Part shown: in pieces, positions 1 through 64,000 of the stretch | How the letters are laid out: each line of letters opens with the position of its first letter | How positions within the stretch are numbered: position 1 is the first letter of the stretch | Assembly (NCBI GenBank): GCA_965223085.1 | Contig: OZ244981.1 | Location: 4,550,559-4,614,558, forward strand | DNA from: Gammaproteobacteria bacterium | Lineage (GTDB): Bacteria; Pseudomonadota; Gammaproteobacteria; Ga0077536 | Reading direction: 5' to 3' | Length of the DNA: 64,000 nucleotides | Translations under genes and position numbers: made by a program | The notes under the pieces: generated by a model | Told to the model about the DNA's origin: nothing | What the model saw: the letters and a program-made list of their open reading frames with translations, nothing else | Databases searched by the model: none

Positions 1-1
1 C

Positions 2-211
2 GCGCTGTCGGTACCACCGGGCTGCTGTCGCGCCTTCAAAAATATGTCCTCGGAGCTCGGGATTGTGCACGTCATCATTAGCGGTGGCGTCCACGATATG
101 AACGACATCGCCTTTCACCCGGCGCTCGGGGAAACGATCAAACGCGAGGCACCTCAGTTTTGGCAGGCGCTCCATCAAAAGGGGGTGTCATTTAGCGCCG
201 GACAGCCGTGA
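2..211 (+). CDS. Cupin-domain protein, 3' part only (runs off the window start)
   Basis: Open frame 2-211 translated by hand: ALSVPPGCCRAFKNMSSELGIVHVIISGG...SAGQP*. The VPPG...F-x-N segment resembles cupin motif 2. Not in the ORF track because no start codon is in the window. Confidence 0.5.
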   Translation, partial: ALSVPPGCCRAFKNMSSELGIVHVIISGGVHDMNDIAFHPALGETIKREAPQFWQALHQKGVSFSAGQP

Positions 212-234
212 CTCAAAGCGGGCTCTCCTTGCGT

Positions 235-2199
235 TCAGCGAGCTTCGGAACCGCTCCAGTGCGGCACGCAGCGCCGCTTCATCATGCCGCGGAACTCCGC
301 GGTCGTGTTGGCAAGGAGCTCGCCGCTCCCCCAATCGACAATCACTCCGTACTGGCGCACGAGGTCGAAAGCGTCGAGCTCACCGGCGCGGTAGCGTTCC
401 GCAACGCGCTCGGGATCTTCTTCGAGCCATGCGACGCGCTCGGCTGCGATGCGCGCTCGCTCGGCGCGAGTGGCCGCCTCGTCGATTTCGTATTGGGCGA
501 GATCGGCATCGATGGTGCGAATGACGACGCCGTAGTCTTTTTTGGCGCGTTCGATCGACACATAGTCATCGGCGACATCGTCTAAGACGCGGAGCGGATC
601 GCGGGTCAAGGGATCGCCGTAGCCGCCGCCCCCGGCCGTGCCGCGGCGAAATTGATCGCCTCGCGTCACCGGAACATCCGAGAACACGGCGCCCAAGAAG
701 TGCTCTTCGCCGGCCCGCGTCAGCCAAAGACCGTGGGGCCGCGACGGAAGACCGCCCTCGATACCCCACACCACCGAGCGTTCGCGATCGCAAAAATAGG
801 AGATCACGGTCTTTTCGGCGTCGAGCAGCGTGCTGTCTTTGTCGGCTCCTACGCCACCGCGGTAGCAACCCGGGCCACCACTATCGGTCACGATTTCAAA
901 GCGATCGGTCTGAATCGGGCAGAGGCGCTCCTGCCCCTCGACGGGTTGAATCATCAGACCCACGCCAAAACACGATGCGGTCACACCGAGGCCGTCTTTG
1001 CGGTTGCGGCCGCCCCAACCGCCCGCGAGCCAGTCGTAGAGCATGAAGTAGGAGCGGTCTTTGGCGCGGCCGTCGAAGCCGCCCGTCTGCAGGTACTCGA
1101 TGTTAAAGGAGCACGCCATCGCGCGCTCGGGCATGATGCGCGACCACAGCTCAAAGGCGCAGTTCATGATCTTTTCAAAGGGCATGACAAAGCCGGTGAC
1201 GGCGACCGGCCAGCGCGCGCTCACGATCGTGTCTTGTGGCGCGACGACATCGACCACGCGGTAGAAGCCGGAATTCAGCGGGATATCGGGAAAGAAGGTC
1301 TTGATCCCCGAAATAACGCCCGCGTAGGTCGCCCCAAAAGCCGAATTGTAAAGACAATTGATTGTCGACGAGGAGCCTGTGAAGTCGCAGCTGATTTGAT
1401 CGCCGCGGATCGACATCTTCATGCGAATGGGGATCAGCCCCTCCTCGCTCGTGGGGTCCTGGTCGACATAGTCGACCGTTTCCCAGCTGCCGTCGGGGAT
1501 CTCGGCGATGCGCCTGCGCACGACGCGCTCGACGTAGTCCTGCACCTCGGCCATCGCCGCCACCACGGTCTCGCGACCATACTTTTCGACCAGCCGCAGC
1601 ACTTCGCGTTCGGCGAGGCGACAGGCTTCGCTTTGCGCCTCCATGTCGCCCAAGATGGCGTCGGGATCACGAGTGTTTTTCGCGATGAGCTTCGCCACGT
1701 CGAGACGGCGTTCGCCCTTGCCCCAAATCCGCACCGGCGGGATGCGAATCCCTTCTTTGAACATGTCCTTCGCCGTCACATCGAAGGAGCCGGGCACGCT
1801 GCCGCCCATATCGGCCCAGTGACCGTTGGCCTGGGTCCAGGCGATCAGATGGCCCTCGTGAAAGACCGGTAGCACGACGCGGGTATCGCTGAAGTGGGTG
1901 CCGCCAACGTAGGGATCGTTCACCAAGAAGATATCACCGGGATGAATGTCGCCCTCGAATTCCTCGATGACCGCCTTGCAGGTGTGGTGGAGCGTTCCGA
2001 CGTGGGCGGCGAGGTCCTGGTTGCCTTGCGCGACCGTATTGCCCTCGGCGTCGCAAAGCGCGTTTGAAAAATCGCGGTTGTAAACGACAAAGGAGTAACA
2101 GGTGCGGCGCACCTGCTCGGCCATTTCATCGACCACCGTGACAAAGGCGTTTCGAAGGACTTCAAAGGTGACCGGATCGAGCCCTCGGTTGTCGCTCAT
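235..2199 (-). CDS. Hydantoinase B/oxoprolinase family subunit
   Basis: 654 aa. DPVTFEV N-terminus, SFVVYNRDFS, NDPYVGGTHFSD, HWADMGGSVPGS, GGWGG, GGGGYGDP motifs. Overlaps the upstream A subunit stop by 4 nt. Confidence 0.93.
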   Translation of the reverse strand: MSDNRGLDPVTFEVLRNAFVTVVDEMAEQVRRTCYSFVVYNRDFSNALCDAEGNTVAQGNQDLAAHVGTLHHTCKAVIEEFEGDIHPGDIFLVNDPYVGGTHFSDTRVVLPVFHEGHLIAWTQANGHWADMGGSVPGSFDVTAKDMFKEGIRIPPVRIWGKGERRLDVAKLIAKNTRDPDAILGDMEAQSEACRLAEREVLRLVEKYGRETVVAAMAEVQDYVERVVRRRIAEIPDGSWETVDYVDQDPTSEEGLIPIRMKMSIRGDQISCDFTGSSSTINCLYNSAFGATYAGVISGIKTFFPDIPLNSGFYRVVDVVAPQDTIVSARWPVAVTGFVMPFEKIMNCAFELWSRIMPERAMACSFNIEYLQTGGFDGRAKDRSYFMLYDWLAGGWGGRNRKDGLGVTASCFGVGLMIQPVEGQERLCPIQTDRFEIVTDSGGPGCYRGGVGADKDSTLLDAEKTVISYFCDRERSVVWGIEGGLPSRPHGLWLTRAGEEHFLGAVFSDVPVTRGDQFRRGTAGGGGYGDPLTRDPLRVLDDVADDYVSIERAKKDYGVVIRTIDADLAQYEIDEAATRAERARIAAERVAWLEEDPERVAERYRAGELDAFDLVRQYGVIVDWGSGELLANTTAEFRGMMKRRCVPHWSGSEAR

Positions 2200-4235
2200 C
2201 GCGCGTCTCCGATGTGGAGTCTCAAGTTACCCCAGGGATCGACTTCGCAGCGGGTGTCCGGAGGCACCGCCGTGGTCGAATCGAGTTGCTCGACGATCGC
2301 CGGGCCCTCGAGGAGCGCACCTACCACCAGCTCCGGACGCCAGTAGATCGGGGTTTCAACTGCTTCTTCCGCTTTGTCGAAATGCACGGGCCGCTTGCTT
2401 CGCGGCGTCACCGCCGTATCGGCGGCGGCGCTGCGGGCCAATTCGGCCTTGGGGGTGGTGCCGATCGCGGTGAGATTGAGGCGAAAGATTTCGATCGGCG
2501 CCTCGTCGCGGCGGTAGTTGTACTCGCGCTCGTGGGCCGCCGAGAAATCCGCGACGGCGCCTTCGACGGATGTGAACGGGGTGGCGACGGGAACCGCGAT
2601 CGAGCGCCACTGACCGAGATAGCGCATATCGATCGAGCGCTGCAGCATGATGCGGTCGGGTGCGACCCCCTCGTGGTCGAGGCGCTCGCGTGCCTCGCGC
2701 TCGAGCTCGGCGAAGGCCTCGTCTAGGTCTTTTGGATCGGCGTCGGCGGTATTCACCAGGTGGGTGAGCGCCAGGTCGTGACGAATATCCACGAGCAGGC
2801 AACCCAGGGCCGAGGTGACGCCAGGGTGGGGCGGCACGATCACGGTGGGGATGGCGAGCTCGCGGGCGAGGTCGGCGCCGTGGAGGGCACCCGCGCCGCC
2901 AAACGCCACCAGCGCGAAATCGCGCGGATCGTGGCCGCGCATGATCGACACCAAGCGCACGGCGTCGGCCATGTTAGCGTTGGAGACGCGCAAGATGGCT
3001 CGCGCGGCCTCGCTAACGCTCTGCCCCAGCGGCCCAGCGACGTGTTCGCGGATCGCGGCTTCGGCCCGGGCGCTGTCGAGTACCAAGTCGCCACCCACCA
3101 GCTGCGCGCCGAGGCGCCCCAAGAGGAGGTTGGCATCGGTGTTGGTGGGGAGCTCCCCGCCGCGGCCGTAACACGTGGGCCCCGGCTCCGAGCCCGCCGA
3201 TTGCGGCCCACTTCGCAGCGATCCAGCTTCGTCGATCCAAGCGATCGAGCCGCCACCGGCCCCGATGGTTTTGACATCGATACTCGGGAAGCAGATCGGC
3301 GAGCCGTATTCGATGTGCCAATCGCGAGTGATCGTCGATTCGCAATCGAGCACGATCGAGACGTCGCAGCTCGTCCCACCCATATCGAGACCGATGGTGT
3401 TGTCGAAGCCGCAGAGGTTTCCGATATAGCGACTCGCGATGGCGCCGGCGGCGATCCCCGAACCCGCCAGGCGCCCGGCGTGTTGCGCCGCGTTTTGTGG
3501 CGTCATCACCCCGCCTCCGCTGTGCAGCAGTAAGAGGTCGTTTTGATAGCCGCCTTGGCGAAGGCTTTCGTTGAAGCGGAGCGCGTACTCGCCCACCACG
3601 GGACGAAGCACGGCATTCACGACGGTGGTGGAGAAACGTTCGTGCTCGAAGATCTCGGGAAGCACTTCTGACGAAGTCGACACCAACACATCGGGAAGTT
3701 CTTCTTCGAGGATCGCCTTCATGCGCCGCTCGTTCGCCGGGTTGGCGTAGGCGTTCATGAAGCACACGGCGACGCTCCCGACGCCCCGCTTGCGCAGCAC
3801 CCGGGCGACCTCTCGCGCTTCGATTTCGTCCACCGGGTGCACAACCTCGCCGTAGGTATCGACCCGCTCGGCCACCGGTAGCCGATCGCGGCGGCGAATG
3901 TAGGGTGGCGGGTTGTCCTGGTAGGCGTCCCAAAGATCTTCCTTCGTCGAGCGGCCGATCTCGATGACGTCGCGAAAGCCGCGGGTCACGACCATCGCCG
4001 CAGCGGGTAGGCGCCGCGTGATGAGGGCGTTGGTGGCCACCGTCGTCCCGTGGGAAAAGAGTGTGACGTCGCGGAGGTCGACGCCGGCCTTGCGCAGCGA
4101 ATCGAAGGCGCCGGCGATCGGGTCACCCGGAGTGCTCGGCACCTTGCCGACGCGAATCTCGCCGCTTCGCTCGTCGAGAACGCAAAGATCGGTGAAAGTT
4201 CCGCCGATATCGACGGCCACGCGCAGATGAGTCAC
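2196..4235 (-). CDS. Hydantoinase A/oxoprolinase family subunit (ATP-binding)
   Basis: VAVDIGGTFTD, HGTTVATNAL, DMGGTSCD, GAGGGSIA, FGGAGALH motifs. Start moved from 4454 to GTG 4235, which follows an AGGAG Shine-Dalgarno and directly precedes the first conserved motif. Confidence 0.93.
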   Translation of the reverse strand: MTHLRVAVDIGGTFTDLCVLDERSGEIRVGKVPSTPGDPIAGAFDSLRKAGVDLRDVTLFSHGTTVATNALITRRLPAAAMVVTRGFRDVIEIGRSTKEDLWDAYQDNPPPYIRRRDRLPVAERVDTYGEVVHPVDEIEAREVARVLRKRGVGSVAVCFMNAYANPANERRMKAILEEELPDVLVSTSSEVLPEIFEHERFSTTVVNAVLRPVVGEYALRFNESLRQGGYQNDLLLLHSGGGVMTPQNAAQHAGRLAGSGIAAGAIASRYIGNLCGFDNTIGLDMGGTSCDVSIVLDCESTITRDWHIEYGSPICFPSIDVKTIGAGGGSIAWIDEAGSLRSGPQSAGSEPGPTCYGRGGELPTNTDANLLLGRLGAQLVGGDLVLDSARAEAAIREHVAGPLGQSVSEAARAILRVSNANMADAVRLVSIMRGHDPRDFALVAFGGAGALHGADLARELAIPTVIVPPHPGVTSALGCLLVDIRHDLALTHLVNTADADPKDLDEAFAELEREARERLDHEGVAPDRIMLQRSIDMRYLGQWRSIAVPVATPFTSVEGAVADFSAAHEREYNYRRDEAPIEIFRLNLTAIGTTPKAELARSAAADTAVTPRSKRPVHFDKAEEAVETPIYWRPELVVGALLEGPAIVEQLDSTTAVPPDTRCEVDPWGNLRLHIGDAR

Positions 4236-4421
4236 GAGCGATCTCCTGAGATTCGGCGTTATCGGCCCAACCTTACCACGTCGATGCCCACCGATGGGCC
4301 CGGCTAAACTCGCCATGTCGTGGCGAACGACAGCGACAGCGCCGGCGTCTATTTCCTCTCCGTCGAGGACTTCGAGGCGCGACAGTCGGCGGACGGTCCT
4401 GCGGATCGCGGAAAGGGAGCG

Positions 4422-4540
4422 ATGCCTCGAGGAGAACTCAAAGAACGCCTCCACCAGCTCCGGGGCGAAATTGATTCGGGAGAAGCGCTAAACCCCGAAC
4501 GGCTCCACGCGCTTCGAGCGGCCCTTGCCGAAGACTTGGA
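4422..4540 (+). pseudogene. 5' fragment of a small helical protein (DUF4404-like), cut at the island junction
   Basis: AGGGAG RBS, ATG 4422, MPRGELKERLHQLRGEIDSGEALNPERLHALRAALAED, then the frame runs into the tandem duplication. The DUF4404 resemblance is from memory. Confidence 0.4.
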
Positions 4541-4611
4541 GCCCGGGGTCGGACCAACTCAGATGCTCGAAGACTTGGCGTGGAGCCCGGGGTCGGACCA
4601 ACTCAGATGCT
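4530..4611 (+). repeat. Imperfect tandem duplication, 2 copies of about 38-43 bp
   Basis: gaagacttgg-agcccggggtcggaccaactcagatgct at 4530-4567, repeated at 4569-4611 with an extra cgtgg. Confidence 0.9.
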
Positions 4612-4804
4612 TGATTTGTTTCTCAATCGTTCCGTAAACGCCGTCGAAAAACGTACTTAGAACGCGATTGTTTGCGGAAAACATCAATGTAAGGCACAGA
4701 AATATACGACCCCACAGCGCTGACCAAGGAAGCGAACTGTTCATAATCAGAATTCGCGGACGGTCTTTTACTTTTAGCGCTCTGTAGGTCGCGTTTCCCA
4801 CAAA

Positions 4805-5080
4805 TTAGTGCTGGCGATACAGATAGATAGCTTGGTTCGACCCCGATCCACTATCCTCCCAATCAATCACCGTGCCGCCGGTCTGGTAGGCACCCAGGCA
4901 GTGCCACAGGTTCTTCGCGGGGGTAATCACCAGGCTCGGCGTCTTGTCGTCGTGGAACGGGCAGCGGCCTATCCAGTCCTTGCCGTGTTTCTTGAGTTCG
5001 ACACCGGACGACTCAACCAGACGCGACACCGCAATGTCACTTTTGATGCGTTCGATTTCTTCTGGTGGAATGCGCGCCAC
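4805..5080 (-). pseudogene. Truncated CHC2 zinc-finger/toprim primase-like gene of an integrative element
   Basis: MARIPPEEIERIK...GRCPFHDDKTPSL...WHCLGAYQTGGTVIDW. The last Zn-ligand Cys reads Tyr, and the frame turns unrelated after VIDW and stops at 91 aa, with no toprim domain. Confidence 0.8.
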
Positions 5081-5214
5081 GGACCGACCCCCTTGGGAAT
5101 GCTGTCAATACCCTATTGGGGTTTTATTATGAAACCTAACTGAGGTATCTTTGTCAAACCCCTCCAGAAACCGGAGATAGAATCACGGCTCATGGCAACC
5201 TCATTTCTTGGCCG

Positions 5215-5546
5215 ATGAGCATCGGAGCAAACCTGATCAAACTGCGGCGCGACCGCAATCTGACCCAGCAGCAGTTGGGTTGCATGTCAATCAGATTCGC
5301 CGCTACGAAACCGGTCAGGCGCAACCCTCCATTGAGGGCTTGAAGAAAATCGCGCTGAATCTGCACATCAGTACCGATCAGTTGCTGTTTGATGACAGCG
5401 AGCGCGGGCCGACGGATGATGAGTTGAAGCTGAAATTTGAAGCCGTGCAGCGGCTCGCGCCGAAAGAGCGCAACGCCGTGCGCACCATGATCGACGGCGT
5501 TTTACTGATGGAAGACACTAAACGCTACACCGCGAGAGCAAGCTGA
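5215..5546 (+). pseudogene. XRE-family HTH regulator, frameshifted
   Basis: ATG 5215 gives MSIGANLIKLRRDRNLTQQQL. The continuation GLHVNQIRRYETGQAQPSIEGLKKIA is in another frame, with the switch at about 5277. Confidence 0.75.
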
Positions 5547-5773
5547 TGGACTATCAATCCCGCATCACCATTGAGCCCGGAAAACGTGGCGGCAAACCCT
5601 GCATTCGCGGCATGCGGATCACCGTTTACGATGTACTGGACTGGCTGGCCCAAGGCATGAGCGAAGCCGAAATTACTGAGGATTATCCCGAAATCACCGT
5701 CGAGGATATCCGCGCCTGCCCGGCCTTTGCGGCCAATCGTGAGCATCAGCTAACCGCGATCCACAGCAGCTAA
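5546..5773 (+). CDS. DUF433 family antitoxin (VapB45-like)
   Basis: RITIEPGKRGGKPCIRGMRITVYDVLDWLAQGMSEAEITEDYP, typical of DUF433. Confidence 0.88.
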   Translation: MDYQSRITIEPGKRGGKPCIRGMRITVYDVLDWLAQGMSEAEITEDYPEITVEDIRACPAFAANREHQLTAIHSS

Positions 5774-5783
5774 AAGGCGACCC

Positions 5784-6083
5784 TTGAAGCTGCTGCTGGA
5801 CCAGAATCTATCTCATCGGATACTCACCGCACTGGAACCAGTATTCCCCGGTTCCAGCCAGGTCAGCCGCCTCGATCTCGACACTGCCGACGATTACACC
5901 GTCTGGCAGTACGCAAAGGACAACGGCTTCGCCGTCGTCACCCTGGACTCCGACTTCCACGAATTGGCCACCCTCTACGGCGCACCGCGGAAAATCATCT
6001 GGCTCAAGTGCGACAATCGGCCGCGTTGGTACGTCGAAAACCTGCTGCTCAAGAACCAGGAGCCGATTGAGGCGTTTGCGTAG
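5784..6083 (+). CDS. DUF5615 PIN-like toxin (VapC45-like), probably shortened by an amber stop
   Basis: MKLLLDQNLS...ADDYTVW...VVTLDSDF...GAPRKIIWL. After TAG 6081-6083 the frame continues DDKTAVVEIY to TAA 6114-6116. Confidence 0.82.
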   Translation: MKLLLDQNLSHRILTALEPVFPGSSQVSRLDLDTADDYTVWQYAKDNGFAVVTLDSDFHELATLYGAPRKIIWLKCDNRPRWYVENLLLKNQEPIEAFA

Positions 6084-6313
6084 GATGACAAAACTGCAGT
6101 CGTCGAAATCTATTAATTTAGTCTGACCCCTATTACCGTTACCAATTACATCGCCCCCATTTCCCTTGTGTTCGTTGGCCTTTTTGAAACAAAAATGACC
6201 ACCCTACAGATTGGAATTTTTTCGCAAGTGGCTCCCTGCCGCGAAAAGTAAGCACTCCAGAAATAACCACTAATAACAGCCAAGAACCAAAAAACATCTT
6301 CAGCACCATCCAT

Positions 6314-6754
6314 CTAACGCCTTCGCCTGGCGAGTAATCGGCAACGGGTGAGTCCGGTCGATCATCTTTTTGCGCTCAGCAGGCCCGCCGTGCTGAGCGC
6401 GCTTGCTAAAAAATCGTTCTCCAAGGCAAGTTCACCGACCTTGGCGTGCAGCGCCTTGATGTCCACCGGCGGCTCCTTCGGGCCGTTACCGTCGAACGCA
6501 TCGGCCGCTCGCTCGAGCAGCTGGTTCTTCCATTGCGTGATCTGGTTCGGATGAACATCAAACTGCTGGGCGAGCTCAGCAACCGTCTTGTCACCCTGGA
6601 TCGCTGCCAACGCGACTTTCGATTTGAATACCAGCGTGTGATTCCGGCGGGGTCTTCTCGGCATGATTGCCTCCTGATAGGGAGGCCAATAACATGGCTC
6701 ATATCAGGCCCAGATTCCACTTATACCGCTGTCCGATTTTCCGGGACCACCTCT
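6314..6754 (-). mobile_element. IS3-family element, left-end stub
   Basis: Terminal repeat agaggtggtcccggaaaatcggacag at 6754, intact orfA, slippery GATTTTTTAG at 6406-6415. The -1 frame orfB start (ERKKMIDRTHPLPITRQAKAL) breaks off near 6314. Confidence 0.8.
6362..6664 (-). CDS. IS3-family transposase OrfA (HTH)
   Basis: RRNHTLVFKSKVALAAIQGDKTVAELAQQFDVHPNQITQWK...LHAKVGELALENDFL. Confidence 0.88.
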   Translation of the reverse strand: MPRRPRRNHTLVFKSKVALAAIQGDKTVAELAQQFDVHPNQITQWKNQLLERAADAFDGNGPKEPPVDIKALHAKVGELALENDFLASALSTAGLLSAKR

Positions 6755-6937
6755 GTTTTGTACCTTCCGGTGGGTTTGTTAATGACCGTGATTTTGATTG
6801 TTTCCGCGGTCCGCCTCTGCAAACGGGAACCTAAGAACTCACTTGCGACTTTGCGTATTAAAATTGACGTTGCAGTAGTCGCCACTTTCGCAATATGGAT
6901 GCTGCTAATGAATCAAGGTTACCTTTTGAGCGCATAA
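6755..6937 (+). pseudogene. 3' fragment of a small two-TM membrane protein, decapitated by the IS3
   Basis: Open frame from the IS end: VLYLPVGLLMTVILIVSAV-RLCKREPKN-...IDVAVVATFAIWMLLMNQGYLLSA*. Two hydrophobic stretches, no start of its own. Confidence 0.35.
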
Positions 6938-6949
6938 ATTCTAGGAATT

Positions 6950-7030
6950 CTGGGGACCCATTAACCAATTTTTGACGACCCACCGACCCTCTGTCATCTG
7001 AGCACACAAAATTAAGTATTGTGTCCCCAG
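6950..7030. repeat. 11-bp inverted repeat pair about 60 bp apart
   Basis: ctggggaccca at 6950-6960 and tgtgtccccag at 7020-7030, 10/11 complementary. Confidence 0.6.
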
Positions 7031-7042
7031 GTTTCCCCTCCC

Positions 7043-7070
7043 CATCATTCCGCCGTAAATCGGGATCCAG
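7043..7070 (+). repeat. REP-like palindrome, degenerate copy
   Basis: catcattccg-ccgtaaat-cgggatccag; same layout as the copy at 10267. Confidence 0.5.
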
Positions 7071-7287
7071 TAAAGCATGATCCCTTACCGATCCAGCAGA
7101 AGCCGACACGGCATCTCAATGACGAACGATCGTGGGGAACACCACAGCAAGATCATGTGCCACCGACTAAACTTTTATTGCTGGCTGCGCAAGAGAATTC
7201 TTTTTTTGAATCGGGCAGTTTGTAGGAAACCGACCGTTTCCAGCCGTTTGTCAGCCGAAAACCTGGGCGCACAAAGAGGGAATTTTT

Positions 7288-8829
7288 ATGAATGAACAGT
7301 ATGCGCTTAAACACCCGTTTGGTGAGGAGAGCTGTGAGGCAGAACTTAAAATTCTGAAGTCGAATTACCAAAAATACTATTTCGACGAGACGCCGTTCAA
7401 CAGCGCATCACTAGACGAAGACTGCTACCTGATCGTGGGGCGTCGCGGAACGGGAAAAACTTCTTTAGCGCATCATTTTTCGTTTCAACAACAAATCCCT
7501 AACGCGCGCTGCATCGACATCGATGAGCCGGATGCTTATTCCAATGTGCTGACTAAAATCTCGAGGTTCTCCGCGGCTGATGCGAATATCGCAATCCCGC
7601 GAATAACGAAGATCTGGGAATATGTATTTTGGACGCTCATATTTAGCAAGTTCAAAAATGAGAGCCCGGAAATCAAAGCGGCGTGCATATCCACGGAGTC
7701 GAAGGGGTCGTTTTTTATAAAGAGCGTACTGACCCACATCATTAAACGTTTTCTGCCTGACGACTGCCAATTCTTATCCGAACAATTGGAAGATTTTATT
7801 TCTTCAAAAGCCGTTGAAGTTGCAAAGGAGAAAATGCTCGAGATCGCAGCCGAAACACCGGTGATCTTGGCTATGGATTCGCTGGAGAAATACGCGATCG
7901 ACAATCAAGACGTCATGATGTCGTTGGCAGCGCTGATTCAATGCTCGAGTAATTTTAACGTTGAATATTCTAGTCGCGGCATCCACGTTAAAACATTTGT
8001 ATCTGCGGAAGTCTTTCCGTACTTGACAGAAACAGCAATTGCTAACCCAATCAAGTACGTGCGCGATCCGGTTTTTATGCAGTGGCGCCCGAAGGACTTG
8101 ATGCGTTTGACATGCTGGCGATTCTTCTCTCACCTGAAGTCAAACAATCAACTGCATCCGCACGCAAAACACACGATCGATTGGTCCGACTACAATGATG
8201 TATTGGAAAACGTTTGGATCCCGTATTTCGGTGAGCATATTACGAACGGTACGGGGATCACGGAAAAAACCTTTCCTTATGTGTTGAGGCATACGCAAAT
8301 GCGTCCTCGTCAGATCGTGGTTTTGTGCAATGCCATCGCAAAACGCGCACAGAACGGCAAGTATTTTCCCTACTTCGGTGAAAGACCCGATGAACTGATC
8401 GATGTCGTAAACGCCACCGAGATCAGCCTTGCTAACGGTGTGATCAACGCATACTCCTCGGTCTATCCAAATGTCAACAAAATTCTCGATGCCCTTAGCG
8501 GCACACCGACCATTTTTCGCGGCAGTTGGCTCGATAAGATCGCAAAAAGGACGGCCTCGGAATGGCCGTTTGGCGATTATTCACCGACGCGCTTCCGTCA
8601 AATCGTCGCAGAGCTCGGCATCGTGGGGGTGATAAGAAAGTGGAGCGAAGATGCGCAAATCATTGAAGCGGATTTCGAATATACGATGGCAGACCGCTTA
8701 GCGGTTACTTCAGAAGACGAATGTGTGTTGCATCCTATGTTTTATCAAAAATTTCGCGCGGAAATTGAGCAACCCGCGATCGTCTATCCGTTTCCTAACC
8801 ACCCAGATTTTTCGCCGATTCGGAGTTGA
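7288..8829 (+). CDS. Stand-alone P-loop ATPase, Sll1717/FunZ-like
   Basis: 513 aa. N-terminal HPFG..E, Walker A GRRGTGKT, Walker B ILAMDSLE, W..KDL...CWRF, LRHTQMRPRQIV, LGIVG, C-terminal HPMF. GAGGG RBS. Visibly lower GC than its flanks. Confidence 0.7.
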   Translation: MNEQYALKHPFGEESCEAELKILKSNYQKYYFDETPFNSASLDEDCYLIVGRRGTGKTSLAHHFSFQQQIPNARCIDIDEPDAYSNVLTKISRFSAADANIAIPRITKIWEYVFWTLIFSKFKNESPEIKAACISTESKGSFFIKSVLTHIIKRFLPDDCQFLSEQLEDFISSKAVEVAKEKMLEIAAETPVILAMDSLEKYAIDNQDVMMSLAALIQCSSNFNVEYSSRGIHVKTFVSAEVFPYLTETAIANPIKYVRDPVFMQWRPKDLMRLTCWRFFSHLKSNNQLHPHAKHTIDWSDYNDVLENVWIPYFGEHITNGTGITEKTFPYVLRHTQMRPRQIVVLCNAIAKRAQNGKYFPYFGERPDELIDVVNATEISLANGVINAYSSVYPNVNKILDALSGTPTIFRGSWLDKIAKRTASEWPFGDYSPTRFRQIVAELGIVGVIRKWSEDAQIIEADFEYTMADRLAVTSEDECVLHPMFYQKFRAEIEQPAIVYPFPNHPDFSPIRS

Positions 8830-8930
8830 GCCGTGACGTTTGCGCCTACGGGCGTCGGGTTGCACGAAATCGAAAGTCGCGCGAGGCGCGCGTACTTTAT
8901 ACTGGACCGGCGGCATGACGTTAGTATTTC

Positions 8931-8958
8931 TCGTCACCCCCGCGTAAGCGGGGTCCAG
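8931..8958 (+). repeat. REP-like palindrome
   Basis: tcgtcacccccgcgtaagcggggtccag. Confidence 0.6.
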
Positions 8959-9044
8959 AAAAATCGCCTGGTTATGGGAGGTGCTCTCCAGGATGCCGGA
9001 GCGTCATGAAGGAAACCAAAAAGCGGAGTTTTTCGCCAATATTA

Positions 9045-9120
<76 letters not shown>

Positions 9121-9252
9121 ATAAACGCCTATGCTTGACGCCTGGGATCGTAACGGTAGCGGGCGGCTGGCGCCAGTGTTTTTACCTTACTCGATGCGCG
9201 TCTTTTTGTTTGGCATTGCAAGCGGCGCGTCGGGCCATAATAATCGTGCAGC

Positions 9253-10233
9253 ATGAATGCTCCTCATCGCGCTGCCGTGGCGGCCCCACAAAGTAACATA
9301 AGCCCTTTCCCACCCATTCGTCGCATGCTTTTGCGAACGCTGCAAGTCAATCTCGGCTACCGCTGCAACCAGGCCTGCGATCATTGTCACGTGGGAGCCG
9401 GGCCCAAACGAGCGGAGCAAATGAGCCCGGCCACGCTTGCAACAGTGACTGATTTCATCGCAGCCCATGAGCTGACTACGCTCGATATCACCGGGGGGGC
9501 GCCGGAGCTCCATCCGCACTTTAGACATCTCGTGACCACAGCCCGGGCACGCGGACTAGAAGTTATCGATCGCTGCAATTTGACCATTCTGCTTGAACCG
9601 GGCCAAGAAACTTTGGTTACGTTTTTAGCAGCGAACGGGGTTCATATCATCGCGTCCTTACCGTGTTACAGCAAAATGCGGGTTGATCAACAGCGTGGCA
9701 ACGGTGTCTTCGCGAAAAGCATCGAGGCATTACGGCGTTTGAACGAGCATGGTTATGGCGATGTCGAAAGCGGATTGTCGCTCGATTTGGTTCACAATCC
9801 CATCGGTGCGCAGTTGCCCGCTGCTCAGGCGGATCTACAAGCGGACTACAAGCGCGAGCTCGCGCAGTGTTATGGGGTAAATTTCAATCAGCTCCTGACC
9901 CTGACGAACATGCCGATTAATCGCTTCCGCCACGCGTTGGAACGTGACGGTGAACTTGAAACCTATATGCGCTTACTCATGAGGTCCTACGAAGCAGAGA
10001 ATCTCGCCCGTCTCATGTGTCTTGATACGGTGAGCGTCGATTGGCGTGGGCGGGTCTACGATTGCGATTTTAATCAAATGCTGGGCCTAGGTCTGGGTGG
10101 GACACATCGTGCGATGCGTCTTAAAGATCTTAGCGCGGATATGCTTACCGATCGGGCGATTGGGGTGGGCGATCACTGTTACGGTTGTACTGCCGGGCAA
10201 GGCAGCAGTTGCGGCGGTGCTTTGTCAGGGTAA
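9253..10233 (+). CDS. arsS: Arsenosugar-biosynthesis radical SAM protein (ArsS/DUF3641 family)
   Basis: LQVNLGYRCNQACDHCHV (CxxxCxxC), DITGGAPEL, DRCNLTIL, YDCDFNQML, HCYGCTAGQGSSCGGAL. Confidence 0.88.
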   Translation: MNAPHRAAVAAPQSNISPFPPIRRMLLRTLQVNLGYRCNQACDHCHVGAGPKRAEQMSPATLATVTDFIAAHELTTLDITGGAPELHPHFRHLVTTARARGLEVIDRCNLTILLEPGQETLVTFLAANGVHIIASLPCYSKMRVDQQRGNGVFAKSIEALRRLNEHGYGDVESGLSLDLVHNPIGAQLPAAQADLQADYKRELAQCYGVNFNQLLTLTNMPINRFRHALERDGELETYMRLLMRSYEAENLARLMCLDTVSVDWRGRVYDCDFNQMLGLGLGGTHRAMRLKDLSADMLTDRAIGVGDHCYGCTAGQGSSCGGALSG

Positions 10234-10266
10234 TCACCGTTTGACGGGGCGACGGGCCGGGCCCTC

Positions 10267-10295
10267 TCGTCATCCCCGCGCAGGCGGGGATCCAG
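10267..10295 (+). repeat. REP-like palindrome, best copy
   Basis: tcgtc-atcccc-gcgcaggc-ggggat-ccag. Confidence 0.7.
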
Positions 10296-10306
10296 CCGAC
10301 TATGCA

Positions 10307-10328
10307 CCGCGCGAGGCGCGGTTATTTT
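10307..10328 (+). terminator. Putative intrinsic terminator after arsS
   Basis: ccgcgc-gag-gcgcgg stem followed by ttatttt. Confidence 0.5.
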
Positions 10329-10355
10329 GTAAGCGCAAAGGGAACCGCATCTTGT

Positions 10356-11898
10356 TTAAGGCGATAAGTTTTGCTTGGCATTGATCCGGTTGGGCAACAG
10401 CGCTTCAATGTCGTCGACGGTCGCTGCCAGCGGCAGCTTCGTGAATACTTCGCGTAAGTAAGCGTAAGGCTCAAGCCCGTTCGCCTTCGCCGTCTCGATC
10501 AATGAATACAGATTCGCCGACGCGTTGACGCCGGCAACAGAGGTAGAGAAGAGCCACGCCTTGCGGCCCATCACAAAGGGCCGGATGGCGTTCTCGCAGA
10601 GATTGTTGTCAATCTCTAAGCGACCATCGTCCAAGTAACGCGTCAGCTTGTCCCATTGTTCGTGCAGGTAATGCAGCGCCTTGCCGAGGGCGCTTTTCGG
10701 CAGCACCTGGGGTAACGACGCATCAAGCCAAGCGCGCATCTCGGTGATAACCGGCGTCGCGTGTTCCAGCCGGTAGGTGTACCGTTCCTCAGGCGTCATG
10801 CTCCGCGCCCGCTTTTCCACTCGATAGAGTTTCTGGATGAGCGATAAACCACGCCATGCTTTACCCCGACGTTTCGTCTTGCCTTGCGCTTTCACCGCCT
10901 CATCGAATTTACGCCGCGCATGCGCCATACAACCGAGCTGCTTGAGTCCGTTAGTCAAAACCACCGCGTTATAGCCGTCGTAGCCATCGGTCTGCAGATA
11001 ACCCGAGTATCCCGCTAATAAGCGTTGCGGCACCGCACCACTGCGCGACGGATCGTAGTCGTACAAAATGATACGCCCATCGGGCGGTCCGCCACGTTGT
11101 ACCCATAAGTAGGACTTCGACTGCGCACGACGACCCTTCTCCTTATAAAACCTGGACAACCGTCTCATCCATCTGCACGATGTCGTAGTCCAACAGCCGG
11201 TCTCGCATCAGATTAATCAACGGCTGCACCAAGGTCCCGGCGCGGATCATCCAATTCGCCAAGGTCGACCGTGGGAGATCAACGCCAATCCGCTTTAGAA
11301 TCGCCTCTTGCCGATACAACGGCAAGGCATCCACGTACTTCGAGACCGTAACGTGCGCCAGCAAACCGGGGGAGGCCATGCTCTTCGGCACCGGTTGCAC
11401 CGGTAACGGCGCTAATCTGATGCATTGTCCGCAATCACAAGCATATTGCTTGCGAATGTGACGGATCACTTGGATCGTCGCTGGAATGATATCGAGCTGT
11501 TCGGAAACCACCTCGTTGATCTCGTTGAGGACGCGGCCATCGTGATCACACACGCGTTCGTTCTCAGGCAGCTCATGCACAACCTCGATACGCGGCAACC
11601 GCGCCGGCAAGGGTTTACCTCCGCCCTTGCTGCGGCGATGCGGTGAGATCTCAACAGTCTGTTCAGCTCCCTCATCGGCGTCAGGCGTTGACGTTGCCTC
11701 CGCTTCATCAAATAAGCGGATCTGATCGGGTGATAGCTGCTCACTGCGCGAGGCAAAACGCTTCGCCAACGCAAGCGCTAATTGCTCTTGGAGTAGGACA
11801 ACTTGCGAGTGCAACTGCTCGTTGCGAGCAGCGTGATCAACGACTAATGCCTTTAACGCTTCAACATCATCGGGCAACTATTCTAGCACGTTGACCAT
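10356..11898 (-). pseudogene. tnpC: IS66 DDE transposase TnpC with two lesions
   Basis: ATG 11898 MVNVLE*LPDD (TAG 11878-11880). A +1 T at about 11145 turns QVLKEKG into QVL*. Retains QTDGYDGY, CMAHARRKF, EIDNNLCENAIRP. Confidence 0.9.
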
Positions 11899-11933
11899 GC
11901 ATCACAGTATACCCGATGCGTTGATCTCAGTCG

Positions 11934-12290
11934 CTAAAAAACGCTCGAATAACTTAAAGAATGATGCGCTTGCAGGCGCGTAATATCGTAGCCGTCCAAC
12001 AACCAATGCAGTTGCTGCTCGGATAAACTAATCTCCGCACCCGGCCAACGCCGTGGCCATTTAAACTTCTCTTTCTCCAAGCGTTTGTACCATAGTGCGA
12101 AACCACTGCGATCCCAGTACAAAGCCTTCAACTTGTCGCGACTTCGATTACAGAACACAAACACTGCACCTGAGAACGCTGATACCGACATCGATTGTTC
12201 GACTATCAATGAGAGGCCATTGACTGCTTTGCGGAAATCAACGGGCTCCCGATGCAGATAAACCGCCGAAACCTCACGGAACATCTCCAT
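11934..12290 (-). CDS. tnpB: IS66 accessory protein TnpB
   Basis: VYLHREPVDFRKAVNGL...FVFCNRSRDKLKALYWDRSGFALWYKRLE. Confidence 0.92.
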   Translation of the reverse strand: MEMFREVSAVYLHREPVDFRKAVNGLSLIVEQSMSVSAFSGAVFVFCNRSRDKLKALYWDRSGFALWYKRLEKEKFKWPRRWPGAEISLSEQQLHWLLDGYDITRLQAHHSLSYSSVF

Positions 12291-12293
12291 CGG

Positions 12294-12593
12294 TCAATCT
12301 CGCAACGCAAGAAGTAACTGTGATACCCAGCGCGGCTCAATACCGAAGGGCAATTCTACCGTTGAACCGCCTTCACAACGAACTGTGACCCGGTCTACCG
12401 CGCTTGACCGCGAAACCGACACCGGCACGAAGGCGGCTTGCTTGTCCACGTTGTCCAAACAGAGCTGACTCCGGACGCGACAAAAATAATTGGCCGGAAC
12501 CCCTTGCTCGCGGCAGAACGCCGCTGCTGTCAATCCGCTCTCTCGCTGCGCTGTGATGAGCGCTTGCCATTCGGCTTTCGTGCGTCGTTTCAT
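12294..12593 (-). CDS. tnpA: IS66 accessory protein TnpA
   Basis: EWQALITAQRESGLTAAAFCREQG...FVPV; first gene of the IS66. Confidence 0.85.
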   Translation of the reverse strand: MKRRTKAEWQALITAQRESGLTAAAFCREQGVPANYFCRVRSQLCLDNVDKQAAFVPVSVSRSSAVDRVTVRCEGGSTVELPFGIEPRWVSQLLLALRD

Positions 12594-12967
12594 CGTCCGA
12601 TCTCCCGTCCATCAATAAACGGAGTCATTTACACTCCATACGAATTCCTGTGTAGAGCGGGGATTACGGGGCGCTTACGTTATTTTTCTACGGGGCCCCG
12701 CGTGCACGTTTAATTTATCGCCTATCGCAAGGCGGCTTGCAATAGGCGCCGCTACGCGCTGGCCTGCCTAGGGCAGGCCGAAGAAATCGTGCGGGACGAC
12801 GATGGCGGGGCGATTCTCCTCATTCCGCCCGCGTCGCTGTACCTTCGTCTTTGCATCGATCATTTCGCTTTAGCGCCGTACCCAAGTGGTGAAATATCTC
12901 GGCTAGTGGATGCCGGATCCGGCGACCGCACTTGACCCGATCGCCCGTAGCGTGTTTCTTATTGGGC

Positions 12968-13681
12968 GTGACTATCAGCGTCATCGTCCCGGTGCTCAAC
13001 GAAGCGCCGCGTCTCGCCGCGCAACTCGAACGTCTAGGCGCGTGGCGGGCGCGCGGCGCGCAAATTATCGTCGTCGACGGTGGCAGCACAGACAACACGT
13101 GTGAGCTGGCGGCGCCGCGCTGCGATGTTTTATTACGGGCTGAACGGGGTCGGGCTCGGCAAATGAATGCCGGCGCGGCGCATGCGACGGGTCGCTTAGT
13201 GGTGTTTCTGCACGCCGATGTGGCCGTCCCCGATAGCGCCGCGGTGGAACTGTTCGGGCATGCCGAGCGGCTTGCTGCCGCGCCCGAAGTACCGTTGTGG
13301 GGCCGATTTTCGGTGCGGCTGAGTGGCCACGGTGTCGCGTTCCGCATCATCGAGCGGGCCATGAATTTGCGTTCAAAGTGGACTGGGGTAGCAACCGGTG
13401 ATCAAACGTTGTTTGTCAGCACGGCACTGTTCGAGGCCAGTGGTGGGTTTCCGCAGATCGATCTTATGGAAGACGTCGCATTGACAAAAAAATTACGTCG
13501 TTATGCTCGGCCGCTGTGTTCGGGAACTTGCGTGACTGTGTCATCGCGGCGCTGGGAAGCATACGGGATCTGGTCAACGGTCGCGTTGATGTGGTATTTA
13601 CGCGCTGCGTATTTAATCGGCGTCGATCCGAAGCGTTTGCATGCACTTTACTATCACCGACGCAATGCGCGTGACGACTAA
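12968..13681 (+). CDS. TIGR04283-family GT2 glycosyltransferase (arsenosugar-associated)
   Basis: ISVIVPVLNE, VVDGGSTD, GRARQMNAGA, FLHAD, GDQTLFV, GGFPQIDLMED, SSRRWE. Start placed at GTG 12968. Confidence 0.85.
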   Translation: MTISVIVPVLNEAPRLAAQLERLGAWRARGAQIIVVDGGSTDNTCELAAPRCDVLLRAERGRARQMNAGAAHATGRLVVFLHADVAVPDSAAVELFGHAERLAAAPEVPLWGRFSVRLSGHGVAFRIIERAMNLRSKWTGVATGDQTLFVSTALFEASGGFPQIDLMEDVALTKKLRRYARPLCSGTCVTVSSRRWEAYGIWSTVALMWYLRAAYLIGVDPKRLHALYYHRRNARDD

Positions 13682-14279
13682 GCGCGCCAGCGCGGTAGCG
13701 GTGTTCGCGCGCGCGCCGCGCTTAGGGGCGGTGAAAACACGTTTGGAAACGACGCTCGGTACGGTTTCGACCCTTGCCGTCTATCGCCGCTTGCTCGCCC
13801 GCGCGCTCACATGCGCGGCGGCATCCCAAGCCGAGCATGCGTTTCTCTACGCGGCCCAGGCTAATGAGGTGGCGTATTTTGAGCGGCAACTCGAGCCGAC
13901 GCGGTGGCGTGTCGCGACGCAAACGGGCGCCGATTTAGGCGCACGCATGGCCAATTGTTTTGCTGAGTTGCTCGCTGCTCACCGCGCCGTCGTTGTGATC
14001 GGCTCCGACATTGCCGATATGCATAGTGATGACCTCAACGCCGCGTTTGCAGCCTTACAGGGCGATCATGAATGCGTGATCGGACCGAGCGCGGATGGAG
14101 GCTACTGGTTAATCGGTTTGCGCGCGCCACAGCCGAACTTGTTTTGCGACATCTCGTGGAGCTCGGCGACGGTCTATGCCGAAACGCGTACGCGGATCAC
14201 TGCGAGCGGGATGTCCTGTGCTGAAGTTGCGCTACGCCATGATATCGACGAAGCAGCCGACTTAGCGCATCTGCGGTGA
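13665..14279 (+). CDS. TIGR04282-family (DUF2064) glycosyltransferase-like protein
   Basis: VFARAPRLGAVKTRL, QTGADLGARM, VIGSD, IGPSADGGYWLIGL, DIDEAADL. Overlaps the previous gene. Confidence 0.85.
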   Translation: MRVTTKRASAVAVFARAPRLGAVKTRLETTLGTVSTLAVYRRLLARALTCAAASQAEHAFLYAAQANEVAYFERQLEPTRWRVATQTGADLGARMANCFAELLAAHRAVVVIGSDIADMHSDDLNAAFAALQGDHECVIGPSADGGYWLIGLRAPQPNLFCDISWSSATVYAETRTRITASGMSCAEVALRHDIDEAADLAHLR

Positions 14280-14299
14280 TGGATTATTTTACCTATGCT

Positions 14300-15028
14300 T
14301 TAGCGTAGACGTCGATAATGCCGGTCGAGCTCGGCGACCAGTGATTCGATCGTTCTCAGCGCAGCCGCATCGAGCCCGATAAATTGTGCGGCGAGCCGTT
14401 GCACGCGCCGTGCCGCTGGCGAATCGATGCGACTGGCATTGATTTTCGTAATGATGTGCTTAGCTTCGTCGAAGTCAATTCGCGCGAGCGCCGTGCGACC
14501 GGCGTATTGTCGCGGCTCTAGCGCGCCGTCTTGCAGGCGGGCACAAAAACCGCCCACCGAAATGTCGCGGATCTCGCCGCGCTTGCAGGTATCTCGATCG
14601 AACGTAACCGCGACTTCTAAGTTGCGTGCGAGCGGCACTGGCACGCGAAAATCCTGGCGGCGCTGAGAGTAATTTATGAACGCAGGGAATGGCACCCGGT
14701 AGTAGGGGATCCCATTTGTTTGCCCAACGCGGTCGATAATTGCACGAAACGCTACTTCAACGCCGTCGAGCGACGTGATGATATCGATGAGCGTGTGTTT
14801 CTTGAGGCGGCGCAGACCTTGCGAGGGTACGAGTTCATCGAGCACGATATACGGTTTGGTGCCGGCAACAACTTCGAGGATCGCGCTGCCGAAAGCACCA
14901 GCGGAACTATCGAGCGCGACGGTGAGCGGCACACGACGCGCCTGTAGCTCACAGAACAGGTGTTCCATTTGTGCTGGCGAATCGAGTTTAGTTACGTCGG
15001 TCTCGGTGTTTGCAGTACTCACCGCCAT
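14300..15028 (-). CDS. ycgR: Flagellar brake protein, YcgR/FlgZ type (PilZ domain)
   Basis: QRRQDFR (RxxxR) and DISVGG (DxSxxG) c-di-GMP motifs; lies downstream of flgN. Confidence 0.85.
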   Translation of the reverse strand: MAVSTANTETDVTKLDSPAQMEHLFCELQARRVPLTVALDSSAGAFGSAILEVVAGTKPYIVLDELVPSQGLRRLKKHTLIDIITSLDGVEVAFRAIIDRVGQTNGIPYYRVPFPAFINYSQRRQDFRVPVPLARNLEVAVTFDRDTCKRGEIRDISVGGFCARLQDGALEPRQYAGRTALARIDFDEAKHIITKINASRIDSPAARRVQRLAAQFIGLDAAALRTIESLVAELDRHYRRLR

Positions 15029-15095
15029 GGTGTTTTGAGATGTAGGTGCTCTTAACTCAAAAAATCCTTCGTCGTGATTTTATACGCATATTGAC

Positions 15096-15503
15096 TTAAA
15101 CGCTCGTATACGCTTTGCGGGTACCGTGCTGGTCGAGCCGACCGCGGGCATCGTAAGTGCGCTCACTCGGTCCGCTGCCCGACAGAATGTCGATCATCGA
15201 ATTTACAAAACCGCGACTCGCATCGATCGCCGCACCGTTGCGGCGATTGGCCTGTTGGCAGCGCTGGAGTCGTTCGCGTATGGCATCCCAGGCTGGGGTC
15301 TGCGGCACCGGATCATGATCACCACTGAGGCCCGCACGGCGTGCGGTTTGCTCCAGTGATTGTGCGAGCGTAGTTTTTGCCGCAATGGCGTCATCGAGAG
15401 CCACGGCGTCGCGTGTGCGCAACGCGTCGTACTCACGTGCTAAGGCGTCTTCGAAGCGCGTGAGTAGCGCCTCTAGCTCGACTAATAACGCCTCGTTATC
15501 CAT
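15096..15503 (-). CDS. flgN: Flagellar chaperone FlgN
   Basis: Helical 135 aa with CQQANRRNGAAI; follows flgM. Confidence 0.8.
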   Translation of the reverse strand: MDNEALLVELEALLTRFEDALAREYDALRTRDAVALDDAIAAKTTLAQSLEQTARRAGLSGDHDPVPQTPAWDAIRERLQRCQQANRRNGAAIDASRGFVNSMIDILSGSGPSERTYDARGRLDQHGTRKAYTSV

Positions 15504-15546
15504 TCAAGCATGGTCTTCATTGAGGGGGGCGGAGACTTGCTGTTCC

Positions 15547-15876
15547 TTAGCCTTGCGTGGTTTTCGGTGAGCCTGACAGCAGAGCTTCGAACTGCGTTAG
15601 CTTCTCAGCCACTGCGCGCGAATCGATCGCGTAGGAACCGTCTTCGATCGCGGCGCGAAAACTCGCCACTTTTTCTCGATCAACGGCGGGTAGATCCGCG
15701 ACTGCCTGAGTTAATGTTTGCAGGCGCGCCGCCAAATCCGTCAGCGTTACGACATCGGCTTGTTGACCGGCTGCCGCTGCGACACTATCCGCCGTATCTG
15801 CCTTGCCGACTTTAATCGACCGTTGATCTAGCGGTGTGACCACCGTCGATGTTGGACCTTTTACATTAGAGACCAT
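15547..15876 (-). CDS. flgM: Anti-sigma28 factor FlgM
   Basis: DVVTLTD...VDREKVASFRAAIEDGSYAIDSRAVAEKL. Confidence 0.9.
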   Translation of the reverse strand: MVSNVKGPTSTVVTPLDQRSIKVGKADTADSVAAAAGQQADVVTLTDLAARLQTLTQAVADLPAVDREKVASFRAAIEDGSYAIDSRAVAEKLTQFEALLSGSPKTTQG

Positions 15877-15905
15877 ATTGCTTCTCTCCAGTCATCCCAG
15901 CCGAG

Positions 15906-15932
15906 TTAACGGCATGACTTTACCGTGCTTGA
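15906..15932 (-). promoter_or_regulatory. sigma28 promoter of flgM
   Basis: Minus strand TCAAG-N14-GCCGTTAA, 30 nt before the flgM ATG. Confidence 0.7.
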
Positions 15933-16054
15933 AAATAGCTTGTGGAGATGTGACCTTGGCCAAATTCTCCACTTCGCGGGAACAGAGATCAAGCGAATAT
16001 CTGCTCCTTTATCCCACATGGATCACATTTATTGCCGGAAGTAATTCGCTTTTT

Positions 16055-16810
16055 TTAATGCACTTCTCGCCGGCTTGTGACTAACACTAGGCCGCGCGCA
16101 GCGACCTCTCCTTCGACAACGCGTTTAGAGCTTGCGTTCCTTACTGGGATTTGCTCGCCCAAGGCGCCATCACGCAAAGCAGTGCCCGTCATTTGAATGG
16201 CGACGCTGCCGCGCTCAAGCGCTAAAGTAACTTCTTCACCGCGTTTGACGAGGCGCTGTGGTTTTACCAGTACCCTATTGAGCTGGGTGCCCGCGTTAAT
16301 ATCACGGGTCAAGACTTGGCCTACGAGTTCTGCAACGGCCCCGAAATAACCCGCGCGTTGATTGACAACCAATCGTTGTTCCCTCCGCAAATCTTGTGCT
16401 TGTAGAACGTGGCCGCGCGTCAGTGCGGTAACGCTAACGACCATGCTGAGCCGTTTTTTCACGGTAACGGGAACGTATAAGGACCACGGTTTCGTGCCCT
16501 CACATTTCACGCCCACCGTGCTGTGGCCGAGGGCAGCGCTGCCGGGTGCAAAGTCCACAGCATACCGCGTATCGCAGCGCGGCAACCGCAGGCGTGGGTC
16601 GAGGCGTCCGACGGTGATTTCGGTCGCATCTCCTACAGTGCTCGCCGCCACGAAGTCGTTCACAGCGCTTTGAATATCGGCCAAGCGCTCGATATCTTGA
16701 GCGATTACCATGGACGGCCCGGTAAGCACAGCGGTGGTTAGGACAAGCAGCGCAAAACGCCGCGCTAGCGTTCGTCGTGGTCGGGGGTTTCGATGGCTTT
16801 TACGTTGCAT
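16055..16810 (-). CDS. flgA: P-ring chaperone FlgA
   Basis: LDPRLRLPRC, VGVKCEGTKPWSLYVPV, VKRGEEV, ALRDGALGEQIPVRNASSKRVV. Start moved to ATG 16810, downstream of a sigma54 site. Confidence 0.9.
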   Translation of the reverse strand: MQRKSHRNPRPRRTLARRFALLVLTTAVLTGPSMVIAQDIERLADIQSAVNDFVAASTVGDATEITVGRLDPRLRLPRCDTRYAVDFAPGSAALGHSTVGVKCEGTKPWSLYVPVTVKKRLSMVVSVTALTRGHVLQAQDLRREQRLVVNQRAGYFGAVAELVGQVLTRDINAGTQLNRVLVKPQRLVKRGEEVTLALERGSVAIQMTGTALRDGALGEQIPVRNASSKRVVEGEVAARGLVLVTSRREVH

Positions 16811-16847
16811 TGGGGCGCCTGCTCCAGTGTGTTCGTGAGCGAAAATA

Positions 16848-16863
16848 TGCAAGCAATGTGCCG
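16848..16863 (-). promoter_or_regulatory. sigma54 (-24/-12) promoter of flgA
   Basis: Minus strand CGGCAC-ATTGC-TTGCA. Confidence 0.7.
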
Positions 16864-16924
16864 CTTCATGCGGTCGTTGTGCGATTATCAGCAGCCCGCG
16901 TGCCATATCCGGCAGCCCATCTCT

Positions 16925-16951
16925 TAAGTATCGTGCGCTGCGCGTCGATAG
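16925..16951 (+). promoter_or_regulatory. sigma28 promoter of cheV
   Basis: TAAG-N15-GTCGATAG, about 33 nt before the ATG. Confidence 0.6.
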
Positions 16952-16983
16952 AGATGCACGATAGTTCGCATTGGGAGTAACCC

Positions 16984-17934
16984 ATGTCACGTGTTATGGA
17001 GGGGGTCGACCGCCTGACCCAGATCGCTGGTCGAAATCGCCTAGAAATGCTCCTATTTCGTCTCACCGATCAGCAGATTTTCGGCATTAATGTTTTTAAA
17101 GTGCGGGAAGTCCTAAAATGCCCGCCGTTGCGCCCGATCCCTCAAGCCCATCACCATATTCGTGGCGTCATGCACGCACGCGGCCAAACGATCACGATTA
17201 TCGATCTCGCCGCCGTACTCGGTCACGGTCGCCTGGAAGGAACGGCCGAGGAGTTCGTGATCGTCACCGAATATAGCGCCCACGTGCAGGGCTATTTGGT
17301 GCAGTCGGTCGAACGCATCGTCAACATGCGCTGGGACGAGGTCAAACCGCCACCCCCAGGCGTCGGTGCCCAGAACTACATGATCGCGGTGACGTCCTTA
17401 GACGATCAGCTCATTGAAGTGTTGGATGTCGAGCGCATCTTAAGCGAAATCGTCGGTCCCAATCAGGATGTTCGCGAGGACATTGTCCAAGAATTCCAGG
17501 AACACCAAATACGGTTGCGCCACGTGCTCGTTGCAGATGATTCCACCGTCGCGCGGAAACAAGTTACGCGGGTACTCGACCAACTCGGCATCACCTACGA
17601 TGTGGCGGAAAACGGACGCCAAGCATTGCAGTTTTTGCAAGACGTGATTGCCGACGGCACGACAAACGTCACGGATCGTTACGGGATGTTGATCTCCGAC
17701 ATCGAAATGCCCGAGATGGACGGCTACACTTTGACGAAATCAGTGAAAGAAGACCCGCAACTGCGCTCGCTATTTGTCTGTTTACACACCTCTTTGAGCG
17801 GTAATTTCAACCAATCCATGGCCGAAGGGGTGGGTGCCGATCGCCTCGTGCCGAAGTTCGATCCCAACGATCTTGCCGAACTCGTCAAAGAATTTCTGTG
17901 CGTCGAAAACGCACCCGAAGTGCGCGCACTCTAA
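16984..17934 (+). CDS. cheV: Chemotaxis protein CheV (CheW-REC)
   Basis: NRLEMLLF...FGINVFKVREV; receiver domain VADDSTVARKQ, SDIEMPEMDGY, HTSLSG. Confidence 0.95.
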   Translation: MSRVMEGVDRLTQIAGRNRLEMLLFRLTDQQIFGINVFKVREVLKCPPLRPIPQAHHHIRGVMHARGQTITIIDLAAVLGHGRLEGTAEEFVIVTEYSAHVQGYLVQSVERIVNMRWDEVKPPPPGVGAQNYMIAVTSLDDQLIEVLDVERILSEIVGPNQDVREDIVQEFQEHQIRLRHVLVADDSTVARKQVTRVLDQLGITYDVAENGRQALQFLQDVIADGTTNVTDRYGMLISDIEMPEMDGYTLTKSVKEDPQLRSLFVCLHTSLSGNFNQSMAEGVGADRLVPKFDPNDLAELVKEFLCVENAPEVRAL

Positions 17935-18072
17935 ACGAGCACACACGAGCGGCAATCGGCGAGGCTGGCACACTTATGGTTGCCGCCCGAGCGGCCTTAG
18001 TTTGCCGTCAGCGGGGCTAGCCGGGGCGCGTTGCACAGCGGTTTTTACGCGCCCGTGGGGCGCTCCAGAAGC

Positions 18073-18088
18073 TGGCATGAGATTCGCT
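18073..18088 (+). promoter_or_regulatory. sigma54 promoter of flgBCDE
   Basis: TGGCAT-GAGAT-TCGCT (GG-N10-GC). Upstream CGGCAA/TTGCCG hexamers at 17950, 17980 and 18002. Confidence 0.6.
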
Positions 18089-18125
18089 TGTAAAGCGGGT
18101 AAGTTAATAGATTCGAACCCGATCC

Positions 18126-18527
18126 ATGCCGAAATTAGACGACGCTCTCGGTATTCATCCGCAAGCAATGATGCTGCGCGCGGGGCGTGCACGCCTGCTC
18201 GCGACGAATTTAGCGAATGCCGATACGCCGAATTATCGCGCCCGCGATGTCGATTTTCGCGCGGTATTGCGCGGCGCCAGCGAACAACTTGGTCGTGGTG
18301 TCGAGCTCACCAGTACTCACGCCCGTCATCTCGAGGTGGGTGATCCGCAGCTTTTTGGTGCCGAGGTGCTCTATCGCCACACCAAACAACCATCCTTGGA
18401 TCAAAACGCGGTGGATGTGCACGCCGAGCGGGCCGCGTTTTTGGATAACGCATTGCGTTATCAAGCGAGCTTGCGTTTCTTGGACGGTAAGTTGAGCGGG
18501 CTACTGCGCGCTATTAGAGGGGAATAA
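18126..18527 (+). CDS. flgB: Basal-body rod protein FlgB
   Basis: LATNLANADTPNYRARDVDF, DQNAVDV. Confidence 0.95.
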   Translation: MPKLDDALGIHPQAMMLRAGRARLLATNLANADTPNYRARDVDFRAVLRGASEQLGRGVELTSTHARHLEVGDPQLFGAEVLYRHTKQPSLDQNAVDVHAERAAFLDNALRYQASLRFLDGKLSGLLRAIRGE

Positions 18528-18529
18528 GC

Positions 18530-18961
18530 ATGTCATTATTTACGGTATTAGATATTGCTGGTAGCGCGCTCGATGCCCAGGCAGTGCGCATGAACGTCAC
18601 CGCCAGCAATATGGCGAACGCGAATAGCGCGAGCAATTCTCTGGAATCGACTTATCGCGCCCGCCATCCGGTCTTTAGCACAATCGATCAGGATTTCGGT
18701 TCTTTACTGTTTGAATATGAGCACGCGCCCCAGGCGGGCGTGCGCGTAGACGGCATCATCGAGAGTGTCGCTCCGCTAGACCGCGAATATAGCCCCCATC
18801 ATCCGCTCGCGGATGACGATGGCTACATCTTTTTACCGAACGTCAACATGGTCGAAGAAATGGCCAATATGATTTCCGCTTCGCGTAGTTACCAAACCAA
18901 TGTCGAAGTCATGGAGGCATCTAAGCAGATGCTGACGCGGACTTTGAGTTTAGGACAGTAA
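18530..18961 (+). CDS. flgC: Basal-body rod protein FlgC
   Basis: ASNMANANS, YSPHHPLADDDGY, PNVNMVEEMANMISASRSYQTN. Confidence 0.96.
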   Translation: MSLFTVLDIAGSALDAQAVRMNVTASNMANANSASNSLESTYRARHPVFSTIDQDFGSLLFEYEHAPQAGVRVDGIIESVAPLDREYSPHHPLADDDGYIFLPNVNMVEEMANMISASRSYQTNVEVMEASKQMLTRTLSLGQ

Positions 18962-18988
18962 CGCGAACCACCAATACCGGAGTGTTCT

Positions 18989-19672
18989 ATGGATAATCCG
19001 ATTTCAAAGCTAGGCGCCGGGCTCGAAGCACTGGGTATCGAAAGCCGTCAGCAGGAGGCCAAAAAGACTCAAGGTGAATTGGGTCAAGAAGCGTTTCTCG
19101 AGCTGATGATCACCCAGCTCAATAATCAAAATCCCATGGAGCCAATGGAGAACGGCGAGTTTCTCTCGCAAATCGCACAGTTCGGCACTGTTAACGGGAT
19201 CACACAACTGCAGGAATCTTTCGACGCCCTGGCATCTTCATTGCAATCTAGCCAGGCGTTGCAAGCTTCGACGATGGTGGGACGTAGCGTGCTACTGGAA
19301 TCGGACTACGTTCATTTGAACACAGAGAATGCGCCGATCGTGGGCGTGGATTTACCCAGTGCCAGTGGCAACGTCAAAGTTGCCGTGCTCGATCCCCAGG
19401 GTCAGTCAGTGCGAGCACTTTCTCTCGGCGAGCGCCCGGCGGGCTATTTTGAATTCACCTGGGATGGCCAGGACGCAAATGGCGAGCGCTTACCTGCGGG
19501 GCGCTATTCGATCGTCGCCGAGGCGATTATCGACAATAAGCCCCAGGCAGTTTCCGTCTACAACAAAGCGCTGGTCGAGAGCGTGAGCCTGCCGCGCAAC
19601 GGCCAAGCACCGGTGTTGAACCTCGGCGACTACGGCGCGGTGGATATTACGTCCATCTTGCGCGTGTTGTAA
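18989..19672 (+). CDS. flgD: Hook capping protein FlgD
   Basis: FLELMITQLNNQNPMEPMEN..F..QIAQF. Confidence 0.95.
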   Translation: MDNPISKLGAGLEALGIESRQQEAKKTQGELGQEAFLELMITQLNNQNPMEPMENGEFLSQIAQFGTVNGITQLQESFDALASSLQSSQALQASTMVGRSVLLESDYVHLNTENAPIVGVDLPSASGNVKVAVLDPQGQSVRALSLGERPAGYFEFTWDGQDANGERLPAGRYSIVAEAIIDNKPQAVSVYNKALVESVSLPRNGQAPVLNLGDYGAVDITSILRVL

Positions 19673-19705
19673 TCGACGTCACGAATAATCTGAGGAGAGT
19701 TTTTC

Positions 19706-20914
19706 ATGCCTTTCAGAATCGCAATTAGCGGCCTCCGTGCGGCCCAATCGGATCTCACCGTCATCGGTAACAATGTTGCTAACGTCAATACGACCGGTTT
19801 CAAATCCTCGCGCGCCGAGTTTCACGATGTCTTTGCGACGTCTAACCTTGGTGTTGCTTCTAACGCGATCGGTCAGGGCGCAAACACGGCACGAGTCGCG
19901 CAACAGTTCTCCCAAGGCAACATCACGTTTACCGACAATGGGCTTGATCTCGCGATCAGCGGCCAAGGTTTTTTCATCATGGATGATAACGGCGCACGCG
20001 TATTTACCCGTGACGGTTCCTTTGGTTTGGATCGCGAGGGCAATGTCGTCAATGCGAATGGTCAAACCTTGATGGCCTATCAAGCCGACGCGAACGGCGC
20101 GATTACCGGTCAACTCGGGACCTTGCAGATCTCGACCGCTAATACGGCGCCGCAAGCGAGTAGCTCGGTGATCCTCGGCTTGAACTTGGACTCGCAAGCA
20201 ACCCCGCCCTTGGTAGGGGCGTTCGATCCAGCCATCGCGACCAGTTTTAACAATACCACCGCGACGACGATCTACGATTCCTTGGGCGGTTCGCACTTGA
20301 TGCAAATGTATTTTGTGAAAACCACAAATCCGCGTGAATGGCAAATGTATACCTTGGTCGATAGCGCACCCGTCGGGGGGCCGGATACCTTGACTTTCGA
20401 TGCCGATGGCAGCCTGCCGGCGGGCACGATAATCAATATCCCGACGTTCACCGCCGCGGGTGGTGGCAGTCCGATCACGATGGAAATCAATCTCGATGAG
20501 ACGACCCAGTTTGGGGCGCCCTTTGGGGTCAATAATCTCAGCCAAAACGGCTTTACCACGGGTCGTTTGGCCGGTGTAGATATCGATCGCGAAGGCATCG
20601 TATTCGCGCGCTACACGAACGGTCAATCCGAAGTGCAAGGCCAAGTCGGCTTAGCTAACTTTGCCAACGTGCAGGGTTTGCAATCCTTGGGGCAAAATAA
20701 TTGGGCCGAGACTTTCGCCGCTGGGGCGGCGCTCGAAGGTGCGCCTGGCTCGAGTTCCTTGGGCTTGCTGCAGGCGGGGGCATTGGAAGATTCCAATGTC
20801 GATCTATCGGAGCAGTTGGTAAAACTGATCATCGCGCAGCGTAACTTCCAAGCCAATACCGAGGTGATTTCGACCGCGGACACCGTCACCCAAGCGGTCA
20901 TGAATATTCGCTAG
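19706..20914 (+). CDS. flgE: Hook protein FlgE
   Basis: ISGL..AQ..L.VIGNNVANVNTTGFK, DLAISGQGFF, LEDSNVDLSEQLVKLIIAQRNFQAN. Confidence 0.96.
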   Translation: MPFRIAISGLRAAQSDLTVIGNNVANVNTTGFKSSRAEFHDVFATSNLGVASNAIGQGANTARVAQQFSQGNITFTDNGLDLAISGQGFFIMDDNGARVFTRDGSFGLDREGNVVNANGQTLMAYQADANGAITGQLGTLQISTANTAPQASSSVILGLNLDSQATPPLVGAFDPAIATSFNNTTATTIYDSLGGSHLMQMYFVKTTNPREWQMYTLVDSAPVGGPDTLTFDADGSLPAGTIINIPTFTAAGGGSPITMEINLDETTQFGAPFGVNNLSQNGFTTGRLAGVDIDREGIVFARYTNGQSEVQGQVGLANFANVQGLQSLGQNNWAETFAAGAALEGAPGSSSLGLLQAGALEDSNVDLSEQLVKLIIAQRNFQANTEVISTADTVTQAVMNIR

Positions 20915-20988
20915 TCCGATGTGCCGTAGTTTTATTGTGTTACTGGGCTCCGCATCAAGTGCGGGACGACACCGGGTTTGGTGCGGGG

Positions 20989-21012
20989 CGTCACCCCGGA
21001 CTCGATCCGGGG
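20989..21012 (+). repeat. REP-like palindrome, second subtype
   Basis: cgtcaccccgga-ctcga-tccgggg in the flgE-flgF gap. Confidence 0.5.
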
Positions 21013-21055
21013 CGGGGCTGCAGCGAAACACCATCAGGCAATGAGATCGTAAACC

Positions 21056-21796
21056 ATGGATCGCATGCTTTATTTGGCGATGTCGGCGGCGAAGCAAATG
21101 ATGACGGCGCAGGCACTCGCCTCGAACAATCTCGCCAACGCCAACACCACGGGATTCAAAGCGGATTTCGATGCCGTGCGGGCGATGCCCGTGTTTGGCG
21201 ACGGTTATCCGTCGCGCGTCTACGCGATGACGGAACGGCCCGGTATCGATTTCAATGTCGGCACCGTGGAGACGACCGACAACGAACTCGACATCGCTAT
21301 CAACGGCGCCGGTTTTATTGCCGTTATCGCGCCCGATGGAACGGAAGCCTATACCCGTGCCGGGGAGTTCAAGCAAACAGTCAACGGTCAATTAGTGACG
21401 GCGACCGATTTGCCAGTATTAGGCAACGGTGGCCCGATCGCATTTCCACAAGCTGAATCTATCTTAATCGGAACCGACGGCACGATATCGATCCGGCCAT
21501 TGGGACAGGACGCGAATACACTTGCGCAGATCGACCGCATTAAGCTGGTAAATCCGCCGCTCGCTGATTTGAAAAAGGACGCCGACGGCTTGTTCCGGCT
21601 GCGTGACGGCACGATTGCCGCGGCGGATGCCAGCGTTCGGGTCGAGCGTGGGGCGTTGGAACGCAGCAACGTCAATCCGGTGCACGAAATGATTTCAATG
21701 ATAGAAGCGCAGCGCATTTACGAAACCGCGATCAAAGCGATGGATACGGCCCAGGAGTCGGATTCCAACGGTGCGCGCCTATTGCGCTTGAGCTAA
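21056..21796 (+). CDS. flgF: Rod protein FlgF
   Basis: MDRMLYLAMS, NNLANANTTGFK, LERSNVNPV. Confidence 0.95.
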   Translation: MDRMLYLAMSAAKQMMTAQALASNNLANANTTGFKADFDAVRAMPVFGDGYPSRVYAMTERPGIDFNVGTVETTDNELDIAINGAGFIAVIAPDGTEAYTRAGEFKQTVNGQLVTATDLPVLGNGGPIAFPQAESILIGTDGTISIRPLGQDANTLAQIDRIKLVNPPLADLKKDADGLFRLRDGTIAAADASVRVERGALERSNVNPVHEMISMIEAQRIYETAIKAMDTAQESDSNGARLLRLS

Positions 21797-21814
21797 CGAA
21801 AGGTATCAAACACT

Positions 21815-22600
21815 ATGGCATTTGCATTACACGTCGCGAAAACTGGTCTGGATGCACAGCAAACCCGGATGTCGGTTATCGCGAATAATTTAGCCAACGT
21901 CAGCACTTCGGGATTCAAAAAAGGTCGTCCGACGTTTGAAGATCTGCTCTACAACACCGTGAGCCAGCCGGGCGCGTCTTCGTCACAAAACACCGAGCTC
22001 CCTTCGGGCTTGATGCTTGGCACCGGCGTGCGCACCGTGGCGACGGCGAAAATCTTCACCCAAGGCACGTTGATCCAAACCGACAATTCGCTCGATGCCG
22101 CGATCCAGGGGCGCGGTTTTTTTCAGATTTTGCTGCCCGATGGTTCTACGGGCTATACGCGCGACGGCTCGTTTTCGATGAATGCCCAGGGGCAGCTCGT
22201 GACGGCAACGGGTTACGAGGTCGATCCCGGCGTGACGATCCCGCCGGAAACGTTGTCGGTAACGATCGCGCCGGACGGTACGGTATCCGCGCTCGTGGCC
22301 GGCGCGGCGAGTCCGACTCAGGTCGGAAACTTGCAACTCGCCGATTTTATTAATCCGCAAGGCTTGCAACCGATCGGCGAAAATTTATTCAAGGAAACGG
22401 TCTCGAGCGGCAATCCACAACCGGGCACCCCGGGTTTGAATGGTATCGGCACGCTGATTCAAGGCAGCATAGAATCTTCCAACGTTAATGTTGTCGAAGA
22501 ACTCGTGAACATGATCGAAACACAGCGCTCCTATGAAATGAATTCGAAAGCGATTCAAACGGTCGACGAGATGCTGCAGTTCGTCACGCAGACTTTATAG
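21815..22600 (+). CDS. flgG: Distal rod protein FlgG
   Basis: [52 protein letters not shown]. Confidence 0.97.
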
Positions 22601-23329
22601 ATGTTTAAATACCGCCCAGGCGCTCATCGCATGCTGCTGATTTGTCTGCTGGGCAGCATGCTTCTCGGATGCAATTCGACGCCACGCCGCGACCCAATGT
22701 TTGCACCCTCGTATCCGGCACCGCGCCCGTCGCCGATGCCGGCGCAAGTCACGACCGGTGCGATCTATCAACCGGGTTACGACGTCGTGCTATTCGAAGA
22801 CGCGCGCGCGCGTCGCATCGGCGATATTCTCACTGTTCGTTTAGTGGAAAACACGAACGCGCAAAAATCTTCGAGCACGGATATTACCCGCGATCAAAAT
22901 TCCAGCGTCTCGAACCCGACGTTGCTCGGCGCCACGCCGCAGTTCGATTTGCCCAGCGTTGCGCCTTTGGGGAGTACTGAGGACAACAACCTACAGACTT
23001 CGATCGAGTCCAACCATGAGTTCGAAGGATCCTCGGCCGCACAACAACGAAATTCGCTCAGTGGTGATATCACCGTAACTGTTGCCGATGTGTTGCCGAA
23101 CGGTTATCTCATGGTGCGTGGTGAGAAACGTTTAAACCTCAATCAAGGCAATGAGTACGTCAAGATCGCGGGCATCGTGCGGCCCATCGATATTCTGCCC
23201 GATAACTCGGTACCGTCGACGAAGATCGCCGATGCGACGATCGTCTATAACGGCGACGGCGCCACAGCGGACGCGAATAAAATTGGTTGGTTGGCGCGGT
23301 TTTTCGTCAGCGCCCTGTTTCCCTTTTGA
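22601..23329 (+). CDS. flgH: L-ring lipoprotein FlgH
   Basis: Lipobox LLGC, LFEDARARRIGDILTV, VLPNGYL.VRGEK. Confidence 0.95.
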   Translation: MFKYRPGAHRMLLICLLGSMLLGCNSTPRRDPMFAPSYPAPRPSPMPAQVTTGAIYQPGYDVVLFEDARARRIGDILTVRLVENTNAQKSSSTDITRDQNSSVSNPTLLGATPQFDLPSVAPLGSTEDNNLQTSIESNHEFEGSSAAQQRNSLSGDITVTVADVLPNGYLMVRGEKRLNLNQGNEYVKIAGIVRPIDILPDNSVPSTKIADATIVYNGDGATADANKIGWLARFFVSALFPF

Positions 23330-23358
23330 ATTTTCTCGCATAAATAGCGGAGTTACTT

Positions 23359-24462
23359 ATGCGTTACGTTTCGCTCCTATTTTTGTTTGCGACCTTGGCG
23401 CTGCCGCTATCTAGTGCGGCGGAGCGCGTTAAAGACCTCGCAAGCGTCGCTGGTGTGCGCGACAATCAGCTCGTTGGCTATGGCCTCGTCGTTGGGCTCG
23501 ACGGCACCGGTGATCAAACGCAGCAAACACCGTTCACGGTGCAGAGTATCCGTAATATGCTCAAGCAACTCGGTGTGACGGTGCCCGATAACGTGAACCC
23601 GCAATTGAAAAACGTCGCCGCCGTGATGGTGCATGCGACCTTACCGCCGTTCGCGAAACCGGGATCGAACATCGATGTGACGGTCTCGTCGATGGGTAAT
23701 GCGAAAAGTCTGCGCGGCGGGAGTTTGATCCTAACGCCTTTGAAAGGCGCCGACGGCCGCGTTTATGCGCTCGCCCAAGGCAATTTAGTTGTGGGCGGAT
23801 TTGGGGCATCGACGGATGACGGGTCACGCATTTCGGTGAATGTTCCCAGCGTCGGTCGCATTCCGAACGGCGCGACCGTGGAGCGCGAAGTCTTGACGGC
23901 ATTTTTGCAAGAGCAATACTTAACCCTGAATTTGCACGCCGCGGATTTCACTACCGCGACGCGCATGGCGCAAGCGATCGATCAAATCATTGGCCCGGGT
24001 TCGGCGTTGGCCATCGACGGTTCGGCGGTGCGGGTGATTGCACCGGCCGATGCCACGCAACGGGTGGCGTTCATGTCGATCGTGGAGAACATCGAGTTGG
24101 ATCCGGGGATCGCGCCGGCCAAGGTGGTGGTCAACTCACGCACCGGCACGGTCGTTATCGGCGCTAACGTGCGGGTTACGGCGGCTGCGGTAACCCACGG
24201 TTCATTAACGGTGGCAATTTCCAGTAATCCCGAAATCAGCCAACCGGGGCCGTTGTCGGGGGGCGCGACCGTGGTGGTGCCAAATCAAGAGATCGATATC
24301 GAAGAAGAACGCAATCGCATGTTTTTATTTAACCCCGGTGTGTCTCTCGATGACATCGTGCAAGCGGTTAATCAAGTTGGCGCCGCCCCCGGGGACTTAG
24401 TGGCGATATTAGAAGCGCTAAAACAAGCTGGGGCGCTGAAGGCTGAACTCGTCATTATCTAG
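23359..24462 (+). CDS. flgI: P-ring protein FlgI
   Basis: [43 protein letters not shown]. Confidence 0.97.
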
Positions 24463-24522
24463 CCTGGTCGCGTGTGGGCGCATCGACCCGGGAAAACCGC
24501 CGCGAGGCCGCTAGGGTAGGTC

Positions 24523-24661
24523 TTGCCGCAGTGTCGGCAGGCTTTGCCGAATAGACCAACGTAATTTTCATAAAGAACTTTAAATCTAATAAAATTATTA
24601 TTTAAAATCAATTAATTATAAGATATTTCTTGATTATACTTTGATTGGCATTAGGCGTGCA
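24523..24661 (+). promoter_or_regulatory. sigma54 promoter of flgJKL with upstream activator palindrome and IHF-like site
   Basis: TCGGCA-N5-TGCCGA at 24534-24550. AATCAA-TTAA-TTA (exact WATCAANNNNTTR) at 24606-24618 inside an AT-rich tract. TGGCAT-TAGGC-GTGCA at 24646-24661. Confidence 0.7.
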
Positions 24662-24694
24662 TAGTCGTAGATAGGATGACTAGATTGCACTGCC

Positions 24695-25630
24695 ATGACC
24701 CCCGCTGCGACGATTAATCCAGCTGCGGACTTCGCGCGCTACAGGGCCTTGCGCCGCGAAGCGCGTGCGGATGCGCCGGCTGCCTACCAGAAAGTCGCGC
24801 GCGAATTTGAAGCGCTGTTCGTGCAGTTGATGTTGAAAAGCGCGCGCGAGGCGAGTTTTGGTGACGGTATTTTCGACTCTCACCAAATGCGTTTCTATCG
24901 CGACATGTTCGACAGTCAAATCGCAGCGGCACTCGCCGATCAGGGCATGCTCGGTTTTGAAAAATTATTGGCGCCCAGTATTCCCGGTCTCGCCGCCCAG
25001 GCGCACGCCGAGGGCGAGCTCAAGCTGCCACCGCGGCGTGAGTTTCCGCCAAGCACAGCCACACGGTCCGAGGCGACTGCCGTGAGGTCTGCACAGACAC
25101 CAACGACCACGACGGAAAACGTCTTTACCGCGGCGTTCGTCGACGATCCCAAGATGACGGCGTTTATCAACGCCGTACAGCAGCCGGCAACGCGTGCCGC
25201 CCAGCGTCTTGGTACGACCCCCGAGATTCTGATCGCGCAAGCGGCATTGGAGACCGGTTGGGGGGCACACGTGATGCGCGACGATTACGGTCGGAGTTCG
25301 CACAATTTATTTGGCATCAAGGCCAACGGGGCCTGGCACGGGGCGACGGTCGAGCGGCGCACCATGGAGTACCTCGGCGGCAAACCGGTGAAAGTGCGAG
25401 CTGCTTTTCGTGCTTATCCGGATCTAGGTGCCGCGTTTGACGACTATGCGCGCTTTATTCAAAACAATTCGCGTTACCAACACGCGCTAGCAAAAGCATC
25501 CGATCCGCATGCCTACATTCACGAGATCGCGCGCGCTGGCTATGCCACCGATCCCCAGTATGCGGACAAAATCCTCGCTATTCACGATCAACTGCAAGCC
25601 GCGACGCGGATTGCACTGGACAAAATGTAA
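24695..25630 (+). CDS. flgJ: FlgJ rod-cap/peptidoglycan hydrolase
   Basis: VAREFEALFVQLMLKSAR; AQAALETGWG, NLFGIKA, YATDPQY. Confidence 0.95.
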   Translation: MTPAATINPAADFARYRALRREARADAPAAYQKVAREFEALFVQLMLKSAREASFGDGIFDSHQMRFYRDMFDSQIAAALADQGMLGFEKLLAPSIPGLAAQAHAEGELKLPPRREFPPSTATRSEATAVRSAQTPTTTTENVFTAAFVDDPKMTAFINAVQQPATRAAQRLGTTPEILIAQAALETGWGAHVMRDDYGRSSHNLFGIKANGAWHGATVERRTMEYLGGKPVKVRAAFRAYPDLGAAFDDYARFIQNNSRYQHALAKASDPHAYIHEIARAGYATDPQYADKILAIHDQLQAATRIALDKM

Positions 25631-25642
25631 GGACCATAGGCC

Positions 25643-27520
25643 ATGCCGGACTTGTTTAATATCGGTGTATCAGCCCTCGTTGCGAATCGCGCGGCGCTGA
25701 CGACGACCGGACACAATATTGCCAACGTCAACACCGAGGGTTTTTCCCGCCAGCGCGCTGATATGGTTACGCGCCCGCCGCAAATCACCGGCGTCGGCGC
25801 GATCGGCAAGGGCGTTGCAGTGGAAGGGATTAATCGGATCGCCGATCAATTTGTGACACGCCAATTGCAAACCACGACCTCCAACGAGGCCAACGCCGAT
25901 GCTTATGTGCGCTTCGCAAAGCAAGTCGATAACTATCTTGGTGATGGCACTTTCACGCCGGCCTTAGACCAATATTTCGCGGCCATGCACGACGTCAACA
26001 ACGATCCGGCTTCCATTCCCGCACGCCTCGTTTTCCTCGAAGCGGCTAGCGGTATGGTGGCACGTTTTCACGATGCCGACGCGCGCCTGACCGATGTGCA
26101 GCGCGGTGTCAATAACGACATCGTTGCTTCGATCAACCAGATCAACGCGTTTGCGGAAGAAGTCGGACGTTTGAACCAAAGAGTCGTCGAAGCGATCGGT
26201 AGTTCCGGCGAGCCCCCGAATGACCTATTGGATCAACGCGACGAGCTGATCCGCCAGTTATCGGAGCTGGTCAACGTTTCAACGACCGAGCAGCGTGACG
26301 GCTCGATCAATGTTTTTGTCGGCAGCGGTCAAATCTTGGTTACCGGCAGCCGCACTATGGAATTGGTCGCAACGCAAAACGCGACCGACGCGTCGCGACT
26401 TGAGATTTCTGTCAAGGGTGGTACCGCCAACTCCGAGATCAGCGACTTGATCACCAATGGTCGTCTCGGCGGCGTGCTTAAGTTCCGCGACGAGGTTTTG
26501 GACCCGACCCGGAATGCGATCGGCCGACTCGCCTACGGTCTCGCGACGACGCAAAACGAACAGCACCGCGAGGGCATGGATTTAAATGGCCAGCTCGGCG
26601 GCGATCTGTTTAGTATCGGCAATGGCGCGGTCACCGCTGCGGCGACGAACACCGGCGCGGTTAGCATCAGCATCGACCCAAACGCTATCGATCAACTGAC
26701 GACCTCAGATTATGAGCTAGTGCACGACGGTGCTAATTTCGTGCTCACTCGCATAAACGACGGCCTGCAAACGACACTCAGTGGTGGCGGACCGTTCAAT
26801 GTCGACGGCATGGTAATTACGGTGACGACGCCGCCTGCGGCGGGAGACATTTTCTCTTTGCAACCGACCAAAGACCTCGCACGCACCTTGACGCTAGCGA
26901 TTTCCGAACCGGAAGCGTTGGCTTTTGCCAATCCGGTCACGGCAGAAATCGCGCTCAATAATATCGGCAACGGCGAGATCTCAACGCCCACGGTGTTAGA
27001 TTCTGGTGATGCCAACTTGCTCACGAGCGTGCAATTTGTTTTCAACGATCCGCCCTCGACTTATCAAGTGAACGGCGCCGGACCTTTGATTCCTTACACT
27101 CCGGGTGCCGACATCGACTTTCAAGGCAAACGCTTTCAGATCAGCGGCCAGCCCGAGCCCGGAGACCGTTTCACGGTGCGGGCAAACCTCGACGGGCGTG
27201 GTGATAACGCCAACGGTCTCGCCCTGGTGGCGCTGCAAAATACCGAGTTGCTCGAAGGCGGCACGGCGAGTTATCACGGCGCCTTCAGCCAATTAGTCGG
27301 CGTCGTTGGCGCGCGCACTCAACAGGCGGAAATCAGTCAGCAAGCGCTCAAGGTTTTGCGCGAAAACGCCGAAGGAGCGCGTAATGAAATTTCCGGCGTC
27401 AATTTGGACGAAGAAGCGGCGGCAATGATCCGGTATCAGCAAGCGTTCGAGGCGGCCGCCCAAGTCATCGTCGCTGCGAACGAGACGTTTGCAGCGCTAT
27501 TAGACGCAGTGAGGAGTTAA
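25643..27520 (+). CDS. flgK: Hook-associated protein FlgK
   Basis: TGHNIANVNTEGFSRQ, PNDLLDQRD, SGVNLDEEAA.MIRYQQAF.AAAQV. Confidence 0.96.
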   Translation: MPDLFNIGVSALVANRAALTTTGHNIANVNTEGFSRQRADMVTRPPQITGVGAIGKGVAVEGINRIADQFVTRQLQTTTSNEANADAYVRFAKQVDNYLGDGTFTPALDQYFAAMHDVNNDPASIPARLVFLEAASGMVARFHDADARLTDVQRGVNNDIVASINQINAFAEEVGRLNQRVVEAIGSSGEPPNDLLDQRDELIRQLSELVNVSTTEQRDGSINVFVGSGQILVTGSRTMELVATQNATDASRLEISVKGGTANSEISDLITNGRLGGVLKFRDEVLDPTRNAIGRLAYGLATTQNEQHREGMDLNGQLGGDLFSIGNGAVTAAATNTGAVSISIDPNAIDQLTTSDYELVHDGANFVLTRINDGLQTTLSGGGPFNVDGMVITVTTPPAAGDIFSLQPTKDLARTLTLAISEPEALAFANPVTAEIALNNIGNGEISTPTVLDSGDANLLTSVQFVFNDPPSTYQVNGAGPLIPYTPGADIDFQGKRFQISGQPEPGDRFTVRANLDGRGDNANGLALVALQNTELLEGGTASYHGAFSQLVGVVGARTQQAEISQQALKVLRENAEGARNEISGVNLDEEAAAMIRYQQAFEAAAQVIVAANETFAALLDAVRS

Positions 27521-27523
27521 GTT

Positions 27524-28726
27524 ATGCGCGTAACTAATATCGACAGTTTCCGACGTTCGGTCGACGCGTTGCAATTTATTCATCAAAAAGTCGCGCAGCT
27601 GCAGCAGCAAGCCTCCTCCGGCAAGCGGCTGCTGGCACCGTCAGACGATCCCGTCGCGGCCGGTGAAGTGCTGGATATCGATGCGCGGGTGAAATCGCTG
27701 GACCAATATGCACGAAATGCGAATTTGCTGAACTTGCGTTTGAGCGAGCAGGAAAACGCCATTTCGTCCGCTTCGGATGCGCTCAATCGCGTACGCGAGC
27801 TCGTCGTGCGCGGTAAAACCACCGCTTTGAGTCAAGCGGATCGACGCTATATCGCGGCCGAACTCGAGGAACGTTTGGCGGAATTTAAAGAACTCGCAAA
27901 TTCGCGCTCTGCAAACGGCGATTATATTTTTGCCGGTACGGCGGTGGATACACCACCGTTCAGTCGGGATGCAAGCGGTGCGATGGTCTATAACGGTAAT
28001 CAATCGATTCGCGAGATCAAAATCAGCGATTTTCGTACGCTGCGCGAAGGCGTGCACGGCGCTGAGGTATTTATGGCGATACGCAACGGCAATCGTACGT
28101 TCAATATGGGAATGAATCAGGCGAACGTGGGCACCGGCCGTATCGTCGATGACGTCGTCACCGACGTCGCAACCTATCAAGCACACGATTTTCGCATCGT
28201 CTTCAGTGCACCGGACACGTTCGACGTCATCAATGACACTACGGGTGCAACGGTTCTGGCCGGTCAAAGTTATGTCGATGGGATCGGCATTCAGTTCAAC
28301 GGTTTATCGGTCGCGATAACGGGCGAACCAGTGGCGGGCGATGAGTTTACGATTCAACCGAGCGCGCATCAGTCGATTTTCACGACCATGGAGAAGCTAA
28401 TCGCGGAGATTTCTGCTGGCGCGGTCGCGCCCGCGGCCCAAGCCCAGTTCAACTTTAATATGGATCATGCTTTGGGCGACATCGACCAAGCTCTGGACCG
28501 GATGCACGAAGTGCGCGCGACGATCGGCGCACGCCAAAATGCCCTGGATTCGCAATTGCGTACGAATGAGGATCTGGGGGTACAGCTCAAAACCGTGCGC
28601 TCCGAACTCGAAGACGCCGATATGATCGATGTGCTCAGCCGGCTCGCGCGCGAGACGACGGCCTTGGAAGCGGCACAAAAGACATTCGTACGCACCCAAG
28701 GATTATCGCTGTTCAACTACATATAG
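27524..28726 (+). CDS. flgL: Hook-associated protein FlgL
   Basis: SSGKRLLAPSDDPVAA, GDYIFAG, LSLFNYI. Confidence 0.95.
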   Translation: MRVTNIDSFRRSVDALQFIHQKVAQLQQQASSGKRLLAPSDDPVAAGEVLDIDARVKSLDQYARNANLLNLRLSEQENAISSASDALNRVRELVVRGKTTALSQADRRYIAAELEERLAEFKELANSRSANGDYIFAGTAVDTPPFSRDASGAMVYNGNQSIREIKISDFRTLREGVHGAEVFMAIRNGNRTFNMGMNQANVGTGRIVDDVVTDVATYQAHDFRIVFSAPDTFDVINDTTGATVLAGQSYVDGIGIQFNGLSVAITGEPVAGDEFTIQPSAHQSIFTTMEKLIAEISAGAVAPAAQAQFNFNMDHALGDIDQALDRMHEVRATIGARQNALDSQLRTNEDLGVQLKTVRSELEDADMIDVLSRLARETTALEAAQKTFVRTQGLSLFNYI

Positions 28727-28800
28727 TTTTCTGAGCTCGACCGCCGTGATTCGCCGTCGTAGGCGCAGCAAAGCCTCGCTCTTGTGGCCGCGACAAAACC

Positions 28801-28829
28801 TCGTCGTTCCCGCGCCGGCGGGAACCCAG
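28801..28829 (+). repeat. REP-like palindrome
   Basis: tcgtc-gttccc-gcgccggc-gggaac-ccag. Confidence 0.65.
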
Positions 28830-28975
28830 TGCAAAGAATTCCCCGTACACGCCGCTGAGAGCGGGATTGCGCCGCGCTTACTACCCAGACGCGACGCAAG
28901 CGGCGGCGTTCGCAGGGCTTAGACCCATCTCATAGGGGTGATCTGTGACCTCGCTCGCAGTTTAAATCGTTCGTC

Positions 28976-29002
28976 TCAAGGCGCTTTTGGCAACGTCGCT
29001 AA
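28976..29002 (+). promoter_or_regulatory. sigma28 promoter of fliC
   Basis: TCAAG-N14-GTCGCTAA, about 190 nt before the ATG. Confidence 0.6.
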
Positions 29003-29192
29003 ACACCGGCAGGAGGCTGTGAATATCCATTTAGGGTATATCAGCCAGTGTGCAACGACTCTCTGGCCAGGGCTGTTGCTGTAGACGTCTCGAAGGTTCT
29101 TAGCGAACCTTGCTCGATGCGGCGAAGCGCTGCTAAGCGCTCGAACTATAGACTGCGTCCTGGCCGCAGTGTCCCCAGCGGGAGTTCTACTC

Positions 29193-30584
29193 ATGCCGCA
29201 AGTTATTAACAGTAATATTCTGTCGCTGACCACTCAGCGTAACCTCAACCGTACGCAATCCGATCTCGCGACTTCCATTCAGCGTTTGTCGTCTGGTTTA
29301 CGGGTTAACAGCGCTAAAGACGACGCTGCTGGTCTTGCCATTAGCGACCGTTTCAACACTCAGATCCGTGGTTTGAACCAAGCGGTTCGTAATGCTAACG
29401 ACGGTGTGTCGTTTGCCCAGGTTGCCGAAGGTTCTTTGTCGACCATCAACGACGCTTTGCAGCGCATGCGTGAATTGGCGGTACAGTCGATCAACGACAC
29501 GAACTCACCGCAGGACCGTCAGTCGATCAACAACGAAGTGCAGCAGCTCATCGGTGAAGTCAACCGTATCTCGAGCACGACGCAGTTCAACGGCCAAAAG
29601 ATTTTAGACGGCACGCTTTCCAGCATGACGTTTCAAATTGGCGCCAACCAGAACCAAACTTTGAGCGTCACAGGTGTGGATGCGCGTGGTCAAATGTTAG
29701 GCGCACGAGTCGTCGAAGCCGGCTCGATTTCGCGTACGTCCCTCGATGCGATGATCGGTGCCGATGATGTCGTCATTAACGGTGCGGCGGTCGATTTATC
29801 GGGACTGACAGCAGGAAGCTCCTCGGTCGCTGATGTCGTGGAAGCGGTCAACGATGTCTTTCAGACATCCGGAGTTACCGCAGCAGTGGCGCCTAGCGCG
29901 AGCTCGGGCGACCTGACCTATACCAGCAATGCCTCTAACCAGACGATTTCGTTGAACGGCGTCGATATCGAAATTGGTGCGAATGCCTCCGTCGACGATG
30001 TCATTTCGACGATCAACTCCGCTACCGATGCGACCGGCGTGACCGCGTCCAACAATAGTGGTGCCGTCGTGCTCGCGTCCGATGGTCGTGATATCGAAGT
30101 TGTCGATGGCGGGTCGAACGGCGGTGCTGACATTCTCGGCGGTGACGAAGAGTTCTACGCCGGGATCGTGTTCAACGGTGCAGTCGGTGAGACGATTACT
30201 TTAGCTGGAACCTATACGAACACCGCGGGTACCGCAACATTGGCGACTATCGACGATACGTTCGCTGACGATGTGCTCAATGGTGCAAATGTCTTGACCG
30301 CGGACAGCGCTAACTCCGCGCTGCGGACACTGGACTTTGCGCTCCAGCAAGTGAGCTCTCTACGTTCCGAGTTCGGTGCTATTCAGAATCGTCTGACCAG
30401 CACGATTGCGAACTTGGAAGTGGGTGCCGAGAACTTCTCCTCCGCACGGTCACGCATCGTCGATGCCGACTTCGCGGTCGAGACCGCGCGCTTCACGCGA
30501 GCTCAGATCCTGCAACAAGCGGGTATCTCGCAGGTAGCGCAAGCCAACTCCTTACCGCAGTTGGTCTTGGGACTTCTCGGCTAA
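29193..30584 (+). CDS. fliC: Flagellin
   Basis: VINSNILSL, QRLSSGLRVNSAKDDAAGL, LQRMRELAVQS, RIVDADFAVETA. Start at ATG 29193 after GGGAG. Confidence 0.97.
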   Translation: MPQVINSNILSLTTQRNLNRTQSDLATSIQRLSSGLRVNSAKDDAAGLAISDRFNTQIRGLNQAVRNANDGVSFAQVAEGSLSTINDALQRMRELAVQSINDTNSPQDRQSINNEVQQLIGEVNRISSTTQFNGQKILDGTLSSMTFQIGANQNQTLSVTGVDARGQMLGARVVEAGSISRTSLDAMIGADDVVINGAAVDLSGLTAGSSSVADVVEAVNDVFQTSGVTAAVAPSASSGDLTYTSNASNQTISLNGVDIEIGANASVDDVISTINSATDATGVTASNNSGAVVLASDGRDIEVVDGGSNGGADILGGDEEFYAGIVFNGAVGETITLAGTYTNTAGTATLATIDDTFADDVLNGANVLTADSANSALRTLDFALQQVSSLRSEFGAIQNRLTSTIANLEVGAENFSSARSRIVDADFAVETARFTRAQILQQAGISQVAQANSLPQLVLGLLG

Positions 30585-30614
30585 TAGAGGTGCAATGGAC
30601 CTTAGGTTAATACC

Positions 30615-30655
30615 GTGACCGGCGTACCCAGGTGTTCCTGGGTACGCCGTGTCAC
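30615..30655. terminator. Strong hairpin between fliC and flaG (no U-tract)
   Basis: gtgac-cggcgtacccagg-tgtt-cctgggtacgccg-t-gtcac; 13-bp perfect stem. Confidence 0.55.
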
Positions 30656-30676
30656 CCGTTGACGGTGGATACGATT

Positions 30677-31093
30677 ATGGATCCAAGAATTACGTCAGTA
30701 CTGGTAGGGGGAGGCAAACCGGTGGAAGTTCCGCATAAGGAACAGTTGCACGGTGTCAAACGTGTCCCTGCGACAGTGACACCGGCAACGGCAACCGAAG
30801 CGGGAAACGTTAACTCGACGGAAAAAGCGGCTGAGACAGCAACGTCCCAGCCCGTCTCCGAAGAAAGTTTGCAGGAGCTCGTTGAAGGTTTGAACGTTAG
30901 CCAATCTTTAGAACGAACGCTGCGTTTTAGCGTCGACGAACGCGCGGGCCGGCCGGTGATCAAAGTTGTCGATCGCTACACCGATGAGGTGATCCGCCAG
31001 ATTCCGCCCGAAGTTGCGTTGAAAATCTCCGAGTCTTTAGACGCTGTGACGTACAACGCGTCAGCCGGCGTGCTGTTATCGGAGTTGGCCTGA
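30677..31093 (+). CDS. flaG: FlaG family protein
   Basis: LRFSVDERAGRPVIKVVD..T.EVIRQIPPEVAL. Start at ATG 30677. Confidence 0.9.
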   Translation: MDPRITSVLVGGGKPVEVPHKEQLHGVKRVPATVTPATATEAGNVNSTEKAAETATSQPVSEESLQELVEGLNVSQSLERTLRFSVDERAGRPVIKVVDRYTDEVIRQIPPEVALKISESLDAVTYNASAGVLLSELA

Positions 31094-31145
31094 AATTCGC
31101 AACGGATAAGCAGTGGTATCGCAAGGGTAACAATAGGATAACAAG

Positions 31146-32516
31146 ATGATCAGCTCACCCGGAATCGGCTCAGGGCTCGACGTCAACGGGATTGTCAGTC
31201 AACTCGTTGAAATCGAGCGCCAGCCTTTACAGCGTTTGGCGCGCGAGGAAGTTGGCATTCAAGCAAAGATCAGTGCCTTCGGCCAACTCAAAGGCGCTCT
31301 GAGCGAGTTTCGGGATGCGCTCAGTGGTTTGAACGATATTGCTGATTTTGACATTCTAGCGGCGAGTTCCAGCGACGAGGAGGTGTTGGCAGTATCGCTG
31401 GGCACGAACGCGAGCATCGGCACGCATAATATCGACGTCTTGCGCTTGGCGGAAAATCACCGCCTCGCGGCCGGCACGACTTTGCCGGACAGTGACACCA
31501 CGACCGTGGGCGCGGCCGGTGAGACGATGACGATCGACGTGGGCGGTTCCGCGTTTACCGTCGAGATCGGCGGCAAGACCTTGGACGAAATCCGCGCCGC
31601 GATCAATAGTGCCGCCGACAATAGTGGCGCGCGTGCCACGTTGTTCAATGATGGCACGAGTTCACGTCTGATGCTCAGCGCCGAGGAAAGCGGTGCCGAG
31701 TCGTTCATTACGGTCTCCTACAGCGGAGCAGATCCCTTTAGCTTTAGCGCGCTTAACGAAGACCGAGATGCAAACGCGGGTTTTAACGCCGATGATCTCA
31801 ATGCCGAGATCCTCGTCGAAGGCCAATTCAGCGTTACGCAGGGTGATAATTCCTTCGATGGTGTAATCCAGGGTGTGAACATGCAATTGGTCACGCCCGG
31901 TACGGCTACGATCTCGGTGCAAGAGAACACCGCTGAACTCGAGACCCGGGTGCAAGGTTTTGCCGATGCTTACAATGCGGCGCTCACGAGCTTACGTGAC
32001 TTGCGCAGCAAGACCTTAGATGATGATGCGAATGTGTTATACGCGATAGAGAATCAGATGCGCGGTGTCTTGAATGCCGTGACCCGCGGTACCGGTAACG
32101 CCTATCAATCGATCTTCGAGATCGGTTTTAGCAGCTCTTACTCGTTTGGCTCCAGCGCCGGCGATAACGGCAAGCTGTCGTTAGACAAAGCGGCTTTGAG
32201 CAGTGCGTTGCGCGAAGACCCGGACGCCGTCGCGCAATTGTTCGCCGCGCCCGATACGGGTGTGATTAAGAAAATGGATGCGCTGGTGAAGTCGTTCGTG
32301 ACATTCGAAGGTTTGATTGACGGCAAAACGAGCTCGCTGCAAGCGCGGGTCGAAGCGCTCGGTGGTCGCAAGGCGGCGTTAGAGCGACGCATAGCGCTCA
32401 CCGAGCAGCGCTTACTGGATCAGTTTAATGGCCTGGATACCTTAATGGCGCAGCTCAACTCGACCGGGTCTTTGGTAACCCAACAGTTATCACAACTCCA
32501 GCCGATACAGAGATAA
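31146..32516 (+). CDS. fliD: Filament cap FliD
   Basis: GIGSGLDVNGIVSQLV.IE; C-terminal QFNGLDTLMAQLNS. Confidence 0.95.
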   Translation: MISSPGIGSGLDVNGIVSQLVEIERQPLQRLAREEVGIQAKISAFGQLKGALSEFRDALSGLNDIADFDILAASSSDEEVLAVSLGTNASIGTHNIDVLRLAENHRLAAGTTLPDSDTTTVGAAGETMTIDVGGSAFTVEIGGKTLDEIRAAINSAADNSGARATLFNDGTSSRLMLSAEESGAESFITVSYSGADPFSFSALNEDRDANAGFNADDLNAEILVEGQFSVTQGDNSFDGVIQGVNMQLVTPGTATISVQENTAELETRVQGFADAYNAALTSLRDLRSKTLDDDANVLYAIENQMRGVLNAVTRGTGNAYQSIFEIGFSSSYSFGSSAGDNGKLSLDKAALSSALREDPDAVAQLFAAPDTGVIKKMDALVKSFVTFEGLIDGKTSSLQARVEALGGRKAALERRIALTEQRLLDQFNGLDTLMAQLNSTGSLVTQQLSQLQPIQR

Positions 32517-32638
32517 GTCCCAATAGACGCAAATGCGCGGCAAACTAGGGGGAAAGGCACGCTGCCACGATCGCGTCGCTCGGGCGACCGGCCGCTAGGC
32601 AAGGACAAAACAGCAAAACTATACGACAAGGTGGATTA

Positions 32639-33076
32639 ATGGGTCTAGCGAAACACGGTGGCGACGAGGCGATCGCAGAATATCGCAAAGTGGGTGTATC
32701 GACCGATATCGAAAATGCGTCCCCGCACAAACTCATACAGATGTTGCTGGAAGGCGCGATCGGCAAAATTCACCAAGCGCAGGGCTTCTTGGAGCACCAA
32801 GAAATTGCCCGTAAATGCGAACATATCGATTGGTCGATGGCAATTATCGAAGGGCTGAAAAGCAGCCTAGATATGGAGCAAGGCGGGGAAATCGCGCAAA
32901 ATTTGTTCGACCTTTATGATTACATGATTCGGCGACTCGCCCTCGCGAACGCCACGAATGATCCCACCCTGCTCGAGGAAGTGACCGGTCTGCTCATCGA
33001 AATTCGCACCGGGTGGGTCGGGATCGCGGGGCAGCTTGAAGACGCCACGACGAGCGCTGCGGAAGCGCCCTTGTGA
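32639..33076 (+). CDS. fliS: Flagellin chaperone FliS
   Basis: ASPHKLIQMLLEGA, SLDMEQGGEIAQNL.DLYDYM. Confidence 0.96.
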   Translation: MGLAKHGGDEAIAEYRKVGVSTDIENASPHKLIQMLLEGAIGKIHQAQGFLEHQEIARKCEHIDWSMAIIEGLKSSLDMEQGGEIAQNLFDLYDYMIRRLALANATNDPTLLEEVTGLLIEIRTGWVGIAGQLEDATTSAAEAPL

Positions 33077-33396
33077 GTGCCGCGGCGCCGAGTTCGCCCG
33101 CGTCGTGCGCCGCCAGCGCCGCGCTGGAACGCTTGTCACGAGCGATGATCGACGCCGCCGATGCCGGCGAGTGGGAGCGGGTCGGCACGCTCGACCGTGA
33201 ACGTCAAGTCATTCTTAGTCGCTTAGCGATCCCCGCCGGCGAGGCGCTGCGACAAACGTTGCGTTCGGCACTGCAATACGCGCAAACCGCGACGATGCAC
33301 TGTGAACGCAGCTTGATCGCGTTCCGTAAGGCGCAGCAAGTGGCGGCGGCCAGCGCGCGTAACGTCGCAAGTACCTATGCGGCGCACGCGGGCTGA
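33073..33396 (+). CDS. fliT: FliT-like chaperone
   Basis: AADAGEWERV..LDRER; positioned after fliS. Confidence 0.6.
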   Translation: MSAAAPSSPASCAASAALERLSRAMIDAADAGEWERVGTLDRERQVILSRLAIPAGEALRQTLRSALQYAQTATMHCERSLIAFRKAQQVAAASARNVASTYAAHAG

Positions 33397-33715
33397 GCGC
33401 TGCGTTGCGGCCGATGTGACATTTTATAACGACAATAATATGACGTCCATAGCCTATAAATATTAGTAGCTTGTATAAATATAATAATAAGTCTTCGGGA
33501 AAGAAGCGCTAAGTTCCCTCCAATAAAAGTTCCGAGCGCCACGATATTGGCGTATACTACCTGGGCATCATCGCCACATAACATCGCAGGCGACGCGGCC
33601 GAGCGCGGCTATCGGACGTCCCAGGGGAATGCGACCAGCGGCGCGTGCAAATACATACTCAGCAAGAAAAAACCGCAGGACACCATCGTGTCTTGTCAAG
33701 AGATTACTACAGCCC

Positions 33716-35152
33716 ATGCCCAATCCATCTGTGTTATTGATCGAACATGATCTCGAGCTCGCCGCTGATATCGGAAAGCTTCTCACCTATGTCGGCCTGA
33801 CCGTCAGCACCTGCACTGCTGACGATAATTGGTCGGACGAGTTTGAAAAAAACGACGGCGCTAAACTCATCATTCTCGGCGGTTGCGGTAGTCGCGAGAA
33901 ATTGCGTGCTACGTTTCGGGCGCTAAAAGCGATCGACGCGTATGTGCCCGTCGTGTTACTGGGCAACGAATCCGAGCTCGGCGACGGTGTTACCCCGGAA
34001 ATGGACGCGGGGCTGCTCGATCGTTTGCATCTGCCGCTGCAGCACAGTGATGTGGAGCAAGTGCTGCAGAAAGTCGCGCTTTATTTGGAGAACCGACATC
34101 AAGCGGGTTCACCGCGATCCTTGGAACTGTTTCGTAACCTCGTCGGCAGCAGTGCCGGCATTCAACGGGTTCGCAGCATGATCGAAATGGTCGCAAAAAG
34201 TGATGCCAATGTGTTGATTGTTGGGGAGTCGGGTACCGGCAAAGAAGTGGTGGCGCGTCATATTCATCATCATTCCGTGCGCCGTAGCAAACCATTCGTG
34301 CCGTTAAACTGCGGCGCGATCCCCGCCGATCTGCTCGAAAGCGAATTGTTTGGACACGAGAAAGGCGCGTTCACCGGTGCGATTACTTCTCGCCAGGGGC
34401 GCTTTGAAATGGCCGACGGCGGCACCTTGTTTTTGGATGAAATCGGCGATATGAGTTTGCCGATGCAAGTCAAATTGCTGCGTGTATTGCAAGAACGCAC
34501 GTTTGAACGCGTCGGCTCGAACAAAAGCGTGCATACCAACGTACGGATCATTGCCGCGACCCACGTCAACCTCGAGCGTGCGATCCTCGACGGACGTTTT
34601 CGCGAAGATTTGTATTATCGCCTCAACGTGTTTCCTATCGAGACGCCAACGTTGCGACAACGCCGTGAGGATCTACGGTTGTTGATCAACGATCTGGTCG
34701 AACGCTTAGCTCACGAAGGGCGAGGCAAAATTAAGCTTTCCGAGGCAACGATCAATTCACTGATGCACTACAATTGGCCAGGCAACGTGCGGGAACTTGC
34801 TAATCTCATTGAACGCTTGTCGATTCTCTATCCAAACGGCGTCATCGATGTGCACGACCTGCCCGATAAATATCGCGTCGCCTCGGCCGCTGTTGCGACC
34901 ACAGTTGGCAACGGCGACAAACCGCACGCTGCGATGGAAGAGCACGCCGAAACACGGTTGCCACGCGCTGGGATCGATTTAAAGCAACACCTAACTGAAG
35001 TGGAAGCGAGTCTCATAACCCAGGCGCTGGAAGAAGAGAATTGGGTCGTTGCGCACGCGGCGAAGCGTCTCCATATGGGGCGTACGACATTGGTCGAGAA
35101 AATGCGCAAACTTGGTTTGCAGCGTCAGCAGGGGCAGGCGCAAATGCAATGA
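33716..35152 (+). CDS. fleQ: sigma54-dependent master regulator FleQ/FlrA
   Basis: Atypical receiver domain, LFRNLVG, GESGTGKE, GAFTGA, LFLDEI, C-terminal HTH. Start moved to ATG 33716. Confidence 0.92.
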   Translation: MPNPSVLLIEHDLELAADIGKLLTYVGLTVSTCTADDNWSDEFEKNDGAKLIILGGCGSREKLRATFRALKAIDAYVPVVLLGNESELGDGVTPEMDAGLLDRLHLPLQHSDVEQVLQKVALYLENRHQAGSPRSLELFRNLVGSSAGIQRVRSMIEMVAKSDANVLIVGESGTGKEVVARHIHHHSVRRSKPFVPLNCGAIPADLLESELFGHEKGAFTGAITSRQGRFEMADGGTLFLDEIGDMSLPMQVKLLRVLQERTFERVGSNKSVHTNVRIIAATHVNLERAILDGRFREDLYYRLNVFPIETPTLRQRREDLRLLINDLVERLAHEGRGKIKLSEATINSLMHYNWPGNVRELANLIERLSILYPNGVIDVHDLPDKYRVASAAVATTVGNGDKPHAAMEEHAETRLPRAGIDLKQHLTEVEASLITQALEEENWVVAHAAKRLHMGRTTLVEKMRKLGLQRQQGQAQMQ

Positions 35153-35197
35153 GTACGGCCGTACACGCTGGGGCCAAAACGATGGGGAGGATGCGTC

Positions 35198-36886
35198 ATG
35201 ACCCAAGTAGACGGTGGTGTCATCATTGGGCGCCTGCTCAAAGAGCAAGGCATCAAATATCTTTTCGCCGTTAACGGCGGACACATTTTTCCCATTCTCG
35301 CGAATATTCGCGATCACGGCATCAAGCTCATTCATATGCGCCACGAACAGGCGACTGCGTACGCCGCCGACGCCTATGCGCGCCTCACGCGCACGCCGGG
35401 TGTTTGCGCAGTGACCGCAGGGTGTGGTTTGACCAACGCGGTGACCGGTCTGTGTACGGCTGCGCTGACAAATAGCGCCGTGGTGTGTTTGTCTGGCCAA
35501 CATCCTACGACGGAAGATGATATCGGTTCGTTTCAGGAGGCCTATGGTTCCGAGCTTGTCGGTTCGTTCGCAAAATACACTAAGCGGGTGCTGGATTGGT
35601 CGACAATAGAGATCGACCTTAGGCAATCGTTTCGCGAAGCGCTTAATCCACCCCAGGGTGTATCTTTGTTGGAGATCCCAACCAATATTCTCTACCACGT
35701 CGATGACGCTGCGAAACAGCGCCCGGGCGCGAAGGTATATGAGCTCGATGAGCTGCGGGCGCAAGCCGACCCGCGCAAGATCGAGCAACTCGCCGCGGCC
35801 TTTGTGGCTGCGGAGCGACCCTTGATCGCCGGTGGTGATGGCATTTTTTGGTCGGATGCAAGCGCGGAACTGCGAGAGTTGGCCGAGTTGACTCATACGC
35901 CGGTTTACTGCCGCCGCGCCGGGCAAGGGGCCTTGGATGAAGCCCACCCCCTGGCAATTCGAGGTGCATGGAAGAAACCGTTTACCGGGAGCGCGGATTT
36001 AGTCGTGGCGATCGGTTTTCGTTTTTGGAGTGGTGAGAAATTCGGTCAACCCCCGACTTGGACGGACCAGGCAAGCTATGTCCAGATCGATACCGATCCC
36101 CAGCGGATCGGTTGGCATGTGCCGGCCGAACTCGGGATCATCGGCGATCCCAAGCTCGTCATGCGGCAACTAATCGATTTTATTCGTATCCATGAGATCG
36201 ATTTCGCTGCGAAACAGGAGAGCGCATGGCTGCAGCAAGTCGGCACGGCACGGGCAAACTTCGCCGCGACGATCGAGGCGCGTGCGCAAGCGACTCATGA
36301 CGAAGTACCGGTGCATCCCGATCGTCTCATCAAGGAGATGACTGAAGTGATCGACGACGACGCGACGATCATCGTCGATAGTTTCACCTTGAGCGGCTAT
36401 ACAAGCCAGTGGTTTACTGCTCACCAGATGGGCCAGATCGTCGATGCCGGACCGTTGGCACCGGTGGGACACGGCGTTGGCATGGGTATTGGTGCGCAGC
36501 TCGCGCGCCCTGGTAAACAGGTTGTCGTGATTTCGGGTGACGGTGGCCTCGGCATCGGTGGCATGGATTTGGAGAGCGCCGCAAAATACGATATCCCGAT
36601 CGTTTGCCTACTGTGGAATAATAGTTCCTGGGGACCCGCGTTTGAATCAATGCCGGTACTGGCGGGCAAAACCGATCCCTTCGATATGTTGCCCGATATT
36701 CGCTACGACAAAGTTTTTGCGCCCATGGGCGTGCATACCGAGCACGTCGCCGGACCGGCAGACGTCAAAGTCGCACTCGAGCGTGCGTTGGCTTCGGGGC
36801 GTCCCGCCCTAATCAACGTTGTCGGTGATAAAAAGTACGGGCACCCGTCCTTGGGCGGAAACTTGCTCGGTTCGACGCAGCTATAA
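35198..36886 (+). CDS. Thiamine-pyrophosphate-dependent enzyme (acetolactate synthase-like / acyl-CoA lyase-decarboxylase superfamily)
   Basis: GGHI, RHEQATAYAADAYAR, TAGCGLTN; TPP motif GDGG-x(n)-WNN. Confidence 0.88.
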   Translation: MTQVDGGVIIGRLLKEQGIKYLFAVNGGHIFPILANIRDHGIKLIHMRHEQATAYAADAYARLTRTPGVCAVTAGCGLTNAVTGLCTAALTNSAVVCLSGQHPTTEDDIGSFQEAYGSELVGSFAKYTKRVLDWSTIEIDLRQSFREALNPPQGVSLLEIPTNILYHVDDAAKQRPGAKVYELDELRAQADPRKIEQLAAAFVAAERPLIAGGDGIFWSDASAELRELAELTHTPVYCRRAGQGALDEAHPLAIRGAWKKPFTGSADLVVAIGFRFWSGEKFGQPPTWTDQASYVQIDTDPQRIGWHVPAELGIIGDPKLVMRQLIDFIRIHEIDFAAKQESAWLQQVGTARANFAATIEARAQATHDEVPVHPDRLIKEMTEVIDDDATIIVDSFTLSGYTSQWFTAHQMGQIVDAGPLAPVGHGVGMGIGAQLARPGKQVVVISGDGGLGIGGMDLESAAKYDIPIVCLLWNNSSWGPAFESMPVLAGKTDPFDMLPDIRYDKVFAPMGVHTEHVAGPADVKVALERALASGRPALINVVGDKKYGHPSLGGNLLGSTQL

Positions 36887-36998
36887 ACCGCGCGCCGCGA
36901 CGCGCCGGCTTGTGCCGGCATCGGCGCCGTGTGCGTTAGTGCCGGGCTAATCGCGCGCCGCTGGCGGCTGGTAAGCACCGTAGCGAGCGTCAAGAACT

Positions 36999-37094
36999 GG
37001 CGTCAGGCCTTTGACGCCGTTGCCGTTTGCACCGCAGGCAGTGCTCGCTGGACGCCTAATTTCAAAGAGATAAGGTCCTGGCATAAACCTTGCT
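36999..37094 (+). promoter_or_regulatory. sigma54 promoter of fleSR with FleQ-box-like palindrome
   Basis: GGCGTCA-GGCCTT-TGACGCC at 36999-37018 (GTCA-N6-TGAC core) and TGGCAT-AAACC-TTGCT at 37079-37094. Confidence 0.72.
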
Positions 37095-37148
37095 CCCTTA
37101 CACGCAAGTTAATTTCGAAGCGCGTGAGCGACGGGAGCATTGCCCGCC

Positions 37149-38357
37149 ATGGGCCGGGGTGAAGAACACGACACGGAACAATTAGCGGCGGCATTTGCTG
37201 AGTTTGAAAGAACGTCTGAGCATTTGTCGCGCTGCTATCGCGATTTGGAAATGCGCGTCGCCGAACTTACCGCTGCATTAGGTCAATCGCGTCAACGGCT
37301 CGACCAAGAACTGCAAGAGAAAGCACAGCTCACTGCGCGCCTAAGCTCATTGCTCGATGCCCTACCCGCCGGTGTCGTCGTGCTCGATAGTAGCGGTTGC
37401 GTGCAGTCGTTAAATCCCACGGCTACCGATTTGCTCGGCGATATCCCGCTCGGAACCGCCTGGGGCGACATCGTTATGCGGCTAGTGGCGCCGCGCCCCG
37501 ACGACGGTCACGATGTTTCGCTACGCAATGGCCGACGGGTCAATGTCGCGACCGAGGCGTTGCGGGGTGAACCGGGGCAGATCGTTTTGCTCAACGATGT
37601 GACCGAGACCCGGCGTTTGCAGGACCTCGTCGAACACCACCGACGTTTATCGGCAAAAACAGAAATGGCGGCTGCCTTAGCACATCAAATTCGCACCCCC
37701 TTGGCGACGGCCTTGTTGCATCTGTCTAACCTCGACCGTCACATCGATGATGCTGAGCGGCGCGATCGTTCTGTGACGAAAGCAAAGGACAGTTTGCGCC
37801 AGCTCGAACGCCTAGTGGAAGACATGCTGACGTTTGCCCGCGGTGGGGTTTTCGAGCACAGCACGCTACGAGTTCCGGACTTACTCAATGACATCGAACA
37901 GGCTGTCGGTAACCTAACAAAGAACATCGATTTCAAGTTGGGCGACGTCACTGCTGTGGAGGACACCTGCGTCGCCGGTAATCACACGGCTTTGCTCAGT
38001 CTTATGCAGAACCTTATTAACAACGCCCAACACGCGGCGTCGGATGGTGTGCGCTTGTGCTTGGAGGTCATCAGAGATGAGCGTTTTATTCATTTTCGCT
38101 TTGCAGATAACGGTCCTGGCATCGAGCCACGTCATGTGCAAACGATTTTTGAGCCGTTTTTCACGACGCATAAATCCGGCACCGGCTTAGGTCTCTCGGT
38201 CGCAAAGGCGATCGCGCGTGCCCACCGCGGTGATCTCGTTTTAGACACCAGTTATGAGCATGGCGCGTGTTTTGTGCTCAGCTTGCCGGTCGCGATACCT
38301 GTACCCGCGGCGCCCAACGCGCCGTGCCTCGCAGGTGCCGCGGATGCGGTTGCCTAG
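37149..38357 (+). CDS. fleS: Sensor kinase FleS/FlrB (PAS-HisKA-HATPase)
   Basis: LLDALPAGVVVLD, LAHQIRTPL, NLINNA, DNGPGI, GTGLGL. Confidence 0.92.
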   Translation: MGRGEEHDTEQLAAAFAEFERTSEHLSRCYRDLEMRVAELTAALGQSRQRLDQELQEKAQLTARLSSLLDALPAGVVVLDSSGCVQSLNPTATDLLGDIPLGTAWGDIVMRLVAPRPDDGHDVSLRNGRRVNVATEALRGEPGQIVLLNDVTETRRLQDLVEHHRRLSAKTEMAAALAHQIRTPLATALLHLSNLDRHIDDAERRDRSVTKAKDSLRQLERLVEDMLTFARGGVFEHSTLRVPDLLNDIEQAVGNLTKNIDFKLGDVTAVEDTCVAGNHTALLSLMQNLINNAQHAASDGVRLCLEVIRDERFIHFRFADNGPGIEPRHVQTIFEPFFTTHKSGTGLGLSVAKAIARAHRGDLVLDTSYEHGACFVLSLPVAIPVPAAPNAPCLAGAADAVA

Positions 38358-38361
38358 CGCG

Positions 38362-39750
38362 ATGGGGAGCGCAAGCAAATATGCCGAAGAACATGCGGGA
38401 AAACACGCCGGCACCGTAATGATCGTTGAAGACGATCAAGATCTATGCGAGGCGTTGTGCGAAACGGCGGCCTTAGCTGGTTATCGCGTTCTTTCGGCTG
38501 CCGACGGCGAAGCGTGTCTACGTGAGCTCGGCGAGGAATCCGTCGACGTCATCGTTACCGATGTGCAAATGGCACCCATGGACGGATTGACTTTGTTGCA
38601 AAACATACGGCGTCGCTCTCGTGACTTACCGGTACTGCTCATGACCGCCTACGGCACGATCGATAGCGCGATTGCGGCGATGAAAAACGGTGCAAACGAC
38701 TATTTGATCAAACCATTCGAGAGCGAAGTATTGATCGCGAATCTCGCACAGTGGTTGCAAAACCCCGCAGCGGATCAAGACGTTCCATTGGTTGCGGTCG
38801 ATCCCGTAACCCAGCAGGTTGTGGACTTGGCCAGGCGCGTGGCCCCAAGCGATGCCGCGGTGATGATTACGGGCGAATCTGGCGTCGGCAAGGAAGTTTT
38901 TTTCCGCCTGATACATGCTGCATCGAGCCGCGCACAGCGCCGACCCGTCGCCATCAACTGCGCTGCGATCCCCGATAACATGCTGGAAGCGGTGCTCTTC
39001 GGGCATGAGAAAGGCGCTTTTACGGGGGCCCATAAAGCGATGCCCGGAAAATTCGAACAGGCACAACATAGCACGCTATTGCTCGACGAAATTTCGGAAA
39101 TGAGCCTGCCGTTGCAAGTAAAACTGTTGCGTGTTTTACAGGAAAAACAAGTGGAGCGCTTAGGGTCCCAAGAAATGATCGAGCTCGATGTGCGCATAGT
39201 CGCGACGTCGAATCGTGACTTGGCGGCTGAGGTTGCCGCGGGGCGGTTTCGCGAGGATCTTTATTATCGACTCAATGTTTTTCCTTTGCATATTCCGCCA
39301 CTACGCGAACGTCCCGGCGATATCGTGCCGCTTGCAGAATTTCTCCTCACGCGCGCCGCACAGAGTTTAAAACAGGTCATACCAGACTTGGCGCCAGCTA
39401 CCCGTGGGGCTTTAGTTTCGCACGCTTGGCCGGGAAATGTGCGCGAAATGGACAATGTCATGCAACGCGCCCTGGTGTTGCACGGCGGTAAGGTGATCGA
39501 ACCCGTGGATTTGCTGTTCGAGGAAAGCATGACTGCCCGCGAAACGGTGCTCAACGAACCACAAGACGAGGCCAATGAATCCTTGGGTAGTGATCTCAAA
39601 GATCACGAACGACGTTTGATCTTAAGCGCGCTTGCTGAAGGCCAAGGGTCGCGTAAGTACGCGGCGGAAAAACTCGGTCTCAGCCCGCGTACATTGCGCT
39701 ACAAAATCGCGCGTATGCGTGCCGATGGGATCGACGTTCCAGATGCTTAA
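38362..39750 (+). CDS. fleR: sigma54 response regulator FleR/FlrC
   Basis: IVEDD, TDVQMAPMDG, GESGVGKE, GAFTGA, HTH. Start uncertain (ATG 38362 chosen). Confidence 0.92.
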   Translation: MGSASKYAEEHAGKHAGTVMIVEDDQDLCEALCETAALAGYRVLSAADGEACLRELGEESVDVIVTDVQMAPMDGLTLLQNIRRRSRDLPVLLMTAYGTIDSAIAAMKNGANDYLIKPFESEVLIANLAQWLQNPAADQDVPLVAVDPVTQQVVDLARRVAPSDAAVMITGESGVGKEVFFRLIHAASSRAQRRPVAINCAAIPDNMLEAVLFGHEKGAFTGAHKAMPGKFEQAQHSTLLLDEISEMSLPLQVKLLRVLQEKQVERLGSQEMIELDVRIVATSNRDLAAEVAAGRFREDLYYRLNVFPLHIPPLRERPGDIVPLAEFLLTRAAQSLKQVIPDLAPATRGALVSHAWPGNVREMDNVMQRALVLHGGKVIEPVDLLFEESMTARETVLNEPQDEANESLGSDLKDHERRLILSALAEGQGSRKYAAEKLGLSPRTLRYKIARMRADGIDVPDA

Positions 39751-39771
39751 CAAGGTCAGCGGAGAACCACA

Positions 39772-40092
39772 ATGAGTGCGATCAATGGTAACGATTTGCT
39801 GGTCCAAATGCGCGCACTCGCGGCGCGCAGCCAAGGGCTCGAACCCTATGTCGCACCTGCACAGGAGTCGCAAGGCTTCGGCAGCTTACTTAAATCCGCC
39901 GTCGATCACGTCAACGAGGCGCAACGGACGGCCGGCGAATTAACGGCCGCGTTCGAACGAGGTGAAGCGGACGCCGATGTTGCATCCGTGATGGTTGCGA
40001 TGCAGAAGGCCAATATTTCGTTTCAAGCTGCTATGCAGGTGCGGAACCGACTCGTCAGTGCCTACCAAGACATCATGAATATGCCGATCTGA
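39772..40092 (+). CDS. fliE: FliE
   Basis: FGSLLKSAVDHVN..Q, MQKANISFQ..MQVRNRLVSAYQDIMNMPI. Confidence 0.96.
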   Translation: MSAINGNDLLVQMRALAARSQGLEPYVAPAQESQGFGSLLKSAVDHVNEAQRTAGELTAAFERGEADADVASVMVAMQKANISFQAAMQVRNRLVSAYQDIMNMPI

Positions 40093-40123
40093 ATATGACT
40101 GTTAACGTGGTTCAATAACTGCC

Positions 40124-41821
40124 ATGGCTGACGCGACTGTCTACGTAGAGCAAAACTCGCCCGCGGCGATCCTGCGGCAGATCGGTATGTTGGTTGGCAT
40201 TGCGGCGAGCGTCGCGCTCGGGGCCTATGTCGTGATGTGGGCGCGGACACCAAACTTCGAGTTACTCTACTCCGATCTTTCGGATCGCGATATCGCGGCG
40301 GTGATGGACGCCTTAACGAGTGCGCAGATCCCCCACCGCATTAATCACGAATCGGGTGCGATACTCGTTGCGGCCGGCGAGGTCGACGACGCACGTTTGC
40401 AGCTCGCGGCCGCGGGCTTGCCGAAAAGCGCGGGTTTGGGTTTTGAGTTACTCGACGAACAAGAAGCTTTCGGCACCAGTCAGTTTCTTGAAAAAGCGCG
40501 CTATCAGCGCGCCATCGAGGGCGAGTTAGCGCGTTCGATCACGAGCATAAGAAATGTGCGCGCCGCGCGTGTACATCTCGGGATACCGCAACAGACAGTC
40601 TTCGCGCGGGCGCGCAAAGAACCAAGTGCCTCGGTCGTGCTCGATCTCTACAATGGGCGTAGCCTAGAGCCATCCCAAGTCGCCGCGATCGCTCATCTGG
40701 TATCCGCGAGCGTGCCCAACCTACCGCTTGCGAAAGTTACCATCGTCGATCAAAACGGTGCGCTGCTCACCGATCAAATGGGCAGTGACGACATGCGCAT
40801 CACCGCCCAACGCTTTGATTATACGCGCCGCTTGGAGGCGTCCTACGTCGATCGCATCGAGGCGATATTGACCCCACTAGTGGGACCGGACGGGGTGCGC
40901 GCGCAGGTCACTGCGGATTTAGATTTCACCACCACGGAACAAACCCGGGAAAGCTTCAACCCCGATTTGCCTGCCGTGCGTAGTGAGCGCTTGTTGCAAG
41001 AAGAACGTAGCGGCGCGGGTGCGGGCGGCGTGCCGGGCGCTTTATCGAATGTCCCGCCCACGGCCGCCACCGCCCCCGAACAGGCTACGGGCGCGGGCGC
41101 CACCGGTGACGCCGATGCCGCGACCAACCCGGGTAACCGACGTTCGCAAACCACGCGGAACTACGAACTCGATCGCACCATCAGCCATGTCAAGCCGTCG
41201 CTGGGTACTATTCGCCGACTGTCGGTCGCGGTTGTTGTAAAAGATGCGGCGTCGACACCGAGCGCCACGGCGGCACCCGAGGAAGATAGCGAGCCACCGC
41301 TCGAAGAGGAGGCCGCGACCACGCCTGGCGCTTACACCGCGGAGCAGATCGAGCGCATGACCCAGCTAGTAAAAGAGGCGATCGGTTTCGATGCCATGCG
41401 CGGCGATACGGTGAGCGTTACCGGCGCGCCATTTCTCGCGCCGCCCACGCCGGAACCGTTGCCCGAACCACCGATTTGGCAGCAACCCTGGGTGTGGAAC
41501 GTCGCCAAGCAAATCATGGGCGGCTTGTTCGTGTTGTTGCTGCTGTTCGGTGTGCTGCGGCCGGCGATGAAGAATCTCATGGCGAAACAGATCCGCGCCT
41601 CGGACGGTAACACGGCTAACGCGACCGGCGGGGCGGACCAGGCGGCTCTGCCGCCTGGTGCGAACGCCGGCGGCGCAACCCAGGGTGCGTCGGGTGCAGC
41701 CGGCCAAGTGAAGATGTTGCCGACCATGGAAAAACCCAAGGATCTCGATCAGATCAAAGAATTCGTCAATCAAGAACCCCGCGTGGCCGCGCAAGTCGTG
41801 CGTAACTGGGTGGGTGAATAA
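40124..41821 (+). CDS. fliF: MS-ring protein FliF
   Basis: GFELLD..AFGTSQFLE, EGELARSI, ARVHL, NYELDRTI. Confidence 0.96.
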   Translation: MADATVYVEQNSPAAILRQIGMLVGIAASVALGAYVVMWARTPNFELLYSDLSDRDIAAVMDALTSAQIPHRINHESGAILVAAGEVDDARLQLAAAGLPKSAGLGFELLDEQEAFGTSQFLEKARYQRAIEGELARSITSIRNVRAARVHLGIPQQTVFARARKEPSASVVLDLYNGRSLEPSQVAAIAHLVSASVPNLPLAKVTIVDQNGALLTDQMGSDDMRITAQRFDYTRRLEASYVDRIEAILTPLVGPDGVRAQVTADLDFTTTEQTRESFNPDLPAVRSERLLQEERSGAGAGGVPGALSNVPPTAATAPEQATGAGATGDADAATNPGNRRSQTTRNYELDRTISHVKPSLGTIRRLSVAVVVKDAASTPSATAAPEEDSEPPLEEEAATTPGAYTAEQIERMTQLVKEAIGFDAMRGDTVSVTGAPFLAPPTPEPLPEPPIWQQPWVWNVAKQIMGGLFVLLLLFGVLRPAMKNLMAKQIRASDGNTANATGGADQAALPPGANAGGATQGASGAAGQVKMLPTMEKPKDLDQIKEFVNQEPRVAAQVVRNWVGE

Positions 41822-41823
41822 AC

Positions 41824-42843
41824 GTGGCCACCGGCGCGCCCCTATTGAGCGGCGTCGACAAGGCCGCGGTATTCTTAATGAGCCTAGGCGAGCCGGTGGC
41901 GGCGCAAGTCATTAAGCACTTGGGGCCCCGCGAAGTGCAGAAAATCGGCATGGCGATGGCGTCGCTGCAAAATGTCTCGCGCGACATGGTCGCAACGACA
42001 CTCGAAGAGTTTGTCGTGACGATTCAAAAGCAAACGGCGATTGGGATCGGCAGCGATGAATATATTCGCAATGTTTTGGTGCATGCCCTCGGCGAAGACA
42101 AAGCGAAGTCGATGATCGATCGCATCGTCGCCGGCGGTAATACTAAAGCGCTTGAATCACTCAAGTGGATGGATCCCAAGAGCGTCGTTGAACTCATCCG
42201 CTACGAGCATCCACAAATTCAGGCGATCGTATTGTCTTATCTAGACAGTGACCAAGCTGCGTCAATTCTGTGTGTTTTGCCCGAAAACATGCGTTCCGAT
42301 CTATTGATGCGAGTGGCGACCCTCGATGGTATTCAACCTGCGGCGATGAAAGAACTCAATGACATGCTCGAAGTGCAGTTGCGCGATAACGATGGTGCTT
42401 CCGGTGGAGGTCCCGCGTCTTTGGGTGGACTCAAAGCGGCCGCGGAAATCTTAAATCTCGTCGATCGCAGTATCGAGGCCAAAATTAGCGATCAAATCAA
42501 CGAAGTCGATACCGATCTAGCTGTTGGTATTCAAGACTTGATGTTCACGTTTGACAATTTAGTCGATGTCGACGATCGCGGCATTCAAACTTTGTTGCGG
42601 GAAATCTCGACGGAAAATCTGGTGCTAGCCCTCAAGGGTACGGACGATACGCTGAGGGAGAAGATTTTCGCCAACATGTCTTCGCGCGCTGCCGATATGC
42701 TGCGCGACGATCTCGAAGCGAAAGGACCGGTGAAGCTCTCCGAAGTCGAGCTCGCCCAGAAAGAAATCATTACTGTTGCGCGGCGCTTAGCCGACGAGGG
42801 ACAGTTGAGCCTCGGGGGCGCGGGTGGTGAGGAGATGTTGTAG
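41824..42843 (+). CDS. fliG: Motor switch protein FliG
   Basis: KAAVFLMSLG, EHPQIQAIVL, MFTFDNL, NMSSRAA.MLRDDLE. Confidence 0.97.
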   Translation: MATGAPLLSGVDKAAVFLMSLGEPVAAQVIKHLGPREVQKIGMAMASLQNVSRDMVATTLEEFVVTIQKQTAIGIGSDEYIRNVLVHALGEDKAKSMIDRIVAGGNTKALESLKWMDPKSVVELIRYEHPQIQAIVLSYLDSDQAASILCVLPENMRSDLLMRVATLDGIQPAAMKELNDMLEVQLRDNDGASGGGPASLGGLKAAAEILNLVDRSIEAKISDQINEVDTDLAVGIQDLMFTFDNLVDVDDRGIQTLLREISTENLVLALKGTDDTLREKIFANMSSRAADMLRDDLEAKGPVKLSEVELAQKEIITVARRLADEGQLSLGGAGGEEML

Positions 42844-43485
42844 ATGAGTCGCGTGCTAGACGGCACCGACAATCCATCCGCAACGACGTTCGAGCTACCT
42901 GCGGTCGAAGGTCCTATCGTTGGTGAGAACGCGATCGTCGAACCACACGAAATGCCAACGGCGCGCGACCTAGAAGCGCTCCAAGAGCAGGCTTACAAAG
43001 AAGGTTTTGAATTAGGTTATCGCGCCGGTTTCGAGAACGGCCAAGAGGATGTTGCGAAACTTATTCAACGTTGGCACGGCTTAATCGCACAGCTTGAGGC
43101 CCCGTTCGCGGAATTGGACGATGAAGTCGTGCACGCACTGGGCGAACTTGCGTTGCAAATTTCCCGACATATCGTGCGCCGTGAGTTACATACTAACCCG
43201 GGCGAAGTGGTCGCGGTCGTGCGCGAAACAATTAGTCACTTACCTTCTTCGGCACGCAATGTGCGGGTACGACTGCATCCGGAAGACCTCGAATTGGTGG
43301 AATCGGCGCTCGCGATGAAGGACGAATCCCAAGGTTGGCGTCTCGAGGCCGATCCCTTGCTCACCCGCGGCGGTTGCGCGATCGATACCGAGACTTCACG
43401 TATCGACGCCTCGGTCGAAACCCGTATCGCAGCGCTCGCCTCGCGCATGCTGGGCGGCGAGCGGGAGAGCGACCGTGAACCATGA
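42844..43485 (+). CDS. fliH: Export apparatus protein FliH
   Basis: AYKEGFELGYRAG (AxxxG repeats), RLHPEDL, LTRGGC.I.T. Confidence 0.93.
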   Translation: MSRVLDGTDNPSATTFELPAVEGPIVGENAIVEPHEMPTARDLEALQEQAYKEGFELGYRAGFENGQEDVAKLIQRWHGLIAQLEAPFAELDDEVVHALGELALQISRHIVRRELHTNPGEVVAVVRETISHLPSSARNVRVRLHPEDLELVESALAMKDESQGWRLEADPLLTRGGCAIDTETSRIDASVETRIAALASRMLGGERESDREP

Positions 43486-44857
43486 GCAACGCGCTATAGA
43501 CAGGTGGAAGCCCGCCCTTACAACGTTTGCCGAGCGTCTCACCACGCCCCCCCCGATCATCGTCGAAGGCAAGCTCACGCGCATGGTGGGGTTGACCTTG
43601 GAGGCGGTCGGTTGCGAAGCCGCGATCGGTGATCGCTGCGTGGTCGTTAACCGTGCGGGAGACCGTCTCGATACCGAAGTTGTCGGTTTTGCCGGGGAGA
43701 GCGTCTTCCTGATGCCGACAGGCGCGTTGCGGGGTTTGGCGCCTAATGCGCGGGTGATTCCGCGGCGCGGATCCGGAAACGTCGCGGTCGGCGAAGCCTT
43801 GCTGGGGCGGGTTATCGATGGTGCTGGCGATCCACTCGATGGCGGCGGTGAGCTCGCGCTCCACCATACCCGCCCGCTTTATGGCGCGCCGACGAACCCC
43901 CTGCAACGTCGCCCGATCCGAGACACGCTCGATGTCGGTGTGCGTTCCATCAATGCATTGCTAAGCGTCGGTCGTGGCCAGCGCATCGGGCTGTTCGCGC
44001 CTAGCGGGGTCGGCAAAAGTGTGTTGCTCGGCATGATGACACGCTTCACCGAAGCCGATGTCATCGTCGTAGGCTTGATCGGCGAGCGCGGGCGTGAGGT
44101 GCAAGAATTTGTCGAAGACATCCTCGGCCAAGAAGGTTTAGGGCGCGCGGTAGTGGTCGCAACGCCCGCCGATAACCCACCCTTGATGCGCATGCACGGG
44201 GCCGCCATCGCCACGAGTATCGCTGAGTATTTTCGCGATCAAGGCCAGCACGTCTTGTTGCTGATGGATTCTTTGACCCGCTATGCGCAAGCGCACCGTG
44301 AGATCGCTCTGACCATCGGTGAACCGCCTGCGACGCGCGGTTATCCGCCGTCGGTATTTGCACGCTTACCGCAACTCGTCGAGCGCGCCGGTACGGGGTT
44401 TCGCGGCCAAGGTTCGATTACCGCGTTTTACACCGTCTTAACCGAGGCTGGTGATGCCAATGATCCCGTCGCCGATTGCGCGCGCGCAATTCTCGATGGA
44501 CATATCCTGCTGTCGCGCTCATTGGCGGAGAGTGATATTTATCCTGCGGTCGATATCGAGGCATCGATCAGTCGCACGATGACGCAAACCGTCTCCGAGG
44601 AGCATTTGCTAATGGCGCGTACGTTTCGCCATTACTATTCGTTGTACGAGCAAAACCAGGACTTGTTCAATGTCGGCGCTTACCAAGCAGGCGCAAACAA
44701 GGAACTTGATCGCGCGGTGCAACTACGCCCAAGCTTTTTGCAATTCTTGCGTCAAGATAAAAACGCGGCTGTTGATCTTGCATCTTCCATTGCCGCACTG
44801 AAGTCGGTGTTGATGGCGGCAGTCACCGAAACGGCGGGTGATCAACAGCCGTCGTGA
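43475..44857 (+). CDS. fliI: Export ATPase FliI
   Basis: GQRIGLFAPSGVGKS, LIGERGREV, LLMDSLTR, GYPPSVF. Confidence 0.96.
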   Translation: MNHEQRAIDRWKPALTTFAERLTTPPPIIVEGKLTRMVGLTLEAVGCEAAIGDRCVVVNRAGDRLDTEVVGFAGESVFLMPTGALRGLAPNARVIPRRGSGNVAVGEALLGRVIDGAGDPLDGGGELALHHTRPLYGAPTNPLQRRPIRDTLDVGVRSINALLSVGRGQRIGLFAPSGVGKSVLLGMMTRFTEADVIVVGLIGERGREVQEFVEDILGQEGLGRAVVVATPADNPPLMRMHGAAIATSIAEYFRDQGQHVLLLMDSLTRYAQAHREIALTIGEPPATRGYPPSVFARLPQLVERAGTGFRGQGSITAFYTVLTEAGDANDPVADCARAILDGHILLSRSLAESDIYPAVDIEASISRTMTQTVSEEHLLMARTFRHYYSLYEQNQDLFNVGAYQAGANKELDRAVQLRPSFLQFLRQDKNAAVDLASSIAALKSVLMAAVTETAGDQQPS

Positions 44858-45279
44858 CTAAGAGCCAACGCCTGCGCCGTATCGCGAAACTATCTGACAC
44901 GGAGGAGAGAGTCGCGGCGCAAAATCTTGCCGAAGCACACGAGGTACTGCAACGCGGTCAGCAACAGCTACGCGAGATGACCGCGTATCGCCGTGAATAT
45001 CAAGCCCAACTCAACGAGCTCAATGCCGTGATGGATGGCGCTGAGGCGCGCCGTCTAACAGAATTCTTACAGCGCATCGATCAAGTCATCGCCGAGCTTG
45101 AGAGCAAGCTGAGCGGTGCCGAGGAACATTACGGACAATGCCGCATCGAGTGGTTGCAAAGGCGCAAACGTGGCCGTGCGCTCGGCGAAATCATCACCCG
45201 CACTGCCACCCAGGAAGCGCAGCGGCACGCCCAAGTGGAACAAGTAGAATTAGACGACCAGCACGGACGCAAGCGCTAG
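44854..45279 (+). CDS. fliJ: FliJ
   Basis: 141-aa coiled coil after fliI; E.AQ.EQ.ELDD C-terminus. Confidence 0.85.
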   Translation: MTKSQRLRRIAKLSDTEERVAAQNLAEAHEVLQRGQQQLREMTAYRREYQAQLNELNAVMDGAEARRLTEFLQRIDQVIAELESKLSGAEEHYGQCRIEWLQRRKRGRALGEIITRTATQEAQRHAQVEQVELDDQHGRKR

Positions 45280-45297
45280 CAGTCGCGCAGCCCCGCA

Positions 45298-46296
45298 TCA
45301 ACCGATCGCCGCCCAGGCACCTTTTTTCAGTTGTGCATCGAAATATGCGATGGTTTTTTGCAGCCCCGCTTCGAGGCCGCAAACCGGTTCCCAACCGAGC
45401 GCTTCGCGGGCGCGCCCGATGTCGGGACAGCGTTGTTTAGGGTCGTCGCTCGGCAGCGCTTTGAAACATAATTTTGAACCTGAGCCGGTTGAGTCAATGA
45501 TGCGCTCGGCGAGTTCGCGGATCGTGAACTCGACGGGGTTGCCTAAATTGATCGGGCCGGTGATGTCGTCGGGTGAAGTCATTAGGCGCATGAGACCGTC
45601 GATCAAATCGCTGACATAGCAAAATGAACGGGTCTGAGAGCCGTCGCCGTAGATCGTGATCGGTTCACCGCGCAGCGCCTGAATAATAAAATTCGACACG
45701 ACACGGCCGTCTTGTGGGTGCATCCGCGGCCCATAAGTATTGAATATGCGCGCTACTTTTATTTTCACTTGATGTTGGCGGTGATAGTCGAAGAACAAGG
45801 TCTCCGCGCAGCGCTTACCTTCGTCATAGCACGCGCGCAAACCAATCGGATTCGTATGTCCCCAATAGTTCTCGTTTTGTGGGTGTTCGGTGGGGTCGCC
45901 ATAGACTTCGCTGGTTGAGGCTTGCAAAATCTTTGCGCCGATGCGTTTCGCCAAGCCGAGCATGTTGATGGCGCCGTGCACGCTGGTTTTTGTCGTTTGC
46001 ACGGGATCGTACTGATAGTGAATGGGTGATGCGGGGCAGGCGAGGTTATAGACTTGATCGGCCTCGACGTACAAGGGAAACGTAATATCGTGGCGCATGA
46101 GTTCAAAATAGGGGCTGTCGAGCAAGGCGACGACATTGTCCTTGGCGCCGGTATAGAAGTTATCGACGCACAGCAGGTCGTGGCCGGCTGCGGCTAGCGC
46201 ATCACACAAATGCGAGCCGAGAAAACCCGCACCGCCGGTGACGACGATGCGCTGGCGCACCGCGATCGGTAGCGTGCTCGGTGGTTTAGTGCTCAT
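45298..46296 (-). CDS. UDP-glucuronate decarboxylase (UDP-xylose synthase)-like extended SDR
   Basis: [54 protein letters not shown]. Start ATG 46296 after AAGGGG. Confidence 0.9.
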
Positions 46297-46456
46297 GGCA
46301 GACCCCTTGTCTTTTGGCATCGACTTTGCAATGCATGTTTACCCCCTGGGTGCGGTGATGTTGGTATGCTTAGCGGCCTTTCGCAAGCCACACTGCACGT
46401 GTTTATCCCGGCGCCGGTCAAACGCCAGGGCCGGGGGGCCGTCGCGGGGCCCCGGC

Positions 46457-46472
46457 TGGCATAGCGCTTGCA
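46457..46472 (+). promoter_or_regulatory. sigma54 promoter of fliK
   Basis: TGGCAT-AGCGC-TTGCA, 33 nt before the ATG. Confidence 0.75.
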
Positions 46473-46505
46473 GCATGGTGGTTAAGCTAACTCGAGAATT
46501 ACACC

Positions 46506-47588
46506 ATGGTCGACCAGCCGGTCCTCGCACTGCTCCAACCTCAAACCAGTCCCCAAGGTAAAATCGGTAATGATATTAATCAGTTACAATTGGCTGGGAT
46601 GGCTGATCCACAAACCGGCATGTTTGCGCAAGTCTACCAACAGTTGCTGATCGCCCGTGATGCAGCACGGCACGCCAACCTCGATGCGGCAATCTTTACC
46701 GCACCCCCGTCTTTGGCAGCTACTTTGTTGCCGCCGGATCCGGACGCGGCAGCGGTCGCCGCCGAGCTGCTCGCCCCGGTAGCATTAGGGGACGCCGAGT
46801 TGGACGTCATGGCGGCTGAGGAGCCACGCGCCACGCCCAGCTTGGTGCCGCCGGGCCTGGTCATTGACGCGACGCCGCCGATACCGTCCCGCGGGTCGGT
46901 GGCACCGGAAAGCAGCGCCACATTGGCGCGGAGCGCGGTCGTTCCAGCGAGCACGCCGCTGCCGGTGGTACCAGCAGACCCGGTACAGCCGCAAACACCA
47001 GCGCCGGTCGTAGCACCGGCCGCGATCGATTTTACGGCGTTAGCGCGCGCCGGCGATGAACTACCGCAGCGGGTGGATACGCCCACGGCAGCGACGACGA
47101 TTACGAGTGCCACGAGCGAGGTCGCGGTCACCCGTGCCGATAGCCGCCCCCCGCTGAGCCAACCGACCCCGGTAAGCCACCCGCGTTTTTCTGAGAACCT
47201 CAACAGTCAAGTTCTCATGCTCGCACGCGGTGGCTTGCACGAGGCAAAGATTAATCTCAATCCGCCGGAGCTCGGTCCCCTAGAAGTGCGGATTTCGATG
47301 CGTCATGACGAGGCGCTCGTCCAGCTCGCCGCGCATAACCCTGGGGTGCGCGACACCCTCGAACAAGCGCTACCGCGTTTGCGCGAGCTCTTTAGTGACG
47401 CCGGGATCCGCTTAGGCGAGTCGGCGGTCTTTGATCAACTACCGCAACGCGAAGGTCGCGCGGATCACCAGCTGGCCGAGCTTAAAGCGCAAGCATGGCA
47501 GCTAGATATCGACGAAGTACCGCTCGATCAGCTCGAGCAAACATTGTCCCCACACCTTCAAGTGAGGCTCATCGACGCCTACGTTTGA
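46506..47588 (+). CDS. fliK: Hook-length control protein FliK
   Basis: Pro/Ala/Thr-rich N-region; C-domain INLNPPELGPLEVRI...LEQALPRLRELF...IDAYV. Confidence 0.92.
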   Translation: MVDQPVLALLQPQTSPQGKIGNDINQLQLAGMADPQTGMFAQVYQQLLIARDAARHANLDAAIFTAPPSLAATLLPPDPDAAAVAAELLAPVALGDAELDVMAAEEPRATPSLVPPGLVIDATPPIPSRGSVAPESSATLARSAVVPASTPLPVVPADPVQPQTPAPVVAPAAIDFTALARAGDELPQRVDTPTAATTITSATSEVAVTRADSRPPLSQPTPVSHPRFSENLNSQVLMLARGGLHEAKINLNPPELGPLEVRISMRHDEALVQLAAHNPGVRDTLEQALPRLRELFSDAGIRLGESAVFDQLPQREGRADHQLAELKAQAWQLDIDEVPLDQLEQTLSPHLQVRLIDAYV

Positions 47589-47607
47589 GCGGCGGCGCGG
47601 CGCGCCC

Positions 47608-47733
47608 GTCAAGCCTCTGGCGTATCCCTCCGCATCACTGCGTAGGTCGCTGTCAATTCCTTGTCATCGCGAGCAGGCGGGGGCAATAAGTGGTTGAAAC
47701 CCTGACCCTCTGGGTGGTGGCATGGCGCTTGCT
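47608..47733 (+). promoter_or_regulatory. sigma54 promoter of fliLMNOPQR-flhB
   Basis: TGGCAT-GGCGC-TTGCT at 47718-47733. Partial GTCA-N6-TG.C boxes at 47608 and 47652. Confidence 0.75.
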
Positions 47734-47780
47734 ACCCCTTCCATATCACGTGCTAGGTATTATTTCCCGAGGAGTACGTT

Positions 47781-48278
47781 ATGGCAGAGGCCGCCGCGGA
47801 AGAGGTTGAAGAGAAAGGCTCCAGCAAAAAGCTGATCATCATCGTCGCTGCCGTTGTATTGCTAGTGGGTATCGCTGTCGGCGCGACCCTGATGATGATG
47901 GGCGGCGGTGAGGAAGCGCTCGCCGACGGCGAAGTCGTCGAAGAAGAAGCGCCGCCCGAGCCGATTTACGTTCCCCTCAATCCCGCCTTTGTCGTTAATT
48001 TTCACGACAAAAGACAACGCACGAAATTTCTCAAGGCAGAACTCAGTGTCGCGAGCACCGAAGACGACGCCCAAGAGCTGATTGAAAAGCACATGCCGGC
48101 CATTCGCAACGTGCTCGTGTTGCTGCTCAGCCGCCAGATCTACGATGATCTGATGACCCACGAAGGCAAAGAAAAGTTACGCGCGGATGCCTTGTCGGAA
48201 GTGCAAGGCGTGTTGGAGCAGCAAGCCGGCACGCCGATCGTATCGGATCTGTTTTTCTCCAGCCTCGTGATGCAGTAA
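47781..48278 (+). CDS. fliL: FliL
   Basis: KKLIII-TM, PAFVVNF, HMPAIRN, LFFSSLVMQ. Confidence 0.94.
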   Translation: MAEAAAEEVEEKGSSKKLIIIVAAVVLLVGIAVGATLMMMGGGEEALADGEVVEEEAPPEPIYVPLNPAFVVNFHDKRQRTKFLKAELSVASTEDDAQELIEKHMPAIRNVLVLLLSRQIYDDLMTHEGKEKLRADALSEVQGVLEQQAGTPIVSDLFFSSLVMQ

Positions 48279-48284
48279 GCCGCG

Positions 48285-49274
48285 ATGGCGAACGCAGATA
48301 TTCTCTCGCAGGACGAAATCGACGCGCTGTTATCTGGCGTTGATAACGGCGACGTCGAGACCGAAGTCGCCGAAGAAGTGGTCGAAGTGGACGGCGTGCG
48401 TCCCTACGATTTTGCGAGCCAGGATCGCATCGTGCGCGGTCGTTTGCCCACCTTAGACATGATCAACGAACGCTTTGCACGCACGCTGAGATTGCGATTG
48501 TTTTCGATGTTGCGGCGCTCTCCGATTGTGTCGGTCGAAGGCGTGCAAATGATGAAGTTCGGCGAATACGTGCACACGCTGTTGATGCCGTCGAATCTCA
48601 ACATCGTCAAAATGCAACCACTGCGCGGCACCGGGCTGGTGGTATGCAACCCAAAGCTCGTATTCTCGCTAGTTGATTGTTTTTTCGGCGGCCTCGGTCG
48701 GTTTCACACCAAAATAGAAGGTCGCGATTTCACCGGTACCGAAATGCGCATCGTCCGGCGTTTGATCGATTTTGTATTCGATGCGCTGCACGATGCATGG
48801 GAACCGGTGTTGCCAGTCAACTGTGAACTGATCGGATCAGAAATGAATCCCCAGTTCGCGAATATCGTCGGGCCGAGTGAAGTGGTCGTCGTATCGACGT
48901 TTCACGTCGAACTCGAAGGTGGCTCAGGTTATCTGCACGTAACCCTCCCCTACACCATGTTGGAACCCCTACGTAATATGACCGATGCGAATTTGCCAGG
49001 CGATAGCGGTGATCAAGATGCGCAGTGGAATCGCATGTTACAGCATGAGATCAAAGATGCGCCCATTGAGATCACGTCGACATTGACGCATTCCGAATTG
49101 ACATTACGGGACGTGCTTCGTTTTCAGACGGGCGATATTTTGGCGCTCGACTTATCTACAACGGCGGAAGCCGCGGTCGATCAGGTGCCGGTGTTTCGCG
49201 GTCACTACGGCGTGTCCCGCGGGAATTTAGCGTTGAAGGTGACGGAGATGTTACACCATGGATCGAATACGTGA
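48285..49274 (+). CDS. fliM: Motor switch FliM
   Basis: LSQDEIDALL, RGRLPTLDMINERFAR. Confidence 0.97.
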   Translation: MANADILSQDEIDALLSGVDNGDVETEVAEEVVEVDGVRPYDFASQDRIVRGRLPTLDMINERFARTLRLRLFSMLRRSPIVSVEGVQMMKFGEYVHTLLMPSNLNIVKMQPLRGTGLVVCNPKLVFSLVDCFFGGLGRFHTKIEGRDFTGTEMRIVRRLIDFVFDALHDAWEPVLPVNCELIGSEMNPQFANIVGPSEVVVVSTFHVELEGGSGYLHVTLPYTMLEPLRNMTDANLPGDSGDQDAQWNRMLQHEIKDAPIEITSTLTHSELTLRDVLRFQTGDILALDLSTTAEAAVDQVPVFRGHYGVSRGNLALKVTEMLHHGSNT

Positions 49275-49299
49275 AGCGCGAAGATTGGGAGAGTAGAAG

Positions 49300-49788
49300 A
49301 TGAGCGAAACCGACGAAGCGGTTGATCAAGACGCGATGGCCGACGAGTGGGCCGCAGCGCTGGAAGAACAAGGCGCACCCGAGGGTGAAGAATCCGCGGG
49401 TGAAGCGGCGGCGCCGACCGATGCTGCCATCGAAGCCCCGGCCGAGGCCAACAACGCCGCCACGGAGCGCGTCGCGACCGCACCGATCGAAGAGCTACAG
49501 TCCGAGCCCGGCGGCACGCACGGGGCCGGCGCTGATCTCGACTCGATCCTCGATATCCCAGTATCGCTGTCAGTCGAGATTGGGCGCACGAAACTCGATA
49601 TTCGCAACTTGTTGCAATTGAACCAGGGCTCCGTTGTCGAGTTGGATCGCCTTGCGGGAGAGCCCTTGGACGTCATGGTTAACGGCACTTTGGTGGCACG
49701 GGGGGAAGTCGTAGTCATGAATGAGAAATTCGGGATCCGGCTCACCGACGTCGTCAGTGCGCACGAGCGCGTTAATCGTCTCCGCTAA
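49300..49788 (+). CDS. fliN: Motor switch FliN
   Basis: ADEWAAALEEQ, ILDIPVSLSVEIG, GEVVVMNEKFGIRL. Confidence 0.96.
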   Translation: MSETDEAVDQDAMADEWAAALEEQGAPEGEESAGEAAAPTDAAIEAPAEANNAATERVATAPIEELQSEPGGTHGAGADLDSILDIPVSLSVEIGRTKLDIRNLLQLNQGSVVELDRLAGEPLDVMVNGTLVARGEVVVMNEKFGIRLTDVVSAHERVNRLR

Positions 49789-49793
49789 CGGGC

Positions 49794-50222
49794 ATGACCG
49801 CAGCGTCATTTCCCGCCGCCATCGTCACGCGCTTCGCCGCGCTGCTCTACCCCGTTGTGGCGAGCCGATCAGTTGCCGCAGCAGAGATGCCACTGGTGCC
49901 CGGTGCGGTTCTCAACACGGCCCGCATCATGGAGGTACTCGGCGGGCTCGCATTGGTGCTGCTTTTAATCGTTGCGCTTGCTTATCTAAGCCAGCGCGTA
50001 GGTCGCTTACAACATCGACGCGGTCAGCATATACAGATCCTCGAAGGTTTGCCCTTGAGCACGCGTGAGCGTTTGCTATTAGTCGATGTCGATGGTGAGC
50101 GTGTGCTGCTGGGTGTGAGCGGCGGTCACATTGAACGCTTGCACGTTTGTGCCCAGCGCAGCGACTTCCCAGCGCAGCTACACGATGCTATCGGTACGGA
50201 TCAGCAGCGCGCTCTCGGGTGA
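49794..50222 (+). CDS. fliO: FliO
   Basis: One TM segment, then LSTRERLLLVDV...VLLGV. Confidence 0.88.
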   Translation: MTAASFPAAIVTRFAALLYPVVASRSVAAAEMPLVPGAVLNTARIMEVLGGLALVLLLIVALAYLSQRVGRLQHRRGQHIQILEGLPLSTRERLLLVDVDGERVLLGVSGGHIERLHVCAQRSDFPAQLHDAIGTDQQRALG

Positions 50223-50959
50223 TTAAGCGGCTCTTCACCATCACCTTGCTATGTGCTTGCGCGCAGGTAGCGCAAGCACAGACCGGGTTTGAGGCGCTCT
50301 CGGTAGCCACGAACGCAGACGGCACACAAACCTATTCCTTGACCCTGCAAGTCATGGCGTTGATGACGGCATTAACGCTATTGCCGGCATTAATTTTGGC
50401 GATGACGGCGTTTACGCGCATCATTATCGTGTTGGCGATCTTACGCCAAGCGATCGGCGCCGCGCAGACGCCATCCAGTCAGGTGCTGATTGCTTTGGCG
50501 CTGTTTATGACAGCGTTCGTGATGACGCCGGTCATCGATCAAGTCTATGACGACGCGGTGCGGCCCTACATCGACGACGAGATCAACGCGACAGATGCTC
50601 TCCAGCGAGCCTCGGCGCCAATGCGCGAGTTTATGTTGGCACAGACGCGTGAAACCGATCTGACATTATTTGCAGAGATCGCGCACAATGATAGCTTTGA
50701 CGAACCGCAAGATGCGCCGTTTTCGATTCTCGTGCCGGCGTTTGTCACCAGTGAACTGAAAACCGCATTTCAAATTGGTTTTCTCGTGTTTATCCCTTTT
50801 TTGGTCATCGACCTCGTTGTCGCGAGCATTTTGATCTCTATGGGCATGATGATGCTATCACCGTTGATGATTTCTCTGCCATTCAAAATCATGTTGTTCG
50901 TGCTTGTCGATGGTTGGGCTCTAGTGATTGGTTCACTAGCGGCCAGTTTTTACGTGTGA
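50219..50959 (+). CDS. fliP: Export gate FliP
   Basis: MTAFTRIIIVL..LRQA, PAFVTSELKTAFQIG, MGMMMLSP. Start moved to GTG 50219 (GTGA overlap with fliO). Confidence 0.96.
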   Translation: MIKRLFTITLLCACAQVAQAQTGFEALSVATNADGTQTYSLTLQVMALMTALTLLPALILAMTAFTRIIIVLAILRQAIGAAQTPSSQVLIALALFMTAFVMTPVIDQVYDDAVRPYIDDEINATDALQRASAPMREFMLAQTRETDLTLFAEIAHNDSFDEPQDAPFSILVPAFVTSELKTAFQIGFLVFIPFLVIDLVVASILISMGMMMLSPLMISLPFKIMLFVLVDGWALVIGSLAASFYV

Positions 50960-50968
50960 GTAACAAAA

Positions 50969-51238
50969 ATGACCCCAGAACTCGTAATCAGTATCGGTGA
51001 ACGTGCCCTCGAATTAACCATACTACTAATGCTCATTCTATTAGTGCCGGCTTTAGTGGTCGGTTTAGCAGTGAGCGTGTTCCAAGCGGCGACACAAGTG
51101 AATGAAATGACTTTGAGCTTTATTCCAAAGTTACTGGTCACCGTTCTTGTATTGATGGTTGCCGGTCCGTTTATTATAAAGTTGTTGATGAACTATACCG
51201 TGCGACTCTATGAGGCGATTCCCGGACTGATCGGCTAG
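50969..51238 (+). CDS. fliQ: Export gate FliQ
   Basis: VSVFQAATQVNEMTLSFIPK. Confidence 0.96.
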   Translation: MTPELVISIGERALELTILLMLILLVPALVVGLAVSVFQAATQVNEMTLSFIPKLLVTVLVLMVAGPFIIKLLMNYTVRLYEAIPGLIG

Positions 51239-51263
51239 CGCGTCAAAACCTCGAGCGAGAGCG

Positions 51264-52043
51264 ATGATCACGTTCACAGATGCGCAACTATTGAAATGGT
51301 TGGTGACCTGGTGGTGGCCGTTCTTGCGTATTACGGGTTTCGTCATGGCAGCCCCTTTCATCGGTACGCGGACGGTACCCGCACGCGCCAGAATGATGAT
51401 CGCGATCGGTATCGCGGTGGTGCTGGCGCCGGTCATTTCGGTGACGACGACGATTGCACCCGCGAGTGCCGAGGGTTTGTTTGTCGCCGCCCAACAAGTG
51501 TTTATCGGCGTGTTATTGGGGTTGACGCTGCGCTTCTTGTTGCTCGCTTTGGAATTGGCAGGCCAAGTTATCGCCATGCAGATGGGGCTCGGGTTTGCGG
51601 CCATGGTTGACCCCCAGACGGGTGCCCAAGTTCCCGTTGTTAGTCAAACCTATATCTTGCTCGCGACCTTATTGTTTTTTGCTTCCAACGGCCATTTATT
51701 GTTGGTGAGTTTGATCGCCGACAGTTTCGCACTATTGCCGGTCGGGACTAGCGGCATTTCGCGCGCTGGCTTGGCCGACGTCATGCTGTGGTCGGGGCAG
51801 GTTTTCGCGCAAGCACTCATTATCGCTTTACCGATGGTGGTGGCACTGCTGATCGTCAATGTCGCGGTCGGTGTGATGGGGCGCGCCTCGCCACAATTGA
51901 ATATTTTCGCGGTTGGATTCCCCGTCATGATCCTCTTCGGAATGGGCATGATTCTAACCTTGCTAGACACACTCCCATCGCAAGTAAATAACATTCTGCG
52001 CGGTGCTATTCAGGCAGCGCAGCAACTGCTGAGCACGCGGTGA
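51264..52043 (+). CDS. fliR: Export gate FliR
   Basis: QVIAMQMGLGFA..VDP, RASPQLNIF.VGFP. Confidence 0.96.
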   Translation: MITFTDAQLLKWLVTWWWPFLRITGFVMAAPFIGTRTVPARARMMIAIGIAVVLAPVISVTTTIAPASAEGLFVAAQQVFIGVLLGLTLRFLLLALELAGQVIAMQMGLGFAAMVDPQTGAQVPVVSQTYILLATLLFFASNGHLLLVSLIADSFALLPVGTSGISRAGLADVMLWSGQVFAQALIIALPMVVALLIVNVAVGVMGRASPQLNIFAVGFPVMILFGMGMILTLLDTLPSQVNNILRGAIQAAQQLLSTR

Positions 52044-52047
52044 CGGC

Positions 52048-53175
52048 GTGGCAGAGAATCAAGACGGGCAAGAACGAAGCGAAGAGGCGACGCCAAAAAA
52101 GCGGAGCGAAGCGCGTGAAAAGGGCCAAATTCCGCGCTCGCGGGAACTAACGACGATGTTGATTTTGATCGGCTCCGCCGGGGCGCTTTATCTCAGTACC
52201 GGCGCCGCCGTCGATGGTCTGCGTAGTGTCATGGCCGCGTGTTTTACGTTGATCGCCACCGCGCCGGCGCAGGAACAGGTTTTGATCGGGGTGCTCGGTA
52301 CCGCAGTTGCAAATGGTTTTATCGCGTTTCTGCCGTTTTTTGCGCTCGCGATATTGATCGCGTTGTTCGGTCCGGCCTTACTCGGTGGGTGGGCGTGGAG
52401 CGGCTCGGGGGTCGTGCCGAAGTTTTCAAAAGTCGATCCCATCAAGGGGTTTAAGCGGTTGTTTAGTCTCAACAGTGTCGTTGAGACGCTTAAGTCGGTC
52501 GCAAAATTTCTGCTGGTGCTGTTGTGTGCCATCGTTGCGTTGCGGCTGGAACTCAAAGAAGTCATGAATCTCGCGGTGATCAACGTAGATGTGGGCATGG
52601 CGCGGGGTCTGGAGATCTGTGGACGCTCGTTCTTGCTCATCGCCTCGGCGACGATTGTCATTGCGCTCGTCGATGTTCCTTTTCAGCTCTGGGACCACGG
52701 TCGTAAGTTGCGGATGACGAAAACCGAAGTCCGCGACGAATTGAAACAGCACGAAGGATCGCCGGAGACACGCGGTCGGATCCGTAATTTGCAACTCGAA
52801 ATGGCGCAGCGGCGCATGATGGAGGAAGTGCCACAGGCCGACGTCGTCATTACCAACCCCACGCACTACGCAGTGGCATTGCGTTTCGATGAAACAGCAA
52901 TGGCGGCCCCACGCCTGGTCGCGAAAGGCCCCGATCTGGTCGCATTTCGAATTCGCGAGATCGCGCAACACTACGGCGTCAGCGTGGTCGCGGCGCCACA
53001 TTTGGCCCGCGCGTTGTATTTCACGACCAAACTCAACGGTGAAATACCAGCGGGGCTTTATGTGGCCGTGGCGCAAGTGCTGGCCTACGTCTATCAACTG
53101 AAACGTCACGGTGCGGGGACGCCGCCGGTTGTACTCCCGCGGGACTTGCCGATTCCACCTGAATACCAATTCTAA
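52048..53175 (+). CDS. flhB: Export switch FlhB
   Basis: EEATPKK, NPTHYAVAL autocleavage motif. Confidence 0.97.
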   Translation: MAENQDGQERSEEATPKKRSEAREKGQIPRSRELTTMLILIGSAGALYLSTGAAVDGLRSVMAACFTLIATAPAQEQVLIGVLGTAVANGFIAFLPFFALAILIALFGPALLGGWAWSGSGVVPKFSKVDPIKGFKRLFSLNSVVETLKSVAKFLLVLLCAIVALRLELKEVMNLAVINVDVGMARGLEICGRSFLLIASATIVIALVDVPFQLWDHGRKLRMTKTEVRDELKQHEGSPETRGRIRNLQLEMAQRRMMEEVPQADVVITNPTHYAVALRFDETAMAAPRLVAKGPDLVAFRIREIAQHYGVSVVAAPHLARALYFTTKLNGEIPAGLYVAVAQVLAYVYQLKRHGAGTPPVVLPRDLPIPPEYQF

Positions 53176-53186
53176 TCATCGAGACC

Positions 53187-55298
53187 ATGGCCTTTCCCGC
53201 GACACAGTTCCTTAATTCCCAGTTTTTGCGCAGCGTCTATGCGCAGGGCCTCGGTGCGCCCTTGTTGCTGTTGATCATCCTCGCAATGATGGTGCTGCCC
53301 TTGCCGGCGCTGCTGCTCGACGTGTTGTTTACCTTCAATATTTCGCTTGCCATCGTGGTGTTGCTCGCCGGTGTGTATTCGCGGCGACCGCTCGATTTCG
53401 CCGCTTTCCCGACGATTCTTTTGGTCGCAACCTTGCTGCGCTTAGGCTTGAATATTGCCTCCACCCGGGTGGTGCTGTTGAAAGGCCATGAGGGCACGGA
53501 CGCCGCTGGGCATGTCATTCAGGCGTTTGGCGATTTTGTCGTTGGCGGCAACTACGCCGTGGGCTTTGTCGTCTTCGCGATCCTCGTCATCATAAATTTT
53601 GTCGTGATCACAAAAGGCGCAGGTCGCATTTCAGAGGTCAGCGCGCGCTTTACCTTGGATGCCATGCCAGGTAAGCAAATGGCCATCGACGCCGATTTGA
53701 ACGCCGGGATAATCAACCAGGATGAAGCGAAAACACGCCGCGCTGATGTCGCGCAAGAAGCGGATTTCTACGGCGCCATGGATGGCGCGAGCAAATTTGT
53801 GCGCGGCGACGCCGTTGCCGGCATCTTGATCTTATTTATCAATATTCTTGGCGGCCTCGTCATTGGTTCGACGCAGCACGGTATGCCGATGGCCGACGCC
53901 GCACGTGTATTCACCTTGTTGACGATCGGTGACGGCCTGGTCGCACAAATACCGTCGCTACTCTTGGCGACCGCCTCGGCGATGATGGTCACGCGGGTGT
54001 CGGCCGAGCACGACATGGGCCAACAAGTCACCTCGCAGCTATTTGATAATCCCAAAACCTTGGGCGTAACCGCCGGCATTCTCGCCATCATGGGGGTGAT
54101 CCCGGGGATGCCAAATGTGGCGTTTTTGAGCATCGCCGGGATCGCGGGCTACGGGTCCTGGTGGTGCGTCAAGCGCCGGCGCGCGCAGACCGCGGTCGAG
54201 ACCGAAGTAGAACCGCAGCCGGCAGCGCCGGCGATGAGTGAACTGTCATGGGACGATGTCGCACCTGTCGATTCGGTGGGTCTCGAAGTCGGTTACCGCC
54301 TCATTCCGCTCGTTGATCGCAACCAGGAAGGGCCGCTCTTGGCGCGCCTACGTGGGGTACGCAAAAAACTCTCCCAAGAGTTGGGGTTCTTAGTGCCCGC
54401 GGTGCACATTCGGGACAACTTGGATCTCGATCCCACGACTTACCGAATTTTATTGCATGGCGCCACGGTCGGGCAGTCGAGCGTGTTTCCTGGCAAAGAT
54501 ATGGCGATCAATCCCGGCGAAGTCTATGGCGATCTGCCCGGTACGGTGGTCAAGGATCCGGTCTTTGGCCTCGACGCAGTATGGATAGACGAAAGTCAAC
54601 GGGAGCTCGCTCAAACGCAAGGCTATACCGTTGTCGATGCCAGCACCGTCGTCGCGACGCATATGAGTCAAGTCATACAAGACCATGCGCATGAGTTACT
54701 GGACTACGACGATGTGCAAAAACTACTCGATGGCGTCGCCCGCACCCATCCCAAACTTGTCGAGGACCTCGTGCCGAACCTCGTCCCGCTGAACGTGCTC
54801 GTGCGCGTGATGCAAAACCTGCTCATCGAGCAAGTGCCGATCCGAGACGTGCGCACGATTCTCCAAGTCTTGGCGGAGCGGGCGCCTAAGAGTCAAGACA
54901 CCGTCGTGCTGACCGCCGCGGTACGGGAAGCACTCTCCCGAATCATTGTTCAGCAGATCAATGGTTTGGAAGAAGAACTACAAGTGATAACTCTCGATCA
55001 TTCGTTGGAACAGTTATTGCAAAAGTCTTTAGAGGCGGGACGCGACAGCGGTTTCGTGCTGGAACCAGGCTTGGCCAATCGGCTGCTGCAATCGCTCAAC
55101 GATGCGCACGCACGCCAGGAACGCAGCGGTCAGGCTTCGATCTTGTTGGTCGCGGCGCCATTACGGGAATTGCTAGCGCGTTTTGTGCGCCAAAGCATCA
55201 AGGGCATGCATGTGTTGAGTTTTAACGAAGTGCCAGAGGACAAACAACTACGCATTGTTGCCAGCGTCGGTGACGGTAGCCTCGGACAAACTTCATGA
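53187..55298 (+). CDS. flhA: Export gate FlhA
   Basis: RFTLDAMPGKQMAIDADL, FYGAMDGASKFVRGDA. Confidence 0.97.
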   Translation: MAFPATQFLNSQFLRSVYAQGLGAPLLLLIILAMMVLPLPALLLDVLFTFNISLAIVVLLAGVYSRRPLDFAAFPTILLVATLLRLGLNIASTRVVLLKGHEGTDAAGHVIQAFGDFVVGGNYAVGFVVFAILVIINFVVITKGAGRISEVSARFTLDAMPGKQMAIDADLNAGIINQDEAKTRRADVAQEADFYGAMDGASKFVRGDAVAGILILFINILGGLVIGSTQHGMPMADAARVFTLLTIGDGLVAQIPSLLLATASAMMVTRVSAEHDMGQQVTSQLFDNPKTLGVTAGILAIMGVIPGMPNVAFLSIAGIAGYGSWWCVKRRRAQTAVETEVEPQPAAPAMSELSWDDVAPVDSVGLEVGYRLIPLVDRNQEGPLLARLRGVRKKLSQELGFLVPAVHIRDNLDLDPTTYRILLHGATVGQSSVFPGKDMAINPGEVYGDLPGTVVKDPVFGLDAVWIDESQRELAQTQGYTVVDASTVVATHMSQVIQDHAHELLDYDDVQKLLDGVARTHPKLVEDLVPNLVPLNVLVRVMQNLLIEQVPIRDVRTILQVLAERAPKSQDTVVLTAAVREALSRIIVQQINGLEEELQVITLDHSLEQLLQKSLEAGRDSGFVLEPGLANRLLQSLNDAHARQERSGQASILLVAAPLRELLARFVRQSIKGMHVLSFNEVPEDKQLRIVASVGDGSLGQTS

Positions 55299-55371
55299 GG
55301 TTGCGGGTAGCGAAGTGGCGGGTAAATCAGGGCTTACGTGTGAGAAGTAGAGTTTAGAGGACGCAAGAACG

Positions 55372-56553
55372 ATGAAAGTAAAACGCTACTTTGCGACTAG
55401 CATGCGCAACGCTTTGGAAATGATCCGCCAAGAACAAGGGCCAGACGCCACGATCTTGTCAAATCGTAAAGTCGATGGTGGCTTTGAATTGCTCACCGCC
55501 GAGGGTGACGTCGACGAAGAGGTGTTGCGACGTTTCACGCCCCAGCCCGAACAACGGTCCGTCCCCGACGCCGAGCGACCGACGAACCCTCACGGGACTG
55601 AAGCGCACTACGCGGACGGTCAACTGTGGACCCATCATGAGATTATCGAGAACATGCAACATGAGTTGCAGAACATCAAGTCGCTGCTGGAGTCGCAGTT
55701 GTCGGGCCTTGCGTGGACCGAATTTGGTGTTCGTCATCCCCACAAGGCGCGTTTGCTGCGTTTGCTTGCCCGCTCGGGTATCGACCCACGTCTAGCGCGG
55801 CAACTTACCGATCAGATCGACGATGACACGTCTTTTGAAAACGCGCGGCGGGCCTTGCTCGCGCGCCTGGTGGAGAGCGTTGTGAGGGCGCGTGAGGATG
55901 TCATGCATGACGGCGGACGCATCGTTTTATGGGGCGCTACCGGGGTCGGTAAAACCACGGTTGCGAGCAAGATCGCAGCGCACTACGCCCTGGCGCATGG
56001 CGCGGACAACGTCGCGCTGATTTCGATCGACGACCAACGCCTGGGGGCGCACGAGCAACTAAAACTTTTCGGGCGGCTGGCATCTATTCCGGTGTTTGCG
56101 TTGCGCAGCGAAGACGAACTTACAGACGTTCTCGCGCAGCTCGACAACCGGGCCTTGGTCATTATTGATACGCCCGGTTTTGCGGGCCGGGATGCTAACG
56201 TCCAGCGCCTGAACGAAGCGAGTCAAGCAGCGGGATTTGACGATTACCTGGTCATGGCGGCAACGACAGATTATTTGTCCTTGGCGCGCAACGCGATCAA
56301 GGCGCCGCATTTTTCACCGCACGCTTGTGTCCTCACGAAGCTCGATGAAGCCGCATCTTTAGGCCCCGCGGTGTCGGTCGCTATCGAGGCATCGCTACCG
56401 TTGGCGTATTGCTGCGCCGGCCCGCGCATCCCCGATGATATCGCCCCGGCAAATGCCCGCGATCTGGTGCGCCAATTGTGGGGCTCGGCGACTACCAGCC
56501 CGGCGACCACCGAGGCGGAAGCGATAGAACAGGCGTTTTCAGTTAGCGCCTAA
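55372..56553 (+). CDS. flhF: SRP-family GTPase FlhF
   Basis: MKVKRYFA.SMR.AL, GATGVGKTT, DTPG, TKLDE. Confidence 0.93.
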   Translation: MKVKRYFATSMRNALEMIRQEQGPDATILSNRKVDGGFELLTAEGDVDEEVLRRFTPQPEQRSVPDAERPTNPHGTEAHYADGQLWTHHEIIENMQHELQNIKSLLESQLSGLAWTEFGVRHPHKARLLRLLARSGIDPRLARQLTDQIDDDTSFENARRALLARLVESVVRAREDVMHDGGRIVLWGATGVGKTTVASKIAAHYALAHGADNVALISIDDQRLGAHEQLKLFGRLASIPVFALRSEDELTDVLAQLDNRALVIIDTPGFAGRDANVQRLNEASQAAGFDDYLVMAATTDYLSLARNAIKAPHFSPHACVLTKLDEAASLGPAVSVAIEASLPLAYCCAGPRIPDDIAPANARDLVRQLWGSATTSPATTEAEAIEQAFSVSA

Positions 56554-56587
56554 AACCAAGCACCACCAGGGAGTTATTTGAGATTTC

Positions 56588-57448
56588 ATGAGCACGCGTC
56601 TCGCAGAAAAAATCGAACCCAATTTAACGCGGGTGATCGCAGTGACCAGCGGCAAAGGCGGTGTCGGCAAAACCACGGTATCGATCAACTTAGCCACCGC
56701 GCTAGCGCAGTCCGGTCACGACGTCGTGTTGATGGACGCCGATCTGGGGCTCGCCAACGTCGACGTCATGTTAGGGCTGAGTCCGACCCACACGCTGCAA
56801 CACGTGATCAGCGGTGAGTGCACCTTGACGAACATCATGTTGCCGGGACCGGCAGGCTTCCGCATTTTACCCGCGGCCTCCGGCATTCCGCATATGGCGG
56901 AGCTGAGCGCGAACGAACGGGCTGGTCTGCTCTATGCGTTCAGCAACATTGAACAACCGCCCGAAGTGCTCGTCGTCGATACTGCCGCCGGCATCGCTAC
57001 GAATGCTTTGCAATTTTGCAACGCGTCGCAAGAAGTTATCGTCGTCGTGTGCAACGAACCGGCGTCGATTACCGACGCCTACGCGACGATCAAGGTCATA
57101 CATCAAAGCAATCAACGGCGCCGTTTTCGCATCCTCGTGAACCAATGCGAATCGGAATTCGAGGCATTAGAACTTTTCAATCGACTCGTCGCTGTGACGG
57201 ACCGATTTTTGGATGTCACCCTCGAGCTTGTAGGTGCCATTCCATTTGATCTAAATATTAAGGCTTCCCTCCAACGTCGGAATGCTTGCGTGGCGACTTA
57301 TCCCAACTGCGCTGCCGCGCTGGCGTTCAAGAAACTCGCAGATACCGCCGATAAGTGGCCTATGCCCGACGCGGCGAGTGGTGAATTAGAGTTTTTTTTG
57401 GAGCGGATCATCGAACGGGATAAGTTGGGGAGGCGCGTCCACGCATGA
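56588..57448 (+). CDS. fleN: MinD-like flagellar number regulator FleN/FlhG
   Basis: [34 protein letters not shown]. Confidence 0.95.
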
Positions 57449-58185
57449 AAAAAGTTGCCAAATACACCAACGCAGCAAAGACCGGGTTGCAAGGCCAAGA
57501 CCAAGACGAACTCGTGCGCAAATACGCACCGCTCGTGAAGCGTATCGCCTATCACTTAATGAGCCGCTTACCGCCGACTGTGCAAATGGACGACTTAGTG
57601 CAAGCGGGAATGATCGGCTTGTTAGAGGCCTCGCGTAATTACGACGCCTCGCAGGGCGCAAGCTTCGAAACCTATGCGGGGATCCGTATTCGCGGTGCGA
57701 TGCTCGACGAAATTCGCAAAGGCGACTGGGCACCTCGTTCTTTACACCGAAAAATTCGAGAAATTACTAAAGCCGTGGCCGAAATCGAAGCGGAACAGGG
57801 TCGCGACGCACGCGATGCAGAAGTCGCCGAACGCCTCGGCATGGAGTTGAATCAGTACTACCAAACCTTACAAGACGCGAGCTCTCATAAAGTTTTTAGC
57901 TTTGAAGATCTACCGTCACGAGATGAACTACTTTCGGAAGGATTGAATGGCCGCATTCCGGAGCCCTTGGAAAATGTCGAAAGCGATAAATTCAAGGATG
58001 CTCTAGCGCAAGCCATTCAAGGTCTCCCAGAGCGGGAGCGGCTCGTAATGTCTTTGTACTACAAGGAAGAGTTGAATTTAAGAGAAACCGGTGAAGTGCT
58101 CGGGGTGAGCGAATCGCGCGTCTGCCAAATCCATTCCCAGGCTTTGATTAGATTAAAGGCGAGAATGGTCGAATGGACGTTGTGA
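57445..58185 (+). CDS. fliA: Flagellar sigma factor FliA (sigma28)
   Basis: [41 protein letters not shown]. Confidence 0.97.
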
Positions 58186-58241
58186 AGAAAGCGCAACCAG
58201 CAACAGTTCTCACCGTTGATACGTGATACTAGGAGTATGTC

Positions 58242-58634
58242 GTGGACAAAAACATGAAGATCCTGGTCGTCGATGATTTTTCAACCATGCGGCGAATTAT
58301 CCGGAATCTATTGCGTGACCTCGGTTTCACGAATACCGATGAAGCAGATGACGGCAACACAGCATTGCCGATGTTGAAGGCGGGTGATTTCGATTTTCTG
58401 ATCACCGATTGGAATATGCCTGGCATGCAGGGCATCGATTTGTTGAAAGAAGTTCGCGCCGATCCAGAGCTGGCGAATTTGCCGGTGTTAATGGTGACGG
58501 CGGAGGCCAAGCGCGAGCAAATCGTGTACGCCGCGGAAGCAGGTGTTAACGGCTACATCGTTAAACCGTTTACTGCGCAAACACTGCAAGAAAAAATCAC
58601 GAAAATTTTCGAACGTCTAGAGGCGCCAGCTTAG
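58242..58634 (+). CDS. cheY: CheY
   Basis: [30 protein letters not shown]. Confidence 0.97.
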
Positions 58635-58664
58635 CGTTTTCGGCGGACCCAAAGGAGTACCATC

Positions 58665-59366
58665 GTGAGAAAAGAACAGCGTCTAGCTTTGGCGCGAGGG
58701 CTGGTGATCGCGCTCGAGACGGGGCGCGAAGCCGATGCGGAGCGTCTCGCGGCGGCGTTGACGGGTGGCTCGGTGCCTCAAATGATGGCTGAAGAGCTGG
58801 TGGCGATCGCGCGTGAATTGCACGATGGTTTTGGCGGATTGATCGCGGACCAACGTTTATGCGAAATGGCACAAGACGGCATGCCCGATACTCGCGAACG
58901 GCTTGCGTACGTGATTGAGAAAACGGAAGAGGCGGCGCATAGAACACTCGCCGCAGTCGAACGCATGACGCCGGTCGTAGATGAGATCGTGGCGGGAGCC
59001 GATCTCATCGATACCATGGTGGCGAGGAACACCGACGCGCGCCAATTCAAAGGCACGGCCGTGCGCCAACAGTTAACTGATTTCGCTACCGATGTGCGTA
59101 CCCAAAGCGCAACTTTGCGCGGCGGTTTATCGGAAGTCTTGATGGCCCAAGAATACCAGGATCTCGTTGGCCAAGTCGTGAAACGTACGATCGGATTGGT
59201 CTCTCAAATCGAGGATAAATTGTGTAGCTTGATCCCCGCCGATTATGCTCGCGATGTCGAAGCTACGGATCCCACTGTGGCCGAGGGGCCGGCGATTAGG
59301 CGCGCCCCACAAGTCGTCAACGAACAGGCTGACGTCGATGCCCTGCTGGCGGATTTAGGCGTATAG
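58665..59366 (+). CDS. cheZ: CheY-P phosphatase CheZ
   Basis: ERLAYVI.KTE.AA, AQEYQDLVGQV, VDALLADLGV. Confidence 0.93.
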   Translation: MRKEQRLALARGLVIALETGREADAERLAAALTGGSVPQMMAEELVAIARELHDGFGGLIADQRLCEMAQDGMPDTRERLAYVIEKTEEAAHRTLAAVERMTPVVDEIVAGADLIDTMVARNTDARQFKGTAVRQQLTDFATDVRTQSATLRGGLSEVLMAQEYQDLVGQVVKRTIGLVSQIEDKLCSLIPADYARDVEATDPTVAEGPAIRRAPQVVNEQADVDALLADLGV

Positions 59367-59517
59367 AACCACGGACGGCGCGCGGAAGTGCCGGCTGACG
59401 GGCACTGCGAGATAGGCGCTGCCGGCGCGACCCCTCGCACCTTAAGTGCGCTGTCTGTAGCGATGTCCTCACCTGCCGTGCTCCGGCGCATCGACGTCTC
59501 TGACCACAAGTTGGTAC

Positions 59518-59544
59518 TAAGCAATTTATCACCTCGGCCGATAG
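59518..59544 (+). promoter_or_regulatory. sigma28 promoter upstream of cheA
   Basis: TAAG-N15-GCCGATAG in the 300-bp cheZ-cheA gap. Confidence 0.65.
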
Positions 59545-59665
59545 ATCGTATAGCTGAAGCCGACCACGACACGGTGTTTCAAGTGGTCAATTCGCGATTC
59601 CGTAAATATAACTCCGTGCATCAGGTTCGCTTGTGTGGCCGGCACCATGGCGTGAGGACGGGCAG

Positions 59666-61804
59666 TTGGACGACGACATACTGCAAGATTTTTTAATTGA
59701 AGCCCAGGAGATCCTCGATCAGCTGGATACACAGCTAATCGATCTTGAGCATGCGCCCGAGGATCACGATCTGCTCAATGCCGTATTCCGCGGCTTCCAC
59801 ACCATCAAAGGCGGCGCGGGGTTTTTAAGCCTTGAAGCTTTAGTAGAAGTCGCGCACAAGGCGGAAGATGTCTTCGATCTGATGCGCAACGGTCAGGCGC
59901 AGTTGACACCCGCAGTAATGGATCTCTTTTTGCGTGTACTCGATGTCCTGCGGGGGCAATTCGAAGAACTAAATGCGGGCAGTGAGCCCGGTACCGCACC
60001 TCCGGATCTCATCGCCGCGCTGAAAGCGATCGTCACCGGCGATGTTGCGCCAAGCACCGAGGAAGACACGGCGAGCGCAGCGTCGGATGGCGAATTTGAC
60101 GAAGTTGTCGCGCAAATGGTGGATGAGGACGAGCCCGGTGCTAGCAACGCGACTGAGGGCGTCGCGACAGAAGCTGCCGATCCGGACTTAATCACCGATG
60201 ATGAGTTCGATGCATTGCTCGACAAATTGCACAAGGATGACAAAGCGCCGGCAACAGCGTTGCCACCGAGTTCCGAATCGGACGAGATAACGGACGATGA
60301 ATTCGACGCCTTGTTGGATAAATTGCAGGCCGGCAAAGCGTCATCGCAAACGGATGAAGCGGTAGCCGCGAACGCCGGCGGCGATGAAATCGGCGAGGAT
60401 GAATTCGAGGATCTGCTCGATAACCTGCACGGCACAGGGCAGTTCAAGCGGGAGCAAAAAGCGGCCGCGCAATCTGATGCCGACGAACAGGCGACAACGC
60501 CCGTGGCATCTGAGGCGCCGGCGGCGGCACCCACAGCGGAAGTGGCGAATGCAGAACACCCTAAGGCCGCGCCACCCGCTAAGAAACCCGCTGCGGCGAA
60601 AGGTGCGGATACGGCTGACGGCGCTAAGCCCCAAGCGAATAAAGAAACCACCGTACGGGTTGAGACCGAAATCCTCGATCGCATTATGAACATGGTTGGT
60701 GAGCTGGTCCTGATCAGGAATCGGCTGAGCAACTTGCAAGCCGAAGTAGAGCATCCAGACGTCAATCAAACGATCTCAAATCTCGATGTCGTGACCAGCG
60801 ATTTGCAAATGGCGGCGATGAAAACACGCATGCAGCCGATCAAAAAGGTTTTCGGACGTTTTCCTCGTGTGATACGCGATCTGGCGCGCAACTTGAAAAA
60901 AGAGATCAAGTTGGAGATGTCGGGTGAGGACACCGATCTCGATAAAAACCTCGTCGAAGCGCTGGCGGATCCGCTCGTCCACCTAGTGCGCAACGCCGTC
61001 GATCATGGCATCGAAGATCCGGATACTCGCGCGGCTGCAGATAAACCACGCGCTGGCACGGTGTATTTATCTGCCGAGCAGAGCGGCGATCAGATATTGC
61101 TCATAATCAAAGACGACGGTAAGGGCATGGATGCCGAATCCTTGCGAACCAAAGTCGTCGAGAAGGGCTTGATAGATATAGACGCCGCCGGTCGCTTAAG
61201 CGAACGCGAGTGCTATGAATTGATTTTTTTGCCGGGGTTTTCGACCAAAGAACAAATATCCGATGTCTCCGGTCGTGGCGTTGGCATGGATGTCGTGAAA
61301 ACCCGTATAACGCAACTCAACGGGTCCATAGAAATCGACTCCGAACTTGGCGTCGGCACCACGATACGCATACGTTTACCACTGACGCTCGCGATCTTGC
61401 CGACCTTGATGGTCGTGCTCGGAAAACAAATATTTGCGTTGCCGCTCGTCAATGTCAAAGAGATCATCGATTTTGAAATCTCACAGTCGCGCGATGTCAA
61501 TGGCAACAAAACCTTGGTCTCGCGCGGCCAAGCATTGCCGTTGTTCTACCTCAGTAGATGGCTCGTCAAAGGGGTTACCGACACTATGGTCGACGCCGGA
61601 CACGTCGTTATCGTTACGGTCGGTAATCAGCAGCTCGCGCTCGTTGTCGATGAATTGATCGGCCAAGAAGAAGTCGTCATCAAACCGTTGGGGGCGATGT
61701 TGGATACCACGAAAGGCTTTGCCGGCGCGACCATTACCGGTAATGGGCGGATTGCGTTGATCATTGATCTACCTGAACTGATCGACGCCTACGCTCGCTT
61801 CTAA
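59666..61804 (+). CDS. cheA: Chemotaxis histidine kinase CheA
   Basis: FRGFHTIKG (HPt), HLVRNAVDHGIE, DDGKG, SGRGVGMDVV, CheW-like domain. Start placed at TTG 59666 after GAGGA. Confidence 0.96.
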   Translation: MDDDILQDFLIEAQEILDQLDTQLIDLEHAPEDHDLLNAVFRGFHTIKGGAGFLSLEALVEVAHKAEDVFDLMRNGQAQLTPAVMDLFLRVLDVLRGQFEELNAGSEPGTAPPDLIAALKAIVTGDVAPSTEEDTASAASDGEFDEVVAQMVDEDEPGASNATEGVATEAADPDLITDDEFDALLDKLHKDDKAPATALPPSSESDEITDDEFDALLDKLQAGKASSQTDEAVAANAGGDEIGEDEFEDLLDNLHGTGQFKREQKAAAQSDADEQATTPVASEAPAAAPTAEVANAEHPKAAPPAKKPAAAKGADTADGAKPQANKETTVRVETEILDRIMNMVGELVLIRNRLSNLQAEVEHPDVNQTISNLDVVTSDLQMAAMKTRMQPIKKVFGRFPRVIRDLARNLKKEIKLEMSGEDTDLDKNLVEALADPLVHLVRNAVDHGIEDPDTRAAADKPRAGTVYLSAEQSGDQILLIIKDDGKGMDAESLRTKVVEKGLIDIDAAGRLSERECYELIFLPGFSTKEQISDVSGRGVGMDVVKTRITQLNGSIEIDSELGVGTTIRIRLPLTLAILPTLMVVLGKQIFALPLVNVKEIIDFEISQSRDVNGNKTLVSRGQALPLFYLSRWLVKGVTDTMVDAGHVVIVTVGNQQLALVVDELIGQEEVVIKPLGAMLDTTKGFAGATITGNGRIALIIDLPELIDAYARF

Positions 61805-61851
61805 ACCGTAGCATTGAGACTGCGGGGAGGGGCCAAGCAGTTGCGCACGAT

Positions 61852-62592
61852 ATGGACAGCTTAACGGTTCTTGGTATCGCGATCGGGTTTGCGGCGGTCG
61901 TTCTCGGCCAGCACCTTGAAGGCGGGCATCTTGGTATGCTGATCAACGGTCCCGCGCTTGTGATCGTGGGGGGCGGTACACTCGGCGCGACGATGGTGCA
62001 ATCTCCGTGGCCGGTGTTTGTGCGCGCGCTTCAGATGCTGGCCTGGGTTATCATCCCGCCCTTTAAACGCTACCACGACGCGCTCGATGACATCGTCAGT
62101 TGGTGTCGGGTTGCGCGTCGTGATGGTTTGCTGGGGCTGGAAAAGTCGGTTACGACTATCACCTATCCTTATGCGCGCAAAGCGCTGCAAATGCTCGTCG
62201 ATGGTGAAGAGCCCGGCGTCATTCGCGATACGCTCGAGCTCGATAGCTATGCGCGGGAACAACGGGACTTGCAGGCCGCGCGTGTCATCGATGGTATGGG
62301 GGGCTATGCGCCGACGCTGGGCATACTCGGTGCCATCATCGGTCTGATTCACGTGATGCATAATTTGACCGATCCCAGTATGTTGGGCGAAGGGATCGGC
62401 GTTGCCTTTGTCGCAACGATCTATGGCGTCGGTTTCGCGAACCTCGTATTCATTCCGATCGCCAATAAGCTAAAGGCTTATATCCGCGATGAGACGCGGC
62501 TCCAAGAATTGATTAAGGCCGGCGTGGTCGCGATCGCGGAAGGTGACAATCCCCGCGCGATCGAAGCGCGCTTGCAAAGTCTCAGCTCATGA
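61852..62592 (+). CDS. motC: Stator A subunit, MotC/MotA/PomA type
   Basis: ARRDGLLGLE, APTLGILGAIIGL, AFVATIYGV. Confidence 0.93.
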   Translation: MDSLTVLGIAIGFAAVVLGQHLEGGHLGMLINGPALVIVGGGTLGATMVQSPWPVFVRALQMLAWVIIPPFKRYHDALDDIVSWCRVARRDGLLGLEKSVTTITYPYARKALQMLVDGEEPGVIRDTLELDSYAREQRDLQAARVIDGMGGYAPTLGILGAIIGLIHVMHNLTDPSMLGEGIGVAFVATIYGVGFANLVFIPIANKLKAYIRDETRLQELIKAGVVAIAEGDNPRAIEARLQSLSS

Positions 62593-63317
62593 AAGGCGCG
62601 CGCTCTCCTTACTTTCAACCGGGCGATGATGAAGACGCACGACACGATCGCTGGATAATATCGTACGCAGATTTCGTGACCTTGCTGTTTGCGTTTTTTG
62701 TGGTGCTCTATGCTTCGTCGTCTATCCATAACGGCAAACTGCGGGTCCTGGCCGACTCGCTCCTCAACGCATTCAATCGGGGTGAGGCCACGCTCGTGGT
62801 CACCGAGACCGGATCGGATCAGGTCACAGCCCCGACTAGCGGTGGCCGCAACCTTCAGACTTTAGAAAGCATCGCCTTGGCGGGCTTATCCGCCGACGAC
62901 CTCATGACCCCGGTGCACCCACTACCCAATGCACTCACCGCCTCCGGCGACCCGGCGCTTGCGGCGCGTGAGATTTTTGGCCGCGCGATCGAACGCGAGG
63001 AAATCATCGTCAGTGAAGACGAACGATGGTTGCAGTTGACTTTAGGAACAGTGACAAGCGTGCGCACAGATGACCGATCTTTGGCGCAGGGTTTTGTACG
63101 TGACCTTGGCGCACTCGTGCAAGTGTTAGAGCAGCAAGCACACACGACAACGGCGCCGACCTACGTAAAATTGAGCGTTGCGGTAGGCAAACCAGGCCTC
63201 ACGCCGCAAGGAAGCACCGCCGCAACGGCGGCGACCAGCGCTGACGAAAATCCGGCACAAGAATTGCAGCTTCAGCGTGATACCCAGCTTCCACCATCCG
63301 CAGGGCTTGGCCGATGA
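62589..63317 (+). CDS. motD: Stator B subunit, MotD/MotB type, with degenerate C-terminal domain
   Basis: RWIISYADFVTLLFAFFVVLYA TM with the conserved Asp. No GHTD, NWELS or RRV motif in any frame read by eye. Confidence 0.85.
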   Translation: MKGARSPYFQPGDDEDARHDRWIISYADFVTLLFAFFVVLYASSSIHNGKLRVLADSLLNAFNRGEATLVVTETGSDQVTAPTSGGRNLQTLESIALAGLSADDLMTPVHPLPNALTASGDPALAAREIFGRAIEREEIIVSEDERWLQLTLGTVTSVRTDDRSLAQGFVRDLGALVQVLEQQAHTTTAPTYVKLSVAVGKPGLTPQGSTAATAATSADENPAQELQLQRDTQLPPSAGLGR

Positions 63318-64000
63318 AAATTTGGACAGTTGCAGCGCAGAAAGGCGGGGTCGGCAAAACGACGACCGTTGTGAGCATCGCAGGCTCACTCGTGCAGGAC
63401 GGTGCGCGCGTGCTCGTAGTCGATCTTGATCCTCACGGTTCTTTGACTAGCTACTTTCGCTTGGATCCCGATACCGTCGAACCCAGCATTTACTCCGTGT
63501 TTGAGGCGGTCAGCGATGAGCGCGCACTGGCAGTCGACGGCGTCGTGCGGAGCACCGCGGTGCCAGGCATCGCGATCCTCCCGAGTTCTGCAGCCCTGGT
63601 GTCGTTAGAACGGCGCTTTGGGCAGCGACAAGGTATGGGCTTGGTGCTGCAACGCGCCTTGGCGCAGTGCGCCGAGACGTTTGATTACTGCATTATCGAC
63701 TGCCCACCGACACTGGGGGTGCTCGTTATTAACGCTTTGGTCTGTTGCGAACTACTGATCGCACCGGTGCAAACAGAATTTCTGGCTGCGCAGTCGCTGG
63801 ATCGCCTCATGAATACTTTGCGGTTGGTGCAAAACTCACGCGGCGTGGACTTGCCGCATCTGGTGGTGCCGACGATGTTCGATCGTCGCACCCGCGCTTC
63901 GCAGGACACCCTTGCCGGCTTGCGCGGTCGGCACGATTTTCGTCTCTGGGACGACATCATTCCCGTCGATACCCAATTCCGCGAAGCCAGTCGCATCGGT
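63314..64000 (+). CDS. ParA/ParC-family ATPase (chemotaxis-array positioning), runs off the window end
   Basis: Hand translation [53 protein letters not shown] overlap with motD. Absent from the ORF track because there is no stop in the window. Confidence 0.9.
   Translation, partial: MKIWTVAAQKGGVGKTTTVVSIAGSLVQDGARVLVVDLDPHGSLTSYFRLDPDTVEPSIYSVFEAVSDERALAVDGVVRSTAVPGIAILPSSAALVSLERRFGQRQGMGLVLQRALAQCAETFDYCIIDCPPTLGVLVINALVCCELLIAPVQTEFLAAQSLDRLMNTLRLVQNSRGVDLPHLVVPTMFDRRTRASQDTLAGLRGRHDFRLWDDIIPVDTQFREASRIG

What the first reader, a model, noticed from the sequence alone, without database searches (positions are those of the whole stretch)
7288..8829. Lone intact low-GC P-loop ATPase in an otherwise decaying tRNA island: candidate defence/conflict component
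Seen: 513 uninterrupted codons with complete Walker A/B and an R-P-R sensor-like motif, while nearly every neighbour in the island is broken. No nuclease, TIR or TM domain is visibly fused. Known: TA pairs, IS scars and tRNA islands are typical surroundings of anti-phage genes, and STAND/KAP-type NTPases often act as sensors or switches. The Sll1717/FunZ-like family is, to my knowledge, functionally uncharacterised. Inference: best candidate in the window for an undescribed system, either a single-gene defence factor with a cryptic C-terminal effector or the survivor of a two-gene module.
Basis: partly seen in the sequence, partly recalled or inferred. Interest (0 to 1): 0.7.

Follow-up and report, generated by a model that had tools for sequence, protein, structure and literature searches.

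The report
Lone Sll1717-family ATPase, likely phage defence
The gene is real and intact and encodes a stand-alone ATP-driven switch protein; a distant cousin in the same curated family was recently shown to protect E. coli from phages, so it is a credible but untested single-gene defence factor whose mechanism is unknown.

Summary
The 513-codon ORF at 7288-8829 (+) is real. It has a ribosome-binding site and complete Walker A, Walker B and RPR motifs. Its GC is 47%, against about 56% around it, and it lies 215 nt from the 3' end of tRNA-Ala.

It is a full-length member of NCBIfam NF047389, the Sll1717-family P-loop ATPases (167 bits, cutoff 75). The family is no longer uncharacterised. DS-41, a 502-aa single-gene anti-phage system validated in E. 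coli (Science 2026), also passes NF047389. The window protein fails the DS-41 equivalog model (21 bits, cutoff 370) and belongs to a separate, very divergent clade.

That clade spans at least 11 phyla at 40-50% identity. Relatives about 48% identical carry N-terminal TIR or Ser/Thr-kinase domains. More distant members carry CHAT or death-like EAD domains. This marks the ATPase as the constant switch of conflict systems.

No partner gene is conserved across 77 genome loci, so it is not the survivor of a two-gene module. The C-terminal 150 residues fold confidently into a winged-helix-like domain with no enzyme fold, so there is no cryptic effector.

Many homologues sit among housekeeping genes, and defence-island enrichment is weak.

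Verdict: a new member of a known kind, probably defensive, with an unknown output step.

The parts
7274..7280 (+). Shine-Dalgarno-like AAGAGGG, 7 nt upstream of the ATG
   Evidence: Read directly from the sequence.
7288..8829 (+). Intact CDS of 513 aa: P-loop ATPase of the Sll1717 family (NF047389)
   Evidence: ORF listed. NF047389 match with E = 9e-49 and 166.8 bits against a cutoff of 75, covering profile positions 1-452 of 454. AF2 model with pLDDT 87.9 and pTM 0.87.
7438..7461 (+). Walker A / P-loop GRRGTGKT (residues 51-58)
   Evidence: G51, R52, R53, G54, G56 and K57 are invariant in alignment A1. The motif follows strand 48-51 in the model.
7540..7848 (+). All-helical insertion of about 100 aa (residues 85-187) between core strand 2 and the Walker B strand; the least conserved part of the protein
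   Evidence: DSSP helices 85-95, 99-121, 127-132, 140-155, 166-171 and 174-187. Block conservation is 0.43-0.51 here, against 0.6-0.8 elsewhere. Its reading as an expanded initiator-specific-motif-like insert or specificity surface is inference.
7861..7887 (+). Walker B VILAMDSLE (residues 192-200), with D197 and E200
   Evidence: D197 and E200 are invariant. Strand 192-197 in the model.
8083..8100 (+). WRPKDL (residues 266-271), candidate box VII / arginine finger
   Evidence: W266, P268, D270 and L271 are invariant; R267 and K269 are at least 90% conserved. The functional role is inferred from its position after the fifth core strand.
8287..8313 (+). RHTQMRPRQ (residues 334-342), candidate sensor-2 arginine at the start of the lid helix
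   Evidence: R334, H335, Q337, R339, P340, R341 and Q342 are invariant. Helix 340-356 begins here. hhalign places it over SPRELIKL of the DS-41 clade.
8470..8826 (+). C-terminal winged-helix-like domain plus beta extension (residues 395-513), containing the invariant HPMF (482-485) and PFP (501-503)
   Evidence: Separate model of residues 362-513 with pLDDT 89.4. Foldseek against PDB gives a best E of 0.31, with only weak winged-helix and NB-ARC WHD-like hits and no enzyme fold.
8878..8892 (+). GC-rich hairpin CGCGCGAGGCGCGCG 49 nt after the stop codon; possible weak terminator
   Evidence: Terminator-like scan. The T-run is poor, and such sites are not more frequent here than in shuffled sequence.
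9045..9120 (-). tRNA-Ala(CGC), with its 3' end facing the ATPase gene; right edge of the low-GC island
   Evidence: ARAGORN; Rfam RF00005, 65 bits.
4615..9044 (.). Low-GC island of about 4.4 kb. It holds a DnaG zinc-ribbon fragment (4805-5080, -), an HTH_3 ORF (5208-5546, +), a DUF433/DUF5615 pair (5546-5773 and 5784-6083, +), an IS3-type orfA fragment (6362-6664, -) and the ATPase gene. There is no integrase.
   Evidence: GC drops from 0.65 to 0.49 at about position 4600. No direct repeat of the tRNA 3' end was found in 4300-9300.

Best explanation
The gene encodes a stand-alone, effector-less AAA+/STAND-like NTPase of the Sll1717 family. It most likely works as a single-gene anti-phage or anti-mobile-element switch. 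It reached this genome on a tRNA-targeting integrative element that has since decayed.

Proposed mechanism:
1. Shown by sequence and model. The protein has a P-loop core with Walker A (K57) and Walker B (D197/E200), a variable helical insert of about 100 aa, a helical lid that starts at the invariant RPRQ, and a C-terminal winged-helix-like domain.
2. Inferred. In the resting state it is a closed monomer. An invader cue is read by the variable helical insert and/or the winged-helix domain. That permits ATP-dependent oligomerisation through an AAA+-type interface, with R267 as arginine finger and R341 as sensor 2.
3. Inferred from relatives. In fused homologues the assembled ATPase brings N-terminal TIR, CHAT-protease or kinase domains together, or recruits effectors through EAD adaptors.
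4. Least certain. In the effector-less form found here, and in DS-41, the oligomer itself is the output. It most likely binds and sequesters invader nucleic acid or a replication or packaging complex, in the manner of ORC/Cdc6. It is less likely to kill the cell enzymatically.
For: Family placement:
- Full-length NF047389 match at 166.8 bits against a cutoff of 75.
- DS-41 (WP_033812887.1; P0270 is 99% identical) also passes NF047389, at 97.6 bits. NCBI names its relatives 'P-loop ATPase, Sll1717 family'.
- DS-41 is a single 502-aa gene. Cloned in MG1655, the plaque-assay table in the supplement lists values of about 1.4 to 3.6 (read here as log10 reductions in plating) against several BASEL phages (PMC13092281 and its supplements).

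Fusions on the same module:
- About 48% identical to the window protein over 97-99% of it: TIR (P0044) and Ser/Thr kinase (P0066, P0075, P0103, P0104).
- More distant members: TIR_2 (P0130, 46%), CHAT (P0146, 42%), EAD1 (P0144 and P0139, 40%; P0235, 32%) and EAD5 (P0226, 29%).
- Kaur et al. 2021 (PMC8195603) use this pattern of variable effector domains and EADs displacing one another on a constant module to predict counter-invader conflict systems.

Fold: the only structural neighbours are AAA+/ORC/STAND-type ATPases (FtsH, BrxC, TnsC, RdrA, ORC2, NRC3). The DS-41 supplement reports a remote hit to the Avs1B STAND ATPase.

Mobility and context:
- Gene GC is 47%, about 9 points below its surroundings, and the gene abuts a tRNA 3' end beside TA-like and IS debris.
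- The Paraglaciecola homologue lies 3' of tRNA-Pro. The identical protein also lies beside an element carrying an integrase, Mob_Pre and type III R-M genes.
- Other relatives lie in a ParB/Prok-E2 element, in a Thiodiazotropha island with nSTAND5, E1/E2 and M78 genes, and in a TA-rich stretch.
- The distribution is patchy: at least 188 hits among 185,579 species genomes, across at least 11 phyla.

Selection: every catalytic residue is kept. dN against the closest homologues is 0.20-0.27 with synonymous sites saturated.

The single-gene unit is supported by the absence of any conserved neighbour.
Against: The link to DS-41 rests on one broad curated model. Direct comparisons of the two clades are weak:
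- hhalign probability 16.5%, 18% identity over 301 columns.
- My own HMM of the window clade scores DS-41 relatives at only 19-26 bits, and only over the ATPase core.
- The window protein scores 21 bits on the DS-41 equivalog model, whose cutoff is 370.

No member of the window's clade has been tested.

The clade is unusually conserved for an immune sensor: mean column identity is 56% across phyla.

In cyanobacteria the gene keeps a fixed place between LysRS/TetR and Hpt/PII genes. In Anaerolineales it sits near citrate synthase and malate dehydrogenase.

Only a few of 91 flanking genes look defence-related, and no genomic null was available.

tblastn finds nothing in 72,556 plasmids or 50,697 phage records.

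The output step has no direct evidence.
Confidence: 0.5

Rival explanations
1. It is a cellular housekeeping or regulatory NTPase, such as a nucleotide-dependent switch acting on a conserved host process. Its location in the island would be incidental, and the effector fusions would be lineage-specific co-options.
For: - Conservation is very high over the whole length across phyla.
- Synteny with housekeeping genes is stable in about 12 cyanobacterial loci (LysRS, TetR, Hpt, PII) and in Anaerolineales (citrate synthase, malate dehydrogenase, DERA, DinB).
- Most of the 91 flanking genes are ordinary metabolic or transport genes.
- The clade is absent from the plasmid and phage collections.
Against: - The gene is rare and patchy, found in roughly 0.1% of species genomes. 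That does not fit a core function.
- In the window it is a low-GC insertion next to a tRNA.
- An identical protein occurs in two different contexts, which shows recent transfer.
- TIR, CHAT and EAD fusions are typical of conflict systems.
- Family member DS-41 protects against phages.
Confidence: 0.2
2. It is a maintenance, replication-initiator or target-selection ATPase of the decayed mobile element, in the manner of ORC/Cdc6, TnsC, TniB or MuB, and not an immune gene.
For: - Foldseek neighbours include TnsC, MuB and ORC2.
- There are weak Pfam hits to TniB and to ORC-CDC6-like.
- The island carries a primase zinc-ribbon fragment and IS remnants.
- A relative lies in a ParB-bearing element.
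- phrog_13260, a family of (pro)phage proteins of unknown function, matches residues 11-356 with E = 3.5e-12.
Against: - No transposase, integrase or replication gene is a conserved neighbour in 77 loci.
- Many copies are solitary among chromosomal genes.
- All structural matches are weak, with TM-scores of 0.4 or less and E-values of 1.9e-3 or more.
- TIR, CHAT and kinase fusions make no sense for a replication or transposition factor.
Confidence: 0.1
3. It is the surviving half of a multi-gene system whose effector partner has been deleted from this island, so it is inactive on its own here.
For: - The island is decayed.
- Some lineages do show local partners. In Thermoanaerobaculia an AAA_21/mad3-like ATPase lies upstream and a small membrane protein downstream.
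- Tle1-like and EEP genes lie upstream of the 70% homologue.
- Tandem ATPase fusions exist (P0141, P0145, P0153).
- EAD-bearing members imply effectors supplied in trans.
Against: - None of these partners is shared beyond one lineage.
- The closest relatives P0009 and P0012 are solitary, and P0002 sits in a single-gene cassette bracketed by 73-nt repeats.
- DS-41 works as one gene.
- The window protein has no EAD.
Confidence: 0.08

Closest known systems
DS-41 ('AAA2', WP_033812887.1; NCBIfam NF053860), a single-gene anti-phage system from an E. coli ECOR strain (DeWeirdt, Mahoney and Laub, Science 2026; PMC13092281)
   Same: - Both pass the curated NF047389 Sll1717-family model.
- Both are single proteins of about 500 aa with no recognisable effector domain.
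- They share the order of motifs: an N-terminal PF-x-acidic motif, Walker A G(R/Q)RG-x-GK, a Walker B D-x-L-(E/D) and a lid helix that starts with PR(Q/E)(L/I).
- Both have a C-terminal winged-helix-like region.
- Both are found next to TA modules.
   Different: - Identity is only about 18%, and direct profile comparisons are weak.
- The window protein fails the DS-41 equivalog cutoff, with 21 bits against 370.
- DS-41 is carried on conjugative IncF plasmids in E. coli, whereas the window clade has no plasmid hit.
- TIR, kinase, CHAT and EAD fusions were seen only among relatives of the window protein; none appeared in the table of the best 120 of 259 DS-41 relatives.
- The mechanism of DS-41 is itself unknown.
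STAND NTPases of prokaryotic immunity (Avs/AVAST, bNACHT, nSTAND families) and the EAD-linked conflict systems of Kaur et al. 2021 (PMC8195603)
   Same: - The predicted layout is a P-loop core, a helical domain and a winged helix.
- Relatives carry the same repertoire of N-terminal effectors and adaptors: TIR, caspase-like CHAT, Ser/Thr kinase and EAD1/EAD5.
- There are weak structural hits to plant NRC NB-ARC domains.
- The DS-41 supplement reports a remote Avs1B ATPase hit.
   Different: - It has no C-terminal repeat sensor (TPR, WD40 or LRR) and no effector.
- Pfam AAA_16 and nSTAND3 hits are below their gathering scores.
- No Avs or NACHT model in PADLOC matches.
- It has AAA+-like candidate sensor-2 and arginine-finger motifs, which classical STANDs lack (inference).
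ORC/Cdc6-type and related AAA+ ATPases used in defence or DNA transactions (BrxC, RdrA, TnsC, MuB; Pfam PF24389 ORC-CDC6-like)
   Same: - These are the best, though weak, Foldseek neighbours.
- The N-terminal 60 positions of PF24389 match the pre-Walker-A motif and P-loop of many family members.
- The helical insert sits where initiator-clade ATPases carry their specific motif (inference).
   Different: - TM-scores are 0.4 or less and E-values 1.9e-3 or more.
- No BREX, RADAR or transposon partner genes are present.
- The PF24389 score for the window protein is 13.6 bits against a cutoff of 27.

Membership tests
NCBIfam NF047389, P-loop ATPase, Sll1717 family | Whole-protein score above the curated cutoff, with a full-length match to the model | tested here: met
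   166.8 bits against a cutoff of 75, E = 9e-49. Residues 11-487 match profile positions 1-452 of 454.
NCBIfam NF047389, P-loop ATPase, Sll1717 family | Intact P-loop NTPase motifs (Walker A and Walker B) | tested here: met
   GRRGTGKT at 51-58 and VILAMDSLE at 192-200, invariant in A1.
DS-41 anti-phage protein (NCBIfam NF053860, equivalog) | Score at or above the equivalog cutoff of 370 bits | tested here: not met
   21.4 bits, covering residues 8-83 only. True DS-41 relatives score 371-414 bits.
DS-41 anti-phage protein (NCBIfam NF053860, equivalog) | Single-gene ATPase of about 500 aa with no effector domain and no obligatory partner | tested here: met
   513 aa with no other Pfam domain. 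No conserved neighbour in 77 loci.
DS-41 anti-phage protein (NCBIfam NF053860, equivalog) | Direct profile-to-profile homology over the whole length | tested here: inconclusive
   hhalign of A1 against A2 gives probability 16.5%, E = 0.0015, 301 columns and 18% identity. hmmsearch gives 19-26 bits over the ATPase core only.
DS-41 anti-phage protein (NCBIfam NF053860, equivalog) | Reduces phage plating when expressed in a naive host | not testable with these tools
   This needs a plaque assay. It has been shown only for DS-41 itself (PMC13092281).
STAND NTPases (AAA_16, NB-ARC, NACHT, nSTAND) | Pfam STAND-type model at or above its gathering score | tested here: not met
   AAA_16 scores 23 bits against 32.6 and nSTAND3 scores 15.5 against 27.2.
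STAND NTPases (AAA_16, NB-ARC, NACHT, nSTAND) | Tripartite layout: nucleotide-binding domain, helical domain and winged-helix domain | tested here: inconclusive
   The secondary-structure order in the AF2 model fits. Structural matches to NRC NB-ARC domains are weak, with E = 0.014 for the full protein and E = 0.4 or more for the C-terminal part.
STAND NTPases (AAA_16, NB-ARC, NACHT, nSTAND) | C-terminal repeat sensor and an N-terminal effector in the same protein | tested here: not met
   Neither is present in the window protein. Effectors occur only in relatives.
   No KAP hit at E up to 1. The insert at residues 85-187 is modelled as soluble helices.
PADLOC known or candidate defence proteins | A significant match to a PADLOC model | tested here: inconclusive
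   The best hit is PDC-M28C at E = 2.6e-4 and 18 bits, over the ATPase core only. PDC-M28C is a candidate model in PADLOC, and no paper mentioning PDC-M28 was found.
Transposition or replication AAA+ ATPases (TnsC, TniB, MuB, ORC/Cdc6) | Conserved linkage to a transposase, integrase or replication gene | tested here: not met
   No such gene recurs next to homologues. TniB scores 11.5 bits against a cutoff of 22.4.

The most novel reading that the evidence does not exclude
The window's clade could be a second immune system, mechanistically distinct from DS-41. It would be an ancient, ultra-conserved, effector-less AAA+/STAND-like module acting as both sensor and effector. It would assemble on invader nucleic acid or on a conserved phage replication or packaging factor and block it directly. 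The same module would have been upgraded repeatedly in different phyla with TIR, caspase-like, kinase and death-like domains. On this reading the bare module is the minimal ancestral form of NLR-like immunity.
Probability: 0.3. Interest if true: 0.65.

Novelty: new member of a known kind. Interest (0 to 1): 0.45.

Why it matters
If the window clade does defend, it adds a widespread single-gene system to the defence repertoire. It occurs in at least 11 phyla and forms 865 clusters at 50% identity.

It would also be a clean model for an open question: how can an NTPase switch with no effector domain stop a phage? The natural fusions to TIR, CHAT, kinase and EAD domains on the same scaffold offer built-in comparisons between 'bare' and 'armed' versions.

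The gene also illustrates that defence genes can sit outside defence islands, among housekeeping genes, which was the premise of the method that found DS-41.

If the clade does not defend, its extreme conservation would point to an unrecognised cellular function for a curated but unstudied family.

Tried and rejected
- PDB sequence search: nothing relevant.
- Foldseek of the full model against PDB and BFVD: only generic AAA+ hits with TM-scores of 0.4 or less.
- Foldseek of the C-terminal 152 residues: nothing significant, so the cryptic-effector idea was rejected.
- Literature searches for 'Sll1717' and 'PDC-M28': no papers. 'FunZ' led only to 'function unknown gene Z' of a capsule locus.
- Exact-sequence look-ups of two window proteins, meant to name the host organism: not on record. 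The organism remains unidentified.
- tblastn of the protein against the plasmid and phage collections: no match.
- Megablast of the DS-41 gene against complete E. coli genomes: no match.
- dN/dS against the four closest homologues: synonymous sites are saturated, so no ratio could be computed. dN is 0.20-0.27.
- Search for an att-type direct repeat of the tRNA-Ala 3' end: none found.
- Comparison of flanking DNA between the window and its closest homologues: no shared non-coding element.
- Direct homology tests against DS-41, using a single sequence, profile-profile comparison and my own HMM: all weak.
- Conserved-partner hypothesis: rejected by clustering all ORFs in 77 loci.
- Neighbour scans with Pfam and PADLOC give only a crude picture, because no genomic null was available.
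Full report
**Observation**

The ORF at 7288-8829 on the plus strand is present exactly as described. It has 513 codons and an ATG start. An AAGAGGG ribosome-binding site ends 7 nt upstream. The N-terminus lines up with those of homologues.

Three motifs are all invariant in a 34-sequence alignment spanning many phyla:
- Walker A, GRRGTGKT, residues 51-58.
- Walker B, VILAMDSLE, residues 192-200.

The gene has GC 0.471, while its flanks run at 0.55-0.65. Its stop codon lies 215 nt from the 3' end of tRNA-Ala(CGC) at 9045-9120 on the minus strand.

**The island**

The island is about 4.4 kb. GC falls from 0.65 to 0.49 at about position 4600. It contains:
- a 91-aa DnaG zinc-ribbon fragment;
- an HTH_3 ORF;
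- an intact DUF433/DUF5615 pair, which I read as toxin-antitoxin-like (Pfam gives only the DUF assignments);
- a lone IS3-type orfA.

A split IS66 transposase lies beyond the tRNA. There is no integrase, and no att-type repeat of the tRNA end was found. The island is therefore decayed, but 'nearly every neighbour is broken' overstates it.

**What the protein is**

Pfam gives only sub-threshold P-loop hits: AAA_16 at 23 bits against 32.6, then nSTAND3, ORC-CDC6-like and TniB. PADLOC gives only a weak hit to the candidate model PDC-M28C. The PDB sequence search finds nothing.

NCBIfam places it firmly in NF047389, 'P-loop ATPase, Sll1717 family', with 166.8 bits against a cutoff of 75. The match covers essentially the whole model.

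An AlphaFold2 model built on the family alignment is confident, with pLDDT 87.9 and pTM 0.87. It shows, in order:
- a short N-terminal helical segment;
- an ASCE-type core, with strands at 48-51, 74-78, 192-197 and 232-239;
- an all-helical insertion of about 100 residues (85-187) between the second core strand and the Walker B strand;
- a helical lid that starts at the RPRQ motif;
- a C-terminal helix-strand arrangement typical of winged helices.

Foldseek against PDB finds only weak neighbours, with E of 1.9e-3 or more and TM-scores of 0.4 or less. All are AAA+/ORC/STAND-type ATPases: FtsH, BrxC, TnsC, RdrA, archaeal ORC2, p97 and the plant NLR NRC3. The viral structure library gives only generic giant-virus AAA+ proteins.

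The model is confident (pLDDT 89.4). Its best PDB match has E = 0.31. The weak hits are winged-helix proteins and NB-ARC winged-helix domains, not enzymes. There is no hidden nuclease or similar effector.

**The family at large**

An exhaustive HMMER scan of 1.84 billion representatives finds 865 clusters at E of 1e-3 or less, and 153 at E of 1e-30 or less. A word-indexed search finds 623 proteins. The closest is 72% identical and comes from a metagenome. The closest named one is from Paraglaciecola chathamensis at 66%.

Most homologues are 40-50% identical over the whole length. They come from Cyanobacteria, Chloroflexota, Acidobacteriota, Bacteroidota, Planctomycetota, Myxococcota, Verrucomicrobiota, Gemmatimonadota, Calditrichota, Chlorobiota and Pseudomonadota. 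At least 188 of 185,579 species genomes carry a copy, so the gene is rare and patchy yet strongly conserved. Mean column identity is 56%.

Against its four closest homologues, synonymous sites are saturated and dN is 0.20-0.27. The least conserved stretches are the helical insertion (blocks 81-100 and 121-180) and two linkers.

**Fusions**

Most members are bare, about 510 aa. A minority carry extra domains on the same module.

Relatives about 48% identical to the window protein over 97-99% of its length:
- TIR: P0044.
- Ser/Thr kinase: P0066, P0075, P0103, P0104.
- A Cys4 zinc-ribbon-like leader, judged by eye, in the 575-aa forms.

More distant members (identities; domains):
- TIR_2: P0130, 46%.
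- CHAT caspase-like protease: P0146, 42%.
- Effector-associated domain EAD1: N-terminal in P0144 (40%) and P0235 (32%), C-terminal in P0139 (40%).
- EAD5: P0226, 29%.
- A weak MarR-like hit: P0212.
- A second P-loop ATPase in tandem: P0141, P0145, P0153, P0190, P0256.

Kaur et al. 2021 (PMC8195603) use this pattern to predict counter-invader conflict systems: a constant module whose terminus is occupied by interchangeable effectors and death-like adaptors. Where an NTPase core is present, they describe it as the regulatory switch. This is the strongest internal evidence that the Sll1717 module is an immune-type switch.

**Neighbourhoods**

I called ORFs in 77 genome loci with 10-kb flanks and clustered them. 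No neighbour is conserved across lineages.

What is conserved is clade-level synteny, and it is housekeeping:
- In about 12 cyanobacterial loci the order is LysRS, TetR, the ATPase, Hpt, PII.
- In Anaerolineales the neighbours are citrate synthase, malate dehydrogenase, deoxyribose-phosphate aldolase and DinB.

The 91 non-redundant immediately flanking genes hit 154 Pfam families, none in more than three loci. Only a handful look defence-related. They include three AAA_21/mad3-like ATPases, one PDC-S69 hit and one SoFic hit. There was no null to test enrichment against.

Close relatives tell a more mobile story:
- The Paraglaciecola copy lies 432 nt 3' of tRNA-Pro(GGG), between ordinary genes.
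- The identical protein, with 477 nt of identical upstream DNA, also lies beside an element carrying an integrase, Mob_Pre and type III R-M genes.
- The 72% homologue sits in a 2.25-kb single-gene cassette bracketed by 73-nt direct repeats, inside a ParB/Prok-E2 element.
- A Thiodiazotropha copy lies in an island with nSTAND5, E1/E2/ubiquitin-like genes and an M78 peptidase.
- An EAD1-fused copy lies among ParE, PIN and HicB-type TA genes.

The window clade has no tblastn match in 72,556 plasmids or 50,697 phage records. phrog_13260, a (pro)phage family of unknown function, matches residues 11-356 with E = 3.5e-12.

The unit is therefore a single gene that moves on its own, often lands at tRNA genes, and can then be kept for a long time.

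**Link to a validated system**

A weak N-terminal hit to NCBIfam NF053860, 'DS41_1_antiphage', led to DefensePredictor (DeWeirdt, Mahoney and Laub, Science 2026; PMC13092281).

- DS-41, nicknamed AAA2, is a single 502-aa hypothetical protein (WP_033812887.1) from an ECOR strain.
- The main text counts it among the validated systems with homologues reaching the archaeal Halobacteria.
- The plaque-assay table in the supplement lists 3.6 for Bas63, 2.7 for Bas3, 2.3 for Bas19 and 1.4 for Bas25. I read these as log10 reductions in plating in MG1655.
- The same supplement lists a remote HHblits hit of DS-41 to the Avs1B STAND protein.

Searching with the DS-41 sequence returns relatives that NCBI itself names 'P-loop ATPase, Sll1717 family'. 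DS-41 relatives pass both NF053860 (371-414 bits) and NF047389 (83-104 bits against a cutoff of 75). The family is therefore no longer uncharacterised at the phenotype level, although the paper does not address DS-41's mechanism.

In E. coli, DS-41 lies on IncF conjugative plasmids next to a RES-domain protein and the CcdAB and RelE/ParE modules.

**How far the link carries**

The window protein is not a DS-41 equivalog: it scores 21 bits against a cutoff of 370. The two clades are very distant:
- hhalign between clade alignments gives probability 16.5% and 18% identity over 301 columns. The alignment does put the N-terminal PF-acidic motif, Walker A, Walker B and the PR(Q/E)L lid motif in register.
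- My own HMM of 184 window-clade proteins scores DS-41 relatives at only 19-26 bits, on the ATPase core.

Common family membership therefore rests on NCBI's broader curated model. Transferring the function is reasonable, but it is not proven.

A further relative with the same motifs (WP_035369047.1, Ectothiorhodospira, 694 aa) is listed as a strongly predicted but untested defence gene in the same paper's supplement.

**Most likely mechanism**

Shown:
- An intact P-loop switch with all family-invariant residues.
- A variable helical insert.
- A lid that starts at an invariant arginine motif.
- A winged-helix-like C-terminal domain.
- No effector domain and no obligatory partner.

Inferred:
- R341 acts as sensor 2 and R267, in WRPKDL, acts as the arginine finger. 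ATP binding would then drive oligomerisation, as in AAA+, ORC and STAND proteins.
- The variable insert and/or the winged helix reads the invader cue.
- In armed relatives, assembly activates TIR, CHAT or kinase domains, or recruits effectors through EADs.

Least certain:
- In the bare form, as in DS-41, the assembled ATPase is itself the output. It most likely binds and sequesters invader nucleic acid or a replication or packaging complex.

I put 0.5 on the defence-switch reading as a whole, and much less on the specific output step.

**Rivals**

- A housekeeping or regulatory NTPase (0.2). High conservation and housekeeping synteny favour it. Rarity, horizontal transfer, the fusions and DS-41 count against it.
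- A mobile-element replication or targeting ATPase (0.1). Weak TnsC, MuB and ORC resemblance favours it. There is no linked transposase or replication gene.
- The survivor of a multi-gene system (0.08). Local partners exist in some lineages, but none is shared, and the closest relatives and DS-41 are solitary.

**Verdict**

It is a credible defence candidate, but it does not belong to an undescribed family, it has no cryptic C-terminal effector, and it is not a remnant of a two-gene module.

It is a new member, in a divergent and untested clade, of a known kind. Interest is moderate. The attraction lies in the unknown mechanism of effector-less NTPase defence and in the natural series of bare and armed versions of one scaffold.

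Noticed in passing
window 4537-4570 and 4581-4614: A 34-nt tandem direct repeat (97% identical, 44-nt spacing). It sits at the GC break that marks the left edge of the low-GC island, just downstream of the hydantoinase/oxoprolinase genes.
   Followed up: no
window 6611-6625 and 8867-8881: A perfect 15-nt inverted repeat (CGCGACTTTCGATTT / AAATCGAAAGTCGCG) brackets the ATPase gene. The left arm lies inside the IS3-type orfA fragment and the right arm lies 38 nt after the stop codon. About 0.01 such pairs would be expected by chance in 5 kb (my estimate). No other copy exists in the window.
   Followed up: partly
window 10356-12290: An IS66-family element with its transposase split into two overlapping ORFs (10356-11168 and 11143-11877), plus a 118-aa ORF at 11934-12290 that the first-stage reading took for the IS66 TnpB (not scanned here). 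It lies just beyond a radical-SAM/DUF3641 gene (9253-10233), on the other side of the tRNA.
   Followed up: partly
L085 6881-6953 and 9128-9200: The 72%-identical homologue P0002 sits in a 2,247-bp single-gene cassette bracketed by 73-nt direct repeats (92% identical). Each repeat begins at a stop codon and ends in a hairpin (DNA fold z = -2.2). This looks like a site-specific insertion footprint or a cassette boundary.
   Followed up: partly
L081 9492-9804 and L084 9524-10000: In Paraglaciecola the homologue lies 432 nt 3' of tRNA-Pro(GGG), with a 57-nt repeat that overlaps the tRNA 3' end. A metagenomic contig has the same 477 nt upstream and the identical protein, but an element carrying an integrase, AAA_25, Mob_Pre and type III R-M genes where the 5' part of the tRNA would be. 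This is a second independent case of the gene sitting at a tRNA integration hotspot.
   Followed up: partly
L072, L074, L076, L077, L079, L073, L065 (Thermoanaerobaculia and other Acidobacteriota): A lineage-specific arrangement. A small protein of 138-164 aa with about four hydrophobic segments (cluster C15, judged by eye) lies directly downstream, and in L077 it overlaps the ATPase stop codon. In L074 an 840-aa protein with an AAA_21/mad3-like ATPase lies directly upstream. This may be a three-gene variant of the system.
   Followed up: partly
L088 5777-9554: The 70% homologue P0007 lies 50 nt downstream of a Tle1-like (DUF2235) hydrolase gene and an Exo_endo_phos gene on the same strand. 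This may be a local operon with enzymatic partners. The arrangement was not seen in other loci.
   Followed up: no
proteins P0141, P0145, P0153, P0190, P0256; loci L013 and L071: In these proteins an Sll1717-type module is joined in tandem to a second P-loop ATPase that matches the N-terminus of PF24389 (ORC-CDC6-like). Some loci carry two family members a few genes apart.
   Followed up: partly
L093 (E. coli plasmid CP058102.1, 79180-90645): The validated DS-41 gene lies on IncF conjugative plasmids between a RES-family NAD+ phosphorylase and an EAST1 (astA) locus, with CcdAB and RelE/ParE modules nearby. Megablast found no match to it in the 5,426 complete E. coli assemblies (chromosomes and their plasmids).
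   Followed up: partly
window 7288-8826 against PHROGs: phrog_13260, a (pro)phage protein family of unknown function with a 497-position profile, matches residues 11-356 with E = 3.5e-12. tblastn against 50,697 phage records still found nothing at 1e-5.
   Followed up: no
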